Part shown: one piece after another, positions 1-64,000 of the stretch
Layout of the letters: each line of letters opens with the position of its first letter
Position numbering within the stretch: position 1 is the stretch's first letter
IMG/VR virus record: IMGVR_UViG_3300028025_002789
Span: 33,729 to 97,728 of that record
DNA from: a virus
DNA: 64,000 nt
Strand: one strand, 5' to 3'
Notes under the pieces: model-generated
Told to the model about the DNA's origin: nothing
Database searches by the model: none
What the model saw: only the letters and a program-made list of their open reading frames with translations
Translations under genes and position numbers: made by a program

Positions 1-1
1 C

Positions 2-1438
2 TCTACCTTAGATATACCATTAGTTGGAGACTCATCATCAGATGTAGGATTGTTCTATAGCAATAAGAATATTACATTTAAATTAAATTCTCAAGAAATT
101 ACATGGACGATTCCATATACAAAGAAAGCGCTTCATATAGTAGCTACATATACCCCTACAAATGCATATCTTTACATTGACGGTAAGATGGAGGTCCAGA
201 AAGATCTTACTAATTTTGCATTTAATAACTCTAGCCTAAATCTATCTTCTGGCCCAGTAAATAACTCTAATGACTACATGCTAATAAATTCAGTTGCTAT
301 CTACAGATACTCACTAAGTCCTCAATCAATTAAAAGCCATTATGATAATGGAAAGACAATTGATTCAAATCAGGTAGTATATCCAGATGGGGGAGAGCTA
401 TTTAACATATACGATAATGCATTGTCGACAAAGTACTCATACTCTTATCCAGCTAATAGACAATGGGAAGACTTTTTGACTGATGATTTATACTATGACA
501 ATATAAATGATGCGATAAGAATTTCTTCAGGAACTGGTATTGCAAAAACCGTTATACTTAATGATTTTATAACTATCCCAAGCGGTGCAGAAATGGATGA
601 CTCCAGAATAGAATGGAGCGGAAATAATGGAATTACAGTCCAGACAAGTATTGACGGGATAACCTATCAGTCTTGTGTAAATGGTCAAGCAATTCCTCAA
701 TATTCTCTAGCATCATTTAATGCCTCTAGAAATCTATATATAAGAATTACAATGACAACATCAAATGATAGCCTATACCTTCCTAAACTATATAGCCTAT
801 CAATGAGCTTTTATAATAATCAAGTATTCTATGCAAATAACTCAGCCTCATATATCTCTCCTCTTCAGGGAGATGTAGGATTAAGCAATAGTAGATATGA
901 GCTATTATCAAGGGATGCAAGAAATGGAATAGCCCTAGAAACAGGATCAGCATTTTCAATTAATACTAGTACCTTAACTAAATCATTAGAGTTCTTCTAT
1001 ACTCCATCTACAATAAATAACGGCGGGCTAGTAAAATCAACTTCTGGATCTGGATATTCAGCATCTAACTTCTCTTGGTCATCAGGAACAATATCCAAAA
1101 CCAATATAGCCAAGATATATGTCAATGGAGTAGATAAGAGCACCCAGACAGATATCCATAATATTTTTGCCAAGGATCAGATGTATTATGTGGTTATCAC
1201 ATTTACTAATCCTATATCTGGGCAGATTGATATAAACTACTCTACCGCTGGCGCAATTTCGGCACTTTACCAGAATATAGCCATATATGATTATGCCCTA
1301 ACCTTAAGTCAGGTAGTAGAACATTTTAACCTATACCTAGGAAATGCAACCGTATCCCTATCTAATTCGTTAATGACCATGACAGAAAACTCTTTTAATT
1401 ACTATAATTACGACTGGACCGTAGTACAAAATATATAA
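2..1438 (+). CDS. Virion structural protein with LamG/concanavalin A-like domains (5' truncated)
   Basis: Frame is open back to the window edge. LamG-type motifs HIVATY...LYIDGK, AIYRYSLS...I..HY and a second AIYDYALT...V.EHF. Lies just upstream of the head genes. Confidence 0.7.
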   Translation, partial: STLDIPLVGDSSSDVGLFYSNKNITFKLNSQEITWTIPYTKKALHIVATYTPTNAYLYIDGKMEVQKDLTNFAFNNSSLNLSSGPVNNSNDYMLINSVAIYRYSLSPQSIKSHYDNGKTIDSNQVVYPDGGELFNIYDNALSTKYSYSYPANRQWEDFLTDDLYYDNINDAIRISSGTGIAKTVILNDFITIPSGAEMDDSRIEWSGNNGITVQTSIDGITYQSCVNGQAIPQYSLASFNASRNLYIRITMTTSNDSLYLPKLYSLSMSFYNNQVFYANNSASYISPLQGDVGLSNSRYELLSRDARNGIALETGSAFSINTSTLTKSLEFFYTPSTINNGGLVKSTSGSGYSASNFSWSSGTISKTNIAKIYVNGVDKSTQTDIHNIFAKDQMYYVVITFTNPISGQIDINYSTAGAISALYQNIAIYDYALTLSQVVEHFNLYLGNATVSLSNSLMTMTENSFNYYNYDWTVVQNI

Positions 1439-1463
1439 TTTTGTCACAACCCCTGACAATATC

Positions 1464-1492
1464 TGGACTTTAACCCAAAAGAATGGTAAAAT
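1464..1492 (+). promoter_or_regulatory. SigA-type promoter, leaderless
   Basis: TGGACT-N17-TAAAAT with extended TG; ATG 8 nt downstream; no SD. Confidence 0.65.
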
Positions 1493-1500
1493 TGTGATCT

Positions 1501-1848
1501 ATGGATATTAATAAGATCAATACTCAGGTATTAGAAGAAGAAACTAGATTAGGCATATATGTTTGGGAAATGCCTGACGGAAAGTGGATAGGCGATGACG
1601 AAGGAAATTTTCTCTCAATCACATCAACAAAAGGAAACAAATCTAGAGTTAATGCACTGGCTGATGAAGTTAGGTCATACGGTATTCTTGAAGGCAGGCC
1701 TTTATTTCTTTCTGGACGCAGGAAGATCGACGACGAAGAATACCAGTATCAACAACAAAGATTAAAGTGGGGCCTTGTCCCAGATCCTATGGATGTAGGA
1801 AACTATAAAGACGAGATGAAAGCTTTGAAAAACGGAGGAGCAAAATAA
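1501..1848 (+). CDS. Hypothetical protein upstream of portal
   Basis: 115 aa ORF coupled to portal by a TAATG overlap. Confidence 0.75.
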   Translation: MDINKINTQVLEEETRLGIYVWEMPDGKWIGDDEGNFLSITSTKGNKSRVNALADEVRSYGILEGRPLFLSGRRKIDDEEYQYQQQRLKWGLVPDPMDVGNYKDEMKALKNGGAK

Positions 1849-3431
1849 TGGAATATGTAGAAGACAACGATACATTTAGCAATGAGGTATCTATATCAAA
1901 TTCATCTGATTTATTTAGCTTTAGCCAACCAGTAGTAATTGAAACCGATCCATTTAAAATAGAAGGCGAAGATTTAAAAAAAGTAATTGGACTAAGTCCA
2001 GCATTTCGTAGAAAAGTATCTAGAGATCTACAGAAAAGCTTTACTGGAATTGAAGGAACTGGAACACAGCAGAACCTATTGCAGCAAGCAGTAACTGGCT
2101 ATGCAATGTTTGACCTTGTTCAACCAGTATACAATTTAGAATATCTTTCAAAGATATATGAAATTTCTCCATACAACTATGCAGCAATTAATGCTAAGGT
2201 TGCAAACATAGTCGGACTTGGATACTCATTTGTTGAAAGCAAAAAAGCGATGGAAGCACTAGACAATATTGAAGATGCTACACAGCTAACTCGTGCTAGA
2301 CGAAAGATGGATAGAGTCAGACAGCAGTTAGATATTTGGCTAGAGGATGTAAATCAGGAAGAAACATTTGTTGAAACTCTAGTAAAAGTATATACAGATT
2401 TAGAAGCAACAGGAAATGGCTTCATTGAAATAGGCAGAACAACTAGCGGGAACATAGGATATATTGGACATATTCCAGCAAAGACTATGCGTGTTCGTAG
2501 ACTTCGTGACGGATTTATACAGCTACTTTACGGCAAGGCAGTATTCTTTAGAAACTTTGGCGACATGGAAACAGAGAATCCAATTGCTGGTCAAGAAGAT
2601 AGACCAAATGAAATTATTCATTTGAAGAAATATACCCCTATGAATAATTACTATGGAATTCCAGATATTGTTGCATCACAAAATGCAATGGCTGGAAACG
2701 AGTTTGCTGGTAAATACAACCTAGACTACTTTGAAAACAAGGCAGTACCACGTTATATTATTACAGTAAAGGGAGCAAAGCTTTCACCAGAATCAGAAAG
2801 AAAGCTTCTTGAGTTTTTCCAGGTAGGCCTTAAGGGCAAGAACCATAGATCACTTTATGTTCCACTTCCAGCAGATTCATCTGACTCGAAGGTAGAATTT
2901 AAGATGGATCCAGTAGAGGCTAATATTCAGGACTCATCATTTAATAATTATAGAAAAGCTAACCGTGATGAAATTCTTTTATCTCATCGTGTTCCAATTA
3001 ATAAAATTGGAGTCCCAGAAGGAGTCAGCCTTGCCTCAGCGAGAGATGCCGATAAAATGTTTAAAGAGCAGGTATGTCGTCCAGCACAGGATATTCTAGA
3101 AAAGAAATTAAATAGAATTATTGCAGAAAAAACAGACATACTTATTTTGAAGTTTAATGAGCTAACCCTTACAGACGAAGACACTCAATCTAAAATTGAT
3201 GAGAGATATTTGCGTATGCAGGTTATTACCCCAAATGAGGTAAGAATCCGAAAGGGAATGATTCCAATTGACGGTGGGGATGAAGTAATTCAATTAAAGC
3301 CTCAACAGGCAGCGGAACAAACAGCCCAAGCAATGAATAGTAGAGCCCGAACTCAAGAAAGAGATTCTAACTCACCTGATATTTCAGGGGAGGCCAGAAA
3401 CCCAAAAGGTGAGGGTAGGGTCACAGCTTAA
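1848..3431 (+). CDS. Portal protein
   Basis: Motifs TGNGFIEIGR, EIIHLKKY...YYGIP, YFENKAVP, HRVP, ITPNEVR typical of HK97/PBSX-like portals; SD GGAGG. Confidence 0.93.
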   Translation: MEYVEDNDTFSNEVSISNSSDLFSFSQPVVIETDPFKIEGEDLKKVIGLSPAFRRKVSRDLQKSFTGIEGTGTQQNLLQQAVTGYAMFDLVQPVYNLEYLSKIYEISPYNYAAINAKVANIVGLGYSFVESKKAMEALDNIEDATQLTRARRKMDRVRQQLDIWLEDVNQEETFVETLVKVYTDLEATGNGFIEIGRTTSGNIGYIGHIPAKTMRVRRLRDGFIQLLYGKAVFFRNFGDMETENPIAGQEDRPNEIIHLKKYTPMNNYYGIPDIVASQNAMAGNEFAGKYNLDYFENKAVPRYIITVKGAKLSPESERKLLEFFQVGLKGKNHRSLYVPLPADSSDSKVEFKMDPVEANIQDSSFNNYRKANRDEILLSHRVPINKIGVPEGVSLASARDADKMFKEQVCRPAQDILEKKLNRIIAEKTDILILKFNELTLTDEDTQSKIDERYLRMQVITPNEVRIRKGMIPIDGGDEVIQLKPQQAAEQTAQAMNSRARTQERDSNSPDISGEARNPKGEGRVTA

Positions 3432-3450
3432 TTATTAGGCAACTAGTTAT

Positions 3451-3479
3451 TTGCCTTTTTACATTTTAAAAGATAAAAT
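3451..3479 (+). promoter_or_regulatory. Promoter of protease/capsid operon, leaderless
   Basis: TTGCCT-N17-TAAAAT; ATG at 3487 is 7 nt downstream. Confidence 0.65.
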
Positions 3480-3486
3480 TAAGCAT

Positions 3487-4797
3487 ATGAATATTGAAAA
3501 ATCTTTATGGTCTTCTCATGGCGATAACATCAGCTTATCTGTCCCATTCACTAAAGTCAATCGTGAAAAAAGAACTGTTTCTGGATTCGCAACTTTAGAT
3601 AACATTGATCAAACAAATGATCTAGTAACTGCAGAAGCAAGCCTGAAAGCTTTTGAAAATTTCCGTGGCAATATCCGTGAAATGCATGGATCAAATGCTG
3701 TAGGCAAAATGCTTTCATTTAGACCAGAAACATTTTATGACCCAGCAACAAAAGAATTTTATAGCGGAGTATATGTAGATGCATATGTTTCTAAAGGCGC
3801 ACAAGATACATGGGAAAAAGTTTTAGATGGAACTCTACAGGGATTTTCAATTGGCGGGAAAATCACAGAGTCAGATAACGAAGTAAATAAGTCAACAGGT
3901 AAGACTGTAAGATTTATTAAAGGCTACGACCTACTTGAGCTTTCAATTGTAGACTCGCCAGCAAATGAATTGTGTAATATTTTATCAATTCAGAAAGCAA
4001 ACGGTTCTTTAATTTTTAAAGGTATTGCGGCAGAAGTTACTACAGAAAACATTTTTTATTGCGAAGAAAGCAAATCAGTATTCATCTCACAAGATGCATC
4101 ATATGATTCCCCTGTTACTGGTAAACCAGCAGCACTAATTGGGTGGGTAGAGTCAAACGATGTTAATAAATCAAAAGAGATAGATAAAATTCTTGATTCA
4201 TTTTTGAAGTCAAGATTACCGTTGCCTGAAAGACAAACAATTGCAAAACAGGCAAACGTAGAAGGAGGTAGTGAAGTGTCAGAAAACACAGAAACAGTAG
4301 TAGTTGAAGAAACTGCTCCAGTAGAAACACCAGTTGTTGCTGAGGAAGCACCAGCTGTTGAAGTAGCTGCAGAAGATGCAGTTGCAGACGCTTCTGCCGA
4401 AACTCTAGAAAAAGCAGCCGACGTATCAGAAGTTGAGGTTGATGAACCTGATTTTGCAAAGATGCTTGGTGATTTAAAGGGCTTTTTCTCAGAGACTCTA
4501 AATAAAGCTTCTGAGGCAAATGCAGCACAGGTTTCAACTATTAAAGAAACAGTAGAAACTTTTAGCAAGAGCGTCGATAGCAGAATTTCAGAATTGGCAG
4601 AACAACATGCCGTACTAAGCAAGGCTGTTGAAGATATCAAGGGCACAATTGATGGCGTAGAAAAGCGTGTCGATGCAGTTGAATCAGAGACTGCAATTAA
4701 GAAGTCCTCTGACCTTGGCGGGTCACAGGAAGTAACAATCAAAAAATCTAAATGGAACGGTTCTTTCCTCGGTTCCGTGAACGAATTATTTAACTAA
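3487..4797 (+). CDS. Prohead (capsid maturation) protease fused to scaffold
   Basis: N-terminal HK97/XkdF-like protease (IREMH, GFSIGG, ELSIVDSPAN), acidic linker, C-terminal coiled coil. Start moved to ATG 3487. Confidence 0.88.
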   Translation: MNIEKSLWSSHGDNISLSVPFTKVNREKRTVSGFATLDNIDQTNDLVTAEASLKAFENFRGNIREMHGSNAVGKMLSFRPETFYDPATKEFYSGVYVDAYVSKGAQDTWEKVLDGTLQGFSIGGKITESDNEVNKSTGKTVRFIKGYDLLELSIVDSPANELCNILSIQKANGSLIFKGIAAEVTTENIFYCEESKSVFISQDASYDSPVTGKPAALIGWVESNDVNKSKEIDKILDSFLKSRLPLPERQTIAKQANVEGGSEVSENTETVVVEETAPVETPVVAEEAPAVEVAAEDAVADASAETLEKAADVSEVEVDEPDFAKMLGDLKGFFSETLNKASEANAAQVSTIKETVETFSKSVDSRISELAEQHAVLSKAVEDIKGTIDGVEKRVDAVESETAIKKSSDLGGSQEVTIKKSKWNGSFLGSVNELFN

Positions 4798-4818
4798 AAA
4801 GGGTAGGTGAAACAAACA

Positions 4819-5871
4819 ATGAGCAATGAATTATTAGAAAAGACAATTGCAGCAGGTACAACTGCTACAGGTACATTCGCATCCACTACAGGTGGGTCAG
4901 GAGTACACCGTGGATCAGAAAATGGCAACGGTGGTCTATTAAATGCAGAACAATCAGCTCGCTTTTTAGACTATATGTTCGACGCAACCGTAATTGGTAA
5001 AGTCGCCCGTACAGTCCGCATGAGAGCAGACACTACAGAAATTGATCGTATGTCAGTTGGAGAGAAGCTTATGAAGCTTGCAACTGAAGGAGACGACACA
5101 GCAGCAAACAGCGCTGTTACTTTCTCAAAGATCTCTTTGACAACAAAGAAACTTCGCTTGGATTGGGAGCTTTCAACAGAGTCTCTAGAAGACAACATTG
5201 AAGGTGCTGATCTAGAAGATCACATTGCCCGCTTGATGGCAACACAGGCAGGTAATGACATTGAAGATGTAATCCTTAACGGAAATACATCTCTAACTTC
5301 AGATGCACTATACAAGTCATTTGACGGTATTGTTAAGAAGGCAAAGGCTAGCGGTCACGTTGTTGACGCAGGTGGAGCTGCAGTAAGTCGTGCTGTATTT
5401 AACAGCGCTCTTAAGGCTCTTCCACGTAAGTACAAGCAACGCCGTTCAGATCTTCGCTTCCTAGCAGGATCAAACTTGATTCAAGATTTCCTATATGCTA
5501 ACAGCATTGGAACAAACAACACAATTCCACAAGATATTGCTTCAAGCATTATCCGTGGACAAGAGGTACAACCATTAGGTGGACCTGCAGGATATGTGGC
5601 ACCATTCGCATTCGGTATTCCGATTGTTGAAGTTCCACTTCTTCCAGAAGCACAAGATGGCGATTACACAGGAGAGACTGGCAACCACGGAGACATCCAC
5701 TTGACATTCCCAAATAACGTAGTTATTGGTATCAAGCGTGACGTAACTGTTTACCGCTTCTTCTGGCCACGTAAGGACTCAATTGAGTACACAATGTATA
5801 CTCGTGTTGGTGTTCAAATCGAGCAGGCAGATGCCTGGGTCGTTGTGAAGAACGTAAAAGTAGCTTCATAA
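4819..5871 (+). CDS. Major capsid protein (HK97 fold)
   Basis: Follows scaffold; GGLLNAEQ...F, ELSTESLEDNIEG, FDGIVK, FGIPIVEVP; strong terminator after it. Confidence 0.93.
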   Translation: MSNELLEKTIAAGTTATGTFASTTGGSGVHRGSENGNGGLLNAEQSARFLDYMFDATVIGKVARTVRMRADTTEIDRMSVGEKLMKLATEGDDTAANSAVTFSKISLTTKKLRLDWELSTESLEDNIEGADLEDHIARLMATQAGNDIEDVILNGNTSLTSDALYKSFDGIVKKAKASGHVVDAGGAAVSRAVFNSALKALPRKYKQRRSDLRFLAGSNLIQDFLYANSIGTNNTIPQDIASSIIRGQEVQPLGGPAGYVAPFAFGIPIVEVPLLPEAQDGDYTGETGNHGDIHLTFPNNVVIGIKRDVTVYRFFWPRKDSIEYTMYTRVGVQIEQADAWVVVKNVKVAS

Positions 5872-5888
5872 TAGGATTAATTCCGCAA

Positions 5889-5925
5889 GAAAGGCCCCCA
5901 ATTAATTTTGGGGGCTTTTCATTTT
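5889..5925 (+). terminator. Intrinsic terminator after the capsid gene
   Basis: GAAAGGCCCCCAA-ttaatt-TTGGGGGCTTTTC followed by a T-rich tract. Confidence 0.85.
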
Positions 5926-5971
5926 AATTTAGTAATGCTATAATTAAATAACCTAGATTAAGGAGATTACT

Positions 5972-6373
5972 ATGTCATTCGAGACATTAAAGATATCTGA
6001 ACTTAGAAAGATCGCTGAAGATTTCGGCGTAGACACAGAAACATTAAAGAATAAAAATGATATTGTTGCATCCCTAGCAGACGAAGGCGTTACTTGGGCG
6101 GTATATCAAAAAACCATTAAAGACGTAGAGGATGCCAAGGAAGATATTTCTCACGAAATTCTACCTAAATTTGATCCAAAAGCGGAGCAGCCAGAAAATA
6201 CTGTTTTAGTTAGAATGACAAGAGCTAACTTTAGGTATGATATTATGGGATTCACCTTTACTAAAGATCACCCATTTGTGGCAATGGATAAAGAAAAGGC
6301 ACAAGAAATTTTTGACAAGGAGGAGGGTTTTAGATTAGCTAATCCAAAGGAAGTTCAAGAGTTCTATAGCTAA
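5972..6373 (+). CDS. Head-module protein with N-terminal Rho-N/HeH-like helical domain
   Basis: LKISELRKIAEDFGV...KNDIV pattern; SD AAGGAG; TGCTATAAT upstream. Confidence 0.6.
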   Translation: MSFETLKISELRKIAEDFGVDTETLKNKNDIVASLADEGVTWAVYQKTIKDVEDAKEDISHEILPKFDPKAEQPENTVLVRMTRANFRYDIMGFTFTKDHPFVAMDKEKAQEIFDKEEGFRLANPKEVQEFYS

Positions 6374-6385
6374 TAAAACCCATGT

Positions 6386-7363
6386 ATGGCAGAGGTATAC
6401 AAAAATTCTAACGCACCAATAAGTACAAAGATATTTTTTGGTGGAGAAATTGTTGACGCAGACTCAACAGTTTTAGTTCAGCTATACGATATTACTAGTC
6501 CTTCTGCATCTACAAATCCATATAACCCAGGCACCCCAGTAGGAATATACCAGGCAACAAAAGTTGAAACGGATACTGGATCATATAAATTAAACTTACC
6601 ATTTACATTAACGACTGTAGATAGAAAATTTAGGGTTCACTGGATTTATCAGTATCAAGGTCAAGAATTAATGCATTACACATTTGCCGATGTAGTAACC
6701 CCATACTGCAATATAATTGAGGCCATAGAGGATTTAAACATAGGATCAGATCAGTCTGACCCAAACTATAAGACATATCATGAAATTGCCATGGCTGAAA
6801 AGTATGCTAGAAAAATAATTGATGACTATACTGGACAGAACTTTACTCTGTATACAGACACAGAAACAGTATATGGATCTGGCTCAGACATTCTACCAAC
6901 TTCATATAAACTTCATACTTTAGAAAAGCTATACGCTAATGATATTTTATTAATAGACAACATTAATCAAATAAACAATATTGGCTATAACTTACAGGTA
7001 TCAGAATCTGGTTTTGGTATAAGATTAAATAGAAATAATATAGTTGACAACACAGTATACGTTGCAAATGGAATGGTTCCGCCATCTCTATACGGAGAAG
7101 GATTTTTTAATAAAAATACAACATATATTTTGCAAGGAAAATTTGGATGGAATAGAGTTCCAGACGAAGTAGAGCAAGCATGTATACAGCTCATCGGACA
7201 TTTCTTTGATAAAGATAGACACTGGAAAGATCAGTATGTAAAATCAATACAGACATTCGACTGGAAGATTGATTATAATTCAGACATTCATTCTGGCACA
7301 GGCTGCGCCTACGCAGACAAGCTTCTATCCCCATATGTTTTAAATCAAATGGTTGTGATCTAA
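6386..7363 (+). CDS. Head-to-tail adaptor
   Basis: Synteny; IIDDYTGQ and GW..VPDEVEQACIQL motifs of connector proteins. Confidence 0.75.
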   Translation: MAEVYKNSNAPISTKIFFGGEIVDADSTVLVQLYDITSPSASTNPYNPGTPVGIYQATKVETDTGSYKLNLPFTLTTVDRKFRVHWIYQYQGQELMHYTFADVVTPYCNIIEAIEDLNIGSDQSDPNYKTYHEIAMAEKYARKIIDDYTGQNFTLYTDTETVYGSGSDILPTSYKLHTLEKLYANDILLIDNINQINNIGYNLQVSESGFGIRLNRNNIVDNTVYVANGMVPPSLYGEGFFNKNTTYILQGKFGWNRVPDEVEQACIQLIGHFFDKDRHWKDQYVKSIQTFDWKIDYNSDIHSGTGCAYADKLLSPYVLNQMVVI

Positions 7364-7792
7364 ATGTTTTCAGTCATAGACTCAGTTCTGTCTATGAAAA
7401 TGGATGTGTATAGACAGTCTGATGCACAGAATCCAGATACTGGGGCAATCATAAAAGAGTGGAATTATTACAAGACACTAGATTGTCATGCAAAAGGCGT
7501 CATTAGCAATTCAGCTACTACCCGCTCAAGCGATAAGCAAGTATTTGATAATAGATATTTAAACGATCAGGTGATTCAAATTAGAACATCTGAGAGACTT
7601 ATTCTCAGAGAAAAAATTACTAACGTTAGAGATAAAGACGGTAATATAATCTGGGCAGAGATTAACTTTCCCACAGAAACACCAACAGTATTTGAAGTAA
7701 TAGGAACAACCCCGATAACAGATCCATTTGGAAGAGTAATTGGATACAACTCATCTATGAAGAGATCGGAGAACCAGCAAATTGGAATCTAG
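7364..7792 (+). CDS. Head closure/stopper protein
   Basis: Synteny, size and beta-rich pattern. Confidence 0.6.
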   Translation: MFSVIDSVLSMKMDVYRQSDAQNPDTGAIIKEWNYYKTLDCHAKGVISNSATTRSSDKQVFDNRYLNDQVIQIRTSERLILREKITNVRDKDGNIIWAEINFPTETPTVFEVIGTTPITDPFGRVIGYNSSMKRSENQQIGI

Positions 7793-8570
7793 TAAATTAC
7801 TGGTACAGGCAGCAAGCAGCCTTGAAAGATTAATGGTTGGAAACTCAAGAGATGCCTCAATTAAGGATAGCAATGTAGCGCAAATATCTGCAGCAATATA
7901 CTATCAGGCTAATGTCATTGCTAAATTGACAGAAAGCAAGCAATTTAAAGACAAATTTAAATCTGTGATATTCGCACAAATTCTAAAAGACTTTGGAAAT
8001 TATGTAGACGCACAGGCTAGAGTAAAACCTAATTCCCTACATCATATGTATGAGTGGAAAAAGGCAGGAGATGAAAAGGCAAGACTATTTAATCTAAGAA
8101 TGATAGATGGAGAAGGAGTCTCATTTAAAATATCTTATGAGTATAAATTATCTAAATCATTTGTTCCAGCCCCAGAAGGAAGAAGAAGACACGTATTCTC
8201 AAATAAAGCTTCCGTGATGGAGGCTGGAATGCCTCTAATAATTGCTCCACGCCATTCTGAGAGGCTTGTATTCGATTCTAATGGTCAGACTATCTTTATG
8301 CCCAAAGGGGCCTCAGTGACCGTTAAAAGGCCTGGAGGAAGCGGTGTAAAAAATCAGTTTACTTTAAAGTATAGTATATTTTTTAGAAGTCAATTAGTTA
8401 ATCAATCTATTAAGGCTTCAGGATTCCAGAGACTATTTAACTCATCATTGACAAAAGCAATGAATCTTCCAGCATCAATTAAAAAGGTTCAATATTCATT
8501 CTCACCAAATACTATTAGATCTATGGCGGACTCAGCAGTAACACAATCATTTGGAGGTGCAATGGTATGA
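7782..8570 (+). CDS. Neck/tail completion protein
   Basis: Synteny between stopper and tail terminator. Confidence 0.5.
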   Translation: MESSKLLVQAASSLERLMVGNSRDASIKDSNVAQISAAIYYQANVIAKLTESKQFKDKFKSVIFAQILKDFGNYVDAQARVKPNSLHHMYEWKKAGDEKARLFNLRMIDGEGVSFKISYEYKLSKSFVPAPEGRRRHVFSNKASVMEAGMPLIIAPRHSERLVFDSNGQTIFMPKGASVTVKRPGGSGVKNQFTLKYSIFFRSQLVNQSIKASGFQRLFNSSLTKAMNLPASIKKVQYSFSPNTIRSMADSAVTQSFGGAMV

Positions 8571-9079
8571 CACCTGATTATAAATTAGACGCTATGTTTG
8601 AGCTAAGAAAATTTTTATGGAGTAAGCTTGTTCTGACTGGAATATTCGATAATGATGAATACTACAGCGACAACCTTGCCGAAACAATAATTCCAATTAT
8701 TCCAGTTCAGCAGGCTCCAGAAATGAATCAATTTTTGAGCGGGAAAAAGCATATAGTCTACGATAAGATAGGTACCTCTTATGAGGAAAACTGGATGGTA
8801 TGCTGTGAGCAAATCCTATTTACAATATACTCCACAGACTTTTCGGAAATTAATGAAATTAGAAACTTTATGATGGATCAGTTTAGAAGAATGGATGAGT
8901 CTGCTAGGGATATAAATAGGTACTCTGGATTATCTGATAAATTTAAATTTCATAGCATATTTATAGCAGATATATCTCCAACTGAGCCATCTCAAGAATT
9001 ACAGGGATTCCTCTCTGCAGACGTCATTTTAGAAGTAAAGTATTCAAGAATGGTCGACTCAGTAGGTAGATTTTTATAA
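8567..9079 (+). CDS. Tail terminator protein
   Basis: Directly upstream of the tail tube gene; size. Confidence 0.6.
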   Translation: MTPDYKLDAMFELRKFLWSKLVLTGIFDNDEYYSDNLAETIIPIIPVQQAPEMNQFLSGKKHIVYDKIGTSYEENWMVCCEQILFTIYSTDFSEINEIRNFMMDQFRRMDESARDINRYSGLSDKFKFHSIFIADISPTEPSQELQGFLSADVILEVKYSRMVDSVGRFL

Positions 9080-9080
9080 T

Positions 9081-9109
9081 TTGCCTTATAGCCTATTATG
9101 GCCTAAAAT
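9081..9109 (+). promoter_or_regulatory. Promoter of tail tube gene
   Basis: TTGCCT-N17-TAAAAT, same hexamers as the capsid operon promoter. Confidence 0.65.
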
Positions 9110-9175
9110 TGGACTAGAGGAAAGAGCCTAGCCAGCGAAACAAATTTTTAGAAACCACAGGAGGTGGAAATAAAT

Positions 9176-9901
9176 ATGGCAATTCAAAATACAGGTAATG
9201 CCCGCAATATTCTTGTAGGAGCATCACCACTATTCTTGACAGTTGAAGATTCAACTGTTTCAGGGTATGTTGAAGACATGGAAGCAGGATCACTCAGCGC
9301 TTTTGTTGCAAACAAAAACAGATCTGTACCAGCTTTCGTTCCGTCACAATCATACACTACTACATTAAATAACGTCGAGACAGTATCAGCAGCAACCGAC
9401 ACACCAGCAGGTACAAAGGGTGCAGCATACCGTAACGTAGGTTATACAAATAACGGTCTTCAAATTACTTACAATCCAACATACGATTCAGTAACAGTAG
9501 ATCAGTTGCTAGATACAGCAAAGCTTTTCAAGTCTGCGATGGAAGTTATGATCGCAACAGAAATGTCAGAAGGAACACTAGAAAACGTTCTAGTTGTATT
9601 CGGACAGAAAGCTGCAACATTAAATTCAGGAACTCTAGGATTAGAGGCAGGAGCACTTGGCTCAGCCCCTACAGAGCGTCAATTAATTGCAGTTGGACAA
9701 GCTCCAACTACAGCAGTTAACGCAAACACAGAGCGTGTATACTATGCACGTCGTGTTCTATCTGTTCAGCAATCACAGTTCTCTCTATCACGCAGCACAC
9801 CAACAACATTCCCAGTAACCTTCCGTCTTTTGCCATCAGGTAGCTCAAGCTACGTTGGCTCAGAGTACGGTAAGATTATTGACCGTGTAATCACTGCATA
9901 A
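9176..9901 (+). CDS. Major tail (tube) protein
   Basis: NILVGA, VGYTNNGLQITY, VTVDQL, FPVTFRLL motifs; SD GGAGG; terminator follows. Confidence 0.85.
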   Translation: MAIQNTGNARNILVGASPLFLTVEDSTVSGYVEDMEAGSLSAFVANKNRSVPAFVPSQSYTTTLNNVETVSAATDTPAGTKGAAYRNVGYTNNGLQITYNPTYDSVTVDQLLDTAKLFKSAMEVMIATEMSEGTLENVLVVFGQKAATLNSGTLGLEAGALGSAPTERQLIAVGQAPTTAVNANTERVYYARRVLSVQQSQFSLSRSTPTTFPVTFRLLPSGSSSYVGSEYGKIIDRVITA

Positions 9902-9922
9902 TAATTTAATTAAATTATTAAC

Positions 9923-9950
9923 GGAAGCCCTCAGAAATGAGGGCTTTCTG
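9923..9950 (+). terminator. Intrinsic terminator after tail tube
   Basis: GGAAGCCCTCA-GAAA-TGAGGGCTTTC. Confidence 0.8.
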
Positions 9951-9951
9951 C

Positions 9952-9980
9952 TTGTATTATTAAATCAAGTTTAGTATAAT
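9952..9980 (+). promoter_or_regulatory. Promoter of tail chaperone/tape measure operon
   Basis: TTGTAT-N17-TATAAT. Confidence 0.6.
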
Positions 9981-10008
9981 GATTAGGACTATCCAAGGAG
10001 GATATAAA

Positions 10009-10347
10009 TTGGCTACAACCGTATACGACGTAGAAGAAATCACCTTACAGAATGGTGACAAGGTCCGACTTAAGCCCTTAACAATTAAGGCGCTAAGAAA
10101 ATTTATGGCGGCTATCGCAAAGACAGCAACATCTCAAACAGAGGATGAAACACTAACAATTCTTATTGATGCATGTGCCGTTGCTATAGAACTACAACTA
10201 CCAGAGTTAGCAAACAACAGAGAGGCATTAGAGTCAGCATTAGATATGCCAACTATTAATCGCATCCTTGAAGTTTGCGGAGGAATTAAACTAGACGACC
10301 CAAACCTGGGAGCGGCAGCAGTTCTTCCTGGTCAGAACTCGATCTAG
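10009..10347 (+). CDS. Tail assembly chaperone (gpG-like)
   Basis: Between tail tube and tape measure; TTG start at 10009 behind SD AAGGAGG. Confidence 0.8.
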   Translation: MATTVYDVEEITLQNGDKVRLKPLTIKALRKFMAAIAKTATSQTEDETLTILIDACAVAIELQLPELANNREALESALDMPTINRILEVCGGIKLDDPNLGAAAVLPGQNSI

Positions 10348-10667
10348 CCGCTCTTGAAGGAGAAGTTTTTCTTTTAGGTAATTGGAAAAATTACGAAGAA
10401 CTAGAAGAAAATATTTCTATGCCAGAGCTTATACAGACTTTTAAATCTATGCAAAAAACTGAAGAAGAGAAAAGAAAATTTCTAGCATCTCTTCAGGGCA
10501 TAAATTTAAATGAAGAAAAAGAAGAAGAAGGTTCTACCTTTGAAGATGTACGAAAGAGAGCACTTGGAATAGATACATCATCTGATGATGTTGTTTCTTT
10601 ACAAGGCCCTTATGCAGCAGAAGCTGGTTTCGGAATCGGAGCAGGGTTAGGATACTCTAGGGAGTAA
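10299..10667 (+). CDS. Tail assembly chaperone -1 frameshift extension (gpGT-like)
   Basis: -1 frame is open from 10290 to 10667; slippery heptamer C CCA AAC at 10299-10305; downstream stem-loop; no good SD before ATG 10419. Confidence 0.8.
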   Translation, partial: PKPGSGSSSSWSELDLAALEGEVFLLGNWKNYEELEENISMPELIQTFKSMQKTEEEKRKFLASLQGINLNEEKEEEGSTFEDVRKRALGIDTSSDDVVSLQGPYAAEAGFGIGAGLGYSRE

Positions 10668-10676
10668 TATAGTTAA

Positions 10677-13600
10677 ATGGCCGACGAACAAATAGTCACC
10701 AATATAGTCGCAACCTCCGACTTTTCAAATCTTATTACAGATCTCAATAAGGTTTCTTCGGCATTAACAAAATTACAGGATAAGCTTCAGGCAACAAATA
10801 AAACATTAGCCGCACAAGTTGCGGTGATGAATAGATCATTCGCAGATACCATAAGAAGTACTGGTCAATTCTCTACACACTTTGTTAGCTTAACATCTGA
10901 TGTAGATAAGTTTGGACAGCAATTAGATAGAGGCCAAATGAAACTTGGCCAGTTCTTCAGGGTATATGCTCAGCATGCTAAATCAAATGGCGGATTAATA
11001 AGAGACTTAGCAAAACAACAAGTTCAACTACAAAACTCAGTTCTACAGCCACTAGGCAAAAATGCTGAAGGGTTAATGCAATACAATGTTCATATTCCAA
11101 GAGGAATTGATGTAATAAAGAACAAGACAGCAATTGCAAGACAAGAACTTCAGATCATGAATAAGGTTGTTCAAGAGGGCGCAGGACAATTAATTAACTG
11201 GGGTAAAAATACACAGTGGGCAGGACGTCAGTTAACAGTAGGTCTTACTGTTCCGATGGCGGCATTTGGTAAAGCATCAGCTGATGCATTCAGAACTGCT
11301 GACGAACAATTAGTTAGATTAACAAAGGTTTATGGTGGTATATCTCAAACATCTAGTTCAGAATTATTGAAAGTAAGAAAAGATGTAATAGAGACAGCTA
11401 GACAAATTTCAAAATCAATGGGTGCAAGTTTTAATGAAACAATTGGATTAGCAGCAGATATTGCAGCAACTGGTAAAACAGGAAACGAATTACTAAAGTC
11501 GGTTCAGGAAACAACACGTTTAGCAGTACTTGGTGAAGTAGATAGACAAGAAGCTATGAAGGCTACCCTGGCAATTCAAACAGCTTTTAAATCAAATACT
11601 GAAGAGCTAACAGAATCAATTAACTTTTTAAACGCAGTTGAAAACCAGACATCAACAACTCTAAACGATTTAGTAGAAGCAATTCCAAAAGCTGGACCAA
11701 TTGTTAAAGGTCTAGGCGGAGATGTAAAAGACCTTGCCTTATACCTTACAGCAATGCGTGAAGGTGGAATTAATGCATCTGAAGGAGCAAACGCATTAAA
11801 GTCAGGTTTAGCATCTCTTATTAATCCAACTAAAGTAGCAACAGGCATGTTTGCTGATTTTGGCATAGATTTAAAAAATATAGTACAAAAAAATGCTGGA
11901 GATACAACTGCTACTATTTTAGAATTGCAGTCAGCATTAGAAACATTAAATCCTTTACAGAAACAACAGGCTTTAGAGCAGCTATTTGGTAAGTTCCAGT
12001 TTGCACGTATGAACGCATTGTTTGAGAATCTTGGAAAACAAGGAAGTCAGACACTACAAGTACTAGACTTGATGAAGGCAAGCAGTCAAGATTTATCTAA
12101 TTTAGCAGGACGAGAATTAGCACAAGTAACAGAGTCTGCTTCTGGTAGATACCGCAGAGCCCTAGAAGGATTAAAAGCTGATCTTGCAGCCGTAGGAGAT
12201 CAATTCTTGAATATTAATACAAGTCTTATTAACTTTGTAGATGGAATATTGAAGTTTATTCAGAAACTTCCAGACCCAATAAAGAAAATACTTGGATTCC
12301 TGGGAATGTTTACTGCAGCGGCAGGACCTTTAATTATGTTAACTGGTGTTCTTGGAAACTTCTTTGGATACATAATCAAGGGTGTATCTCATATGAGAGC
12401 ATTATTTAAAGGCGGAGAAGGATGGAAACTTTTAACACCAGAAATTTTAGCAGCTAATAAAGCTGGTAATTTAGTAGAACAAACATTTTATAGCGATGCA
12501 AAAGCCGCAGCAGTATTAAAACAATCTATTGCTGGTCTAACAGCAGAGTTTGCAGTATTACAGCAAAAGGCTACGTCTGCTGCAGTATCAATTAATCCAG
12601 GAATTTCAACTATGGCTGGCAATGTTATTGTTGCAGGAGGCCCAAGAGTAGTAGATCCTAGACATCCATTAGTTGGAAAGCCTGACACAAGAGCAGCAGC
12701 ACATCATAATCCAAGAGGAATGATGACTCAGGCACAAAGAGATGCTCAAACAATTCACTCAGTAACACCAGGATCAATTGATGTAAACCAAAGAATTGGT
12801 ACAACTCCTCAAATGTTTATGTCTGGAGACCTTCCAAAAATTGAAGGACTTACAGCAGTAAAGGGAGTATCAACTGGAATAGTTGCAGGAGAAGCAGCTA
12901 AGTGGCATGCTCTTATGGGATCACTTTCGATGTTGAGCAAAAAAGAAGTTGCAACATTAAAGAAAGAAATTGCAAGAACTGGAACTTTTAGCACAGACAT
13001 AAGCCAGTCATTTGGACAACTTCTTCCAGTAATGACAGATATAACAAATAATGCTGCAAGAAGATCTGCTCAAATAGTTGCACAACTTCAAGCTGGAAAA
13101 ATTACTTTAGATGCAGCCCGTTCAAAAATTATTGCATTAAATGCTGAAATAGAAGCAATGATGGCACAGGCAACAACACAAGTTGCAACTGGTCTAGGAC
13201 GAACAGCATCATTAACTCAGACACCTTTAACTGGACAACCTATTGTAAGTCCTACAGGAAAATCAAATATTAAAGAAATTTTTAGATCTGGGAGAAAAGG
13301 CAAAGCGGTAATTGATACTATTGCCAGATCTCTTGGAATTAGAACTTATGGAGCTGGATACTCAACAGAAACAACTATACCTAAAAAGATGGCTACTGGT
13401 GGAATTGTTCCAGGAGTTGGTAATACAGATACATATTCTACAACTCTTCCAGAAGGTGCATTTGTTGTAAATAAACAAGCAACTGCACAAAATATGGATA
13501 TCATCGCCCCAATGCTTGGAATGAATATGGGCGGACAAGTTCCAGTAATGCTTACTCCTGGAGAAGCAGTAATTGATCCTAAAACAGCTAGCGCTAATTT

Positions 13601-16600
13601 AGATACACTTTATGGCATTAATGGTCCAGGAGCACAAGGACCTGGATATAGGCTAGGTGGATACGTACCATCTGCAATAGCAAACTCAATTCTTAGCGCA
13701 TTTAAAATTTCATCAAGATCTACAAAGTCAGCAAAACTTCTTGGTAACTGGGGAATGCTTTTACCAAAAGGCATTAACAGCGGACTTGCTGGCAACAAGA
13801 GCGTAAGAGGCGCAGAGTTAATAAAATACACACAAGATCCTTCTAGACAAACATCCGTTGGAGAATTTTTAGCTCACGTAGGAGTTCCTGCAAAAGAAAT
13901 TAAAAGAATTCAGTCTAACATAGCTAAAAAAATTACAGAATCAATAGACCCAAGAGATTCTTATAACGATGCAATGTTAGGCCAAGTATCATTTTCTGTT
14001 ATAGATAAAGAAATCAGATCTCTTGAAAGTAGGCTCCCAGGAATATCTTTAGCATATCAAAAAGATAGAATGACTCCTGGAAGAAGAGATACACGCAAAA
14101 CTCCTAGAGCTGGAGAGACACAAGCAGAAGCAGATAAACGTGGCGGCGGAAGCCCTACAGGACTAAGAGCGCCAGGTGGAAGAAAGAGCGGATATAAAAC
14201 TGGAAAAGACGGAGAAGCCTTTGCTCATTTTACAGATGCAGACTTTGAAGAAAACTTAGCTTTAATTGGACAGTCAATGGGGCACATGGTTGGAGGTTAT
14301 AATCCAGCAGTCCGTGGCATACATCCAAATAGTTATTCTATTAATTCACATGGCAGAATGACAAATCTTGGGATGCCTTTACGAAAGTTAGAACGTGGAT
14401 GGTCAAATCCAAGATATGTGGCGCCTGATCCAAATTCAATAGCATTAACTAATAAATGGAGAAGAGGATATAACTCTGGCGGAATGGTTTCAATGCCAAG
14501 ATCAATTCCAGTTCCACAACAAAATGGTAAGTATAATATGGGCGGAAAAGTTCAAGGATACAATGCTGGCGGAATGATTGCATCCACACTACTCGGACTA
14601 CTTGCATCACAAGGAGGCTCAGCGCTTGGATCTAAGTTTGGCGGAGAAACTGGTTCAATGATTGGTGGAATGTTAGGATTCTCAATTCCAGGAATGTTAA
14701 TGGCTGGTAGAGGACCTAGAATGGCAAAGGGTTCAGAAGAAGCACAAGGATTCTATGGAAACAAATTAGACAAATCAATTATAGGTAATACTAAGTTTGG
14801 CGCATCTTTAGCAAATACTGCAGCACAAGGATCTAAGGTATCTAGAGTCCTTATGGGAATGGCTGGTATATTAACAAAGACAAACTTAATTTTAGCTGGA
14901 GTCACAACAGCAGCAGTACTTGGATATAAAGCTTGGCAAAATCATAAAGAAGCACTTAGACTAAATCAATTAAGTTATGGCTTAACAGCAGAGGCAGCTC
15001 AAAAGGCTGGATTAAAGTTTGTTGATTATAATGCTAAGATCAAAGATTCTATTAATAATGTAAAGATGGTTACAGAAAGAAACAAGCTTATGTACGAAAG
15101 CATGAAGAGTGCTGGATTACCTATTCAAATGACTATTGAGCAATATAAGAAGTTAAGAAAAGAAGTTAAGTCTACAATGTCAGATTATGTAAAGATGATT
15201 GACAGAGCTAAAGACGGAGACCTTGCTTCTATGGCAGAAAGATTAAAGACACAATTTATTGCTGCTGGAATGTCTGCAGATGAAGCAGCAAAGAAGATTT
15301 ATATAGCCTTTACATTATCTAATAAGGCTGCATCAGCAGCTGTATCAACAGTTGGAAATGCTAACTTTAATAAAATAATTGATGCTCAAACAGCAGCAGT
15401 TCAAGCAATGGAATCATTTAATAAGGCAGCATCATTTGAGGACGCAAAGACACAGGCAACCGCATTAAACACAGCTTTGCAGGCAGTAGATGGAAGCCTA
15501 GAAAATATTGTATCTGAAAGTCAAAAGAAAGCTGATGCGGATAAAACTGGAAAGACTGAAGTTATCAGTAGATATGAAGCTGAAAAACAAATGCTTAATG
15601 GAATTACTTCAAATATTAAGGGACAGAAAAAACTTACTCAAGGATTAATTGATGAGCTAGCAAAACAAAACCCACTTATAAGAGACTTTGCTACTACACA
15701 AGACACAGTACTAAGCCTTTGGCAGAAGATGAGATTAGCAGCACAAGGGTATACTGGTGATTTAACAATGGGTGCTCAACAAACTAAAGCACTGTATACA
15801 GTCTATAATAAAGTTGCATCAGCTGTAGAAGCTAAAAATAAAGTAGGTGCATTAAAATCACAGTATGCTAATTTAAATACATTACAGACACAGCTAGAAA
15901 AAGCTCAGAATGCAGCAAAGGGACAATCTGTACAACAACAGATTGATTCAAAGAAAGCAATTGAAGCTATCGATGATAGAATTAAAAAGATTAAAGAAGA
16001 GGCAGACGCTAGACGTAAGGCTCTTTCTCAACAACAACAAGATGAAGATTCTTTAACTCAAATAAAGAAAAAGCAGTTAGAGTATCAGCAAGCACTAGCT
16101 TCTGGAGATATGGCTGCTGCAGCACAGGCTCAATTAGATATACAGTCATTAAATAGACAGCAACAGGTAACTCAGGCAACAAGAGCAATTGATGATAAAG
16201 AATCTTCAGATATAGCCAAGTTAGAAAAACAAAGAGACGCTCTATCCAAGAAAGAAGAGAATCTTGCCAACAAGGCTGCATTAGCAGCGGAGTCAATGGG
16301 ATCATTAACAGAAAAGATTAGAAAGCAACAAGAAGCAATTGATACATTTAATTCTGCAGTGACTAACTTACAAGTAGCAATCATTGAAAAGAAAAAAGAT
16401 ATAAGCGGAGAGTCTGCGGCTGTTGTAAAGGCTGGAGAGGCAGCGGGAGTTAAAACAACTGGATCAGATAAAGTTGGTGTTTATGATGGTAGCAGGTTAA
16501 CATATAGAGATAAAACTCCACAAGAACGTGCAAAAGATTTTATGCCAAAAGATTTAAATAAGACCTTGAATACGGATACAGTTTACGTAAATGCAAAAAA

Positions 16601-17132
16601 CCTTATTGATAACGCTGGTACATTTAATAAACCAAAAGATTTTGGTAGAGTTCCTGGGCTAGATCCTAGAGATATTTATAAAACAGCATGGGGCAGAATA
16701 GGCCCAAATAGCGCACAGCAAAAGGTTGAAGAGTATGCTAGACAACAAGGAGTTAAGCCTGGGCAGCAGTTTACACTTGGAGCTGGAAACAAAAAAGATA
16801 ATACATACAAAGATTATCAATTTAGAGTAAGAGAAGACGGAACCGTCGTCCTTGTTAAAAAATTTGCAGCTGGTGGAATGGTCACAAATAGACCACTTGC
16901 AATGCCTAAGTTTAATAAAATGGGAATGGGCGGACCAGTAGTTAATTCAGTTCCTAGATATAATTCTGGAGGATATGTATCTTCATCTAAGTCTTCTTCA
17001 TCTTCAGTTATTATTAAAAATTTAAATGTCGAATTTCCAACTACCCCACCTAATGCTAAAGAATTCTATGCACAAATAAAAGAAATAGCAAGACTAGAGG
17101 GAACTAAGGTTTCAGATGGGAAAAGAGCATAA
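10677..17132 (+). CDS. Tape measure protein
   Basis: 2151 aa, Ala-rich helical; TP901-type core (VGLTVP...; LFGKFQ); hydrophobic segments; follows the chaperones. Confidence 0.93.
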   Translation: MADEQIVTNIVATSDFSNLITDLNKVSSALTKLQDKLQATNKTLAAQVAVMNRSFADTIRSTGQFSTHFVSLTSDVDKFGQQLDRGQMKLGQFFRVYAQHAKSNGGLIRDLAKQQVQLQNSVLQPLGKNAEGLMQYNVHIPRGIDVIKNKTAIARQELQIMNKVVQEGAGQLINWGKNTQWAGRQLTVGLTVPMAAFGKASADAFRTADEQLVRLTKVYGGISQTSSSELLKVRKDVIETARQISKSMGASFNETIGLAADIAATGKTGNELLKSVQETTRLAVLGEVDRQEAMKATLAIQTAFKSNTEELTESINFLNAVENQTSTTLNDLVEAIPKAGPIVKGLGGDVKDLALYLTAMREGGINASEGANALKSGLASLINPTKVATGMFADFGIDLKNIVQKNAGDTTATILELQSALETLNPLQKQQALEQLFGKFQFARMNALFENLGKQGSQTLQVLDLMKASSQDLSNLAGRELAQVTESASGRYRRALEGLKADLAAVGDQFLNINTSLINFVDGILKFIQKLPDPIKKILGFLGMFTAAAGPLIMLTGVLGNFFGYIIKGVSHMRALFKGGEGWKLLTPEILAANKAGNLVEQTFYSDAKAAAVLKQSIAGLTAEFAVLQQKATSAAVSINPGISTMAGNVIVAGGPRVVDPRHPLVGKPDTRAAAHHNPRGMMTQAQRDAQTIHSVTPGSIDVNQRIGTTPQMFMSGDLPKIEGLTAVKGVSTGIVAGEAAKWHALMGSLSMLSKKEVATLKKEIARTGTFSTDISQSFGQLLPVMTDITNNAARRSAQIVAQLQAGKITLDAARSKIIALNAEIEAMMAQATTQVATGLGRTASLTQTPLTGQPIVSPTGKSNIKEIFRSGRKGKAVIDTIARSLGIRTYGAGYSTETTIPKKMATGGIVPGVGNTDTYSTTLPEGAFVVNKQATAQNMDIIAPMLGMNMGGQVPVMLTPGEAVIDPKTASANLDTLYGINGPGAQGPGYRLGGYVPSAIANSILSAFKISSRSTKSAKLLGNWGMLLPKGINSGLAGNKSVRGAELIKYTQDPSRQTSVGEFLAHVGVPAKEIKRIQSNIAKKITESIDPRDSYNDAMLGQVSFSVIDKEIRSLESRLPGISLAYQKDRMTPGRRDTRKTPRAGETQAEADKRGGGSPTGLRAPGGRKSGYKTGKDGEAFAHFTDADFEENLALIGQSMGHMVGGYNPAVRGIHPNSYSINSHGRMTNLGMPLRKLERGWSNPRYVAPDPNSIALTNKWRRGYNSGGMVSMPRSIPVPQQNGKYNMGGKVQGYNAGGMIASTLLGLLASQGGSALGSKFGGETGSMIGGMLGFSIPGMLMAGRGPRMAKGSEEAQGFYGNKLDKSIIGNTKFGASLANTAAQGSKVSRVLMGMAGILTKTNLILAGVTTAAVLGYKAWQNHKEALRLNQLSYGLTAEAAQKAGLKFVDYNAKIKDSINNVKMVTERNKLMYESMKSAGLPIQMTIEQYKKLRKEVKSTMSDYVKMIDRAKDGDLASMAERLKTQFIAAGMSADEAAKKIYIAFTLSNKAASAAVSTVGNANFNKIIDAQTAAVQAMESFNKAASFEDAKTQATALNTALQAVDGSLENIVSESQKKADADKTGKTEVISRYEAEKQMLNGITSNIKGQKKLTQGLIDELAKQNPLIRDFATTQDTVLSLWQKMRLAAQGYTGDLTMGAQQTKALYTVYNKVASAVEAKNKVGALKSQYANLNTLQTQLEKAQNAAKGQSVQQQIDSKKAIEAIDDRIKKIKEEADARRKALSQQQQDEDSLTQIKKKQLEYQQALASGDMAAAAQAQLDIQSLNRQQQVTQATRAIDDKESSDIAKLEKQRDALSKKEENLANKAALAAESMGSLTEKIRKQQEAIDTFNSAVTNLQVAIIEKKKDISGESAAVVKAGEAAGVKTTGSDKVGVYDGSRLTYRDKTPQERAKDFMPKDLNKTLNTDTVYVNAKNLIDNAGTFNKPKDFGRVPGLDPRDIYKTAWGRIGPNSAQQKVEEYARQQGVKPGQQFTLGAGNKKDNTYKDYQFRVREDGTVVLVKKFAAGGMVTNRPLAMPKFNKMGMGGPVVNSVPRYNSGGYVSSSKSSSSSVIIKNLNVEFPTTPPNAKEFYAQIKEIARLEGTKVSDGKRA

Positions 17133-17590
17133 TGTCAACTATATATCTTCCAGTAGGATCGGTTTTATATTTTAATTCAACAATTAAAGTATCAGAGCAT
17201 AATCGTCAACCAGTCTCAATTGGTAAGACAAGAATTGAACAAACTAAGAGAATGTCTAATGGGCTTATGCGTAAGTTCTTTATTGCCGATAAGGAAACAA
17301 TTAGCGTTTCTTGGAACATGCTACCTTCATTTACAACTATGACAGTTGACGGAGGATATGGGGCAGTAGACTTAAAATCATTTTATGATGGATCTGCTAC
17401 AAAAGCAGCGGGAGCATTATCAGGAAGATCCTCATTTGATGTAACCATTGCATATGGCAATACAACAAAAACAATGGAAATGATGTTTACAAGTTGCTCA
17501 TTTGAAATAGTTAAGCGAAATGTAAAGGAACAAACAACAGACCTTCCCCAAGAGTTTTGGAACGTATCTCTTTCTATGGAAGAGGTATAA
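17132..17590 (+). CDS. Distal tail-like minor tail protein
   Basis: Small gene right after tape measure; R...NG..R...K.T..VSW pattern. Confidence 0.6.
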   Translation: MSTIYLPVGSVLYFNSTIKVSEHNRQPVSIGKTRIEQTKRMSNGLMRKFFIADKETISVSWNMLPSFTTMTVDGGYGAVDLKSFYDGSATKAAGALSGRSSFDVTIAYGNTTKTMEMMFTSCSFEIVKRNVKEQTTDLPQEFWNVSLSMEEV

Positions 17591-20500
17591 TGATAGATTC
17601 AGGTAAAACAGCTTTACAGAATATATTCAAGCAACAAAAAACAATTCAAGTAGAAGCTGGTTGCGAAATTGAATATAACATGAATTCTTTAATTGATGGA
17701 ATAACTATTTCTTCTGCCACTCCAGACTCCTCATATACATCACAAATATCTGGATGGCCAACAGGAAAAGCAAACCCATACAAAAAGCTTTTTCCAATAG
17801 ATTCAATAATTAAACCATTTAGACCACTAGATTCAGGAATCAAGTACTTTGTATTTTTGTCAAACGATACGACATCAAATACATTTTCTCCATATAGATC
17901 TTTACAATATCCATCTTCTCAGCCGAGAATATACTATCCAGGCGTAACCACTCAGTATAAATATTGGCTAGGGGCTAAAGACACAAATGTAAATTTAACA
18001 TTAACATATAAGCAAACATCTAGCTCATCTATTGGCAACAAGCATGCATTGGCAAATAAAATAGTTATTAGGTTTGAAAAGTATCACGCTCTTCCATTAT
18101 CGTATACTGTCACCGTAACAAGGTCTGATGGGTCAATACAGACTCTAGGCCCAATCGCTCCACCATCAAGTGGAAATATTGAATTAAACTATACTGGATC
18201 AGCCTGGACTCAGCATGCATTAACAGAGCCAGTTTCTTATGCTACTCCAATTTCAATTAAATCTATTAATCTAGTTGCAACATCTCCAGGCGGTGGAGAA
18301 GTAATTGGAGTCATAGAACTATCTGCAAGATGGGTAAAGGACATATCCTCAGACGTAGTATCATTTGATATACAGAAAGAGTCATCATCTTCTTCAGAAG
18401 ACATATTGCCAGTAGGATCAGTTACTGCTAATAGCATAACAGCAAACATAGTTAAATATAATCAATCTACATTGCAGACAGTCTCATATAACAGAGAGTC
18501 AACATCGATTGATCCATCATTAATATACTTAGTTAAAAATGCAGAAATAAGACCATTCTTTAAAGTTTATCATTCTGGTGGAACTACAGTTGCAGGCTCA
18601 TATGATAAGGTTAAACAAGGAACATTCTATATAAATGATTTCAATATTGATGCCTATGGAGACACATCCATAAATGCTCTAGATGGATCAAAGTATTTAA
18701 TGGAAACATTATGCCCAGATATTGTTTGTGAATTTTATCCAGTAACAGCAATTTTAAGAAGATTATTAGATTCAGTAGGGTTTTCAAACTATAACTTTAA
18801 TTTACATGCTACATCAGAAACATCAATTCCTCAGATTAATTATTGGTGGACAGACGATACTACAACAGTATGGCAAGCAATTCAAGATCTATGTAGAGAT
18901 ATTCAGATGAACTCCTTCTTTGATGAAAACAATGTTCTTCAGTTTTATAGCAGAGACTACATATACGATAAAGCAAGGTCTTCTGTATGGGATTTTTACA
19001 ATGAAGCAGAGGGTTCTTCTTTACCAAACATAATTGATTTTACTCAAAAAGAAATAGTTGCAGCAAACTATGTAAAAGTTTTATGGCAATCAGCTTTAAC
19101 ATCTAACTACACTGGAACATCAAGCGAGCTTTGGACAGCACCAACAACATTTTTAAGTGCTGGTGGATTACAGCAGTCTATAACAGACTCACAAATGGAA
19201 CTTGTGATAGATACTAAAACAATAGATATATATTCAAAACAACAGGCATTCTATAACTTTTCAGGTTTTGTTTTGATAGACTCTGAGATTATTGAATATG
19301 AAGCAATTGGTTATGACGTAACTTTGCAAAATGGAACAAAAGAACATCAATGGATTTATTCAGAATCTGATGTAAATAAATACAGGTCGTTATCAAAACC
19401 TGGATACGAGGACGTCAATAATCCAGCAAACACATCTTACTTTAAGCCAAGCGGAAGATACAAGGTTAAAAAGAGAGGTGCACTTGGAACAGTAGCAGCT
19501 GCACATTCATCTGGAAATTCAAATCTAGGAAATTGGACTGGAAGAGAAGTAACTTGGGATAACAAGGCAACAACAACATATGGAACTTCAACAACCCCTA
19601 GCAGTTTAGATTTTTATTATAACGTTAAGCCAAAACAAATATCTTTAACTAGCGTTGAGTTAGACTTTGTTGAGCCTACTACTAATCCTACTTCATATAT
19701 AGTAGAAGTTCAAAGATTAAATGATGATGGGTCAAACGATGGAGCAGCAATAACTCTTCCAGCATTTACTGGAAATCCCCCATTATTAATTGAAAATCTT
19801 TTTCCAGGATCAAAGTATAAATTTAAAGTTACACCAAAAAACGGAGCTGTATCTGGAAATAGTATAATTAGTGCAGTTTTTACACTTAGCGCTGTATCGT
19901 ATAATGGAAACTTCTCTTCTAACCCAGTATTAGCAACAGCATTAACACCAGGAAAATCTTACCTGACATTAACTAATTCAACAACAGCTAAAGATAAATA
20001 TGTTATGGCATATAGAGACTTCAATGGAATTAATTTAACTTCTTTTACACCAAACACATCTTATCCGCCATACTCATATACCCCAAATACATATAGCGAA
20101 GCATACTACGCATTTGGCACTAGCATATTTTTAGATTCAGATATAAAATCACAAGCATCGTCAGCTGGCATGGGATTCTTCGTTGATGATTTAGGGAAAA
20201 CTGGATACTTTATTGTTGTTGAAACTACAAAATCTGCAACCGCAAAAGAAACTAAATCAGTTAGAATATTAAAAGCTGACGGGTCTGGAGTTAGAATATT
20301 AGCAGACTCACAAAGAACAGCCACGTCAACATTTGAAGGAGTATATGGCGGTAAACAGTACAACTTAGATGTCAGAGTTAAGGTTCTTGGAAACGATCTA
20401 AGCATTATTGCATACGTAAATGGATTTAAAATAGAGGCAAAAGATTCTAATGGGATGCTAAACGCCAAGGAGACCAATAAGATTTTAGATCAAACAAAAA

Positions 20501-21252
20501 CAGTATCAGTTATTTGTGGAAATGGTACAGTCGCATTTGATTATGTTTATGCAACAGATATGAGTAAAACAAAGTATGAACAATCACTAGTTGACCCAAA
20601 CATGTACCTAGCACAATTTTCAAATGATCTACTAGACATGTCATTTGGAGATATTGTATATGACGCCAAGAACTCAGAAAATACATTAAAGAGTCAAACA
20701 GTGGATGATTTTGGAACAGTAGTGAGAGAAATTTATTATGTTAAAACTAAGTTAAATACAAGACCAGCATTTCCTGTATTATGGTCTACTGGAGGAAACA
20801 AGGCAGTAAATATTATTGGACAGACAGTATCTAACTTTAATGCAGAGGCGTATGTATTAAATAATACTTCTACAACTGTTCCATTAAGTAACGGTGCCGA
20901 AGCTGGATTCTTTATATATGGAAACAGTATTGGTCAGTCTGGAACCTTAGAATATTCAACTGACGACAGTTCAGAATACGCAAATAAAGAACCAGTAATT
21001 TTTGAGTCTAGGTGGCTACAAAATGAATATGATGTCAAGCAATTGGCAAACTTTATAAAAAATAAAGCTATTAATAAGGGCAAACTTATAGACATGGAAG
21101 TATTTGGAAACCCATTACTTTCAGTAGGAGACATAGTTAAAGTTAAATATACCTATCAGGGACTACTTGGAACTGAATCCCTGATCATCACAGATATTAA
21201 CCAATCTTTTCAGGAAGGAATAAATACATCCATTACATGTCGAACTTTGTAG
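17590..21252 (+). CDS. Tail tip/baseplate hub protein with FN3-like insert
   Basis: Hub motifs QDLCRDIQM..FFDENNVLQF and C-terminal GNPLLSVGDIV; FN3-like LFPGSKYKFKVTP. Start moved to ATG 17590. Confidence 0.75.
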   Translation: MIDSGKTALQNIFKQQKTIQVEAGCEIEYNMNSLIDGITISSATPDSSYTSQISGWPTGKANPYKKLFPIDSIIKPFRPLDSGIKYFVFLSNDTTSNTFSPYRSLQYPSSQPRIYYPGVTTQYKYWLGAKDTNVNLTLTYKQTSSSSIGNKHALANKIVIRFEKYHALPLSYTVTVTRSDGSIQTLGPIAPPSSGNIELNYTGSAWTQHALTEPVSYATPISIKSINLVATSPGGGEVIGVIELSARWVKDISSDVVSFDIQKESSSSSEDILPVGSVTANSITANIVKYNQSTLQTVSYNRESTSIDPSLIYLVKNAEIRPFFKVYHSGGTTVAGSYDKVKQGTFYINDFNIDAYGDTSINALDGSKYLMETLCPDIVCEFYPVTAILRRLLDSVGFSNYNFNLHATSETSIPQINYWWTDDTTTVWQAIQDLCRDIQMNSFFDENNVLQFYSRDYIYDKARSSVWDFYNEAEGSSLPNIIDFTQKEIVAANYVKVLWQSALTSNYTGTSSELWTAPTTFLSAGGLQQSITDSQMELVIDTKTIDIYSKQQAFYNFSGFVLIDSEIIEYEAIGYDVTLQNGTKEHQWIYSESDVNKYRSLSKPGYEDVNNPANTSYFKPSGRYKVKKRGALGTVAAAHSSGNSNLGNWTGREVTWDNKATTTYGTSTTPSSLDFYYNVKPKQISLTSVELDFVEPTTNPTSYIVEVQRLNDDGSNDGAAITLPAFTGNPPLLIENLFPGSKYKFKVTPKNGAVSGNSIISAVFTLSAVSYNGNFSSNPVLATALTPGKSYLTLTNSTTAKDKYVMAYRDFNGINLTSFTPNTSYPPYSYTPNTYSEAYYAFGTSIFLDSDIKSQASSAGMGFFVDDLGKTGYFIVVETTKSATAKETKSVRILKADGSGVRILADSQRTATSTFEGVYGGKQYNLDVRVKVLGNDLSIIAYVNGFKIEAKDSNGMLNAKETNKILDQTKTVSVICGNGTVAFDYVYATDMSKTKYEQSLVDPNMYLAQFSNDLLDMSFGDIVYDAKNSENTLKSQTVDDFGTVVREIYYVKTKLNTRPAFPVLWSTGGNKAVNIIGQTVSNFNAEAYVLNNTSTTVPLSNGAEAGFFIYGNSIGQSGTLEYSTDDSSEYANKEPVIFESRWLQNEYDVKQLANFIKNKAINKGKLIDMEVFGNPLLSVGDIVKVKYTYQGLLGTESLIITDINQSFQEGINTSITCRTL

Positions 21253-21276
21253 TTGACCAAATGGTATAATATTAAA

Positions 21277-22083
21277 ATGAAAGCAGACCAATCAAAAAAT
21301 AGAATCCCGTCCAAAAAGATTACTCCAGGGACTCCTATTATTCTGCAAAAAGATAGTCCAGATTTAATATTTTTAAATCCTAAAAACGTTATTATTAAAG
21401 ATGGTAGCGGATTTGTTTATGATAAATTTTCAGGTGGAATTAATTTAGGAACACTTGGAGACGAAACACAAGGCGGCGACGAAAGCGTAGACTCAGATAA
21501 CCCGCTTCCATTTGTAGACACCGTTGATATGACAGATATAGAAAGCATCACATTTGAAGAATATATTGATCCTACAACAAAAATAACTAAATATAATGCT
21601 ATAATTAAAATTAGAAACGGTAGCGTAAATGCAAGTAGTGTTGTAGGTGTAGATGCAAGAATTTATGATTCATCTTCATCATCATATACGGCCTCTACTG
21701 CAATCTCTGCTAATAGCAATAGCCCTACATTTATTACTCCAACACCGACAGTACCATCAGTAATTTTTGATAGAACTGGATCAACTGGAGTATCTTGGGG
21801 ATGGAATGACTCAAGCGGATTTGGATCTTATGACTCAATATCCTATGAGTGGATTATAACAACTTTACAAACTGGAGGAACGGTTATTAGTTCAGGAACA
21901 AAAGCCTATCCTTCTTCATCATATTACGGTATAGGTGATAGCGGAAAAACTAGACAATATAGAATTAGCTCTTCACAAGGAGATACGCCAGCTTCTGCAT
22001 CTGCAAGATGGCTTAAAGTTAGGACAGTGGTAACTGGAACAAATGGTAAAAAATACTATTCCAATTACTCCACTGCAATTTGA
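21277..22083 (+). CDS. Minor tail protein
   Basis: Tail module; Ser/Thr-rich, FN3-like C-terminus; leaderless ATG 6 nt after TGGTATAAT. Confidence 0.55.
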   Translation: MKADQSKNRIPSKKITPGTPIILQKDSPDLIFLNPKNVIIKDGSGFVYDKFSGGINLGTLGDETQGGDESVDSDNPLPFVDTVDMTDIESITFEEYIDPTTKITKYNAIIKIRNGSVNASSVVGVDARIYDSSSSSYTASTAISANSNSPTFITPTPTVPSVIFDRTGSTGVSWGWNDSSGFGSYDSISYEWIITTLQTGGTVISSGTKAYPSSSYYGIGDSGKTRQYRISSSQGDTPASASARWLKVRTVVTGTNGKKYYSNYSTAI

Positions 22084-22094
22084 TAGGGGACAAA

Positions 22095-23237
22095 ATGATA
22101 AAAGGTGAATATGTAATATATGAAAACGGAAAAGAAATATTCCGATCCCCTAATATTATAACAAAGTTTGGCAAAAGATACTTCACACGCCAGCTTGCTG
22201 GAATGATTCAAAATAATTCTAAAGATATGGCAATCGGAATTAGTGAATCGAAGTCTATATCTACTGTTTCTGGAAACGGTACATCTATAACATTTACTAC
22301 AACTTCTGCACATGGACTATCTGTGGGTAATAAGGTTAGCATTGTGAACGTAAATCCAATAGCCTACAATTTATCTGATGTTATAATTGATACAGTTCCA
22401 ACATCCACTACTTTTACTGTACTGGGAACAACATCTTCAACATATGTATCTGGCGGGAATGTATGCTCAGACGTAGACACTAGACTAGGATTTGAAATAT
22501 ACAGAACTCCAGTATCTCTTGGAAGCACAGACATACAGGTTCAAAATGATACTGCTACATATTCAATTATTTATAAAGCTACAATACCACAAGATGTGTC
22601 TGGAGTTATATCAGAAATTGGATTATATCCATCACTAAGAACATCTTCAAATAGCTACGACAGCAAGTTTGTAGCAGATTTTGATAAGTACTTTGACTGG
22701 GTAGATTTAAATAATTATAGTCCAGCAACATCTCCAATTGGAGCAAAGGTAGGAGGAAATGTATTAACAATGACATCTAATGCTTCTTCCTCTAATGAGT
22801 ATAAGACTAACATATCTTTAGATCTAGAAGGATATAGCAATCAAGATTCTTTAACAATTGCATACTATAAAGAAGATACAAATCTTAATAAGATTACTTT
22901 AAAGTTTTATAGCTCTGATTCAGATTATTATTATGTGGATATTACTCCACAATCTGGAACTGGACATAAAATATCTTCCGATATTAATTTAAGCACACTA
23001 TTTGGAAACATAGTAGGGTCACCATCTAAATCAGAGATTATTAAAATTGGAGTGGTAATTGTTCCAAATGCTTCTACATCTACATCTGTAGGAATAGACT
23101 CATTAAGAATTAATGATGAGGATACCTTTGACCCTTTATTTGGATTACTAAGTAGAACAATTCTTTCTTCCCCATATTTAACTAAAATGGCTGGAAGACA
23201 AATAGACATAGAGTATAGATTAGACTTGGACTTTTAA
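22095..23237 (+). CDS. Minor tail/baseplate protein
   Basis: N.IT..GK, ISEIGLY and IEYRLD motifs; inserted T..AHGLSVG..V.I beta module. Confidence 0.6.
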   Translation: MIKGEYVIYENGKEIFRSPNIITKFGKRYFTRQLAGMIQNNSKDMAIGISESKSISTVSGNGTSITFTTTSAHGLSVGNKVSIVNVNPIAYNLSDVIIDTVPTSTTFTVLGTTSSTYVSGGNVCSDVDTRLGFEIYRTPVSLGSTDIQVQNDTATYSIIYKATIPQDVSGVISEIGLYPSLRTSSNSYDSKFVADFDKYFDWVDLNNYSPATSPIGAKVGGNVLTMTSNASSSNEYKTNISLDLEGYSNQDSLTIAYYKEDTNLNKITLKFYSSDSDYYYVDITPQSGTGHKISSDINLSTLFGNIVGSPSKSEIIKIGVVIVPNASTSTSVGIDSLRINDEDTFDPLFGLLSRTILSSPYLTKMAGRQIDIEYRLDLDF

Positions 23238-25643
23238 ATGGCATATGAAGACCTATTAAAAGATACCTCTAGGGTTGATTCAAGCAATAGTAATTACTTT
23301 TTAGTTACTATTACAGATATAGATGTAAACCAGTCATACCCAATTCAATTTAGATGGAAATATAATGATGGAACATTTTCTCCATGGTCTGCGGTTAGAG
23401 TAATAACAACTCCTGGAGAATCGGATCCAAATACTCCTAAATTTGTTTCTACAAATGTAGATGTGTCTACTCCTGGATTTTTAAAAATTACATGGGATGG
23501 AACTTCTGATGATGCTACACCAACACCACTTACAGATATAGATAGAGTAGATGTTTATATAAATGGTTTGCCATTTGATGGAACAAAGCCAGCAGCATCA
23601 TTTAAAACAGCTGGCACACAAGTAATAGCAGCTCCAGGTGGAACATATCAAATAGTTTTATACGCTGTTTCAAAACTAGGTAAACTTTCACCAGTTAGCG
23701 CAGCAGTTACTAAAACAGTTTCAGACATAAGCAACCCAGTAGTTGATCCAGAAGATCCAGAAGCGCCAACCGTAACCGCAGGACTTGCATCTGTTATCGT
23801 TGAATGGAGTGGTAAAAAAACTGGTGGTTTAGATTTTCCCACAGGAAGCTTTGCTGGAGCAAAAGTATTTATAGGAACCTCAGCAGGATTTACTCCAAGT
23901 GACAACAACTGGGTACACACATTAAATTTTGCAAATGGTTCAAACAAAGTATCAATTGGCGTAGGAACAATTATTGATAAAACTGCTGGAACCCTTCTAC
24001 AATACAATACTCCATACTATGTAAAAATAGATACGATTAACGCAAGTGGCACATCAAATAATAATCCCATTGCAGCCTCTGGTAATCCAATTACTGTAAA
24101 TAAAGTTGCCGCAAGCGAAATTAAAACAGGAACACTTGCAGCAGATGCATCAATTACGGCTGGAATAGATGGTGGATCTAGGGTTGTTTTATCTGGTGGA
24201 GCCAACCCACTTGTAATATATGGAACTAATGGAACTACAGAATTATTAAAATTTACTGGTGGAGCAACTGGAACATTAACCGTAAATGGAGGCGGAACAT
24301 TTACAGGAGATTTATCAGCTGGATCAGGATCCTCTATATTTAAATCAGATACAAGCGGAATATATCTTGGAAATGCAGTATATGCTTCTGCGCCGTTTAG
24401 TGTTTCTAGAAATGGTGTATTAAAAGCAGAGTCTGGAACTATTGGAGGATGGGTTCTTGGAAGCACATATTTACAAAATGCTTCAGTATCCCCAACAATC
24501 AAAATTGACACTACTGGAATTATAGTAGGATCTACATCTAATCCATATATTGATATCACATCTTCTGGTATTACTCATAGAAATGCAAATGGAACCGCAA
24601 GCGGCAAATTTACTTTAACCACTGGGCCGTCAGCGCAATTAACAATTGATGGCACATTTACAATTAGTGGGTCCTCAACCATTGATGGAACAGCAGCATC
24701 TACAGTTGTATCTAATGCTTCAACTGGGTCAACAGCAATTCAATCTGGAAATGGAGTTACAAAAAATTCTAGTAATCAAATAACTAGAATTAGTACTAAT
24801 GGTGGAATTGTAGTTTCAAGTTCTACAGCTTCAAGCGGAGCAAGAGTAGAATTAACAAATACTGGATTTTATTCTTATAACGGAAGCGGTCAGGAAACTG
24901 TTAGTATAAATGCATCAGATGGATCCGCCTCATTTGCTGGAACAGTAAATGCTAATTCTGGATACTTAGGAAACTCATCTTCTGGATGGAATATTACATC
25001 TACATCGATAAATAATAACGCTAGTACATCAGCAGGAGTTACAGCAATTTTTGCAACCCCATCTGCTGGATATAGCATACTTGTTCCTGGAAAAATAGTT
25101 TCTGACGGCGGATTCCAGTCAGATCTTGGAATTCAATTAGTAAGAGGCGGAAGCACAACTTCAAACTCATTCTGGAAGTCTCTTGGAAACATGTCACCAT
25201 TTTTTGACAACGGATATACAGTTGGCTCATCTAGCTGGAAATGGTCTGCAATATGGGCATACACTGGAACAATTCAGACTTCTGATCAAAGGCTTAAAAA
25301 AGATATTATAGAGTCTAGTCTGGGCCTAGAATTCATTAATGCTCTAAATCCAGTTTCTTATAAATGGATAATTGGAGGACGAAAGCCAATATATGACGAA
25401 GAAACAAAATCTTTTACAAGCACAGAAGATGTACCAGGAACAAGAACACATTATGGATTTTTGGCACAAGAAGTAAAACAAGCTTTAGATACGGTGGCAC
25501 CTGGAAAAGATTTCTCTGGCTGGGTTCTAACAGATAAAGATGATCCAGAGTCTGAGCAAGCACTAAGATATGAAGAATTTATATCCCCAATGGTAAAGGC
25601 CATACAAGAGTTATCAGCAAGGCTTGACGCCCTAGAAGCATAA
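23238..25643 (+). CDS. Tail fibre with C-terminal intramolecular chaperone (peptidase S74)
   Basis: FN3-like N-terminus, Gly/Ser/Thr-rich shaft, SDQRLKKDI...LNPVSYKW...GFLAQEV...YEEFISPMVKAIQEL. Confidence 0.88.
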   Translation: MAYEDLLKDTSRVDSSNSNYFLVTITDIDVNQSYPIQFRWKYNDGTFSPWSAVRVITTPGESDPNTPKFVSTNVDVSTPGFLKITWDGTSDDATPTPLTDIDRVDVYINGLPFDGTKPAASFKTAGTQVIAAPGGTYQIVLYAVSKLGKLSPVSAAVTKTVSDISNPVVDPEDPEAPTVTAGLASVIVEWSGKKTGGLDFPTGSFAGAKVFIGTSAGFTPSDNNWVHTLNFANGSNKVSIGVGTIIDKTAGTLLQYNTPYYVKIDTINASGTSNNNPIAASGNPITVNKVAASEIKTGTLAADASITAGIDGGSRVVLSGGANPLVIYGTNGTTELLKFTGGATGTLTVNGGGTFTGDLSAGSGSSIFKSDTSGIYLGNAVYASAPFSVSRNGVLKAESGTIGGWVLGSTYLQNASVSPTIKIDTTGIIVGSTSNPYIDITSSGITHRNANGTASGKFTLTTGPSAQLTIDGTFTISGSSTIDGTAASTVVSNASTGSTAIQSGNGVTKNSSNQITRISTNGGIVVSSSTASSGARVELTNTGFYSYNGSGQETVSINASDGSASFAGTVNANSGYLGNSSSGWNITSTSINNNASTSAGVTAIFATPSAGYSILVPGKIVSDGGFQSDLGIQLVRGGSTTSNSFWKSLGNMSPFFDNGYTVGSSSWKWSAIWAYTGTIQTSDQRLKKDIIESSLGLEFINALNPVSYKWIIGGRKPIYDEETKSFTSTEDVPGTRTHYGFLAQEVKQALDTVAPGKDFSGWVLTDKDDPESEQALRYEEFISPMVKAIQELSARLDALEA

Positions 25644-25675
25644 TGCTATTATAGGTATCTACAGATAGGATAGTT

Positions 25676-25831
25676 ATGTCAAATAAGGCAGAATTAGTAA
25701 TTACCGCTCTACAACAGCGTATAGGAGAAATTGTATCTAATTATGAAACTCAGATTGCAGTTTTACGTGCAGAGATTACTCAACTTATGGAAGCAAATGA
25801 TTCGAAAGAAACAGACACAGACTCTAACTAA
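25676..25831 (+). CDS. Small coiled-coil protein, 51 aa (not in ORF track)
   Basis: MSNKAELVITALQQRIGEIVSNYETQIAVLRAEITQLMEA...; SD AGGA. Confidence 0.7.
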   Translation: MSNKAELVITALQQRIGEIVSNYETQIAVLRAEITQLMEANDSKETDTDSN

Positions 25832-26186
25832 TCCAGTAATACTTCCATCAGGTCTAGCAGTAAAAACAGACAGTGGAGTATATTGGGTTAAAGACGGTAA
25901 AAGGTTTAAACTTATATCTGACCGTGCCGCAAAGTCATGGAATTTCCCTACAGTAAATGCTACAGATCAAGCAGTTTCCTCTATGAAAATTGTTGGAAAA
26001 CTAGGATTCAGAGACGGAACCTTGATAAAGAACATAGCAGATGGTAAAATATATTTAGTATCACAGAATAAACGTAGGCATATAGTAACCCCAGATTCGT
26101 TTGCTAAATATGGCCTTAATAGATCTAGCACGATAGAAGTTAGTGAATCTGAAACAAATATGCACGACTTAGGAGAAAACTTATAA
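25797..26186 (+). CDS. Two-repeat beta protein, possible cell-surface binding
   Basis: Internal duplication G.xVK....VY.V..GKR..I.S / GTLIK....IYLV..NKRRHI.T. Confidence 0.55.
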   Translation: MIRKKQTQTLTNPVILPSGLAVKTDSGVYWVKDGKRFKLISDRAAKSWNFPTVNATDQAVSSMKIVGKLGFRDGTLIKNIADGKIYLVSQNKRRHIVTPDSFAKYGLNRSSTIEVSESETNMHDLGENL

Positions 26187-26581
26187 TGGCATCTTTAATA
26201 CCAGTAACTTTCAATGAAGGTGAGCCATTAGACGTTACTAAGTTAAATAATCTTAGGCTTAATATTACAGAAACATATGCTACGGCAGCGGCTCTTCAGA
26301 ACGCTACTCTTGACGGCAAATCAATTCCAGTAATTGACTCTGGAACAGTACAGGTAAAAACTAAAGTTGGAAAATCAGATCCAGTAAATTTACCAATTAA
26401 TCCAAACTTTTCTGGAACACCAATGTTTATTGTATCAATTGGTGGAGGGTCTACTTCTGGAGCACAGATCACCCTAGCTATTCAAAATGCAGCATCAGCC
26501 CCACAAGTATATGCAATTTCAAATAAAGCTGATTTAAATATAGTAGTTAATTATATAGCAATAGAAAAAAAGAGTATTTAG
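26186..26581 (+). CDS. Short minor tail/fibre protein
   Basis: F..GEPLD..KLN N-terminus and VNYIAI C-terminal strand. Confidence 0.55.
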   Translation: MASLIPVTFNEGEPLDVTKLNNLRLNITETYATAAALQNATLDGKSIPVIDSGTVQVKTKVGKSDPVNLPINPNFSGTPMFIVSIGGGSTSGAQITLAIQNAASAPQVYAISNKADLNIVVNYIAIEKKSI

Positions 26582-26584
26582 TAC

Positions 26585-26648
26585 TTGACACCTCAAATCA
26601 ATATGTTACAATTACTGTAACATTAAAGTCACGGCCTCGTGACTTTTT
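26585..26648 (+). promoter_or_regulatory. Promoter of the replication module with palindromes and GTNAC boxes
   Basis: TTGACA-N16-TACAAT; ATGTTACA-N5-TGTAACAT; AAAGTCACG-gcct-CGTGACTTT. Confidence 0.7.
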
Positions 26649-26665
26649 CCACATTAAGGTATAAA

Positions 26666-27466
26666 ATGAGTAACGATTTAAAATGGATGCTATCTTCAGA
26701 TCAGCAGTTTCCATATCAAGATGATAAGATGATTGCCCTGTGGTTTAAAGTCATGAAATGGTTTAAGCCAGACGTAGTTGACTACCTTGGAGATACAGAT
26801 GATCAGGCATGCTATAGCAAATACACGGAAGGTAAGTCAGCAGAGTTTTTAAACTATCATAAGAGTGATAGTAAAGATTTAATTGTTCCAATGATGCGCC
26901 ATGAAGCAAAGGGTGCAAGGGATTTTTATGCTAAGACAAGAGAGATGTTGCCAGATGCACAATTATTTTCAGCATTAGGTAATCACGATATTAGAATATT
27001 TAATTATGTAGACGCAAAGCTTCCAGAATATATTTCTGAGGTAACACCAGAGTCCATGTGGAGCTTAGATTCATTAGGATATGAATATATTTATTACAAT
27101 GAATTACCAAAGAGACGTTTTGGAGACATTCACGTACATCACGGACTTTCAATTGCAGCAGGTGGAGCAGTAAGAAAAGACATGGAAGATCTACAAATAT
27201 CTTTAATACGTGGGCACTCACATAGAATTGCTTCACATATGGTAACCTATGAGCTTAGAAATAATGGAGAAGGCGAAACACTTCGTGGCTACGAAATTGG
27301 TCACATGTGTGACGAAAAGAGTGACGGAATGAAATATAGCCAACACCATGATTGGCAAAAGGGATTTGCAGTTGCTCACATTGTAAATGATTACCCACAT
27401 ATTCAAATGATTCACATTGCCCCAGATTACTCATGCGTTGTGGATGGAAAAGTATTCACGCTATGA
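26666..27466 (+). CDS. Calcineurin-like metallophosphoesterase
   Basis: SD.Q, LGD..D, GNHD, HG, GHSH motifs. Confidence 0.88.
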   Translation: MSNDLKWMLSSDQQFPYQDDKMIALWFKVMKWFKPDVVDYLGDTDDQACYSKYTEGKSAEFLNYHKSDSKDLIVPMMRHEAKGARDFYAKTREMLPDAQLFSALGNHDIRIFNYVDAKLPEYISEVTPESMWSLDSLGYEYIYYNELPKRRFGDIHVHHGLSIAAGGAVRKDMEDLQISLIRGHSHRIASHMVTYELRNNGEGETLRGYEIGHMCDEKSDGMKYSQHHDWQKGFAVAHIVNDYPHIQMIHIAPDYSCVVDGKVFTL

Positions 27467-27651
27467 TGAAATGTCAGAGATGTAAGGGCAGAGTATTTAT
27501 TGATAGAGTGTTTTCACAAAAATTACATATAGAACTTTTCTGCATATTGTGTGGAAAACGATGGATGATCAACAAAGAATTGAATGCATTTGCCAAATGG
27601 TTAGATCAAAACGACAGAGAACACGCAAAAAATTACTCTATTTCTTCTTAA
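27463..27651 (+). CDS. Small zinc-ribbon protein
   Basis: CQRC...CILCG. Confidence 0.7.
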   Translation: MMKCQRCKGRVFIDRVFSQKLHIELFCILCGKRWMINKELNAFAKWLDQNDREHAKNYSISS

Positions 27652-28079
27652 ACGGGAAGATACATAAAGTAATTAGAACATCAAAAGCTAGGGATGAGCT
27701 AGTTGCTTGGTGCTACCCAGATAAAAAAAGAGTTATGTATGCCTATTCTCAGGTAAAAAAGAATATGGGTAATGCTTACTCTATTAAAAATGTATGCGAA
27801 ATCTTAAATAGGCACAGAGTTACGGTAGAAGAATATATTCTTCAGGGCAAAATTAAAGAGCCTCAGAGAGTTTATCCTATTAGTAACCCAGACTCAACAT
27901 GGTATAAGTTTATGTTTAGCGAGTCCGATATATACGATTTGCACCAATTTATACTAGATGCTGGCTATACAAAAGATTTTCCATCTAAGGCAGAATTGAC
28001 TGCTCTTCTCAAACACAACTTAATATTGTATACTAAGACAGACGAGGGTAGCTTCGTACCAGTATGGAAGGCGGAATAA
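27597..28079 (+). CDS. MerR/excisionase-like HTH DNA-binding protein
   Basis: YSIKNVCEILNRHRVTV..Y...GKI..P...FSESDI. Confidence 0.65.
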   Translation: MVRSKRQRTRKKLLYFFLNGKIHKVIRTSKARDELVAWCYPDKKRVMYAYSQVKKNMGNAYSIKNVCEILNRHRVTVEEYILQGKIKEPQRVYPISNPDSTWYKFMFSESDIYDLHQFILDAGYTKDFPSKAELTALLKHNLILYTKTDEGSFVPVWKAE

Positions 28080-28285
28080 TGGCAGAGACTAGAGTAAAGG
28101 TAGATCTTTCTTTTACTAGAAATCTTGGTAACTACGAGAGTATCAAGATAGGTATTGGTATTGAGGATGATATTAGGCATGGAGAAAATGTTGATACTGC
28201 AACAGAAAGAGTTTATAAGTTTGTAGAAGAAAAGCTTATTCAAAAAACTCGTGAGGTAGAGGAAGAATTAAAGCATGGCAAATAA
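28079..28285 (+). CDS. Hypothetical protein
   Basis: Coupled ORF; TRNLGNYESIKI motif. Confidence 0.7.
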   Translation: MAETRVKVDLSFTRNLGNYESIKIGIGIEDDIRHGENVDTATERVYKFVEEKLIQKTREVEEELKHGK

Positions 28286-28592
28286 TAGAGAGCCTTATAT
28301 TTTGCTAACAATGTATCAAAATCTATATAGCGAAAAATATGGTAAGGCTGCTACTATAAATAAGTTTAGAGAGAAGTGGGGAATGCAAGACGTTATAGAG
28401 AGTGTTGGCTTTGATCGTGCAAAACAACTTATTGAGTATTATTTCACAACATCAAAGATAAACCACACACTGCAATTCTTCTTCTATAACTTTGACAAGC
28501 TAGACATAATGCAAAAAGAAATTGAAAAGGATAAAGCAAACCGTAAACTATTACGGCAGGCTACTAAAAGATTAGTGGAGGGCGGAGAATAA
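28275..28592 (+). CDS. Hypothetical protein upstream of helicase (possible loader)
   Basis: Coupled to dnaB; function guessed from position only. Confidence 0.55.
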   Translation: MANNREPYILLTMYQNLYSEKYGKAATINKFREKWGMQDVIESVGFDRAKQLIEYYFTTSKINHTLQFFFYNFDKLDIMQKEIEKDKANRKLLRQATKRLVEGGE

Positions 28593-29830
28593 TGAATACA
28601 GAAGCAACTTTAATATCTGCGGTATGCAAAAATAAAGACATTAGCACTCTGCTAGCAGACAATGTTGATGAACTGTTTACCTCTCATAGAGATATATGGG
28701 AAGGCCTAAAATCGTATTACTATAAGTTTAAAGCTGTGCCAGAAGTTGGAGTTCTTCAGGAGAAGTTTAAAGACTTTGAGCCAGACAATAATGTAAAAGC
28801 AGAAACTGGATACTATTTAGATACACTAAAGAATGAATACCTTTCTGCAAGACTAAAGAGTGTTATTCTTAGAAGTGGTTCTGCATTAAAAGAAGAGGCA
28901 GCATCCAGAGTACTTGCTGAAATGCAAAGTCAGTTAGCAGGCCTATCAAAGTTTACAAACAATGTTCGTGACTTAGACGTAACAGATTTAGAATCAGCAG
29001 AAAGACATTTTCAATCAGTAAAAGATCGTTCTGCAGTAATGGGTGGAAGTCCAGGAATATCAACTGGATTCCAAGCTATTGATACAGCATATCCAACTGG
29101 TATGGCTCCAGGACATTTAATTGTTGCAATTGGTTGGCCAGGAAAAGGTAAGACATGGTTCACATCGTATCTTGCATGTAAGGCATGGGAGCAAGGATTT
29201 AAGCCAATGATCATATCCCTTGAAATGTCTCCAGAAAATATGCGTGATCGTATTTATACAATGTTGGGATCTGGCCTATTCAAGGCTAGTGATTTATCAA
29301 AAGGTGATATTAATATAGATGATTTCAGGACGTGGGGTAAAAAGAAGTTTGAAGGAAAGAATAGCTTTGTCCTTGTATCTAATGAAGGCACGGCTGAAGT
29401 TACTCCTGCTACGGTACAAGGTAAGATCGATCAGCACAAACCAGATCTCGTTATCTTGGATTATCATCAGCTCTTTAATGATAATAAGCGCAGTAATTCT
29501 GAAGTAGAGCGTAACCGTAATATTTCTCGTGAGTTTAAGTTGCTTGCTGTATCTAATAATATTCCAATTATAGATATTACTGCTGCAACTGCTGACGACA
29601 TTTCAGATCAAGAGAATCCGCCTATGATGTCACAGGTTGCTTGGTCAAAAGCAATTGAGTATGATGCTGATATGGCTATGGCTATTCATAGATATCCAGG
29701 AACAAATTTAATTGAAGTTGTTTCAAGAAAGAATAGACACGGGCACGAGTTTGATTTCCACCTAGACTGGGATATCAATAGAGGTATTATTAAAGAGTTA
29801 TATGACTACGTACCACCACAAACAAATTAA
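28592..29830 (+). CDS. dnaB: DnaB-like replicative helicase
   Basis: Walker A GWPGKGKT, SLEMS, VILDY, IEYDAD, KNRHG. Confidence 0.93.
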   Translation: MNTEATLISAVCKNKDISTLLADNVDELFTSHRDIWEGLKSYYYKFKAVPEVGVLQEKFKDFEPDNNVKAETGYYLDTLKNEYLSARLKSVILRSGSALKEEAASRVLAEMQSQLAGLSKFTNNVRDLDVTDLESAERHFQSVKDRSAVMGGSPGISTGFQAIDTAYPTGMAPGHLIVAIGWPGKGKTWFTSYLACKAWEQGFKPMIISLEMSPENMRDRIYTMLGSGLFKASDLSKGDINIDDFRTWGKKKFEGKNSFVLVSNEGTAEVTPATVQGKIDQHKPDLVILDYHQLFNDNKRSNSEVERNRNISREFKLLAVSNNIPIIDITAATADDISDQENPPMMSQVAWSKAIEYDADMAMAIHRYPGTNLIEVVSRKNRHGHEFDFHLDWDINRGIIKELYDYVPPQTN

Positions 29831-30113
29831 AAGATTTCAGGTGTCTGTACAATTTCGTGACGATTCTGACATAATTAGAATGAGGCATCAGTACGAAAGC
29901 TTATTGTTAGATAAAATGCGTGGAGATGGATATGCAAGAATACTTGACATAGACACTGCATTTTCGATAGAATTTACTGGAGAGACATGGAAGTTCTTAA
30001 TGACTCTTCAGGGAATATACGTAGGAAGGAAAAAGGCATGGCAATCAGAGGGAATTACGCAAGGAAAGTTGATTCCACGCAGTACTCGCCAAACCACATT
30101 AAGTCAATTCTAA
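29802..30113 (+). CDS. Hypothetical protein
   Basis: ORF bridging helicase and primase. Confidence 0.65.
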   Translation: MTTYHHKQIKRFQVSVQFRDDSDIIRMRHQYESLLLDKMRGDGYARILDIDTAFSIEFTGETWKFLMTLQGIYVGRKKAWQSEGITQGKLIPRSTRQTTLSQF

Positions 30114-31036
30114 AAGGACTTGGACTTGATATAACTGGTGAGACGTCAAATGATTTCCTATGCTACTGCCCATTTCATTCTAATAGACACACTTCAAGCT
30201 TTAGCGTAAGCAGAGAGTATGGTGCTTTTATATGTTTTAATCCAGCATGCGGAGAAGCTGGAACTCTTATAGAGTTAGTTAAAAAGATTTTACAAAAAAA
30301 TGATTTCCAAGCAATGAGATTTATTTCATCTAAAGAGGCAGAGATCCTAGATAACTTTGAAGAGACCATGTCTGATATGTTTGAGGATAAGCCAGACTTT
30401 CAAGAATTTAATAAGGAAACCATTTATAAGTTGCTTGAAGAACGAAAGAGCAACAAAGAGGCAAGCGACTATTTTATTTCTCGTGGTATTAATTTAGAGT
30501 CTATGGACTACTTTGACCTAGGTTATTCTAAAAATATGAAGATGGTTACCGTCCCAGTTCATAGTCCAGATGGAACATGCATTGGAATTGTTGGAAGGTC
30601 TATTGAGGGTAAGTCCTTTAAGAACAGTACCAATCTTCCAAAAAGTAAAACAATGTTTAATATACATCGTGCCAAAAGAGTCGGAGACAATGTTATAGTA
30701 GTAGAATCTAGTTTCGATGCAATTCGTGTACATCAAGCGGGATTCCCCAATGTTGTTGCTACCCTTGGAGGATTTTTATCGGTAGAGCAGCAAGGACTAC
30801 TAAATAGACACTTTAATAAAATAACTATTCTCACAGACAACGATGTTGCTGGTAGAGAACTTGGCTACAGCATAGCCAATAAATTAAAAATGAAAGACAT
30901 CTTGTGGGGATCGTATGAATATGGTAAGATATATCCTCATGGTGCAAAAGATGCTGGTGATATGACTGATGAGGAAATTAAAGCCTGCATAAAAAATTCT
31001 GTATCCAATATAGAATACAGATCTTGGAACTCGTGA
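30038..31036 (+). CDS. dnaG: DNA primase (zinc finger + TOPRIM)
   Basis: CPFH...CF..ACG, VVES.FD, TDNDVAG, KDAGD. Start moved to ATG 30038. Confidence 0.92.
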   Translation: MAIRGNYARKVDSTQYSPNHIKSILKGLGLDITGETSNDFLCYCPFHSNRHTSSFSVSREYGAFICFNPACGEAGTLIELVKKILQKNDFQAMRFISSKEAEILDNFEETMSDMFEDKPDFQEFNKETIYKLLEERKSNKEASDYFISRGINLESMDYFDLGYSKNMKMVTVPVHSPDGTCIGIVGRSIEGKSFKNSTNLPKSKTMFNIHRAKRVGDNVIVVESSFDAIRVHQAGFPNVVATLGGFLSVEQQGLLNRHFNKITILTDNDVAGRELGYSIANKLKMKDILWGSYEYGKIYPHGAKDAGDMTDEEIKACIKNSVSNIEYRSWNS

Positions 31037-31088
31037 TATAATAAAAAATACAGATGGATATATACCATCAAATACAAAGGAGATATAA

Positions 31089-31760
31089 ATGAGTATAGTA
31101 AAGGGTCTAAAAGACCTAAACAAGGCACTAGATAAGCCTACATATAGTGGCGGAGATGAAAGTAAGGCTCGCTGGCTTAAGATCGAAGACGGCGAAAGCG
31201 TTAAAATTCGATTCCTTCAGGAACTAGATCCAGATTCACCAAACTATAATGATAAACTTGGATGTGGCTTTATAGCACTTGAGCACACAAATCCAAAGGA
31301 TTACCGTCGCAAAGCTTTAGACACAATGGAAACAGAAGGTCGTGACTGGGCAAACGAACAACATCGTAAAGACCCAAAGGCTGGCTGGAAAGCAAGAACA
31401 AGACTATACATTAATGTATTAGTAGACGATGGTAAAACAGAACCGTACGTTGCAATTCTTTCTCAAGGAACCAGTGGAAAGACTATTACACCTACCCTTA
31501 TTGAATACGCTGGGGAAATGGGAAGCATTACTAATTTAATGTGGCGAGTAAAGCGCAACGGAACAAAAACAGACACAAGCTATACAATTATTCCATTAGC
31601 CAAAGATGAATCACAATTTGATTTCTCTGCTATTGAATTGTATGATCTTGAAAAAACTGCAGTTCGTCACGTACCGTATGGGGAGCAAGAAGCTTTTTAT
31701 ATGGGAGACGGAACAAACTCAGATGAGTCTTCTGCTACATCTAGCAGCGTAGACTGGTAA
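31089..31760 (+). CDS. Single-stranded DNA-binding protein (gp32-like)
   Basis: KIRFL, YINV, R.G...DTSYTI; acidic tail ending DW; lies between primase and polymerase. Confidence 0.8.
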   Translation: MSIVKGLKDLNKALDKPTYSGGDESKARWLKIEDGESVKIRFLQELDPDSPNYNDKLGCGFIALEHTNPKDYRRKALDTMETEGRDWANEQHRKDPKAGWKARTRLYINVLVDDGKTEPYVAILSQGTSGKTITPTLIEYAGEMGSITNLMWRVKRNGTKTDTSYTIIPLAKDESQFDFSAIELYDLEKTAVRHVPYGEQEAFYMGDGTNSDESSATSSSVDW

Positions 31761-31785
31761 GACAAAAGTAAAGGCGGAGAGTTAA

Positions 31786-34700
31786 GTGTCATTCACACAT
31801 TTGCATGTTCATTCATACTATTCATTGATGGATGGCCTTAACTCCCCTGCCGAACTTGTAAAGGCAGCAAAGGATGCTGGTCAAACAGCATTGGCAATTA
31901 CAGATCATGGAACATTGTCATCACACCGTGAAATGCAGATTGCCTGTAAAGATCAAGGCATTAAGCCAATACTTGGAGTAGAAGCGTACATATCTCCCAC
32001 AGATAGATTTGATCGCTCCTCTAAAACAGATAAGTCAATTCAGGCATACAATCACATTATTCTACTAGCAAAAAATAAAAATGGCTTAGAAAATATTAAT
32101 ACCCTTCAAGAGCTTGCCTGGAACGAGGGTTTCTATCATAAGCCACGTATTGATAGAGAGATTTTATTTCAGTACAAAGAAGGTATAATTGTTTTATCTG
32201 GATGCCTCAATGGATTAATAAGTAAGGCTATAGATAAAAAAGAATTCAGCGAAGCCAAAATGATGCTTAGCGCTTTTAAAAAAGAATTCGGTGGAGACTT
32301 TTACGTAGAGGTCCAGTCTCATAACCCAGAAGAAATTAATAACAAACTGCTAGAACTTGCCGATGAGCTTAAAATTAAAGCGGTGGCAACTGGAGATGCA
32401 CATTTTGCTAAAGAAGAAGATCGTGTATTAGAAGAGGCAATGCTCATCCTATCAACATCTCCTAAGTCAGATAAAGAAGCAGACTTTGATATGTCTAGGA
32501 ATATGAATAATATGCTAGATAGATTTAACTATCTATATCCTGATAGGAAAATATCATTTCAGAACTATAATTTATTCATTCAGTCTCGTGATGAATTACA
32601 GGCAGACTTTAATAAATCTAATATAGTTAGAACAGATATATATGATAATACTATGGAGATAGCAGATAAAGTCTCAGAATATGACTTCTACCAGGGTCTA
32701 GATCTTCTCCCAGTACCTAAGACAAATGCGGACGATAAGCTGTCTCAAATGGCCTTTAAAGGCCTAGAAAGGCTAAACCTATCAGAAGACACGGTCTATG
32801 TAGATAGGCTAAATGAAGAGTTATCTGTTATTAAAGATAAAGCCTTTGCATCATATTTCTTAGTTGTAGCAGACATGATTAACTGGGCCAAAGAGAATAA
32901 TATTATGGTTGGTCCTGGTCGTGGGTCTGCCGCTGGTTCGTTAGTTTGTTATTCGCTAGGAATCACAGACGTTGATCCAATTGAATATGACCTTCTGTTT
33001 TTTAGATTTATTAATCCAGAGCGTAATGACTTTCCAGATATTGATACAGACTTTGAAGACAGACGTCGTAAAGAAGTTAAGGACTATCTAAAGAAAAAAT
33101 TTAAACACGTTGCATCTATTTCTACCTATACCTATTTTAAAGATAAAGGTGTTATCCGAGATGCTGCTCGTGTATTTATGGTTCCACTTCAAGATGTTAA
33201 CCGTGCATTAAAATCCGTAGACACGTTTGAAGATTATATTGATTCACCTAATACAAAAGAATTTAGAATGAAATATCCAGAAGTCACATGGCTTGCTGAA
33301 AGACTAAGAGGAAAAATTAGAAGCGTTGGAGTTCATGCTGCAGGAGTTGTTGTAGCAAAAGATGACATAAGAAAGTTTGCTCCAATAGAGTCTAGAGAAG
33401 ATGCACAGGACAAGGTATCTGGAAGAATTCCAGTCGTTGCATACGATATGGATACGGTTGCAGATGTGGGTCTTATTAAACTAGATGCACTGGGACTTAA
33501 GACCCTTTCTGTAATTTCAGACACACTAAAATCAATTAAAGATCGTACTGGTAAAGAGATCAATCTTTCAGAACTTACTTTAGATGATAAAGAAGTATAT
33601 AAAGTTTTAAGCGAAGGATATACAAAAGGAGTATTTCAAGCTGAAGCAACACCGTATACTAATCTATTGATGAAGATGGGCGTAGACAAGTTTGAAGATT
33701 TAGCAGCGTCCAATGCTTTGGTTAGACCAGGTGCAATGAATACTGTTGGTGCCTCTTATATTAATCGTAAGCACGGCAAGGAAGCAGTTGAGTATACTCA
33801 TTCTATAATGCAACCATTTACTGAAAACACATATGGTGTTATTATATATCAGGAACAGGTTATGCAGGCTTGCGTACACCTAGGAGGAATGTCTTGGTCA
33901 GAGGCTGATAAGGTCCGCAAGATTATTGGAAAGAAGAAAGATGCAAAAGAATTCGACCAGTTCAAGGATCAGTTTGTTAACGGGGCTTCAAAACACATTT
34001 CTAAGAAAAAGGCCGAAGCTCTTTGGCACAATTTTGAAGCTCATGCTGGTTACTCTTTTAATCGCTCCCATGCTGTTGCTTATTCTATGCTCAGCTATTA
34101 TACAGCTTGGCTTAAAAAGTATTACCCGCTTGAGTTTATGTTTTCAATCCTTAAAAACGAAAATGACAAAGACGCAAGAACCGAATATTTAATTGAAGCA
34201 AAGAGGCTCGGACTCAAAGTATTATTGCCTCACATTAATGAGTCACAAATGTATTTTTCATTACAAGGTGATGCAATTAGATTTGGCCTTGCAGAAGTTA
34301 AGTTCATATCAGACAGTATTGCAAATAAAATTATGGAGAAGAGACCTTATGAAAACTACAAAGACTTTATTGAAAAAGCTTCGAAGAAAGGTAGTGGTAT
34401 TAATAGTAGGGCTGTATCTGCTCTTAATGCTATTGGCGGTGCTGCTTTCGATGACAATGAACGCAGTGGTAAGGAAAAAGAAAATTACTACGAATTCTTA
34501 GGAATACCTACCTTTAATTTAGATCTACCACCTAGAATTAAATCACAGGCTAGACCGATATCAGAGTTTGATGACCTAGGATCATTTGTTATGTTTGGAA
34601 TGGTTAAGTCTATTAAAAGAGGAACTGGTTGGGCAAGAGTTGAATTAGTTGATGAGACTGGATCAATCGGCTTGTTCCATAATGAGCAAACGCAAATAGA

Positions 34701-35052
34701 AACAAATCAGATGTACTTTATCCTTGTAGGAGACAATAGAATTGCCAGATATATCAAGGTAAGCGATATAGATCCAACAGGATCAGACCTCTTTGTAGAC
34801 TACCTATATAGAAAAGAATATGATATAAATGAAGATGAATTTATGGTTCTTAACTTTACCCCATATAAAACAAAGGCTGGTAAAACAATGGCCCATATTG
34901 TTATGACCAATAAGAATAAAGAGTTAACTAGAGTAATTGTTTTCTCTACAATGTATCACAAAGCTTTAGCAAAAATGCGTGAAGGAATGAAATGTAATGT
35001 CGTTCTATCTAAACTAGATGATGGAACTCTAATGGTTAAGGAAGTTAAATGA
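31786..35052 (+). CDS. dnaE: DNA polymerase III alpha subunit
   Basis: PHP domain (HLHVHS, TDHG), GPGRGSAAGS, PDIDTD, HAAGVV, YSFNRSH. Confidence 0.97.
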   Translation: MSFTHLHVHSYYSLMDGLNSPAELVKAAKDAGQTALAITDHGTLSSHREMQIACKDQGIKPILGVEAYISPTDRFDRSSKTDKSIQAYNHIILLAKNKNGLENINTLQELAWNEGFYHKPRIDREILFQYKEGIIVLSGCLNGLISKAIDKKEFSEAKMMLSAFKKEFGGDFYVEVQSHNPEEINNKLLELADELKIKAVATGDAHFAKEEDRVLEEAMLILSTSPKSDKEADFDMSRNMNNMLDRFNYLYPDRKISFQNYNLFIQSRDELQADFNKSNIVRTDIYDNTMEIADKVSEYDFYQGLDLLPVPKTNADDKLSQMAFKGLERLNLSEDTVYVDRLNEELSVIKDKAFASYFLVVADMINWAKENNIMVGPGRGSAAGSLVCYSLGITDVDPIEYDLLFFRFINPERNDFPDIDTDFEDRRRKEVKDYLKKKFKHVASISTYTYFKDKGVIRDAARVFMVPLQDVNRALKSVDTFEDYIDSPNTKEFRMKYPEVTWLAERLRGKIRSVGVHAAGVVVAKDDIRKFAPIESREDAQDKVSGRIPVVAYDMDTVADVGLIKLDALGLKTLSVISDTLKSIKDRTGKEINLSELTLDDKEVYKVLSEGYTKGVFQAEATPYTNLLMKMGVDKFEDLAASNALVRPGAMNTVGASYINRKHGKEAVEYTHSIMQPFTENTYGVIIYQEQVMQACVHLGGMSWSEADKVRKIIGKKKDAKEFDQFKDQFVNGASKHISKKKAEALWHNFEAHAGYSFNRSHAVAYSMLSYYTAWLKKYYPLEFMFSILKNENDKDARTEYLIEAKRLGLKVLLPHINESQMYFSLQGDAIRFGLAEVKFISDSIANKIMEKRPYENYKDFIEKASKKGSGINSRAVSALNAIGGAAFDDNERSGKEKENYYEFLGIPTFNLDLPPRIKSQARPISEFDDLGSFVMFGMVKSIKRGTGWARVELVDETGSIGLFHNEQTQIETNQMYFILVGDNRIARYIKVSDIDPTGSDLFVDYLYRKEYDINEDEFMVLNFTPYKTKAGKTMAHIVMTNKNKELTRVIVFSTMYHKALAKMREGMKCNVVLSKLDDGTLMVKEVK

Positions 35053-35252
35053 CAGACGATATTGAAGGCTTGGTTACATCAATTAGTATAAACCAGGTTT
35101 TGGTTGCAATATTAGAAGAACACGGAAAACTAACTGTTCCAACTTTAAAATTTTTAGAGTCCAGTGCAGCAGAAAAAGAATTGGTAATTGATTATGATGA
35201 GACAATCCCATCATTTACATTTAGCTTAAGGGAAAAAGATGGAAACGAGTAA
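35049..35252 (+). CDS. Hypothetical protein
   Basis: Coupled ORF. Confidence 0.7.
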   Translation: MTDDIEGLVTSISINQVLVAILEEHGKLTVPTLKFLESSAAEKELVIDYDETIPSFTFSLREKDGNE

Positions 35253-35586
35253 AGTTTTATATGATTATGGCCTAGACGCATTAGCGGCATTGCTGCATGA
35301 AACAGCAAAAGAAAAAGGGTTTTGGGATGGAGACTATAGCCACGATAAAGTTGGGAATAAGCTGGCACTAGTTCATTCAGAAGTTACAGAGGTATTAGAG
35401 TCAATTAGAAAAAATAAAGGATCTGAGCATATAGTAGAAGAAATGGCTGACGTTATAATCAGACTTTTGGATGTATACGCTGCAATGAGAAATGAAGAGC
35501 AAGTAATGCACAGCCTAGATGAAGTATTAGAAAGTAAAATTAATATAAATAAAGAGAGACCTAGACTTCACGGGAACTTATTTTAA
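35239..35586 (+). CDS. MazG-like nucleotide pyrophosphohydrolase
   Basis: LALVHSEVTEVLE...EEMADVIIRLLD...K...N..R. Confidence 0.85.
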   Translation: METSKVLYDYGLDALAALLHETAKEKGFWDGDYSHDKVGNKLALVHSEVTEVLESIRKNKGSEHIVEEMADVIIRLLDVYAAMRNEEQVMHSLDEVLESKININKERPRLHGNLF

Positions 35587-35620
35587 TGCTATACTGTAAA
35601 CATAGAAGAAAGAGTAATTA

Positions 35621-36625
35621 ATGACACTAATAATGGATGACATACTAGCAAAGCTAGATCCGAAAACAAGAGCAAGAGTTCAATCAGCACAACATATAAA
35701 AATTGATAAACAAGAAACCCCAAGCATAGGTTTGAATACAGCGCTTAAGGGTGGACTTCCATATGGAAGACAGGTTCTTGTGTGGGGAAATAAGTCTGCT
35801 GGTAAGTCATCTTTTTGTTTACAGATGATTGCGTTGGCTCAAAAAGAAGGAAAGACATGTGCCTGGATTGATGCTGAAGCATCTTACGATCCAGCATGGG
35901 CCCAACAATTAGGCGTAGATTCAGAAAAATTAATTTACTCTACAGCTAAAACAGTAAATGATATGGTTGATGTTGGAACAAAACTTATGGACGCTGGAGT
36001 TGACTTGATTGTAGTTGATTCTATTTCTGCTTTACTTCCAGCAATCTATTTTGAAAAAGATGGAAATGAAATGAAGGATTTGCAAGACACTAAGCAAATC
36101 GGCGCTGAAGCAAAGGATATGACCCACGCAGTCAAAATGTTAAACTATGCAAACAAAAACACACTACTTGTTCTCATCTCACAACAACGAAATCAGTTTG
36201 GATCTATGCATGCTTCGCATATCCCCACAGGTGGAATGGCAGTCAAGTTCTTTAGCACCACTGTCATTAAACTTTGGTCTTCTGAAGCTGAGGCTAATGC
36301 TATTAAAGCTGGTATTAAAGTTGGCGACAAGATTATCGAACAAAGAGTCGGAAGACCAGTTAATTGGATTATTGATTACAGCAAAGTCTCACCCCCAAAT
36401 TTATCGGGACAGTATGACTTTTACTACCAAGGGGATTCTCTCGGTGTAGATAGAGTAGGAGAAACTTTAGATGTTGCAGAAATGTTCGGAGTCGTGGAAA
36501 AAGGTGGTGCTTGGTACACGGTCAATGGCGAAAGACTACAAGGTAGAGCAAAAGCAGTGCAGTACCTTCGTGATAATCCAAAAGTTGTAGAAAAACTAAT
36601 TGAGGAAATTAATGCCAAATCTTGA
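35621..36625 (+). CDS. recA: RecA/UvsX-like recombinase
   Basis: GGLPYGR, GNKSAGKS, IDAE, VVDSI, TGG.A.KF, GAWY. Confidence 0.93.
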   Translation: MTLIMDDILAKLDPKTRARVQSAQHIKIDKQETPSIGLNTALKGGLPYGRQVLVWGNKSAGKSSFCLQMIALAQKEGKTCAWIDAEASYDPAWAQQLGVDSEKLIYSTAKTVNDMVDVGTKLMDAGVDLIVVDSISALLPAIYFEKDGNEMKDLQDTKQIGAEAKDMTHAVKMLNYANKNTLLVLISQQRNQFGSMHASHIPTGGMAVKFFSTTVIKLWSSEAEANAIKAGIKVGDKIIEQRVGRPVNWIIDYSKVSPPNLSGQYDFYYQGDSLGVDRVGETLDVAEMFGVVEKGGAWYTVNGERLQGRAKAVQYLRDNPKVVEKLIEEINAKS

Positions 36626-36803
36626 TGAATTTTTAAATGAAGATAAAGAAGAGATAAAGCACTACGACCTTGAAGATCTTCCTGGTGTTAGAGCCTGCTC
36701 AAAGTGTGATGAAGATGTTAGCGGTGCAAAGTGGGACCCTATAGATTTAGTTATGTCATGGAGATGCTCCAAAGGACATGAAACAATTTTTAAGGTTCAG
36801 TAA
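36612..36803 (+). CDS. Small zinc-binding protein
   Basis: CSKC...C..GH. Confidence 0.65.
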   Translation: MPNLDEFLNEDKEEIKHYDLEDLPGVRACSKCDEDVSGAKWDPIDLVMSWRCSKGHETIFKVQ

Positions 36804-37108
36804 TGTCAGAAAGATCTGAAGTAAAAAGAGATGGCGCAAAAGCTCAAAAAAATTCAGGGCGTGGTGACTATCAAAAGGGTGATGCAAAATGGAAACAGTT
36901 TGTAGTAGATTATAAGGAAGCATCTTCATCGTTTACATTAAACAAACCAGTATGGTCTAAAATCTGTACTGATACATTTAAAGTAAATAGAGATATGTAT
37001 CCAGCATTAAAGATTATTATTGGTACGGATTCCAAGGTTAGACTTGGTATCATTGAGTGGGCAGTACTAGAAGAACTGATCCAGTTTTGGGAGGACAACA
37101 ATGATTAG
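36803..37108 (+). CDS. PD-(D/E)XK Holliday junction resolvase-like protein
   Basis: E....G....NSG....KGD....VDYK...SFTL. Confidence 0.75.
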   Translation: MSERSEVKRDGAKAQKNSGRGDYQKGDAKWKQFVVDYKEASSSFTLNKPVWSKICTDTFKVNRDMYPALKIIIGTDSKVRLGIIEWAVLEELIQFWEDNND

Positions 37109-37259
37109 AGAAGTTCTAATGACTACGGTTACTGGAATGGGAGTAGGAGCAGTATTTGCCTTATTTAAACTTCCAGTACCAGCACCACCAGTATTTGCTG
37201 GACTAATGGGAATATTTGGTTTATGGCTAGGTTATGGATTAGTTGGGAGATATTTATAA
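37101..37259 (+). CDS. XapX/DUF1427-like small membrane protein, 52 aa (not in ORF track)
   Basis: G..VGAVF...KLPVPAPP..AGLMGIFGLWLGY signature; SD GGAGG. Confidence 0.8.
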   Translation: MIREVLMTTVTGMGVGAVFALFKLPVPAPPVFAGLMGIFGLWLGYGLVGRYL

Positions 37260-37369
37260 TGTTACAGTTTTTCTGGGGAGTGCTAATAGGGTTTTCAATA
37301 GGATATCCAATGGGGCTATGGGCAATATGGTATACAAAGAAAGAGGTTCAAAAACATGTCAACCGATAA
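37259..37369 (+). CDS. Single-TM microprotein, 36 aa (not in ORF track)
   Basis: MLQFFWGVLIGFSIGYPMGLWAIWYTKK; TAATG coupling. Confidence 0.6.
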   Translation: MLQFFWGVLIGFSIGYPMGLWAIWYTKKEVQKHVNR

Positions 37370-37703
37370 AGTTGAATCTAAAAATACATTAGAGTTAATT
37401 AATTCAATTACAGAATTCAATGACCTACATGAGTTTATGCAGGACGAACATCTTGATAAAGCTCTTGCGGTAGTAGTTAAATTATTAATGAACCCAGATG
37501 TTCCTTCAGCAAAAGCCCCTCTTCTTATTATAGAGCTACAGGCAATGTCTACAAAGTTTGCAATGATGGCCTCTGTCTATTCAACCATTATGAAAGATAA
37601 AGCTGGATCAGTAAATAACAATAAAAAGAATATTTATTATTCAGCAAAAGAGTCCATAGACAAACTTGTAGATGCACTTAAGTATGTCGTAAGGTATAAC
37701 TAA
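37356..37703 (+). CDS. Hypothetical helical protein
   Basis: SD GAGG; coupled ORF. Confidence 0.7.
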   Translation: MSTDKVESKNTLELINSITEFNDLHEFMQDEHLDKALAVVVKLLMNPDVPSAKAPLLIIELQAMSTKFAMMASVYSTIMKDKAGSVNNNKKNIYYSAKESIDKLVDALKYVVRYN

Positions 37704-37918
37704 TGATAGAAACATATGACATGACATGCTTTGAATGTGGAGATGACCGTGAGTCTACTACATTTTATATGTATTATGAAATCGGTAGAGAGTATGAGCC
37801 TGGATGTTCTGGAAATGAAGATGTAAGTCTTTCTAATTTAAAGGATACAGATGATCTAGATATAAATTCTATATGCGAAGACTGTAAAAATGATTATATG
37901 GAGATCCTAAATGGCTAG
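37703..37918 (+). CDS. Small acidic CxxC protein
   Basis: CFEC...CEDC. Confidence 0.6.
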   Translation: MIETYDMTCFECGDDRESTTFYMYYEIGREYEPGCSGNEDVSLSNLKDTDDLDINSICEDCKNDYMEILNG

Positions 37919-38696
37919 AGAGATAGTAAAGAATCTTAAGTTTAAAAAGCATACTGGCAAGCACTTCGACCCAGAACTTTTTGCAACCTTACTAGATGAG
38001 TCATACCGCAATACAAAACGTGCTGATGGAGAAATGACTAAAAAATCATTCAGTCCAAGCAGTCTTGGATACGGACATGGAACATGTCCTAGATATTGGT
38101 ATATGGCTTTTTCTGGAGCAATGTTTATTGATGATAATGATGCAGTAGCAGTTGCTAATATGGCACAGGGAACTCAAGCCCATGAAAGACTTCAAAAATT
38201 AATAGCTACTATGCCAGAATTTAGAAGTGAAGAAGAAGAGATTGTGAATGATTATCCACCTATTAGAGGCTTTATAGATTTAATTATGGAATATGATAAC
38301 GAAACTGTGATCGGTGAAATTAAAACAGCCAAGCAGGAAGTCTGGGATGCAAGACAATCTGAAATGAAACCTACTGCTAACCATTTACTTCAACTGCTTA
38401 CATATATGAAACTTAAAAAAGCTAAAGAGGGATTCTTCCTTTATGAAAATAAAAATACTCAAGAGCTAATAGTAATTCCAGTATCTATGAATGAAAAGAA
38501 TACTGAGATTATTGAAGAAGCATTTTTATGGATGGCAGAAGTATGGGATAACTTTAAAGATGGTGACCTCCCAATGAAACCAGTAGGTGCTACTAAATCA
38601 AAGATGCCATGTACATACTGTCCTATTAAAAAGGAATGTTACTCTGGTCTTGTTGGTACAGTACAAATAGAGTCGTATAAGGTTCCCAAACTATGA
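37911..38696 (+). CDS. Cas4-like PD-(D/E)XK exonuclease
   Basis: CPR, GT..H, G.ID, EIKT, QL..Y, C..CP....C Fe-S cysteines. Confidence 0.88.
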   Translation: MAREIVKNLKFKKHTGKHFDPELFATLLDESYRNTKRADGEMTKKSFSPSSLGYGHGTCPRYWYMAFSGAMFIDDNDAVAVANMAQGTQAHERLQKLIATMPEFRSEEEEIVNDYPPIRGFIDLIMEYDNETVIGEIKTAKQEVWDARQSEMKPTANHLLQLLTYMKLKKAKEGFFLYENKNTQELIVIPVSMNEKNTEIIEEAFLWMAEVWDNFKDGDLPMKPVGATKSKMPCTYCPIKKECYSGLVGTVQIESYKVPKL

Positions 38697-38971
38697 TTTG
38701 TGGCAATAAAGAATGCGCTAAGGACTTCGAGGCTAAGACCCATAATCAAAAATACTGTTCAGACGAGTGTTGCAGAATTGCAACCAATAGAAGAATTATG
38801 GAAAAGTATTATGAAAAGAAGGCTATTAGAAGTGGTGCACACAGGAATTGTAAAAAATGTAATATTAAATTAAGCAGATATAATCAGAAGGATGTCTGCG
38901 CTACATGTGAAAAGAATATAGGCGCTGCTAATAAAAAATCGTTATGGAACATTTTAAATGAAATTGGGTGA
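38693..38971 (+). CDS. Cys-rich zinc-finger protein
   Basis: C...C...F......KYCS..C plus CxxC pairs. Confidence 0.7.
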   Translation: MICGNKECAKDFEAKTHNQKYCSDECCRIATNRRIMEKYYEKKAIRSGAHRNCKKCNIKLSRYNQKDVCATCEKNIGAANKKSLWNILNEIG

Positions 38972-39524
38972 GCTTATTAAAATAAAAGCTAATAGAGTTT
39001 TAGGCATAGACGCCTCAACAAACTCAGTGGCTTTTTGCTTGATGGAAAATGATCAACCTTTAAAGTGGGGCAAGATAGAGTTCGAAGGATCAGATATATA
39101 CGATAAGATATTAGACGCCAAAAATAAAGTTCATGGAATGCTGGAAGAGTTAAAATCTGACTACATAGTTGTAGAAGGAGCTGTTTTTGTTAAGTCTCCA
39201 GATGCAGTAATTAAACTGTCTTACGTATATGGTGTTGTTATTGCAGAGTTAATGTCCACTGGAGCAAAGGTAGTTACAATATCTCCTACTTCTTGGCAGG
39301 CGTATATTGGAAACAAGAATCCAACAAAAGATGAAAAAGAAGGAATCAGGGCAAAAAATCCAGGATATGCTGACTCATGGTATAAGAACCAATTACGTAA
39401 TATGAGAAAACAAAGAACTGTAGAATACTTTAATCAAAAATATAATCTTACATTAACAGACTTTGATGTTGCTGATGCATTTGGCATAGCACATTATTCA
39501 AATCGGATACTTACAGAGCGATGA
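38958..39524 (+). CDS. ruvC: RuvC-like Holliday junction resolvase
   Basis: VLGIDAS, VVEG, P..W, D.ADAFGIA. Confidence 0.82.
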   Translation: MKLGELIKIKANRVLGIDASTNSVAFCLMENDQPLKWGKIEFEGSDIYDKILDAKNKVHGMLEELKSDYIVVEGAVFVKSPDAVIKLSYVYGVVIAELMSTGAKVVTISPTSWQAYIGNKNPTKDEKEGIRAKNPGYADSWYKNQLRNMRKQRTVEYFNQKYNLTLTDFDVADAFGIAHYSNRILTER

Positions 39525-39667
39525 AACTATATCAAAGCAAGGACTGGCTTCATAGAAGATATGTTGTTCAAAAGAAAACAGTAACAGAGATAGCTAAAGA
39601 ATGTAATGTTTCTGCAATGACTATACAGAGATATTTAGAGCAGTTTGGACTAATTAAAAAACGATGA
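39521..39667 (+). CDS. Small HTH protein, 48 aa (not in ORF track)
   Basis: WL.RRY..QKKTVTEIAKECNVSAMTIQRYLEQFGL; ATGA overlaps at both ends. Confidence 0.8.
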   Translation: MKLYQSKDWLHRRYVVQKKTVTEIAKECNVSAMTIQRYLEQFGLIKKR

Positions 39668-40413
39668 ATATTGAACCTAAAAATTTAACCTCTGTTACTT
39701 TTTCAAAAGTACTAGATTCTTTTTATGTATACACTGGAGACACAACTGATAGATATGTTCAAAAAAGCTGTATAGATCAGGGAGTCTGGGATAAAGAGTT
39801 AACTGAGTGGATGATTAAAAATATACAACCAGGATGGACATGCTTAGATATTGGGGCTAATGTATTTTACTTTACAGAAGTGATGGCAAGACTGGTCGGA
39901 AGCAATGGAAGCGTACTGTCATTTGAGCCAATAAAAAGACTATGCAAGTCTTATGAGTACGCTAGAACTTTAAATGAATATGACAATGCTGGAAAGATAG
40001 AGGTAATGCCGTTTGCCTTATCAGATAAGGAAGACAATTTAATATTAAATATTTGGGAAGAAAATATTGGCGGATCTGGAATAGTCCATGAGCATCAGAT
40101 AGGTAATCACGGTCAATATGGTAATTACTATACAGAAGAAATACAGGCAAAAAGATTAGACTCTGTGTATTCTGGTAAAGTTGATTTTATGAAAATAGAT
40201 GTAGAGGGCCACGAAAGATTTGTATTTGAGGGGTTCTCTCAAATGGCAAAGGATTGCCCATTAATTGTTGTTGAACTAGGCAGTGGACAGCCAGACGAGT
40301 TTTTGGTAGAATTAAATGATAAATATGATATGACATTTTTAAATGGGGAAGCGGCTTCATTTGAAAGAATAAAACAGCATGATGTAGTAAATGTCTTGCT
40401 TAGGAGACGATAA
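39664..40413 (+). CDS. FkbM-family SAM-dependent methyltransferase
   Basis: LDIGAN, SFEP, FALSD, RLD, MKIDVEGHE. Confidence 0.88.
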   Translation: MNIEPKNLTSVTFSKVLDSFYVYTGDTTDRYVQKSCIDQGVWDKELTEWMIKNIQPGWTCLDIGANVFYFTEVMARLVGSNGSVLSFEPIKRLCKSYEYARTLNEYDNAGKIEVMPFALSDKEDNLILNIWEENIGGSGIVHEHQIGNHGQYGNYYTEEIQAKRLDSVYSGKVDFMKIDVEGHERFVFEGFSQMAKDCPLIVVELGSGQPDEFLVELNDKYDMTFLNGEAASFERIKQHDVVNVLLRRR

Positions 40414-40748
40414 TGTTAAAGCCAGTATATGAAGATGTTTCACAGTTTAAGTGTAGTGACTTATATTTAAGATCAGTTGGGGCGCCAGCTGGCAATAAAA
40501 TTTGGGCAGCATGCCATGAAATTGCACACATGTTAATTGAAAAGAATATATCATATGGCAATTCAGCCCTAGAGCCAGCAAGAATATTTTCAACGGCGGA
40601 TTCGGCAGAACAATTAAAAGTTAGAATTGATGATAAGCTGAATAGAGTTAAAAACAATCAGGGTTTTGCTGGAGATAATGACATAGATGACCTAATTGGA
40701 TATCTAATGCTATTTAAAATATCTAATCAAAACGCTAAAACTAATTGA
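40413..40748 (+). CDS. Nucleotide-modification-associated (Nmad1/DUF1599-like) helical protein
   Basis: KN..YGNS...RIDDKLNR...D...DLIGY. Confidence 0.6.
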   Translation: MLKPVYEDVSQFKCSDLYLRSVGAPAGNKIWAACHEIAHMLIEKNISYGNSALEPARIFSTADSAEQLKVRIDDKLNRVKNNQGFAGDNDIDDLIGYLMLFKISNQNAKTN

Positions 40749-40773
40749 CTTTTCAGTCGACTAGAACTATAAT
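40745..40773 (+). promoter_or_regulatory. Promoter of terminase operon, leaderless
   Basis: TTGACT-N17-TATAAT; ATG 8 nt downstream. Confidence 0.75.
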
Positions 40774-40781
40774 AGATTAAT

Positions 40782-41315
40782 ATGGAACTAGAACTAGCAG
40801 ATCATTTTGATCGAATGAATAAAGTAGTCTCAGAACTACTAAAGGGAAACAACCCAACCCAAATATCGACAATTACTGGACTACAACGCAAAGACGTAGT
40901 TGAATTGATTGATGAATGGAAACAGGTAGTTCGCAATGATAACACTGCAAGAGAACGTGCTAAGGAAGCCATCAACGGGGCAGACCAACATTATGCAATG
41001 CTTATTAAAGAAGCTTGGAAAACAGTAGAAGATGCTGATCAGGCTGGCCAATTAAATGTTAAGGCAACAGCACTAAAGTTAATTGCAGACATTGAAGGAA
41101 AAAGAATTGGAATGCTTCAAGAAGTAGGACTGTTAGATAATGCAGAAATTGCATCACAGGTAGCAGAGTCTGAAAGAAAACAAGAAGTTTTAGTAAAAAT
41201 TTTAAAAGAAGTAACAGCGCAATGTCCAAAATGTAAGATGGAAGTTGCAAAAAGATTATCTCAGATCACTGGAGTCGTTGAGTCTATCGTAATTGAGGAC
41301 GCTGGTGGATCTTAA
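40782..41315 (+). CDS. Terminase small subunit (probable)
   Basis: N-terminal HTH plus helical body, directly upstream of the large subunit. Confidence 0.7.
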   Translation: MELELADHFDRMNKVVSELLKGNNPTQISTITGLQRKDVVELIDEWKQVVRNDNTARERAKEAINGADQHYAMLIKEAWKTVEDADQAGQLNVKATALKLIADIEGKRIGMLQEVGLLDNAEIASQVAESERKQEVLVKILKEVTAQCPKCKMEVAKRLSQITGVVESIVIEDAGGS

Positions 41316-43095
41316 TTTTAATGATTTAATTGACATTCTAGATGGTGAAGAGTTTGACGAAAGGCCAGTAGATCTTAGAACTTTTGTAACAAGCCCAGAC
41401 TATTTAGGCCTGCCACCACTATCTGAATTGCAGTATGAATTAATTGAAAAAAGTTCTCAAATATATAAAGAGGCAACTTTAAAGAAACTCTTCGGAGAAG
41501 AAGAGGGTTCGATAAGATTTAAACAAACATGCAATGAAGTAATTGCACAGTTAGGCAAAGGATCTGGAAAAGATTACTGCTCAACTATATCTGTTTCATA
41601 CATTGTTTACCTTTTGTTATGCCTAAAAGATCCAGCAACATACTATGGTAAACCACCTGGAGACAGCATAGATATTCTAAACGTTGCTATAAATGCTCAG
41701 CAGGCAAGCAATGTTTTCTTTAAAGGATTTAAAACAAGAATTGAAAGATCACCATGGTTTATTGGTAAATATGAAGCTAAGGCATCTGAAGTTAAATTTG
41801 ATAAAAGCATAACAGTTCACTCAGGACACTCAGAAAGAGAGTCTTGGGAAGGATATAACGTTATCGTTGTAGTTCTAGATGAAATATCTGGATTCGCAAT
41901 TGAAAATACAACTGGCCATGATCAAGCTAAAACTGGAGAAGCTATTTATGATATGTACCGTGCATCTGTTGCATCTCGTTTCCCAGATTTTGGTAAAGTA
42001 ATATTGCTATCATTTCCTAGATTTAAAAACGACTATATACAAACACATTATGAGTCAGTAATTGCAGAAAAAGAAACTGTTATTAGAAGCATATTAATGA
42101 AGATGGATGAAGACCTTCCAGACAATACAGAGGGTAATGAAATTACTGTGGAATGGGAAGAGGATCATATTAAGTCTTATCTCTATCCTAAAACATATGC
42201 AATTAAGAGACCAACCTGGGACATAAACCCAACTAAAAAAATAGAAGATTTTAAGGTAGACTTTTATAGAAACTCGTTAGATGCTCTTGGAAGATTTGCA
42301 TGTATGCCACCAGAAGCTGTTGATGCATTCTTTAAGTCTAGAGAAAAAATAGAAAAAGCTTTTTATAAAATGAATATTGCTGTGGATCAGTTTGGAAGAT
42401 TAGAAGAATGGTTTCAGCCAGAAAAAGACAAAGAGTATTTCATACACGTCGACCTTGCACAAAAGCATGACCATTGTGCTGTTGCATTGGCACACGTAAA
42501 CCATTGGGTAAATGTAAAAGTAACAAGTGACTACTCTCAGCCAGCGCCAATAGTTGAAGTGGACGCAGTAAGATTTTGGACTCCAACTGCTGATAAGTCT
42601 GTAGACTTTACAGAAGTTAAGGATTATATTCTTTCATTAAAAACTCGTGGATTCAATATTAAGGTTTGTACATTCGATAGATGGAATTCTCATGACATGA
42701 TGCAGCAGCTAAAACAATATGGAATCAATACTGAGTTGCTTTCTGTTGCTAAAAGACATTACGATGATATGGCAATGATAGTTGCAGAAGAAAGAGTTTC
42801 TGGCCCAGCAATTAAATTATTGATTGATGAACTATTACAATTAAGAATTATGAGAGATAAGGTAGACCACCCAAGAAAGGGATCTAAAGACCTTGCAGAT
42901 GCGGTATGCGGAGCAATATTTAACTCTATTAGTAGAACTAAACAAGAAAATGACAAAGAAATTAAAATTCATACCTACGAATCAATGAGCTACGACAATG
43001 ATTCTGATGATGAAGAGACGGTATTGAATATGATAAGGGCACCTAAAATGCCTTCGGAATTGAAAGACGCAATGGATAGGATGATGATAATATGA
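41305..43095 (+). CDS. Terminase large subunit
   Basis: GKGSGKD, VVLDE, nuclease HVDLA...D, FDRWNS, KDLADA; GTG start behind GAGGA. Confidence 0.92.
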   Translation: MDLNFNDLIDILDGEEFDERPVDLRTFVTSPDYLGLPPLSELQYELIEKSSQIYKEATLKKLFGEEEGSIRFKQTCNEVIAQLGKGSGKDYCSTISVSYIVYLLLCLKDPATYYGKPPGDSIDILNVAINAQQASNVFFKGFKTRIERSPWFIGKYEAKASEVKFDKSITVHSGHSERESWEGYNVIVVVLDEISGFAIENTTGHDQAKTGEAIYDMYRASVASRFPDFGKVILLSFPRFKNDYIQTHYESVIAEKETVIRSILMKMDEDLPDNTEGNEITVEWEEDHIKSYLYPKTYAIKRPTWDINPTKKIEDFKVDFYRNSLDALGRFACMPPEAVDAFFKSREKIEKAFYKMNIAVDQFGRLEEWFQPEKDKEYFIHVDLAQKHDHCAVALAHVNHWVNVKVTSDYSQPAPIVEVDAVRFWTPTADKSVDFTEVKDYILSLKTRGFNIKVCTFDRWNSHDMMQQLKQYGINTELLSVAKRHYDDMAMIVAEERVSGPAIKLLIDELLQLRIMRDKVDHPRKGSKDLADAVCGAIFNSISRTKQENDKEIKIHTYESMSYDNDSDDEETVLNMIRAPKMPSELKDAMDRMMII

Positions 43096-43343
43096 GCGAG
43101 TATCAAGATAGAGCAAAAGAGTGTAAGTGTTGCGGTAAACATGTGCCATTGCCAACAGTTCTAAAAGAATATAATGGAATAGTAATGTGCCCCACGACAT
43201 TTGCAAATGTTGTAGAGTATAAAAGAATATGGAAAAATTTAGGTGTAAGGCCTCAAGGTAATGTGCGTAAACATTTTTCAGAGTATGTTCAGCAAATTGT
43301 AGAACAAACTATAGATAAAAATGAAGATGGCAGTCTTCAATAA
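43092..43343 (+). CDS. Hypothetical protein
   Basis: Coupled ORF with Cys motif. Confidence 0.65.
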   Translation: MSEYQDRAKECKCCGKHVPLPTVLKEYNGIVMCPTTFANVVEYKRIWKNLGVRPQGNVRKHFSEYVQQIVEQTIDKNEDGSLQ

Positions 43344-43379
43344 TACTGCTGCATAACATAATTATAGGAAGAGGTCCAC

Positions 43380-43691
43380 ATGGACGAGGACGACGAAAAG
43401 CTACAACATTACTTAGAGATAGGTGCAATAGAGCTGGAAGGCGTAGATGAAAATGGAGAAGTTATTTATTCTATTTCGGAAAAAGCAAAAGAAATAGCTC
43501 CAGAGCTATGGGAATCTCACAGGCAATGGGTAGACAAAGCCTTGGTTGATTTATATGAATCTGGACTTATATCTGTAGACTACAATGAAGATCTAGAAGC
43601 AACAATAAATCTTAGCCCAGAGGGATATGATAGGGCCAGGGACTTAGGCCTTATTGAATTAGACATAGATAAAGATATACCAAACAATTAA
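43380..43691 (+). CDS. Acidic hypothetical protein
   Basis: SD GAGG. Confidence 0.7.
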   Translation: MDEDDEKLQHYLEIGAIELEGVDENGEVIYSISEKAKEIAPELWESHRQWVDKALVDLYESGLISVDYNEDLEATINLSPEGYDRARDLGLIELDIDKDIPNN

Positions 43692-43731
43692 AATATATTT
43701 TTAATATTTTTTACAATATGATATAATTATA

Positions 43732-43789
43732 TTAGGATGCCCCATGGGGGTCCTAAATTAACTTATTCGCTTGAAAGGGGAATAAAATG
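43732..43789 (+). promoter_or_regulatory. ROSE-like RNA thermometer in hsp20 5' UTR
   Basis: Two hairpins; the second pairs UUAUUCGCUU with AGGGGAAUAA (SD) leaving a bulged G; -10 TATAAT at 43722-43727. Confidence 0.65.
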
Positions 43790-44212
43790 GTACAAACATA
43801 TACATGGGATCTTTTTAAAGATCCATTTTTTATTGGCTTTAATCGTGAACTAGATAGACTTACAAGAGTTCACAGCCACGCATCAAACTCAACATACCCA
43901 CCATACAATGTAATCAAAACAGACAACGAGGATACATTTTTAATCGAAGTTGCTGTGGCGGGCTTTGCCAAGGAAGACCTTGGAATCACAATAAAGGATC
44001 AGACTCTTACCGTAAAGGGTGAGATTCAAGATATTTCTGATGAAACAAAGTTCGTGCATAAGGGTATTGCAGCTCGTAAATTCACAAGAGAGTTTGCTCT
44101 CGGAGAATATATTGAGGTTACTGGTGCTGAGGTATTAAATGGCATGCTTACAATTAAATTAGAGCGTGTTATTCCTGAAGAGGAAAAGCCAAAAACCATC
44201 AAGATCAAATAA
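43787..44212 (+). CDS. Small heat shock protein Hsp20 (IbpA-like)
   Basis: YPPYNV, AVAGF, HKGIA.RKF.R.F.L, NGMLTI.L....PEE.KP..I.I. Confidence 0.95.
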   Translation: MVQTYTWDLFKDPFFIGFNRELDRLTRVHSHASNSTYPPYNVIKTDNEDTFLIEVAVAGFAKEDLGITIKDQTLTVKGEIQDISDETKFVHKGIAARKFTREFALGEYIEVTGAEVLNGMLTIKLERVIPEEEKPKTIKIK

Positions 44213-44224
44213 ATAGTATAATAT

Positions 44225-44310
44225 AGATCTGCACCCCGTCACTGGGGAGTCGCAGATTTTATGCGGGCCGCTACCCGCAGGATAGACCTGAGTACGTCTC
44301 GAAACTGCTC
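44225..44310 (+). ncRNA. Candidate structured RNA: two GC-rich hairpins plus H-type pseudoknot
   Basis: TATAAT at 44217-44222; P1 AGATCTGC/GCAGATTT with inner CCCC/GGGG; P2 TGCGGG/CCCGCA; pseudoknot AGAC/GTCT and GAGTA/TGCTC. GC-rich island in AT-rich DNA. Confidence 0.6.
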
Positions 44311-44328
44311 ACAACTAAGGAGATTTAA

Positions 44329-44736
44329 ATGTTTGAATACTATGTTAAAAAGGTTACAAAAGTTGTGGACGGAGACACAATAGATGTTGACATAGACCTA
44401 GGTTTCGACATTTCATTTAGCTCAAGAGTCAGACTTGCTGGAATAGATACTCCAGAAAGTAGAACAGCTGATAAGATAGAAAAAGCTCTTGGCCTTGAAG
44501 CAAAATCTTATTTAAAGAATGCAATTGATTCTGCAAAATCTGTTGTTATTAAAACAGAAAAAATGGATAGTTCAGAAAAGTATGGAAGAATTTTAGGATG
44601 GGTATTTTTAGACGGATCAAGCGTTTCTATCAATCAAAAAATGATTGATGACGGACATGCTTGGGGATACATGGGGGAAACTAAGGTTAAAGATTTTACA
44701 GCCTTAGCAGAGAAGAGAAAAAAGAGCGGTAAGTAA
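44329..44736 (+). CDS. Thermonuclease (SNase-like)
   Basis: VVDGDT, VRLAGIDTPE, KYGRIL, G.A..Y. Confidence 0.9.
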   Translation: MFEYYVKKVTKVVDGDTIDVDIDLGFDISFSSRVRLAGIDTPESRTADKIEKALGLEAKSYLKNAIDSAKSVVIKTEKMDSSEKYGRILGWVFLDGSSVSINQKMIDDGHAWGYMGETKVKDFTALAEKRKKSGK

Positions 44737-44921
44737 TGCCTATATATGAATACAAGTGTGAATGTTCAATAGAAGATATACTACAGTTTGAAAGAAGTAT
44801 TTCAGACATTGAGCCAGAGTACGGATGCCCTACTTGCGGATCTGTAATGAAAAGACATTATGGCACATTCGGAATACAGTTTAATGGTGCTGGTTTTTAC
44901 AAAACAGATAACCCGAAATAG
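44736..44921 (+). CDS. FmdB-family zinc ribbon protein
   Basis: MPIYEYKC...CPTCG...F.G.GFY.TD. Confidence 0.88.
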   Translation: MPIYEYKCECSIEDILQFERSISDIEPEYGCPTCGSVMKRHYGTFGIQFNGAGFYKTDNPK

Positions 44922-44950
44922 TCAACTAACTTAAATTAATTAAACTCTCA

Positions 44951-44995
44951 TGCTATAATTACTAAGTTACATAAATAATTTATGTAACTTAGGAG
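44951..44995 (+). promoter_or_regulatory. Extended -10 promoter with perfect 14-bp inverted repeat reaching the SD
   Basis: TGCTATAAT, then CTAAGTTACATAAA-taa-TTTATGTAACTTAG running into AGGAG. Confidence 0.7.
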
Positions 44996-45003
44996 AGTCT
45001 TAA

Positions 45004-47475
45004 TTGACTAGAAAAGCTAAACTTTTATTATTCAGCCTGATTGTATTGGGCTGGCTATCATTTTCTGTACCAGATTATGCTAATGCAACTGGAGACGGAA
45101 GTCAGGAACAGGTAGTAGTAAGTCCAGCACAACAGGCGGTAAACTCAGCTCTTGGAACAGCTACTACAGAAGTACAGCAAGCCATAAATGCAACTGAAAA
45201 TTCTGCAACTGAAATAACACAGGCTCAAACAGAATTATCTCAAGCTCAGGCTGCAGTATCAGGATTATCATCAGCAGTATCTACAGCACAAACAAGTGTT
45301 AATAATGTTCAAAGTGCTATTAATAATATTAACGGTGTTGATTTAACAGTAACTCCAGTAGATCAAAGTTCTCAATTAGTACAAGATGCTAAGGCAACTG
45401 TAATTAATGCTCAAACAGCAATTAATAATATTAATACAACTACTGCCCAAACAGAAATTTCTCAAACAACTACAGCAAGATCAGAAGCGGTTACTGCTCA
45501 AGCAACCGCACAAACAGAATTAACTCAAGCAAACATTGCTATTGATGCTGCTCAAACTGCAGTAAATAATTTACAGTCAACTATTGGAACAACCGTCAAC
45601 GTTTTGGCTGGAGTAGACGATGCTGGTGTTCAAATGAATCTTCCATTTGGAATGCAAATGGGTGGAACTGTTTATAATAATGTATTTGTCGGATCAAATG
45701 CAACAATAACATTTGGAAGTAATGAGGGGAATGTATATTGGGATACACCAGGAGCACCTTCTATATCTATTGCTGGCTGGGACTGGACTACTTGGAGCAC
45801 AGGAACTGGAATTACATATTCAACTACTGGAACAAGCCTAGATGTTGCTTGGGACTTAAGACCTTATCCACAACAGGATGCTTCTACACAAATGGTTCAA
45901 ATTAGATTTAATGCTGATGTTAATCCAAATGACGGAGCATGGATGGCAAACGTAACCGCAGTTGGACCAATACCAGGCGGAGCAAGATTTAATTATAGAG
46001 AAACAACAAATGGCGCTATCACACCAATTACAGATACTAATACTGGTACTGGATTTGCTGGACAAATAAGTCAGGGGTCAACATTTACTCCATATGTAAA
46101 TCCAAATACTTCAGCAGTTCAGGCTGCCGTAGATGCAGCAAATGCAACTATTACTCAACTTAATCAAAGTCTTTCTCCAGTTGTTGCTCAAAATGCATTA
46201 AATAATTCTGCAATAAATGCTATCAATACAACATCACTGACCAATACAGTTAACTCTGCAATATCAACAAAGAATGCTTTGCAAACAACATTAAATACAA
46301 GGTCATCTCAGTTAACTACTGCTATTAATAATAATATTCCAACTCCAGCACCAATAATTGGCGAAGCGGAAATTAATGGAACTTCAATATCTATTCCAGT
46401 GAGTATGCCAGAAGGATATTCTGCTGGAACTTGGTACTATCAAGTTGAATTAGTTGGAGTTTCTGCTTCTAATCCATATGTAGTCGGAACAAGTATTGCA
46501 ACTGGATCGTCTGAATTGATTGAGCTAGAAGGATTAACTGAAGGTGCAACATATACAATTAGTATAGCGAATTCAAGTGGTGCAGTTAGTGCGTATACAT
46601 CTACAACAGTATCTATACCTGCATCACAAAGTTCAAACTTAACTGGTGGAGGAATATCAGAGCCACCCGCAGAAGAGCCACCAGCAGAAGAACCACCTGC
46701 AGAAGAACCACCAGCAGAAGAACCACCTGCAGAAGAACCACCAGCAGAAGAACCACCTGCAGAAGAACCACCTGCAGAAGAACCACCTGCAGAAGAACCA
46801 CCTGCTGAAGAACCACCTGCAGAAGAACCACCTGCAGAAGAACCACCTGCTGAAGAACCACCTGCTGAAGAACCACCTGCTGAAGAAATGTCGGTAGAAG
46901 AAATAGTTGAAGTGGTTGAAAATCTTATTGCAGACGGAAACCTAACAGCATCAGATGCAGAAGCTGTACTTGAATCTTTATCTGCAGACGGTGAAATTAC
47001 TTCTGAAGAAGTAAATAATTTATCAGATGCATTAACTGAAGACGGTACATTCACACTAGCAGAAAAAGAATTAGTTGCAGATGCACTAGTAGAGTCATCG
47101 GAAGGCGCTCCAATTGCAGCAGCAGACATTGCTGCTGCGGGACTTGAATATCGTGATCTTCCACCACAAATTCCAGTAGAAGTTAGAGAAGATGCTAACG
47201 GTAATCCAGTAGTTATTACAGCCGAAGTTGCATCAGCATTATTAACATTAGAATCTCCAGCAGCACTTGTTAACGCAATTGCTGGATGCTTTAATCCAGA
47301 AGAAGCAATTGAAGGATTAACAGAAGAACAAAAGTGTGAATTGGGCAAAGCTTTAGCAAATATTGGTGCTGACATGAGCCCAGAAGAAAGACAAGACGCT
47401 AAAGAAATTTTAGTGGCAGCAATTTTAGTTGGCCAAGTAATCCTTGGTAGTTCAATTCTGAGAATAAGGGGGTAA
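45004..47475 (+). CDS. Large exported, membrane-anchored protein
   Basis: Signal peptide, A/Q/T coiled coil, NIDO-like DD....LPF.....G..YN.V.V.SN..ITFG module, FN3-like module, (EPPAE)15 stalk, acidic domain, C-terminal hydrophobic segment. Confidence 0.75.
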   Translation: MTRKAKLLLFSLIVLGWLSFSVPDYANATGDGSQEQVVVSPAQQAVNSALGTATTEVQQAINATENSATEITQAQTELSQAQAAVSGLSSAVSTAQTSVNNVQSAINNINGVDLTVTPVDQSSQLVQDAKATVINAQTAINNINTTTAQTEISQTTTARSEAVTAQATAQTELTQANIAIDAAQTAVNNLQSTIGTTVNVLAGVDDAGVQMNLPFGMQMGGTVYNNVFVGSNATITFGSNEGNVYWDTPGAPSISIAGWDWTTWSTGTGITYSTTGTSLDVAWDLRPYPQQDASTQMVQIRFNADVNPNDGAWMANVTAVGPIPGGARFNYRETTNGAITPITDTNTGTGFAGQISQGSTFTPYVNPNTSAVQAAVDAANATITQLNQSLSPVVAQNALNNSAINAINTTSLTNTVNSAISTKNALQTTLNTRSSQLTTAINNNIPTPAPIIGEAEINGTSISIPVSMPEGYSAGTWYYQVELVGVSASNPYVVGTSIATGSSELIELEGLTEGATYTISIANSSGAVSAYTSTTVSIPASQSSNLTGGGISEPPAEEPPAEEPPAEEPPAEEPPAEEPPAEEPPAEEPPAEEPPAEEPPAEEPPAEEPPAEEPPAEEPPAEEPPAEEMSVEEIVEVVENLIADGNLTASDAEAVLESLSADGEITSEEVNNLSDALTEDGTFTLAEKELVADALVESSEGAPIAAADIAAAGLEYRDLPPQIPVEVREDANGNPVVITAEVASALLTLESPAALVNAIAGCFNPEEAIEGLTEEQKCELGKALANIGADMSPEERQDAKEILVAAILVGQVILGSSILRIRG
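46660..46884 (+). repeat. 15 x 15-bp coding tandem repeat (EPPAE)
   Basis: GARCCACCNGCWGAA x15, varying only at synonymous positions. Confidence 0.95.
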
Positions 47476-47477
47476 AT

Positions 47478-47666
47478 ATGAACTGGTTGAAAAAAAGAGC
47501 TATAGCAATTCTTAGCGAAAACTTTACTTTTCTAGGATTTTTCGTGGCCTGGGTTGTCCTTGAGGGCAGCGCTAAAACAGTGGTCGGATACGTGACATTG
47601 GCCTCAGTAGCCATATGGTTTATGACTATAGGAATAAGAGAAAAGGCTGAAAAAGAAGAAGAGTAG
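47478..47666 (+). CDS. Small two-TM membrane protein (holin-like)
   Basis: Two hydrophobic segments and a charged tail. Confidence 0.65.
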   Translation: MNWLKKRAIAILSENFTFLGFFVAWVVLEGSAKTVVGYVTLASVAIWFMTIGIREKAEKEEE

Positions 47667-47699
47667 ACTTTAGAGCAATAAATTTGCTATAATGGTATT

Positions 47700-47924
47700 A
47701 TGAAAAAGCTTACATCTATTGCCTTAGCCGCTCTATTAATGGTATCATTAACAGGATGCGGCTATCAGGGTTTCTACAGATACCCTTGCCAAAATCCAGA
47801 AAACTGGAAGAATGCTGAATGCAATCCTCCTATATGTGAAGCATCTGGAACGTGCACAAAAGATATGATTAAAATAGACACAAAGTCAGATATAAATATA
47901 ACAGAGGGAACAAACAATGGCTAA
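47700..47924 (+). CDS. Small Cys-rich lipoprotein
   Basis: Signal with lipobox LTGC; four further Cys; leaderless behind TGCTATAAT. Confidence 0.75.
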   Translation: MKKLTSIALAALLMVSLTGCGYQGFYRYPCQNPENWKNAECNPPICEASGTCTKDMIKIDTKSDINITEGTNNG

Positions 47925-48324
47925 ACAAAGATTAACAGCGTCAGAGATAGATGCAAGATTAAAATTTATTTTAGGAATTACTCTAGGAGCAATACTATTT
48001 CTTACTTCGGTAGGAATCTTGTATGGCCTTTTATTCGTAAGCCAACCAATCGGAACTCAATCAGAAAACGATAAAATGTTTTTCAATGTTCTTGGATCAG
48101 TTGCTACATTCATTACAGGAACATTAGCAGGTCTTTTAATTGGTAACTCAGGTGCTAAAGATATAATGGCAGCACAAATAGCCAACAAAGAAGTAGATGC
48201 TAAAAATACACAGGCAGATAAAAAATTAGAAGCAGAAATTGATGCAACTGCAGCACGTTTAGCAGCTAAGCCAGATGGACAAATGCCAGCAGAACAACCA
48301 GTTGATACAGATTGGGATAAATAA
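47917..48324 (+). CDS. Two-TM membrane protein (holin candidate)
   Basis: Two TM helices, directly upstream of the endolysin. Confidence 0.6.
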   Translation: MAKQRLTASEIDARLKFILGITLGAILFLTSVGILYGLLFVSQPIGTQSENDKMFFNVLGSVATFITGTLAGLLIGNSGAKDIMAAQIANKEVDAKNTQADKKLEAEIDATAARLAAKPDGQMPAEQPVDTDWDK

Positions 48325-48326
48325 AA

Positions 48327-48905
48327 GTGGCAGATCAAGGTACCGCAGCACGTTTAATTGAAGTTGCTACAGCAGAAATTGGGACTATTGAAGGTCCAAA
48401 AGATAACGAAACAAAATACGGAGCTTACACAAAAGCTAACTTTCAACCATGGTGTGGAAGTTTTGTAAACTGGTGTGGCAATGAAGCAGGAGTAAAAATT
48501 CCAAATACGGTCTATACTCCAGCTGGTGTAACAGCATTTAAGAAAGCTGGCGCCTGGATTGATGGAGATATTGCAGATCCAGAACCAGGAGATATTGCCT
48601 ATTTTGATTTCCCTTCAGATGGCGTCGATAGGGTGTCTCACGTAGGTATTGTTATTAAAGACAATGAAGATGGAACAGTTTGGTGTATAGAAGGAAATAC
48701 TTCTTCAAAGAAATCAGGAAGCCAAAGAAACGGCGGAGAAGTATGTAAACAACTTCGTGCTTTCAAAAAAAATAAGGCTGGGGTAATGATTTCAATTGTA
48801 GGATTTGGTCGTCCTAAGTTTGGATCTACTGGAAAACCATCAACAACAAAAGCAACATCTTCTAAAAAGAAAACATGCGGAAGTTGCGGTCAAGAAATTA
48901 AGTAA
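48327..48905 (+). CDS. CHAP-domain endolysin
   Basis: PWCGSFV.W, PGDI, HVGIV, IEGNT, GFGRP. Confidence 0.88.
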   Translation: MADQGTAARLIEVATAEIGTIEGPKDNETKYGAYTKANFQPWCGSFVNWCGNEAGVKIPNTVYTPAGVTAFKKAGAWIDGDIADPEPGDIAYFDFPSDGVDRVSHVGIVIKDNEDGTVWCIEGNTSSKKSGSQRNGGEVCKQLRAFKKNKAGVMISIVGFGRPKFGSTGKPSTTKATSSKKKTCGSCGQEIK

Positions 48906-49049
48906 ATGAATAACTATAGAATTAAAATAGAGGTAGATGCTGAAGTTCAAGCATTTAGCGAAAATGATGCTGTAGATTATGTAAATGATATTTTTGGTAT
49001 AGACGAAGAAATTAAAAACATTAAAGTAGTTAGCGTTAAGGAGAAATAG
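48906..49049 (+). CDS. Hypothetical protein, 47 aa (not in ORF track)
   Basis: MNNYRIKIEVDAEVQAFSENDAVDYV...; fills the gap exactly. Confidence 0.7.
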   Translation: MNNYRIKIEVDAEVQAFSENDAVDYVNDIFGIDEEIKNIKVVSVKEK

Positions 49050-49050
49050 A

Positions 49051-49857
49051 ATGGCAAAAGAAGGATACAAGCCGACATCAGGTATGCAGTCAGCAGCTCG
49101 CCGTGCTATTAAATTAAAAGAGCAAGGTAAAGCCAAAGGTGCAGGAACAGTAGTTGGATGGACTCGTGCAGGACAATTAGCTAGAGGAGAAACTCTTAGC
49201 CTATCAACCGTAAAGCGTATGTATTCATACTTTTCTCGTCATGAAGTAGACAAAAAAGGTAAAGACTGGGATAACTCAGAAAACCCTTCAAACGGAAAGA
49301 TCATGTGGTTAGCATGGGGCGGAGATGCAGGCTTCTCTTGGTCTCGTAAAATAGTAGAGAGAGAGAAAAATATGAAAAAATCAATTATAACAAATGAGTT
49401 AGTAGAAGAAATTAAAGATATTTTAGATGATGTAGTTAATCCAACAGATACAGTGGTTGAAATTCCAGACGATGAAAGCATTACAAAAGCCTTGCGTCCT
49501 GAAATTACAAAAGAACAATTAGGTATGGTTATAGAGCATTTAATGGAAGCAATTGAAGGTATGATCGAAGTTCCAGAAGAGGAAGATTCAGAAGAAGAGA
49601 CAATGGCTCCAGAATCAACAGACTCTACAGAAATTGAAGATGTTTTAAAATCAGAAGATTATCAGTCAGATAACGAAGATGAAGATAAATGGGATAATCT
49701 TACAAAAGCCTGCTGGTCAGGATATAAACAAGAAGGAATGAAAGAAAAGGGTGGAAGAATGGTACCAAATTGCGTACCAGTTGAAAAAGCTCATGAAATG
49801 ACAGAGACAAAAGAAGAAATGAAAAAGTCCATATGGGATGGCACATTTATTAAATAA
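49051..49857 (+). CDS. Probable internal head/prohead-associated protein
   Basis: Basic N-terminal domain (G..RA.QL...LS..TVKRM.SYF.RH...W..WGGDAG), CW.GY...G.K.K.G..VPNCVP motif, scaffold-like C-terminus. Confidence 0.6.
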   Translation: MAKEGYKPTSGMQSAARRAIKLKEQGKAKGAGTVVGWTRAGQLARGETLSLSTVKRMYSYFSRHEVDKKGKDWDNSENPSNGKIMWLAWGGDAGFSWSRKIVEREKNMKKSIITNELVEEIKDILDDVVNPTDTVVEIPDDESITKALRPEITKEQLGMVIEHLMEAIEGMIEVPEEEDSEEETMAPESTDSTEIEDVLKSEDYQSDNEDEDKWDNLTKACWSGYKQEGMKEKGGRMVPNCVPVEKAHEMTETKEEMKKSIWDGTFIK

Positions 49858-49861
49858 CCTA

Positions 49862-49920
49862 TTGACAAGGCCGCAGTATTTCGTGTATAATAATACATAG
49901 GGATGCTGCGGTTTTACTTT
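49862..49920 (+). terminator. Terminator hairpin overlapping the next promoter
   Basis: CCGCAGTATTTC...GGGATGCTGCGG then TTTT (G-U rich stem), overlapping TTGACA-N18-TATAAT. Confidence 0.65.
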
Positions 49921-49930
49921 TAAGGATAAA

Positions 49931-50164
49931 GTGTTACATTTAAACCCGCTAGGTGTAGAAGTTTTTATAGATAGAACAAGATCAAACAATATAGACCCAC
50001 ACTGGGATAACTATGATTTAGTTGTCTGGAAAAAAGATAGCTCTGGATTTTCTCATATAAAGGGAATGTTTAGAAAAAACAATTGGGGCATTGCTGAAAA
50101 GTTTTCAGTAACTAAAAACGGTACCTGGGTTCTTCCCAAAAAATATGTCAGATATTTTAAATAG
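49931..50164 (+). CDS. Hypothetical protein
   Basis: GTG start, SD AAGGA. Confidence 0.7.
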   Translation: MLHLNPLGVEVFIDRTRSNNIDPHWDNYDLVVWKKDSSGFSHIKGMFRKNNWGIAEKFSVTKNGTWVLPKKYVRYFK

Positions 50165-50456
50165 TCTTGGCGTAGACCACGAAGATTTTGATTGGTGGCA
50201 CCTATCAATATGTAATGGAATGGATACGAATCTATTCTATGAAAAATATGAAATGGATGTCAACATTGCAAAAAATATTGATGAGGCATGCCTGTCATGT
50301 CCAGTAATTAATATTTGTTATCAGTCTGGTGTAGATAATAATGAGTATGGTGTATGGGGTGGAGTATATTTAAACTCAGGATCCATAGATAAAACAAGAA
50401 ATTTACACAAAACTCCTGATGTCTGGAAGAGGTTAAAAAAGAAAAATGTTTATTGA
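50145..50456 (+). CDS. whiB: WhiB-family Fe-S transcription factor
   Basis: C...D..LF...C..CPV...C...GVWGG. Confidence 0.9.
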   Translation: MSDILNSLGVDHEDFDWWHLSICNGMDTNLFYEKYEMDVNIAKNIDEACLSCPVINICYQSGVDNNEYGVWGGVYLNSGSIDKTRNLHKTPDVWKRLKKKNVY

Positions 50457-50775
50457 TAAGAGCCTCGACAAGCAAAAAGAACATTTTAAGTATGGAATTA
50501 ATCAATGGACTGGTGAACCAAATAAACCAGTTTTCTATAATAAAGAAATGGCCCAGAAGGTTAGAGAAATAAAGAGGCCAGTCACAGATTTGATGATGGA
50601 TATTGTACAATACCCAGATTTTTTAGCTATAAGACTATACGAAGATAATTTCGTTATGTATGATGGCATTAAAAAAGAAATGGTTATTGATTACGTATCT
50701 AAGATCAAAAAGCTCATAGAATCCTATGGGGTAAGATGTGAACTGGAAGGACAACCTAGCCGTGGAATACTATGA
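50446..50775 (+). CDS. Hypothetical protein
   Basis: Coupled ORF. Confidence 0.7.
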   Translation: MFIDKSLDKQKEHFKYGINQWTGEPNKPVFYNKEMAQKVREIKRPVTDLMMDIVQYPDFLAIRLYEDNFVMYDGIKKEMVIDYVSKIKKLIESYGVRCELEGQPSRGIL

Positions 50776-50956
50776 TACAATTCATATTGTTTATGTAATA
50801 GAAAAAGAAATTTACGGAACAGTTGATACGCTTGGCGCTTTCGCCTCAACTGTTAAATATAAAATAGACGGCATGGAATATGAAGATCTATTAGAAAATG
50901 AGGAATTTATGATAATGGACGAGATCACATTCTTACACGTAGAGGAAGAAAACTAA
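50738..50956 (+). CDS. Hypothetical acidic protein (start may be GTG 50762)
   Basis: ORF within the operon. Confidence 0.6.
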   Translation: MNWKDNLAVEYYDTIHIVYVIEKEIYGTVDTLGAFASTVKYKIDGMEYEDLLENEEFMIMDEITFLHVEEEN

Positions 50957-51193
50957 ATGGAAAAAATACTTTGTTACTCATGTAATAAAAGCAAGAATAA
51001 ATTAAATGTTAGAAAATCGGCACTGCTTCCAATTAACTTATTAATGTGCGAATCCTGTATATCTGGAAAGCTAGAGCCAAGATGGGTACTTATACTTTCT
51101 GGTCGACAGAATGGATCAGACTCAGTAAAAGAATTTATAATTAAAAAGAAATACCTAGGTCAAGAAATTACTGCTGCTGAATTATTAGTATAA
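50957..51193 (+). CDS. Small zinc-finger protein
   Basis: CYSC...CESC; SD GAGG. Confidence 0.7.
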   Translation: MEKILCYSCNKSKNKLNVRKSALLPINLLMCESCISGKLEPRWVLILSGRQNGSDSVKEFIIKKKYLGQEITAAELLV

Positions 51194-51216
51194 CTAAACT
51201 GGTATAATTGGTCTAT

Positions 51217-51537
51217 ATGACTATAGATCCAATATCCCTAATTATACCTATTTGTACTGCTTTACTAGGCGGAGTAGGTGCCTCTTTGCTGTCGGGAAGA
51301 AGAGAATACAAAAAAGAACAAATAAGACAAAAAGAGCGAGAGCAGGATCATTTAAAGATTGAGCTTAAGGATCTTAAACTTGCCTTATATAAACTTGAGC
51401 GTGATCTGACTGAATGGAAAGATAAATATTATGGAGCCATACAAGAATTAATTTCAGTAAAGTCAGAATTAGAAGAGACCTTAATTAAACTAACATTTAT
51501 AGACCATAAAATAGATGATATGAACAGGCTGGACTAA
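51217..51537 (+). CDS. Membrane-anchored coiled-coil protein
   Basis: N-terminal TM plus heptads; leaderless behind TGGTATAAT. Confidence 0.7.
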   Translation: MTIDPISLIIPICTALLGGVGASLLSGRREYKKEQIRQKEREQDHLKIELKDLKLALYKLERDLTEWKDKYYGAIQELISVKSELEETLIKLTFIDHKIDDMNRLD

Positions 51538-51564
51538 GAATATTAAAAATAGTATACTGGGATT

Positions 51565-52134
51565 ATGACCTGTATTGTTGCTTTAGTCCATGAAAATAAG
51601 GTGTTGCTTGGCGGAGACGCATCAGCATCTGATGAAAAGTCTGGTTTAATTTTCCAAAGAAACGATCCAAAGGTTTTTAAAGTTGGTCAATTTGGGATAG
51701 GATTTGTTGACAGTTTTAGAATGGGACAAATACTACAATATAACTGGACACCACCATTATACAAAGCAACTGCAGGATTTAAAAATTTAGATAAGTTTAT
51801 GCGTACTAAGTTTATTGAATCTATTAAAGAAACATTTCAAGAGCATGGGTACGGAAAGTTTGGGTCAAGCGCACCAGAGGATGGCGATGAAGGCGGAGTA
51901 TTTATAATCACGGTTCAAGGCTCTGGAAGAATATTTGTAATGGATACAGACTTCCATATTGGAGAAGCAGACGTTGCTTTCATGGCAGAAGGAAGTGGAC
52001 AACAGCTAGCTCTTGGATCACTATACTCTACTGGATTAATTAAAACTCCTCGTAAGCGTGTTAGAATGGCTCTAGAGGCAGCAGCTAAATTTAATATGGC
52101 CGTAAGAGGCCCCTTTACAATCATAGAGGTTTAG
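51565..52134 (+). CDS. Proteasome-beta/HslV-like Ntn hydrolase (paralog 1)
   Basis: N-terminal (M)TCIVAL, GD, PKVF, A.GSG...ALGSL. Confidence 0.8.
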   Translation: MTCIVALVHENKVLLGGDASASDEKSGLIFQRNDPKVFKVGQFGIGFVDSFRMGQILQYNWTPPLYKATAGFKNLDKFMRTKFIESIKETFQEHGYGKFGSSAPEDGDEGGVFIITVQGSGRIFVMDTDFHIGEADVAFMAEGSGQQLALGSLYSTGLIKTPRKRVRMALEAAAKFNMAVRGPFTIIEV

Positions 52135-52148
52135 AGTATAATTAAATT

Positions 52149-52355
52149 ATGGATATCAATGATTTGAGACCTGAAGATTATACAAAAGCTATGGACTTGC
52201 GTGGTACACCAACACATGTATGTCCATGCGGATGCAATATCTGGAACGTAAAGGTAATCTTTGATAAATTTGAAATAGCACAGTATTTTTTAGATATGGA
52301 ATGTGCAAACTGCGGTAGTCTTGCTACCGCCCCAACACCAGAAGACGGATTCTAA
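52149..52355 (+). CDS. Small zinc-binding protein
   Basis: PTHVCPCGC...CANCG.L...PTP. Confidence 0.75.
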   Translation: MDINDLRPEDYTKAMDLRGTPTHVCPCGCNIWNVKVIFDKFEIAQYFLDMECANCGSLATAPTPEDGF

Positions 52356-52525
52356 TGAGAAAAAATGAAAGACTCAGACTGCTTGAAATGCAGTTGCTTA
52401 GACTTGAATTTGAAGTCGAATTATTAAACCATATGCTTTCTGCTATTATGGAACAAAATGGACTAGCCCAACCAGAATTAGATGCTGGTAAATGGTATAA
52501 AAGAAGACTAAAGGGCCTAGAATAA
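52355..52525 (+). CDS. Hypothetical protein, 56 aa (not in ORF track)
   Basis: MRKNERLRLLEMQLLRLEFEVELL...; TAATG coupling. Confidence 0.65.
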   Translation: MRKNERLRLLEMQLLRLEFEVELLNHMLSAIMEQNGLAQPELDAGKWYKRRLKGLE

Positions 52526-52528
52526 CTA

Positions 52529-52557
52529 TTGACACAATCGCTCTAATTTAGTAGAAT
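52529..52557 (+). promoter_or_regulatory. Consensus SigA promoter, leaderless
   Basis: TTGACA-N17-TAGAAT; ATG 7 nt downstream. Confidence 0.8.
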
Positions 52558-52564
52558 TTAGGGT

Positions 52565-53497
52565 ATGAACAAAAAACTAATAGCGGCTCTAGTAGCCACA
52601 GCAATATCTTTACCAACATTCGCTAATTCTGCGAAAGCTGAGAATCAACCTGCACCTACGATTGCAATCCTAGACACAGCACTTGATTCTTCTCTGTCTT
52701 TATTTAAAGATAGAATTATTCATGAAGCATGTGTAGTTCAATGGAACTCCTGCCCAAACGGACTTAGCGTTATGGAAGGTCCAGGATCGGCATCTATGCC
52801 ATCACAATTCATTTCTAAAAATGGATTTGAGCATGGAACACAAATGGCTTCTTTAGCAGTAAAAACAAACATGACTGTTAAAATTGTATTTGTAAGAGTT
52901 ATTGGGTCAACATCTAATGGAGCGAGACAAAGTGCTGGAGAGCAAACTGTATTCAATGCTTTAGATTGGGTTATTGCCAATAAAGATAAGTTTAATATTC
53001 AAGCAGTATCAATGTCGCAGTCTCATCATAATTTGGGATTAGCTGGAACAGATTACTGCCCAAAGACACCAAACACTGAAGCCAGAATTAAGTCATTGGC
53101 TGCTAGCGGAATTCCAGTATTTTTCCCAGCAGGTAATGGAAGAGACTATCAAAGAATTGATTGGCCAGCATGTATTCCATCTTCAATTGCAATTGGTGCC
53201 ACAATGCCAACAAAAGAAGTTGCAATCTATTCAAACTTTGATTCTAAATTGGTAGATTTCTTTGCAGAAGGAACAACACGAGCATTAAATCCAGGTGGAT
53301 CTATTGTTAACGTTGCTGGAACATCTGCTTCTACTGTTACTGCAGCCACTTCATGGGCTACATTAAAAAGTTTAAAGCCAAATCTTAGTTACTCAGAAAT
53401 TTATGATATTTTATCTAAGACATCATTGCCAACTAAGAATTCAAAGGTTTCTGGCGGAAAACTAATTGATTTATCAAAGGCTATCAATGGCCAATAA
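52565..53497 (+). CDS. Secreted subtilisin-like S8 serine protease
   Basis: Signal peptide; triad ILDT, HGTQM, GTSAS; oxyanion AGN. Confidence 0.88.
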   Translation: MNKKLIAALVATAISLPTFANSAKAENQPAPTIAILDTALDSSLSLFKDRIIHEACVVQWNSCPNGLSVMEGPGSASMPSQFISKNGFEHGTQMASLAVKTNMTVKIVFVRVIGSTSNGARQSAGEQTVFNALDWVIANKDKFNIQAVSMSQSHHNLGLAGTDYCPKTPNTEARIKSLAASGIPVFFPAGNGRDYQRIDWPACIPSSIAIGATMPTKEVAIYSNFDSKLVDFFAEGTTRALNPGGSIVNVAGTSASTVTAATSWATLKSLKPNLSYSEIYDILSKTSLPTKNSKVSGGKLIDLSKAINGQ

Positions 53498-53699
53498 TCA
53501 AGTAACCGTACTAGAAGGAATCATTGAAGATATTTCTATTGAATTATATCAAAAGCTTTGGAATGCAATTCCTGCAGAAGAACAGAATGAGGAGTCTTCA
53601 AAGGCTATTGGATTAAATTCAAAAGAAACAACATTGTTCATTATCCAAAGATTTATGGATAAGTTTAATGCAGCAGCAGAAGAGTTAAAAGACAAATAA
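53487..53699 (+). CDS. Hypothetical protein
   Basis: Coupled ORF. Confidence 0.65.
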   Translation: MANNQVTVLEGIIEDISIELYQKLWNAIPAEEQNEESSKAIGLNSKETTLFIIQRFMDKFNAAAEELKDK

Positions 53700-53706
53700 A
53701 TAAAAA

Positions 53707-53747
53707 GGCGGGCTAGTATTGACTAGCCCGCTATTATTTAGTAGAAT
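53707..53747 (+). terminator. Terminator hairpin overlapping the next promoter
   Basis: GCGGGCTAGT-attg-ACTAGCCCGC; TTGACT(53719)-N17-TAGAAT(53742). Confidence 0.75.
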
Positions 53748-53754
53748 AGGTATC

Positions 53755-54225
53755 ATGCAAACATTCTTACCAGAGGCGGACTTTGCCGAAACAGCAAAGC
53801 ATTTAGATCGTAAGCGTTTAATGAAACAACGTATAGAAAACCTACAAATATTAAAGTCTCTAGCAGGACTTTACAGTAGCGGGGCATGGTCAAACCATCC
53901 AGCAGTTAAAATGTGGAAAGGTCATGAAGACTGGCTATTCTTATACAATGAAGCTATTCTCAAAGAAGTTTTCTTGAGAGGATACAAAGACAATACATCA
54001 ACAGAGTTTGATCGTGTGTATGAAGATAATTTTCTAGGCATATCCACAGATAAGCCTTGGTGGCTTGGAAAAGAAAAACTTCATTATACACATAAGGGAA
54101 GACTTTTTGAAAAGGATCCAGAGCATTACTGGTTCTACCAAGAGTTTGCGGACTATCGTGAATTAGGGTATACTTGTTGCGAGTCGTGCAGTTACTATTG
54201 GCCAGCACATAAGGTGGCACAATGA
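53755..54225 (+). CDS. Pyrimidine-dimer DNA glycosylase/endonuclease V-like (MSMEG_6728-type)
   Basis: MQTFLP...A..LD.KRL.KQR.E..QIL...W.NHPAVKMW.G...PWWLG...H...L..KDP.HY...YYWP. Confidence 0.88.
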   Translation: MQTFLPEADFAETAKHLDRKRLMKQRIENLQILKSLAGLYSSGAWSNHPAVKMWKGHEDWLFLYNEAILKEVFLRGYKDNTSTEFDRVYEDNFLGISTDKPWWLGKEKLHYTHKGRLFEKDPEHYWFYQEFADYRELGYTCCESCSYYWPAHKVAQ

Positions 54226-54524
54226 TACTAACAGATGACAATCTTCAGGAAGCAATAGATGGCAACAGTCTACTGTTTCTTTATTTTTGGGCCGAATGGT
54301 GTGGACCATGCAAAAGGTTCTCTCCCATAATTTCAGAATTAAAAGAAGAAACTGGTTTACCAATATTTAAAATAGATTCTGATGCTAATCCAAAATCAGC
54401 AGAAAAGTTTAAAGTTACTGGTATACCAACTGTTTTAGTAATTGAAAATGGTGCTGAAGTTGAAAGAGTAATTGGCGCAATGCCAAAGCATAAGCTAATC
54501 GAAAGGCTTAAGCAATGGATGTAG
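54222..54524 (+). CDS. trxA: Thioredoxin
   Basis: FWAEWCGPCK, IPT. Confidence 0.93.
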   Translation: MILTDDNLQEAIDGNSLLFLYFWAEWCGPCKRFSPIISELKEETGLPIFKIDSDANPKSAEKFKVTGIPTVLVIENGAEVERVIGAMPKHKLIERLKQWM

Positions 54525-54736
54525 ATTTTGATGAGTGGATGTCGTTCGGTATTGAAAAAGGCTGGTGTGGACCACCAGTTTGCAATACACACGATGGACT
54601 ACCTTTATCAGAGACGGAATATGATCTAGAGGATGAATGTATTCATATCATTAGATTGTATGACGATAAAGAAATGAAAGACGCTGTAGAGGAGAATCAT
54701 TCTCCTTCACATTGGCGAGATATATATACAAAATAG
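54515..54736 (+). CDS. Hypothetical protein
   Basis: GW..PPVC.THDG.P...CIHIIRLY motif. Confidence 0.7.
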   Translation: MDVDFDEWMSFGIEKGWCGPPVCNTHDGLPLSETEYDLEDECIHIIRLYDDKEMKDAVEENHSPSHWRDIYTK

Positions 54737-54782
54737 GTTTCTGTGCTCATTAAGAGACAGAAAGAAAAAGGAGAAAAAATAA

Positions 54783-56399
54783 ATGAGTTCATTTAAAAAA
54801 ATTGCTCTAATTATGGCTGCAGCCGTATCGAGCACGTTTTTGGTTGCAATTCCGCAGGCCTCTGCAGCAGTAAGTGGTGGATACGAACTATCCTCTACAC
54901 TAGCTAATGGTGCTCGTGGCGTAACCGTTTTATCTTCTGATGCTGACAAGGCTGAGGCTGGAGTTAATTCAACTATTGCATTAACAACTTCCGATACACT
55001 TGCTTCAACAGCAGATGATAACGTTTCGCTAGAAATTGCTGGACCAGCTATCTTTGGTGCTTATACAGCAGCAGGAAGCAATGCAGCAACACTAGCACTT
55101 ACCAATTTAGGTAAGACATTTACATTTACAGCAGCGACATCTTCTGCAGTAAATCTTCCTTCACCAGTATTGGTTAACGTTACTGGAGCAGGAACAGTTA
55201 CAATTACACAAAAGAAGAAGGTTGGATCAACCGTTTCTGTAATTGATATTAAAACAATTTATGCAGGAACAACTGCAAAGACAGATATCTTATCTGTATC
55301 AGACTCACTAGGTCGTGTTCAAGATACATCTACACAGGGAACACTAGCATCATCAGCAGATGTTGCTGGATCAACAACTGTTGTAAATGATGGAACAGCC
55401 TACGTGAATGTTTTGGCACGAGATGGATGGGCACAGACTATGGCAACTAACGGCGTATTGCAAGCGAATGCAAGCAATGGCGCAATTGTTTCATGGGATG
55501 CATCACCATCAGTCCAGGCATCATTTGCAGCTAAAACAGGTACTGGTGGAGTTCTTTATGTTAAGCAGGGAACTGCTAATGAGAATAAGCCAGTAACAAC
55601 AAATATTACAGTTTCATACAACAACACAGTATTCGTCACAAAGACAGTGACATTTACTGGTCGTGCTGATGCAATTGTAGTTTCTGGTGTAGACATTGCA
55701 CAGTCAAATGGAACACGTACAGGAACATACGACTTTGTAGTTAAGGATGCTGCTGGTAATCAATTAGCTGGAGTTACTCCAAATGCTGATACAACAAAGT
55801 ATACTTCTCAAGTCACAGCCGTTTCTGTAGCAGGATCTTCTTCTGCAACAGCAGTACAAACTGGTGGTTGGACATGTGCTTCAACATCAGGATCTGCAAC
55901 AGTACGTCTACAATTTACACGCTCAGATGCTACAGTAATCTATTCAAATGATTTCATTGCAGCATGTGCTGGAGGAGTAAACAAGTACACAGCCTCACTT
56001 GATAAGTCATCTTACAAGGCAGGAGAAATTGCAACACTAACAATCTCAGCAACAGATATTAATGGTGCTAAGGTTTACGCTGGTGCAACTCTAGGTGCTG
56101 GAGTAGCAATCTCAGGTGGTCAATTGACACCAGTAACTGCACCTTCATCAGGAGACGTATTTGATACTGCTGGTACTAGAGTAATTAAGTTTACAGTTGG
56201 AAATACATCTGGGTCATTTAATATGATCGTAGACCTTCCAGCATACGTATCTACAGACTCTGCAAAGACAGTCTCATACGCCATTGCTGACTCAGGAGCG
56301 GTAACAAATGCTGATATCCTAAAGTCAATCGTAGCGTTAATTGCTTCAATTAATAAGCAGATTCAAGCTTTACAAAAGCTTCTGCTAGCTAGAAAGTAA
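54783..56399 (+). CDS. Secreted S-layer-like/Ig-fold surface protein
   Basis: Signal peptide ending ASA; Ala/Thr/Ser/Gly/Val-rich; VKDAAGN Ig-like motif; amphipathic C-terminal helix; strong SD and terminator. Confidence 0.7.
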   Translation: MSSFKKIALIMAAAVSSTFLVAIPQASAAVSGGYELSSTLANGARGVTVLSSDADKAEAGVNSTIALTTSDTLASTADDNVSLEIAGPAIFGAYTAAGSNAATLALTNLGKTFTFTAATSSAVNLPSPVLVNVTGAGTVTITQKKKVGSTVSVIDIKTIYAGTTAKTDILSVSDSLGRVQDTSTQGTLASSADVAGSTTVVNDGTAYVNVLARDGWAQTMATNGVLQANASNGAIVSWDASPSVQASFAAKTGTGGVLYVKQGTANENKPVTTNITVSYNNTVFVTKTVTFTGRADAIVVSGVDIAQSNGTRTGTYDFVVKDAAGNQLAGVTPNADTTKYTSQVTAVSVAGSSSATAVQTGGWTCASTSGSATVRLQFTRSDATVIYSNDFIAACAGGVNKYTASLDKSSYKAGEIATLTISATDINGAKVYAGATLGAGVAISGGQLTPVTAPSSGDVFDTAGTRVIKFTVGNTSGSFNMIVDLPAYVSTDSAKTVSYAIADSGAVTNADILKSIVALIASINKQIQALQKLLLARK

Positions 56400-56410
56400 T
56401 TTACTTAAAT

Positions 56411-56456
56411 AAGGGGCAGGGGAAACCTTGCCCCTTTATTTATTAAATGATAGAAT
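56411..56456 (+). terminator. Terminator hairpin overlapping the next promoter
   Basis: AAGGGGCAGGG-GAAA-CCTTGCCCCTT plus T-rich tail; TTGCCC(56428)-N17-TAGAAT(56451). Confidence 0.8.
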
Positions 56457-56462
56457 AGGTAT

Positions 56463-56633
56463 ATGGTAGTTGAAGATATGGACGGATCCTCAAAAGAAAT
56501 ATTTTATGACAACATGGAAGAACATTTTAGAAGTAAAATATCTTTAGAGGTTTCAGGACTAGAATTACCTAATGAGTGGAAGCCTAACGAAGTTATTAGA
56601 TACATCGTTAGAAAAATAGAGAAGAGAAGTTAA
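56463..56633 (+). CDS. Hypothetical protein, 56 aa (not in ORF track)
   Basis: Leaderless ATG 6 nt after the -10; abuts the next gene. Confidence 0.65.
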   Translation: MVVEDMDGSSKEIFYDNMEEHFRSKISLEVSGLELPNEWKPNEVIRYIVRKIEKRS

Positions 56634-56852
56634 GTGTTTAAAAAGATTAAAGAGGCACTAGGGCTTGTTGAAGAAACACCAACAATTGTTTGGGAACCAA
56701 GAGTAACAGTTGCAAAGAAAGCTGTTAAGAAAACTTCAAAGAAGCCAGTTAAGAAAACAACAAAAAAGAAGCCAGCTAAGAAGTCTACTGCAAAGAAAAC
56801 TGTAAAGAAGACTGCTAAGAAGAGTACAAAAAAGGCTACTAAAAAGCGTTAA
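56634..56852 (+). CDS. Lysine-rich histone H1-like protein
   Basis: Repeated KKxxKK/AKK units. Confidence 0.7.
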   Translation: MFKKIKEALGLVEETPTIVWEPRVTVAKKAVKKTSKKPVKKTTKKKPAKKSTAKKTVKKTAKKSTKKATKKR

Positions 56853-56977
56853 TGATTGCAATAGAAGATAAGTGCGAAATGCCTGATTGTAGCAATAAAG
56901 CTGAAAAGCTTACCTCGACAGAAACAAAGTTTATACAAGTTTGTGGAGATTGCTATCAGGATAAGTACAAAGTATAA
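56852..56977 (+). CDS. Zinc-finger microprotein, 41 aa (not in ORF track)
   Basis: CEMPDC...CGDC; TAATG coupling. Confidence 0.65.
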   Translation: MIAIEDKCEMPDCSNKAEKLTSTETKFIQVCGDCYQDKYKV

Positions 56978-56990
56978 CTAAGGAGATAAA

Positions 56991-57146
56991 ATGTGTATTG
57001 AATGTGGATGTGAATCAGTAGGAAGCGAATCTGGAATCGCTAATATTCCAGGAGGAATTCTTGATACGTCAAGAGATGGAGAAGCAGGTTTAACATTAAA
57101 CATGACAGCAACTCCAGAACAGAGAGAAAGCTTTATTAATGAGTGA
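56991..57146 (+). CDS. MCxxCGC metal-binding microprotein, 51 aa (not in ORF track)
   Basis: MCIECGC N-terminus; SD AAGGAG. Confidence 0.75.
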   Translation: MCIECGCESVGSESGIANIPGGILDTSRDGEAGLTLNMTATPEQRESFINE

Positions 57147-57345
57147 TGACGGAACTGGTATGGTTACTCCGCCTAATAGCGAGCCATCAGGCGCAGTAAC
57201 ATCTCAAGAAGTAGGTAGAAAAAAACCTTCTCAAGGTAAATTTCATTCTGGTCCGAGACCTCCTACAAAAATTGATCGGAACAAGCACGGGATCCGTAGG
57301 GAAACCACGTTTGGTCCTAAAAAAACTAAGCCAAAAAAAGTTTAA
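57139..57345 (+). CDS. Basic, likely disordered protein
   Basis: Overlaps the previous stop; followed by a terminator. Confidence 0.65.
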   Translation: MSDDGTGMVTPPNSEPSGAVTSQEVGRKKPSQGKFHSGPRPPTKIDRNKHGIRRETTFGPKKTKPKKV

Positions 57346-57360
57346 TTAAAATTTAAACGT

Positions 57361-57390
57361 AGAATCCCCCTTAAAAAAAGGGGGTTTTCT
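57361..57390 (+). terminator. Intrinsic terminator
   Basis: AGAATCCCCCTT...AAGGGGGTTTTCT. Confidence 0.7.
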
Positions 57391-57391
57391 A

Positions 57392-57420
57392 TTGACGAAA
57401 CTATTAATAAATACTATAAT
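57392..57420 (+). promoter_or_regulatory. SigA promoter
   Basis: TTGACG-N17-TATAAT. Confidence 0.75.
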
Positions 57421-57443
57421 AGTAATAAGAGACAGGATCTATT

Positions 57444-58112
57444 TTGAAAAAAACTTTAGCTATTGCTTTATGCGATAATGGGCACGTCGACAGTAAATTT
57501 TTAGACGGAATCCTATCAATTATTGTATATATGAATTCAGTTGATTCCAAAGTAGTTTTTGACGGATTAATGCACGTTACTGGGAGCCAAATTGCTCAAC
57601 AAAGACAAACAGCCATAGAATCTTGGTATAAAAATGCTCAATCAGATATGCTTTTATGGCTAGATTCAGATGTTGTAATTAATCAAGAAGTGTTTAAAAA
57701 GCTAATAGATTCTATAGATGAGACAGATAGACCAATAGTTAGCGGTGTTTATTTTATATCTCCAAATCAATATGAAACTATGGCTGACCCATACCCTGCA
57801 ATATTTACAGACGACGGGAATAAAAACACCTCTATTCATCCTCTTCCAGTAAATCAACTAATAAAAATTGATGCAGCTGGATTTGGATTTCTTTTAATGC
57901 ACAGATCTGCGGTTAAAAAATTAATAGAGTCAGAAGACAGCCTATTTGACGTAACCTTTGGTAAAATAAATTTAGGAGAAGATATTTCCTTTTTTAGAAA
58001 AGCAAAAAAGAATGGGATTCCAGTATATGCACACACAGGAGCATTGGCTGGACATATGAAAAGATTTAACCTAGATATAAATTATTATAAGAATCGGTGG
58101 ATTAATAAATGA
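57444..58112 (+). CDS. GT-A fold (GT2-like) glycosyltransferase
   Basis: LLWLDSD (DxD), IVSGVY, GFGFLLMHR, GEDISF, GH.K. Confidence 0.82.
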   Translation: MKKTLAIALCDNGHVDSKFLDGILSIIVYMNSVDSKVVFDGLMHVTGSQIAQQRQTAIESWYKNAQSDMLLWLDSDVVINQEVFKKLIDSIDETDRPIVSGVYFISPNQYETMADPYPAIFTDDGNKNTSIHPLPVNQLIKIDAAGFGFLLMHRSAVKKLIESEDSLFDVTFGKINLGEDISFFRKAKKNGIPVYAHTGALAGHMKRFNLDINYYKNRWINK

Positions 58113-58642
58113 CAACAATTGTTGGAATTCAAGGTGACGGCTGGACTGTCATGGCTGCAGATAGTCAGATAACAGATGAAAACTCTAAAATAATTAGTCC
58201 ACAGACTCCAAAAATTATTAAGTTTAATGGTATATTGATTGGCTTACGTGGAGATGCGAGGCCTGGAGACATCGTTTCATACAACTGGACCCCACCAAAA
58301 ATTGTTGGTGATCCACAAAAATGGGTTGTTTCTAAAATGATTCCCTCAATGATAAAGGCATTTGATAAATTTGGTTACGACTGGAAAGATAAAGAGTCTG
58401 AATTTAACTTCTTGGTGTCTGTAAAGTCACAACTATTTGATATTGGTTCAGACATGTCTATAAGCAGATCTCAGTATAACATGTATGCCGCTGGAAGCGG
58501 TAAAGACTTAGCTTTAGGATATATGGCGGGACAGCCATGGGATAATATAGAAGAGGCAGAGCAGGTTGCAATAGAGGCAATAGCCACTGCATCTATATTT
58601 GATATACATACAAGTGAGCCGATACAGGTTGAAATTGGATGA
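58109..58642 (+). CDS. Proteasome-beta/HslV-like Ntn hydrolase (paralog 2)
   Basis: (M)TTIVGI...AADSQ...PKI...AAGSG..ALG...D..T. Confidence 0.85.
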   Translation: MTTIVGIQGDGWTVMAADSQITDENSKIISPQTPKIIKFNGILIGLRGDARPGDIVSYNWTPPKIVGDPQKWVVSKMIPSMIKAFDKFGYDWKDKESEFNFLVSVKSQLFDIGSDMSISRSQYNMYAAGSGKDLALGYMAGQPWDNIEEAEQVAIEAIATASIFDIHTSEPIQVEIG

Positions 58643-58812
58643 GAAAGCTAATTGATGGATCGGAAGTTGAAGAGTTTCAATTTCCAGTAAAGTTAGAAAT
58701 TAAGACTAAGGCTCCAGCTAAATGGAAACTTATAGATTTGGAAACTGGTCAAGAGTATATTGGATCTAATGTGGTTACCAAATATGGAAAATGGATAAGG
58801 ATGGATAAATAA
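58639..58812 (+). CDS. Hypothetical protein, 57 aa (not in ORF track)
   Basis: TK.P.KW.LID.ETG..Y.G; coupled on both sides. Confidence 0.7.
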   Translation: MRKLIDGSEVEEFQFPVKLEIKTKAPAKWKLIDLETGQEYIGSNVVTKYGKWIRMDK

Positions 58813-58952
58813 TGGGAAAGAATGGCCCTAAGCCAAAAGTACCTATGAATACAACTATTATAAGAGATGGTCGTATAGTAAGAATTAGAAAAGATGGAAC
58901 CGTAAAGGCTGACCTTGGCCCTTATGCTCAAAAACCACAGAAGAGTAAATAA
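58812..58952 (+). CDS. Basic microprotein, 46 aa (not in ORF track)
   Basis: IRDGRIVRIRKDGTVKA; TAATG coupling on both sides. Confidence 0.7.
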   Translation: MGKNGPKPKVPMNTTIIRDGRIVRIRKDGTVKADLGPYAQKPQKSK

Positions 58953-59263
58953 TGATTAAGCCAATTGGCGCAATGCTTTTAGTTAAAGAAAATGAAGTAA
59001 CAGATAAGAAAACCACAAGCGGATTAGTTATTTCAGCAGCTTTTGCAGATGTTGGCCCCAAGAGTGGCAAAGTAATAGACATTGGCGATGGCGAATATAA
59101 CTATAAAGGTGATCTAATTCCTGTTAATGGAATAGACATTGGTGATACTGTATTCTATCAGGATCATAGCGGAACTGATATAGAAGATGAAGATAACACA
59201 AAGTACCTACTTATAAATGCTAAGAATATATTAGCCATAAAGGTAGAGAATCCTACAGAATAA
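58952..59263 (+). CDS. groES: GroES co-chaperonin
   Basis: IKPIG..LLV, T.SGLVI, G.V..IG.G, GD.V.Y, ILA. Confidence 0.9.
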   Translation: MIKPIGAMLLVKENEVTDKKTTSGLVISAAFADVGPKSGKVIDIGDGEYNYKGDLIPVNGIDIGDTVFYQDHSGTDIEDEDNTKYLLINAKNILAIKVENPTE

Positions 59264-59271
59264 TATACAAT

Positions 59272-59403
59272 ATGTTTAATAGATTGAAGTGTATGTATAA
59301 AGGTCATAGCCTAAAACAGGCTGGCACATGTCCGTATACAGGATCAACATATGATTTCTGTGAAAGATGTGATTATATGATACCAAGAGAAATGGCAGAG
59401 TAA
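59272..59403 (+). CDS. C/H zinc-binding microprotein, 43 aa (not in ORF track)
   Basis: C...GH......CP.TG.....CERC. Confidence 0.7.
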   Translation: MFNRLKCMYKGHSLKQAGTCPYTGSTYDFCERCDYMIPREMAE

Positions 59404-59855
59404 TGAAAAAAATAATAACTATATTAGTTTCTGTTGTCTTAGTAATGAGTATTTTTACAGTCATAAATAAGTCAAACAACGGATGTGCCACTGTTTATGT
59501 AGACTATGGTAAATTAAATAATGGCTTAAAAGAAACAAAATGCATTGATATATATGGCAGTACAGACGCCTTATCGCTTTTGAGCAAAGCTAACTATATA
59601 ATAGAAGGTACCAGAGAGTACGGTCAGGCTGTAGTCTGTAGAGTTAATGGGTTGCCAGACAAGTCTGTTGAAAGTTGTGACGTTATGCCACCAGCAAAGG
59701 CATATTGGGCGGTCATAATAAAGAAAAATCAAACTGTTCCACTTATCCCTAATGAATGGGGATGGGCACAAAAGGGAATTAACGAAACTTATTTATCTCC
59801 AGGAGACAAAATAGGCCTAGTATTTTCCACAGAGGAGGAAGTAAGATGGCCTTAA
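59403..59855 (+). CDS. Membrane-anchored DUF4430/transcobalamin-C-like beta-grasp protein (putative cobalamin binding)
   Basis: N-terminal TM; VD.G...C...AL..L..A......YG..VCRVNG.P...C...PP..AYW...W..A..G......PGD.IG..F. Confidence 0.6.
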   Translation: MKKIITILVSVVLVMSIFTVINKSNNGCATVYVDYGKLNNGLKETKCIDIYGSTDALSLLSKANYIIEGTREYGQAVVCRVNGLPDKSVESCDVMPPAKAYWAVIIKKNQTVPLIPNEWGWAQKGINETYLSPGDKIGLVFSTEEEVRWP

Positions 59856-59992
59856 GATTATTAGAAAAAGAAATTAAAACAAAAAATAAAGTTTCTGCTG
59901 ATATTGTTTTCCAATTGGCTTTAACTTTATTTGCTTTATACGTAGCCAATAAAATGAGCATAGATCTATGGCGATCTATTAGGGGTCACTAA
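59846..59992 (+). CDS. Single-TM microprotein, 48 aa (not in ORF track)
   Basis: SD GAGGAGG; IVFQLALTLFALYVA; coupled to pduO. Confidence 0.7.
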   Translation: MALRLLEKEIKTKNKVSADIVFQLALTLFALYVANKMSIDLWRSIRGH

Positions 59993-60534
59993 TGGTTCAT
60001 CTAACTCGTATTTATACTAAAACAGGCGACGACGGAAGCACAGGAATTGCCAATAATGAAAGAGTCTACAAGATATCTCCATTGATAGAGGCTATAGGTT
60101 CAGTAGATGAGGCTAATTCTGCAATTGGAATGTCTGTTGAATACTATAACGACATCATTGAAAGAATACAGAACGATCTGTTTGATCTAGGGGCAGAGCT
60201 TGCTGGATCTGATAAATTCAAAATAACAGATGATAGAATAGAATATCTGGAAAAGGTAATTGACGATTACAATGAATTTCTAGAGCCACTAAGATCGTTT
60301 GTTCTACCTACTGGTTCTTTGCATAACGCTAGAACGGTAGTTAGAAGGGCAGAAAGAGCTGTCTGGATGGTAATTGCAATTCATAATGAAAATGATGTTC
60401 AGATAAGCAAGAACATCCCAAAGTATTTAAATAGACTGTCTGACCTACTATTTGTTATGGCCAGATACCACAATAAGGATAAAGAAAAGTTGTGGGTTCA
60501 ACGAAGGGAAGAAAATGATAGACAAGATAGTTAG
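59992..60534 (+). CDS. pduO: ATP:cob(I)alamin adenosyltransferase, PduO type
   Basis: IYTKTGDDGST, G.VDEANS, IQNDLFDLGAEL, F.LP, ARTVVRRAER, YLNRLSDLLFVMAR. Confidence 0.95.
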   Translation: MVHLTRIYTKTGDDGSTGIANNERVYKISPLIEAIGSVDEANSAIGMSVEYYNDIIERIQNDLFDLGAELAGSDKFKITDDRIEYLEKVIDDYNEFLEPLRSFVLPTGSLHNARTVVRRAERAVWMVIAIHNENDVQISKNIPKYLNRLSDLLFVMARYHNKDKEKLWVQRREENDRQDS

Positions 60535-60799
60535 TCTTCTATTTAGATGGTCTTCTTTAAGAGAAGCGCTATTTAATGAAGTTCGATTCTATGATGCTTT
60601 AGATGCAGGTATTCAGGATGAAACTCCTGGTGCTAAATTCTGGCAGGATCAAGACGGATGGAGATGGTGGAAGTATAATGAAATTAATAACAGATACATA
60701 TTCAATGATGTCCCATCACGGTCAGCATTTGAAACAATAAATGAATTTGATTCGGAGGAAGAAAATGCTATATCACAAGCATTTATTAGTAAACGCTAA
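60515..60799 (+). CDS. Hypothetical protein
   Basis: MIDKIVSLLFRW...; overlaps both neighbours. Confidence 0.6.
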   Translation: MIDKIVSLLFRWSSLREALFNEVRFYDALDAGIQDETPGAKFWQDQDGWRWWKYNEINNRYIFNDVPSRSAFETINEFDSEEENAISQAFISKR

Positions 60800-61145
60800 A
60801 GTAAAGAACCCTATTAATACAGAGGAACAGGGCATAGAGTTCCTCAAAGATTTAGTAAACCAGATTGATATGAAGATCATTAAGGGTCCATTTGCCAGTT
60901 ATGTAGACAAGGACGGAAACAAGGGTCTTACAGCTATTGTAATGATAGAGACAAGCCATATAGCCTTCCATATCTGGGATGAGGTAGACCCAGGGTTAAT
61001 CCAATTCGATCTATATACATGTGGCCAATTAGATCTAGATAAGGTAATGTCGATATTTAAGAATACCTTTGATGTACAGTCATTAGATTATGTTCTATTT
61101 GATAGAGAGCACGGATTCAAGGTTGAGGCAAACGGGAGTCTATAA
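60765..61145 (+). CDS. speD: Pyruvoyl-dependent S-adenosylmethionine decarboxylase-like protein
   Basis: HLL, GLT....ETSHIAFH.W, DLYTCG; SD GGAGG. Confidence 0.82.
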   Translation: MLYHKHLLVNAKVKNPINTEEQGIEFLKDLVNQIDMKIIKGPFASYVDKDGNKGLTAIVMIETSHIAFHIWDEVDPGLIQFDLYTCGQLDLDKVMSIFKNTFDVQSLDYVLFDREHGFKVEANGSL

Positions 61146-61297
61146 TGGATAAACCTATATTAGTTGAGACAATTGAGAAGGCTTTTGAAGCATCTAAGAT
61201 CCCAGGGTATAAGCAGAATCCACCAGATTGGTGTGATGATTGTGTTGCTGCTCCAGGTGGAGAGTGTCCAGATTGTGGATGCACACACAATTGTTAA
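61145..61297 (+). CDS. Cys-rich microprotein, 50 aa (not in ORF track)
   Basis: CDDC...CPDCGCTHNC; TAATG coupling. Confidence 0.7.
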   Translation: MDKPILVETIEKAFEASKIPGYKQNPPDWCDDCVAAPGGECPDCGCTHNC

Positions 61298-61305
61298 GGC
61301 TATAA

Positions 61306-61599
61306 ATGGCATACGCTAGATTCTCAGATTATGATATCTATATCTATCCCCATGTTGGAGGATGGATCGAATGTTCAGCATGCTTCTTGGTTCAACCAGA
61401 GGATGAATACACCCTATTCTCAGCATCTGAAGCTATACATGACGATGAGACTTTATTAGTACATATACTACAGCATAGAATCATAGGGCACAATATCCCA
61501 GATGACCTAGAGCACCAGATCTTGGCAGATCCAAATAGGTACGGTAAGTATAAGGCTAGCAAAGAGCCTAAAGAATACTCTGAAGATGAACTATGGTAA
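61306..61599 (+). CDS. Hypothetical protein
   Basis: MAYARF..D.Y....GG...CSAC...H...H...GH.IP. Confidence 0.7.
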   Translation: MAYARFSDYDIYIYPHVGGWIECSACFLVQPEDEYTLFSASEAIHDDETLLVHILQHRIIGHNIPDDLEHQILADPNRYGKYKASKEPKEYSEDELW

Positions 61600-61660
61600 A
61601 TATATTAGCTAATATAGGTCCCAATTAGTGAAATCGAAAAGTGCGGCGGGAGAGAACCCT

Positions 61661-61852
61661 ATGGATGATACTCATCCCCTATATACCTATAGCTTTATAT
61701 GCATGAAAGACAAGTCAACAATGAATCTAGAGATATCAAGGGAGTTAGACTATATTCCTAAATGTCTCAAATGTAATGGCAATATGATCCTGAGATACTC
61801 CATAAACAATGATGGAGAAATATGGATGAATCAAGCCATACTTCATGACTAA
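61661..61852 (+). CDS. Zinc-ribbon-like small protein
   Basis: Y.Y..C...PKCLKC...M; SD GGAG before ATG 61661. Confidence 0.55.
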   Translation: MDDTHPLYTYSFICMKDKSTMNLEISRELDYIPKCLKCNGNMILRYSINNDGEIWMNQAILHD

Positions 61853-62131
61853 TATTCTAGTTGACTAGGATTATATAGATATTATAAAACGGGGGGCAAG
61901 GACAAAAGAGATGATTACTACACATAGACCTATAAGCACTATATCCAAGATACTCTGCCTATACTTGCATCTATCAATTTTGATCACAGGCACAGCCATA
62001 TTTACTCATATCATGCAGCTTGATCCACATAGATAATTTGCAACTAACTCCTATATCCCCCCGCATTTAAACACCTCTCTAATAGGCATATAGAGCCTTT
62101 TAAAGCTATTTCTAGAGTATATCTACTAAAA

Positions 62132-62173
62132 CAAATACTACTAATTAGATAGCAAATACTACTATTAAGATAG
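62132..62173. repeat. 2 x 21-bp tandem repeat
   Basis: CAAATACTACTAATTAGATAG / CAAATACTACTATTAAGATAG. Confidence 0.8.
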
Positions 62174-62270
62174 ATAGAGTATATACATGTAATTGGACGA
62201 ATCTCCACAACTCCCCATAATCCTCCACTTTGACCCATATGTAGCATATCGCTACGAATTTGTCAATACA

Positions 62271-62495
62271 TTTCAGGGATTTTTTTATATGTCTCGTAAA
62301 TGGCATATTTGGCCCATATTGTCAAGCTTCAGGGGCATATAATATGTCCTCGTAAACGAGTAAATTTGCCCCCAATTCTGATCAATTCTATATAGATTCT
62401 ATTTAACTCTAATAGGATAATTAGACTTATATATCATATTCTCCTAGATTTTCAGGGATTTTTTATAGCTTGTCGTAAAGGGGAAATTTTGCCCC
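62271..62495 (-). repeat. Three copies of an approximately 45-bp motif (fourth core copy at 63334-63355)
   Basis: TTCAGGG...TCGTAAA-N11-GCCC with cores at 62294, 62350, 62473. Confidence 0.85.
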
Positions 62496-62607
62496 TATGT
62501 GAATACATACAAAAGGGACATATATCACAATCTGGGCAATTAACCCAAATCGGACATATGTCCCATATTGTTTATACTTGTCTATATACTAGAAGGCAAG
62601 GGAGCTT

Positions 62608-63015
62608 TTATAGCCCGCCGACCATTGCATTGCTGTTAGCGAATGGATCTCTGTATTCTTCGTGTAGCCAGGAATTTCTTGAGGTGGAAGTCTCAGGGTC
62701 AGGTAAATCCCTAATAATCTTCTTAGTCTCCTGTGGTAATTTTAGATTCTCTAACTTGTATTGCTTGGATAACATATTCATATGAGAGTTTAATTCATTA
62801 GAGATGAATAGACCCTCAGATGTGATACCTTGCTCAAAGTCTGCCTTATAGCGTTTGCTATTAAACTTCAGCAGATGAGCAACAATTTCCATAATTCGGT
62901 CAATTGTGAAATGTGGTTGATTAGACAATAGATGTGCCAATATTGCTGGATTAAACCAATGGTCATCTACTGCATTTGCTATTGACTCTGCTAGTTTAGT
63001 TTCAGTTGTTTTCAT
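62608..63015 (-). CDS. Hypothetical protein
   Basis: SD GAAAGG and its own promoter. Confidence 0.75.
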   Translation of the reverse strand: MKTTETKLAESIANAVDDHWFNPAILAHLLSNQPHFTIDRIMEIVAHLLKFNSKRYKADFEQGITSEGLFISNELNSHMNMLSKQYKLENLKLPQETKKIIRDLPDPETSTSRNSWLHEEYRDPFANSNAMVGGL

Positions 63016-63038
63016 ATCCGCCTTTCTTAGAACCTTGA

Positions 63039-63090
63039 ATTGTATCAGAAAATGTGGGGAAGGTCAAGACCTTCATCCTAACCCTCCCCA
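63039..63090 (-). terminator. Terminator hairpin overlapping the next promoter (minus strand)
   Basis: TGGGGAGGGTTAGGA-loop-TCTTGACCTTCCCCA-CATTTT containing TTGACC-N17-TACAAT. Confidence 0.7.
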
Positions 63091-63097
63091 ACTCTAT

Positions 63098-63244
63098 TTA
63101 CTTCTTTGGAGCTTTAGCTTCCGCCTCGAACTTTACACCAGACTTCTCAGCTTCTGAGATTGCCTTGATCGCAGCTGATGAGAATCGCCCACGAGCTCCT
63201 ACTGTAATGCCATTTGATTTTAGATATTCACGCTTTGTTGCCAT
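63098..63244 (-). CDS. Lsr2 C-terminal DNA-binding-domain-like protein, 48 aa (not in ORF track)
   Basis: KREYLKSNGITVGARGRFS resembles Lsr2 REWA..NG..VS.RGRI; SD GAAAGGA; own promoter and terminator. Confidence 0.7.
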   Translation of the reverse strand: MATKREYLKSNGITVGARGRFSSAAIKAISEAEKSGVKFEAEAKAPKK

Positions 63245-63273
63245 AGTATTAGATCCTTTCAGTGATCTCTTTT

Positions 63274-63302
63274 ATTATATCAGCTACCTACGATTCTGTA
63301 AA
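63274..63302 (-). promoter_or_regulatory. SigA promoter of the Lsr2-like gene
   Basis: TTTACA-N17-TATAAT with extended TG. Confidence 0.75.
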
Positions 63303-63344
63303 TAGCCCTGGTTCCGCCGATTTTTATTTACTCTCGTAAATTAG

Positions 63345-63482
63345 TTAGTCTGCCCCCGTGATCTTTTGAAATTCAAGATCAGTAATTAATTTAGCAATGA
63401 TGTTGTGAGCTTCGATGTTCTCCGTTTCGGAGCCACCCCACAAAAGCTGCTGGGCCTTGTTTAGTCGATCATTAATATACAT
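63345..63482 (-). CDS. Hypothetical protein, 45 aa (not in ORF track)
   Basis: MYINDRLNKAQQLLWGGSETENIEAHNII...; abuts the upstream stop. Confidence 0.6.
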   Translation of the reverse strand: MYINDRLNKAQQLLWGGSETENIEAHNIIAKLITDLEFQKITGAD

Positions 63483-63483
63483 G

Positions 63484-63879
63484 CTACTCATCCACGACAT
63501 CTGTTTCCTCTTCCTCATCTAGCCAAGCGTCCTCTTCCAGTATGGCGAGGAATTCGTTATCAATCATCCAGTCAAGGACTGCTTCATCAACCTGCTCTGC
63601 TCCGTACTCCAATGTGAAATCGGAAGGCGGGTTATTCCAGAGTTTATCCCAGATAATATCTAAGGTAGTCCCATTTGTAACTATGTAGTCAGACATCTCA
63701 TCAACAAATTCATATGTCTTATATTTGTCTCTAATTAAATCCCATACCCACAGCCATACTAATGACATTCCTATAGGCATATGATTTAACTGGTCGACCA
63801 TTTGGTCCAACTGCATTTTAATCTGTGGACCTATATTCTCGACCTTCTTTAAGTCTAATGATTCTATCTTAGTTGTCAT
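63484..63879 (-). CDS. Acidic hypothetical protein
   Basis: SD GAAAGGA before ATG 63879. Confidence 0.7.
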   Translation of the reverse strand: MTTKIESLDLKKVENIGPQIKMQLDQMVDQLNHMPIGMSLVWLWVWDLIRDKYKTYEFVDEMSDYIVTNGTTLDIIWDKLWNNPPSDFTLEYGAEQVDEAVLDWMIDNEFLAILEEDAWLDEEEETDVVDE

Positions 63880-64000
63880 TGCTTTTCCTTTCATTAATAG
63901 CGAATGCTAAATTATACGTTAGAGCATAGACTTCTGTCAATGCGTCCATTTGGCCTTCCCAATATGTTCGCTCCATGCTGTCCATTGCTTCTTCTGTTTC
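63869..64000 (-). CDS. Hypothetical protein (5' truncated by window end)
   Basis: Open frame ...AMDSMERTYWEGQMDALTEVY...ERKSNDN*. Confidence 0.6.
   Translation of the reverse strand, partial: ETEEAMDSMERTYWEGQMDALTEVYALTYNLAFAINERKSNDN

What the first reader, a model, noticed from the sequence alone, without database searches (positions are those of the whole stretch)
49051..49857. Possible capsid cargo-loading code: an unlinked protein ends in the scaffold's C-terminal motif and carries the same K-A/S sites
Seen: the protease-scaffold ends ...IKKSKWNGSFLG (4741-4767). This gene, 45 kb away, ends ...MKKSIWDGTFIK (49822-49848), giving KKSxW[ND]G[ST]F. I saw this motif in no other protein here. 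Both proteins are punctuated by hydrophobic-x-K-[AS]: scaffold IEKS, IQKA, VNKS, LEKA, LNKA, FSKS, LSKA, IKKS; this protein MKKS, ITKA, LKS, LTKA, VEKA, MKKS. Portal (LQKS) and capsid (LEKT) have one near their N-termini. Known: scaffold C-termini bind the capsid interior, and HK97-type proteases can cut after Lys. Inference: the peptide is a portable encapsidation tag, analogous to an encapsulin cargo-loading peptide. The maturation protease would release a basic domain of about 107 aa and a CWxGY...VPNCVP peptide inside the head.
Basis: partly seen in the sequence, partly recalled or inferred. Interest (0 to 1): 0.78.

Follow-up and report, generated by a model that had tools for sequence, protein, structure and literature searches.

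The report
Scaffold-like capsid-loading tag on phage protein
A 268-residue protein of an uncultured freshwater actinobacterial phage ends in the same short peptide as the phage's own head scaffold and carries the same repeated predicted cutting sites, so it is probably pulled into the assembling head and trimmed there; packaging itself has not been measured.

Summary
KKSxW[ND]G[ST]F occurs only twice in six frames of the 97.7-kb genome: near the C-terminus of the S78 protease-scaffold (4741-4767) and of the 268-aa protein (49822-49848).

- **Chance:** unlikely. The best 9-mer score is 36, against a genome-wide null maximum of 24.6±2.9.
- **Conservation:** 79 of 79 protease homologues and 68 of 80 homologues of the 268-aa protein in IMG/VR carry the peptide.
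- **Portability:** in the 268-aa family the peptide stays at the very end while the modules in front of it change.
- **Second link:** hydrophobic-x-K-[AS] is strongly enriched only in these two proteins among 147 crude genes (z 6.8 and 5.8). It is also enriched in divergent tagged relatives and conserved at the capsid protein's N-terminus (35 of 36).
- **Cargo domain:** the N-terminal domain is a virus-only five-helix fold. Elsewhere it is fused to prohead proteases, portals, MuF or capsid proteins.

Best reading (confidence about 0.6): a disordered C-terminal docking peptide that mimics the scaffold tail, preceded by a protease site. Cleavage would release a basic domain. This is a new variant of known capsid-targeting systems. 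Co-variation could not be tested, and there are no proteomic data. The scan found T4-type N-terminal tags before on other DNA, but not this C-terminal kind.

The parts
49051..49857 (+). Gene for the 268-aa tagged protein (candidate head cargo)
   Evidence: ORF. phrog_2859 covers residues 6-107. 80 IMG/VR homologues at 62-82% identity.
49051..49380 (+). N-terminal domain, residues 1-110: five-helix, basic (pI 10.2, net charge +11.6), virus-only
   Evidence: AF2 pLDDT 91.9. No PDB relative. 4003 representatives at E<=1e-3. Fused elsewhere to S78, capsid, MuF and portal domains. Charge.
49381..49707 (+). Acidic linker, residues 111-219 (net charge about -31), with predicted sites MKK|S 110/111, ITK|A 146/147, VLK|S 200/201 and LTK|A 219/220
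   Evidence: Fragment charges. Disorder at 130-150 and 175-206. Site conservation 64/67, 61/67, 1/67 and 49/67.
49708..49788 (+). CWSGY...VPNCVP module, residues 220-246: predicted beta-hairpin, followed by VEK|A
   Evidence: Strands 225-233 and 236-243, pLDDT 76-79. Hits to phrog_9737, 4359, 727 and others. Present in 253 phage records, mostly T4-like cyanophages.
49822..49854 (+). C-terminal tag KKSIWDGTFIK (residues 258-268): predicted cut site MKK|S followed by the WxGxF docking peptide
   Evidence: Conserved in 68/80 homologues. Disordered tail, pLDDT 44-48.
3451..4797 (+). Prohead protease (S78) fused to an acidic scaffold region, 448 aa
   Evidence: Pfam Peptidase_S78 27 bits (cut-off 21) and S78_2 24.1 bits (cut-off 24). 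phrog_9427 E 1e-127. About 45% identity to capsid maturation proteases of Streptomyces phages such as NootNoot and Coruscant.
4741..4797 (+). Scaffold C-terminal tail KKSKWNGSFLGSVNELFN*, carrying the shared motif (4741-4767)
   Evidence: SKWNGSF or a one-residue variant in 79/79 homologues. Coruscant ends KKSDSKWGGHFLMNTSDIR. The 431-440 block is among the most conserved in the protein, 0.98 identity.
4807..5871 (+). Major capsid protein (HK97 fold) with the N-terminal site LEK|T at 4834-4845
   Evidence: Pfam Phage_capsid 30.6 bits (cut-off 24.2). MSNE-x-phi-x-K-[AST] in 35/36 relatives.
48327..49049 (+). CHAP endolysin (48327-48905) and a 47-aa ORF (48906-49049) packed directly upstream of the cargo gene
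   Evidence: Pfam CHAP. Endolysin PHROGs. The stop of the 47-aa ORF lies 1 nt before the cargo ATG.
49862..49891 (+). Perfect sigma-70-type promoter match (TTGACA-18-TATAAT) just after the cargo stop. It marks the start of the WhiB-containing unit.
   Evidence: 12/12 consensus match. This is a consensus match only.

Best explanation
The last 9-11 residues of the 268-aa protein ([VIM]-x-K-S-x-W-x-G-x-F) are a short disordered docking peptide that copies the conserved C-terminal tail of the phage's protease-scaffold.

Proposed sequence of events (inferred):
- The gene appears to be the last gene of the lysis/late unit, so the protein is made late.
- The peptide binds the same site inside the assembling procapsid as the scaffold tail. 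That site is most likely on the HK97-fold capsid protein.
- The protein is therefore co-assembled into the head without being fused to a head protein.
- The S78 protease then cuts after Lys in hydrophobic-x-K|[A/S] sites.
- This detaches the anchor (KK|SIWDGTFIK) and removes the strongly acidic linker pieces, as it does with the scaffold.
- It frees a basic five-helix domain (residues 1-110, pI 10.2) and the small CWxGY..PNCVP hairpin inside the head. These probably stay with the DNA and may enter the host with it.

Shown here: the motif identity, its uniqueness, its conservation, its modular C-terminal position, the disorder of the tail, the site enrichment, and the head association of the N-domain in other phages.

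Inferred, not shown: binding to the capsid, encapsidation, the cleavage positions and the fate of the fragments.
For: 1. The motif is unique to these two proteins in the genome. In four near-complete relatives it occurs only in the protease and this protein, apart from one opposite-strand match taken as chance. A fifth relative, whose protein is the tag-less variant, has it only in the protease.
2. The tail similarity exceeds every one of 200 genome-wide shuffles. The DNA differs at synonymous sites.
3. The tag is conserved in 79/79 protease-scaffolds and 68/80 homologues of this protein.
4. It is an island of conservation behind a variable spacer of 0-17 aa.
5. The tag stays terminal behind different module sets: with or without DUF5872; with an Hva1_TUDOR plus Cys-rich region (L173); after an IPENW module (P0200, P0203); N-domain plus tag only (P0167, 144 aa); and with no N-domain at all (L220, 121 aa).
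6. An exact-pattern scan of 2.9 million viral contigs gave 68 hits. 67 belong to this family.
7. Hydrophobic-x-K-[AS] is enriched only in these two proteins. The sites are conserved. The motif is also enriched in divergent tagged proteins: P0231 z 5.6, P0261 z 6.9, P0128 z 4.3. It is conserved at the capsid protein's N-terminus in 35/36 relatives.
8. The predicted sites fall between modelled modules and in disordered stretches. The natural N-domain-less variant starts next to predicted site 146/147.
9. The N-domain is fused in other phages to S78 protease-capsid polyproteins (Roseobacter CRP-811, S-CBS1), to XkdF- or DUF2213-like proteases, to MuF and to portals. The ten tagged proteins tested carry none of these anchor domains.
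10. There are precedents for each step. The T4 and P1 capsid-targeting sequences are described in PMC9024508. The 80alpha scaffold and SaPI1 CpmB share a C-terminal capsid-binding motif (PMC5644958). A segment of the HK97 gp4 protease loads GFP into capsids (PMC11626933).
Against: - There is no proteomic, structural or genetic evidence that the protein is in procapsids or virions, or that the protease cuts at these sites.
- The scaffold tag is nearly invariant (SKWNGSF in 76/79), while the cargo tag varies (WNGTF, WDGTF, WGGTF, WSGTF, WAGSF...). No co-variation can therefore be shown.
- 10 of 80 homologues carry another C-terminal module instead of the tag, and 2 have a degenerate end, while their phages keep the scaffold tag.
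- In Vibrio phage 1.123.O the N-domain stands alone (108 aa) with no tag resembling its scaffold's end. The domain may therefore not always need an anchor.
- K-S-x-W also occurs at the protease's N-terminus (IEKSLW, 69/69 homologues). Part of the motif may simply be a preferred cleavage context.
- Streptomyces phage Coruscant has the scaffold tag but no second tagged protein.
Confidence: 0.6

Rival explanations
1. The protein is brought in by the tag but is an assembly factor, not a delivered cargo. It would act as an auxiliary internal scaffold or core protein: a helix, an acidic linker and a scaffold-like C-terminal anchor. This is comparable to SaPI1 CpmB, which copies the 80alpha scaffold tail. 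It would be degraded and expelled like the scaffold.
For: - The whole protein is acidic (pI 4.8), like the scaffold (pI 4.7).
- The minimal natural variant (L220, 121 aa) keeps only the helix, the acidic linker, the hairpin and the tag.
- CpmB is a precedent for a small helical protein with the scaffold's C-terminal motif (PMC5644958).
- The protein carries as many predicted cut sites as a scaffold.
Against: - The best conserved part is the basic N-domain (0.9-1.0 identity). This domain is widespread and is fused to effector-type domains (ART, Zeta toxin, Dps, ParB, HAD) as well as to head proteins.
- Streptomyces relatives with the same protease-scaffold assemble without such a protein.
Confidence: 0.2
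2. The shared peptide is only an especially good recognition or cleavage site of the maturation protease (hydrophobic-x-K|S-x-W), not an anchor. Some other part of the protein, for example the N-domain itself, takes it to the head.
For: - The same K-S-x-W context occurs at the protease's N-terminus (IEKSLW, 69/69; Coruscant IEKASW).
- Stand-alone or tag-less N-domain proteins exist in other phages and in 10/80 relatives.
Against: - The G-x-F half is equally conserved (W262, G264 and F266 are nearly invariant).
- None of the other roughly 15 predicted sites has it.
- The peptide is always within 1-10 residues of the C-terminus in both families, which a mere cut site need not be.
- The tag persists in the variant without an N-domain.
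Confidence: 0.12
3. The motif serves a partner unrelated to the capsid, such as a host chaperone, a degradation signal or the portal/terminase. Alternatively it is a convergent or chance resemblance with no common function.
For: No direct interaction data exist. The motif is short, with 6 identical and 2 similar residues out of 9.
Against: - Chance is excluded by the shuffles and by conservation across about 150 homologues.
- The only two carriers are the scaffold and a protein built from head-associated modules.
- Both carriers also share the predicted protease-site enrichment.
Confidence: 0.08

Closest known systems
Capsid targeting sequences of phage T4 internal proteins (IPI-III, Alt) and of P1 DarB
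   Same: A short terminal peptide directs otherwise unrelated proteins into the prohead. In T4 the head protease then removes it, leaving basic proteins with the DNA (described in PMC9024508).
   Different: - Those tags are N-terminal. This one is C-terminal.
- T4 uses an S77 protease that cuts after Glu and an internal core. Here the protease is S78 (HK97 type), fused to the scaffold, with predicted cuts after Lys.
- Here the tag copies the scaffold's own tail and marks one protein family only.
80alpha scaffolding protein and SaPI1 CpmB: shared C-terminal RIIK helix-and-hook
   Same: A second, unlinked protein carries the scaffold's C-terminal capsid-binding motif and binds the capsid protein in the same way (PMC5644958).
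   Different: - The motif sequence is different (RIIK against KSxWxGxF).
- CpmB belongs to a satellite and redirects capsid size. Here the carrier is the phage's own conserved gene and has a folded basic domain.
- No structure or genetics exist here.
C-terminal capsid-targeting region of the HK97 gp4 maturation protease
   Same: HK97-type shell and S78-type protease. A segment of the protease suffices to load GFP into capsids (PMC11626933, citing Woods 2023; the Duda 2013 paper is known to me by title only and is not held).
   Different: In HK97 the signal is known only on the protease itself and in engineered fusions. A natural second protein carrying it has not, to my knowledge, been described.
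Encapsulin cargo-loading peptides
   Same: A short, disordered C-terminal peptide on a cargo protein binds the interior of an HK97-fold shell.
   Different: - Encapsulins have no scaffold, portal, protease or DNA.
- Their peptide consensus is unrelated.
- Cargo genes lie next to the shell gene, whereas this gene is 45 kb away.
- The peptide is not cleaved off.
Head-packaged polyvalent and MuF- or portal-fused proteins (Iyer et al. 2017, PMC5512222)
   Same: The same N-domain occurs in proteins fused to MuF, portal, protease and capsid domains. The paper reads MuF and portal fusions as a sign of packaging and injection.
   Different: This protein has no covalent anchor domain. A 9-residue peptide takes that place.

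Membership tests
T4-type capsid targeting sequence (CTS) | Tag at the N-terminus of the cargo | tested here: not met
   The tag is at the C-terminus, residues 258-268 of 268.
T4-type capsid targeting sequence (CTS) | Tag bounded by the cleavage motif of the phage's own head protease | tested here: inconclusive
   MKK|S directly precedes the WxGxF peptide and fits the enriched, conserved hydrophobic-x-K-[AS] motif. The protease's specificity has not been measured.
T4-type capsid targeting sequence (CTS) | S77 (gp21-type) protease | tested here: not met
   The protease matches Pfam Peptidase_S78 and S78_2 above their cut-offs.
T4-type capsid targeting sequence (CTS) | Tag sufficient to load a foreign protein into proheads | not testable with these tools
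   This needs an expression and packaging experiment.
Scaffold C-terminal capsid-binding motif shared with a second protein (80alpha SP / SaPI1 CpmB type) | Homologous motif within the last ~16-20 residues of both the scaffold and the second protein | tested here: met
   KKSKWNGSF lies 9 aa from the scaffold's end. KKSIWDGTF lies 2 aa from the other protein's end. The motif is conserved in 79/79 and 68/80 homologues.
Scaffold C-terminal capsid-binding motif shared with a second protein (80alpha SP / SaPI1 CpmB type) | Both tails contact the capsid protein at the same site | not testable with these tools
   No complex prediction or cryo-EM is available.
Scaffold C-terminal capsid-binding motif shared with a second protein (80alpha SP / SaPI1 CpmB type) | RIIK helix-and-hook sequence | tested here: not met
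   The sequence is KSxWxGxF. The tail is modelled as disordered.
Encapsulin cargo-loading peptide | Short disordered C-terminal peptide on the cargo, and an HK97-fold shell | tested here: met
   Tail pLDDT is 44-48. The capsid protein matches Pfam Phage_capsid.
Encapsulin cargo-loading peptide | Cargo gene adjacent to the shell gene, and a shell without portal, scaffold or protease | tested here: not met
   The gene is 45 kb from the capsid gene. Portal, protease-scaffold and terminase are all present.
Caudovirus prohead serine protease S78 (for the scaffold-bearing partner) | Match to the family profile above the curated threshold | tested here: met
   PF04586 27.0 bits against cut-off 21. 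PF14550 24.1 bits against cut-off 24. phrog_9427 E 1e-127.
Head-packaged polyvalent / MuF-fusion proteins | Covalent fusion to MuF, portal, protease or capsid domain | tested here: not met
   No such Pfam domain is found in this protein or in 10 tagged relatives. The N-domain does occur in such fusions in other phages.

The most novel reading that the evidence does not exclude
A tailed phage with an HK97-type head naturally uses a portable, cleavable C-terminal peptide, copied from its scaffold's tail, to load an unlinked protein into the capsid. This would be a viral counterpart of the encapsulin cargo-loading peptide. The peptide can be moved between different module sets, and it would give a ready-made 9-11-residue handle for loading proteins into HK97-like capsids.
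Probability: 0.5. Interest if true: 0.72.

Novelty: new variant of a known kind. Interest (0 to 1): 0.6.

Why it matters
**Mechanism.** Loading proteins into phage heads is well understood only for T4-like phages, which use N-terminal tags, and for covalent fusions to MuF, portal or protease. If this peptide works as proposed, HK97-type phages with a protease-scaffold fusion can also recruit free proteins, by imitating the scaffold tail. That would link phage scaffolds, satellite 'pirate' scaffolds and encapsulin loading peptides in one mechanism.

**Testability.** The proposal gives a minimal, testable tag, and a predicted protease specificity (cut after Lys in hydrophobic-x-K|A/S) for a large group of actinobacterial phages.

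**The cargo domain.** It also points to a function in the head for a very large virus-only domain family that is absent from Pfam (about 4000 representatives at 50% identity) and has no known fold relative.

Tried and rejected
- **Co-variation of the two tags.** This was not possible. The scaffold tag is SKWNGSF in 76 of 79 relatives. The more divergent tagged lineage was found only on fragments without head genes: L171-L173 gave no protease match.
- **A second tagged protein in Streptomyces phage Coruscant.** The only other S.W.G.F match is internal to a minor tail protein, so I took it as chance.
- **Other tagged cargos.** None was found in the genome, in five near-complete relatives or in the flanks of 160 loci. 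One opposite-strand match in G001 was not followed up and is taken as chance.
- **Fold of the N-domain.** Foldseek against the PDB gave a best E of 1.9. VIA-align gave a best Z of 4.8 to generic helical bundles. No function can be read from the fold.
- **The portal site LQKS.** It is not conserved.
- **The 823-aa upstream protein as a MuF-like head protein.** It has only a weak PHROG hit and an extensin-like Pro-rich region. I did not use it.
- **Duda et al. 2013 (HK97 protease encapsidation).** The paper is not held.
- **Actinomycetia phage DSL-LC01.** It is a metagenome assembly of another type with no proteomics.

Full report
**What is there**

The window is part of a single 97,728-bp, 37% G+C virus record. 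It encodes:
- a portal (1848-3431);
- an S78 prohead protease fused to an acidic scaffold region (3451-4797);
- an HK97-fold capsid protein (4807-5871).

The protease-scaffold is about 45% identical to the capsid maturation proteases of 127 large Streptomyces phages such as NootNoot and Coruscant. A WhiB-like gene lies at 50145-50456, and there are hundreds of relatives in IMG/VR viral contigs. WhiB-like genes are treated as a marker of actinophages in PMC10202952. The host is therefore probably an actinobacterium, likely a freshwater one.

The gene in question (49051-49857) follows a holin-like gene, a CHAP endolysin and a 47-aa ORF with no gaps. A perfect TTGACA-18-TATAAT match begins 5 nt after its stop. 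It therefore looks like the last gene of the lysis/late unit. This is an inference.

The protease-scaffold ends IKKSKWNGSFLGSVNELFN. The 268-aa protein ends MKKSIWDGTFIK.
- In six frames of the whole genome, KKSxW[ND]G[ST]F and even S.W.G.F occur only in these two ORFs.
- I compared the scaffold's last 25 residues with the last 25 of every other crude gene. This gene scores 36 for the best 9-mer, and the next best scores 26.
- With shuffled proteins the genome-wide maximum is 24.6±2.9 and never reaches 36 in 200 trials.
- The coding DNA differs at synonymous positions.

**Conservation and portability**

- All 79 full-length protease-scaffold homologues fetched from IMG/VR carry SKWNGSF, or SKWDGSF or SRWNGSF, 9 residues from the end.
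- Coruscant ends KKSDSKWGGHFLMNTSDIR.
- Of 80 homologues of the 268-aa protein (62-82% identical), 63 have S-x-W-x-G-x-F and 5 have a relaxed form within the last 16 residues.
- Along that family, identity to the window is 0.9-1.0 in the N-domain and 0.17-0.34 in the acidic linker. It is 0.8-0.9 in the CWxGY..PNCVP module, 0.36-0.59 in the spacer, and rises again in the tag.

The tag stays terminal while the parts before it change:
- the spacer is 0-17 residues long;
- a DUF5872 module is inserted in about 15 relatives;
- an Hva1_TUDOR plus Cys-rich region replaces the middle in L173 and P0261;
- an IPENW-type module precedes the tag in P0200 and P0203;
- P0167 is only the N-domain plus the tag, 144 aa;
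- L220 has no N-domain at all. It is 121 aa, lies in the same gene order, and starts beside predicted site 146/147.

An exact-pattern scan of IMG/VR for S-x-W-[ND]-G-x-F-hydrophobic-K-stop gave 68 hits. 67 are in this family. In four near-complete relatives the motif is found only in the protease and this protein, apart from one opposite-strand match in G001 that I took as chance. A fifth relative, with the tag-less variant, has it only in the protease. So the 'code' has two members, not a list of cargos.

**A second, independent link**

I counted hydrophobic-x-K-[AS] in 147 crude genes and compared each count with within-protein shuffles.
- The protease-scaffold has 11 against 1.95 expected (z 6.8).
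- This protein has 6 against 0.89 expected (z 5.8).
- No other gene exceeds z 3.1.

However, it is also enriched in divergent tagged relatives whose non-N-domain sequence is unrelated: P0231 8 against 1.45, P0261 12 against 2.15, P0128 5 against 0.89 and P0200 5 against 1.19.

Most sites are conserved in their families: scaffold positions 15, 145, 238, 319, 350, 371, 416 and 430, and cargo positions 108, 144, 217, 244 and 257. The capsid protein's N-terminus reads MSNE-x-hydrophobic-x-K-[AST] in 35 of 36 relatives.

The tag itself begins with such a site ([VIM]-x-K|S). Cutting there would detach a 9-residue anchor from the cargo and a 16-residue one from the scaffold.

**Structure and charge**

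- AlphaFold2 models residues 1-110 as a five-helix domain (pLDDT 91.9).
- In the full-length model, 130-150 and 175-206 are disordered and 225-243 forms a beta-hairpin.
- The tail from residue 247 to about 264 is below pLDDT 50, and the last two ten-residue blocks average 44 and 48. The tag therefore behaves as a linear motif.
- Cutting at the predicted sites would give a basic fragment 1-110 (pI 10.2, +11.6), acidic pieces 111-219 (about -31 in total) and a mildly basic hairpin peptide 220-246.

**What the cargo domain is**

- The N-domain has 4003 representatives at E<=1e-3 in the 50%-identity library.
- It has no Pfam model and no convincing PDB relative.
- It is almost exclusively viral.

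In other phages it is covalently joined to head proteins:
- At the N-terminus of protease-capsid polyproteins. Roseobacter phage CRP-811 has an 816-aa protein with the N-domain, Hva1_TUDOR, S78 and Phage_capsid. S-CBS1 gp04 is another example.
- At the N-terminus of XkdF- or DUF2213-like proteases (Limnohabitans phage DC31, Vibrio phage 1.122.A).
- Joined to MuF, portal and Mu gp29 domains.
- Joined to effector-type domains: ART, Zeta toxin, Dps, ParB and HAD.

Iyer et al. (PMC5512222) read MuF and portal fusions as a sign of packaging into the head and injection. The ten tagged proteins tested have none of these anchor domains. The IPENW-type module that replaces the tag in 10 of 80 relatives is itself found inside capsid maturation proteases and a portal of other actinophages.

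**Reading**

The simplest account is that the peptide is a capsid-interior docking signal borrowed from the scaffold, with a protease site in front of it.

Precedents exist for each element:
- T4 and P1 N-terminal capsid-targeting sequences (PMC9024508);
- the C-terminal RIIK motif shared by the 80alpha scaffold and SaPI1 CpmB, which binds the capsid protein identically (PMC5644958);
- a segment of the HK97 protease that loads GFP (PMC11626933);
- encapsulin loading peptides (my own knowledge).

The combination appears new to me: C-terminal, scaffold-mimicking, cleavable, on the phage's own unlinked protein, in an S78/HK97-type system. It is a variant of a known principle.

**Limits**

- Nothing here shows binding, packaging or cleavage.
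- Co-variation could not be tested.
- Some relatives do without the tag.
- A stand-alone N-domain with no scaffold-like tail exists in Vibrio phage 1.123.O.
- K-S-x-W also occurs at the protease's N-terminus.
- Whether the protein is a delivered cargo, a DNA-associated internal protein or an auxiliary scaffold remains open.

Earlier notes of this scan describe T4-type N-terminal tags in several other phages. One unchecked note (e1-5977905) describes a WGGDAG-containing polyprotein joined at x-K-A sites in another genome, which agrees with the site motif seen here.

Noticed in passing
window 49862-49891 (+): Perfect sigma-70 consensus match (TTGACA, 18 nt, TATAAT) 5 nt after the cargo stop. It lies upstream of a 77-aa ORF and the WhiB-like gene (50145-50456) and probably starts a separate transcription unit.
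   Followed up: partly
L220 6358-6723 (IMGVR_UViG_3300008267_000009); also L186, L189, L225: In some relatives the syntenic gene lacks the N-domain. It is a 121-aa protein starting MEKGLRPE, next to the window protein's predicted ITK|A site. It keeps the helix, acidic linker, CWxGY hairpin and tag.
   Followed up: partly
L004, L005, L026, L029, L036, L042, L045, L047, L048, L069 (C-terminal ~85 aa): Ten relatives replace the tag with a module (..MPDGSYPI..GRGG..IPENWK) that begins VKKSLF. The same module sits inside capsid maturation proteases of Gordonia, Microbacterium and other actinophages, and in a portal protein.
   Followed up: partly
window 49708-49788 (residues 220-246): The 25-aa CWxGY..G.K..G..VPNCVP hairpin module recurs in 253 phage records. 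Most are hypothetical proteins of T4-like cyanophages (S-RIM2, S-PM2, P-SSM2 and others). Its function is unknown. Its two Cys residues could form a disulfide or half of a metal site.
   Followed up: partly
window 49051-49380: The N-domain family is very large (4003 representatives at 50% identity), virus-only, and absent from Pfam. It has a confidently predicted five-helix fold with no PDB relative. Invariant residues include R39, R63, H64, D67, K68 and W89-G90-G91-D92.
   Followed up: yes
window 3451-3504: The protease ORF may really start at M13 (MNIEKSLW), as the Coruscant protein starts MKIEKASW. The conserved IEKS-x-W there resembles the first half of the tag.
   Followed up: no
window 41293-43095: The large terminase gene lies about 38 kb downstream of the portal, protease and capsid genes. 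It sits next to Hsp20 (43787-44212) and a staphylococcal-nuclease-like gene (44329-44736).
   Followed up: no
window 45004-47475: An 823-aa protein has an extensin-like Pro-rich region and tandemly repeated DNA (about 46756-46838). It has only a weak 'minor head protein' PHROG hit.
   Followed up: no
window 51565-52134: An HslV-family peptidase-like gene (phrog_1040, E 9e-15) lies downstream of the WhiB unit. The syntenic locus L173 also has it.
   Followed up: no
In relatives the residue after hydrophobic-x-K is R in 27, A in 5 and S in 2.
   Followed up: yes
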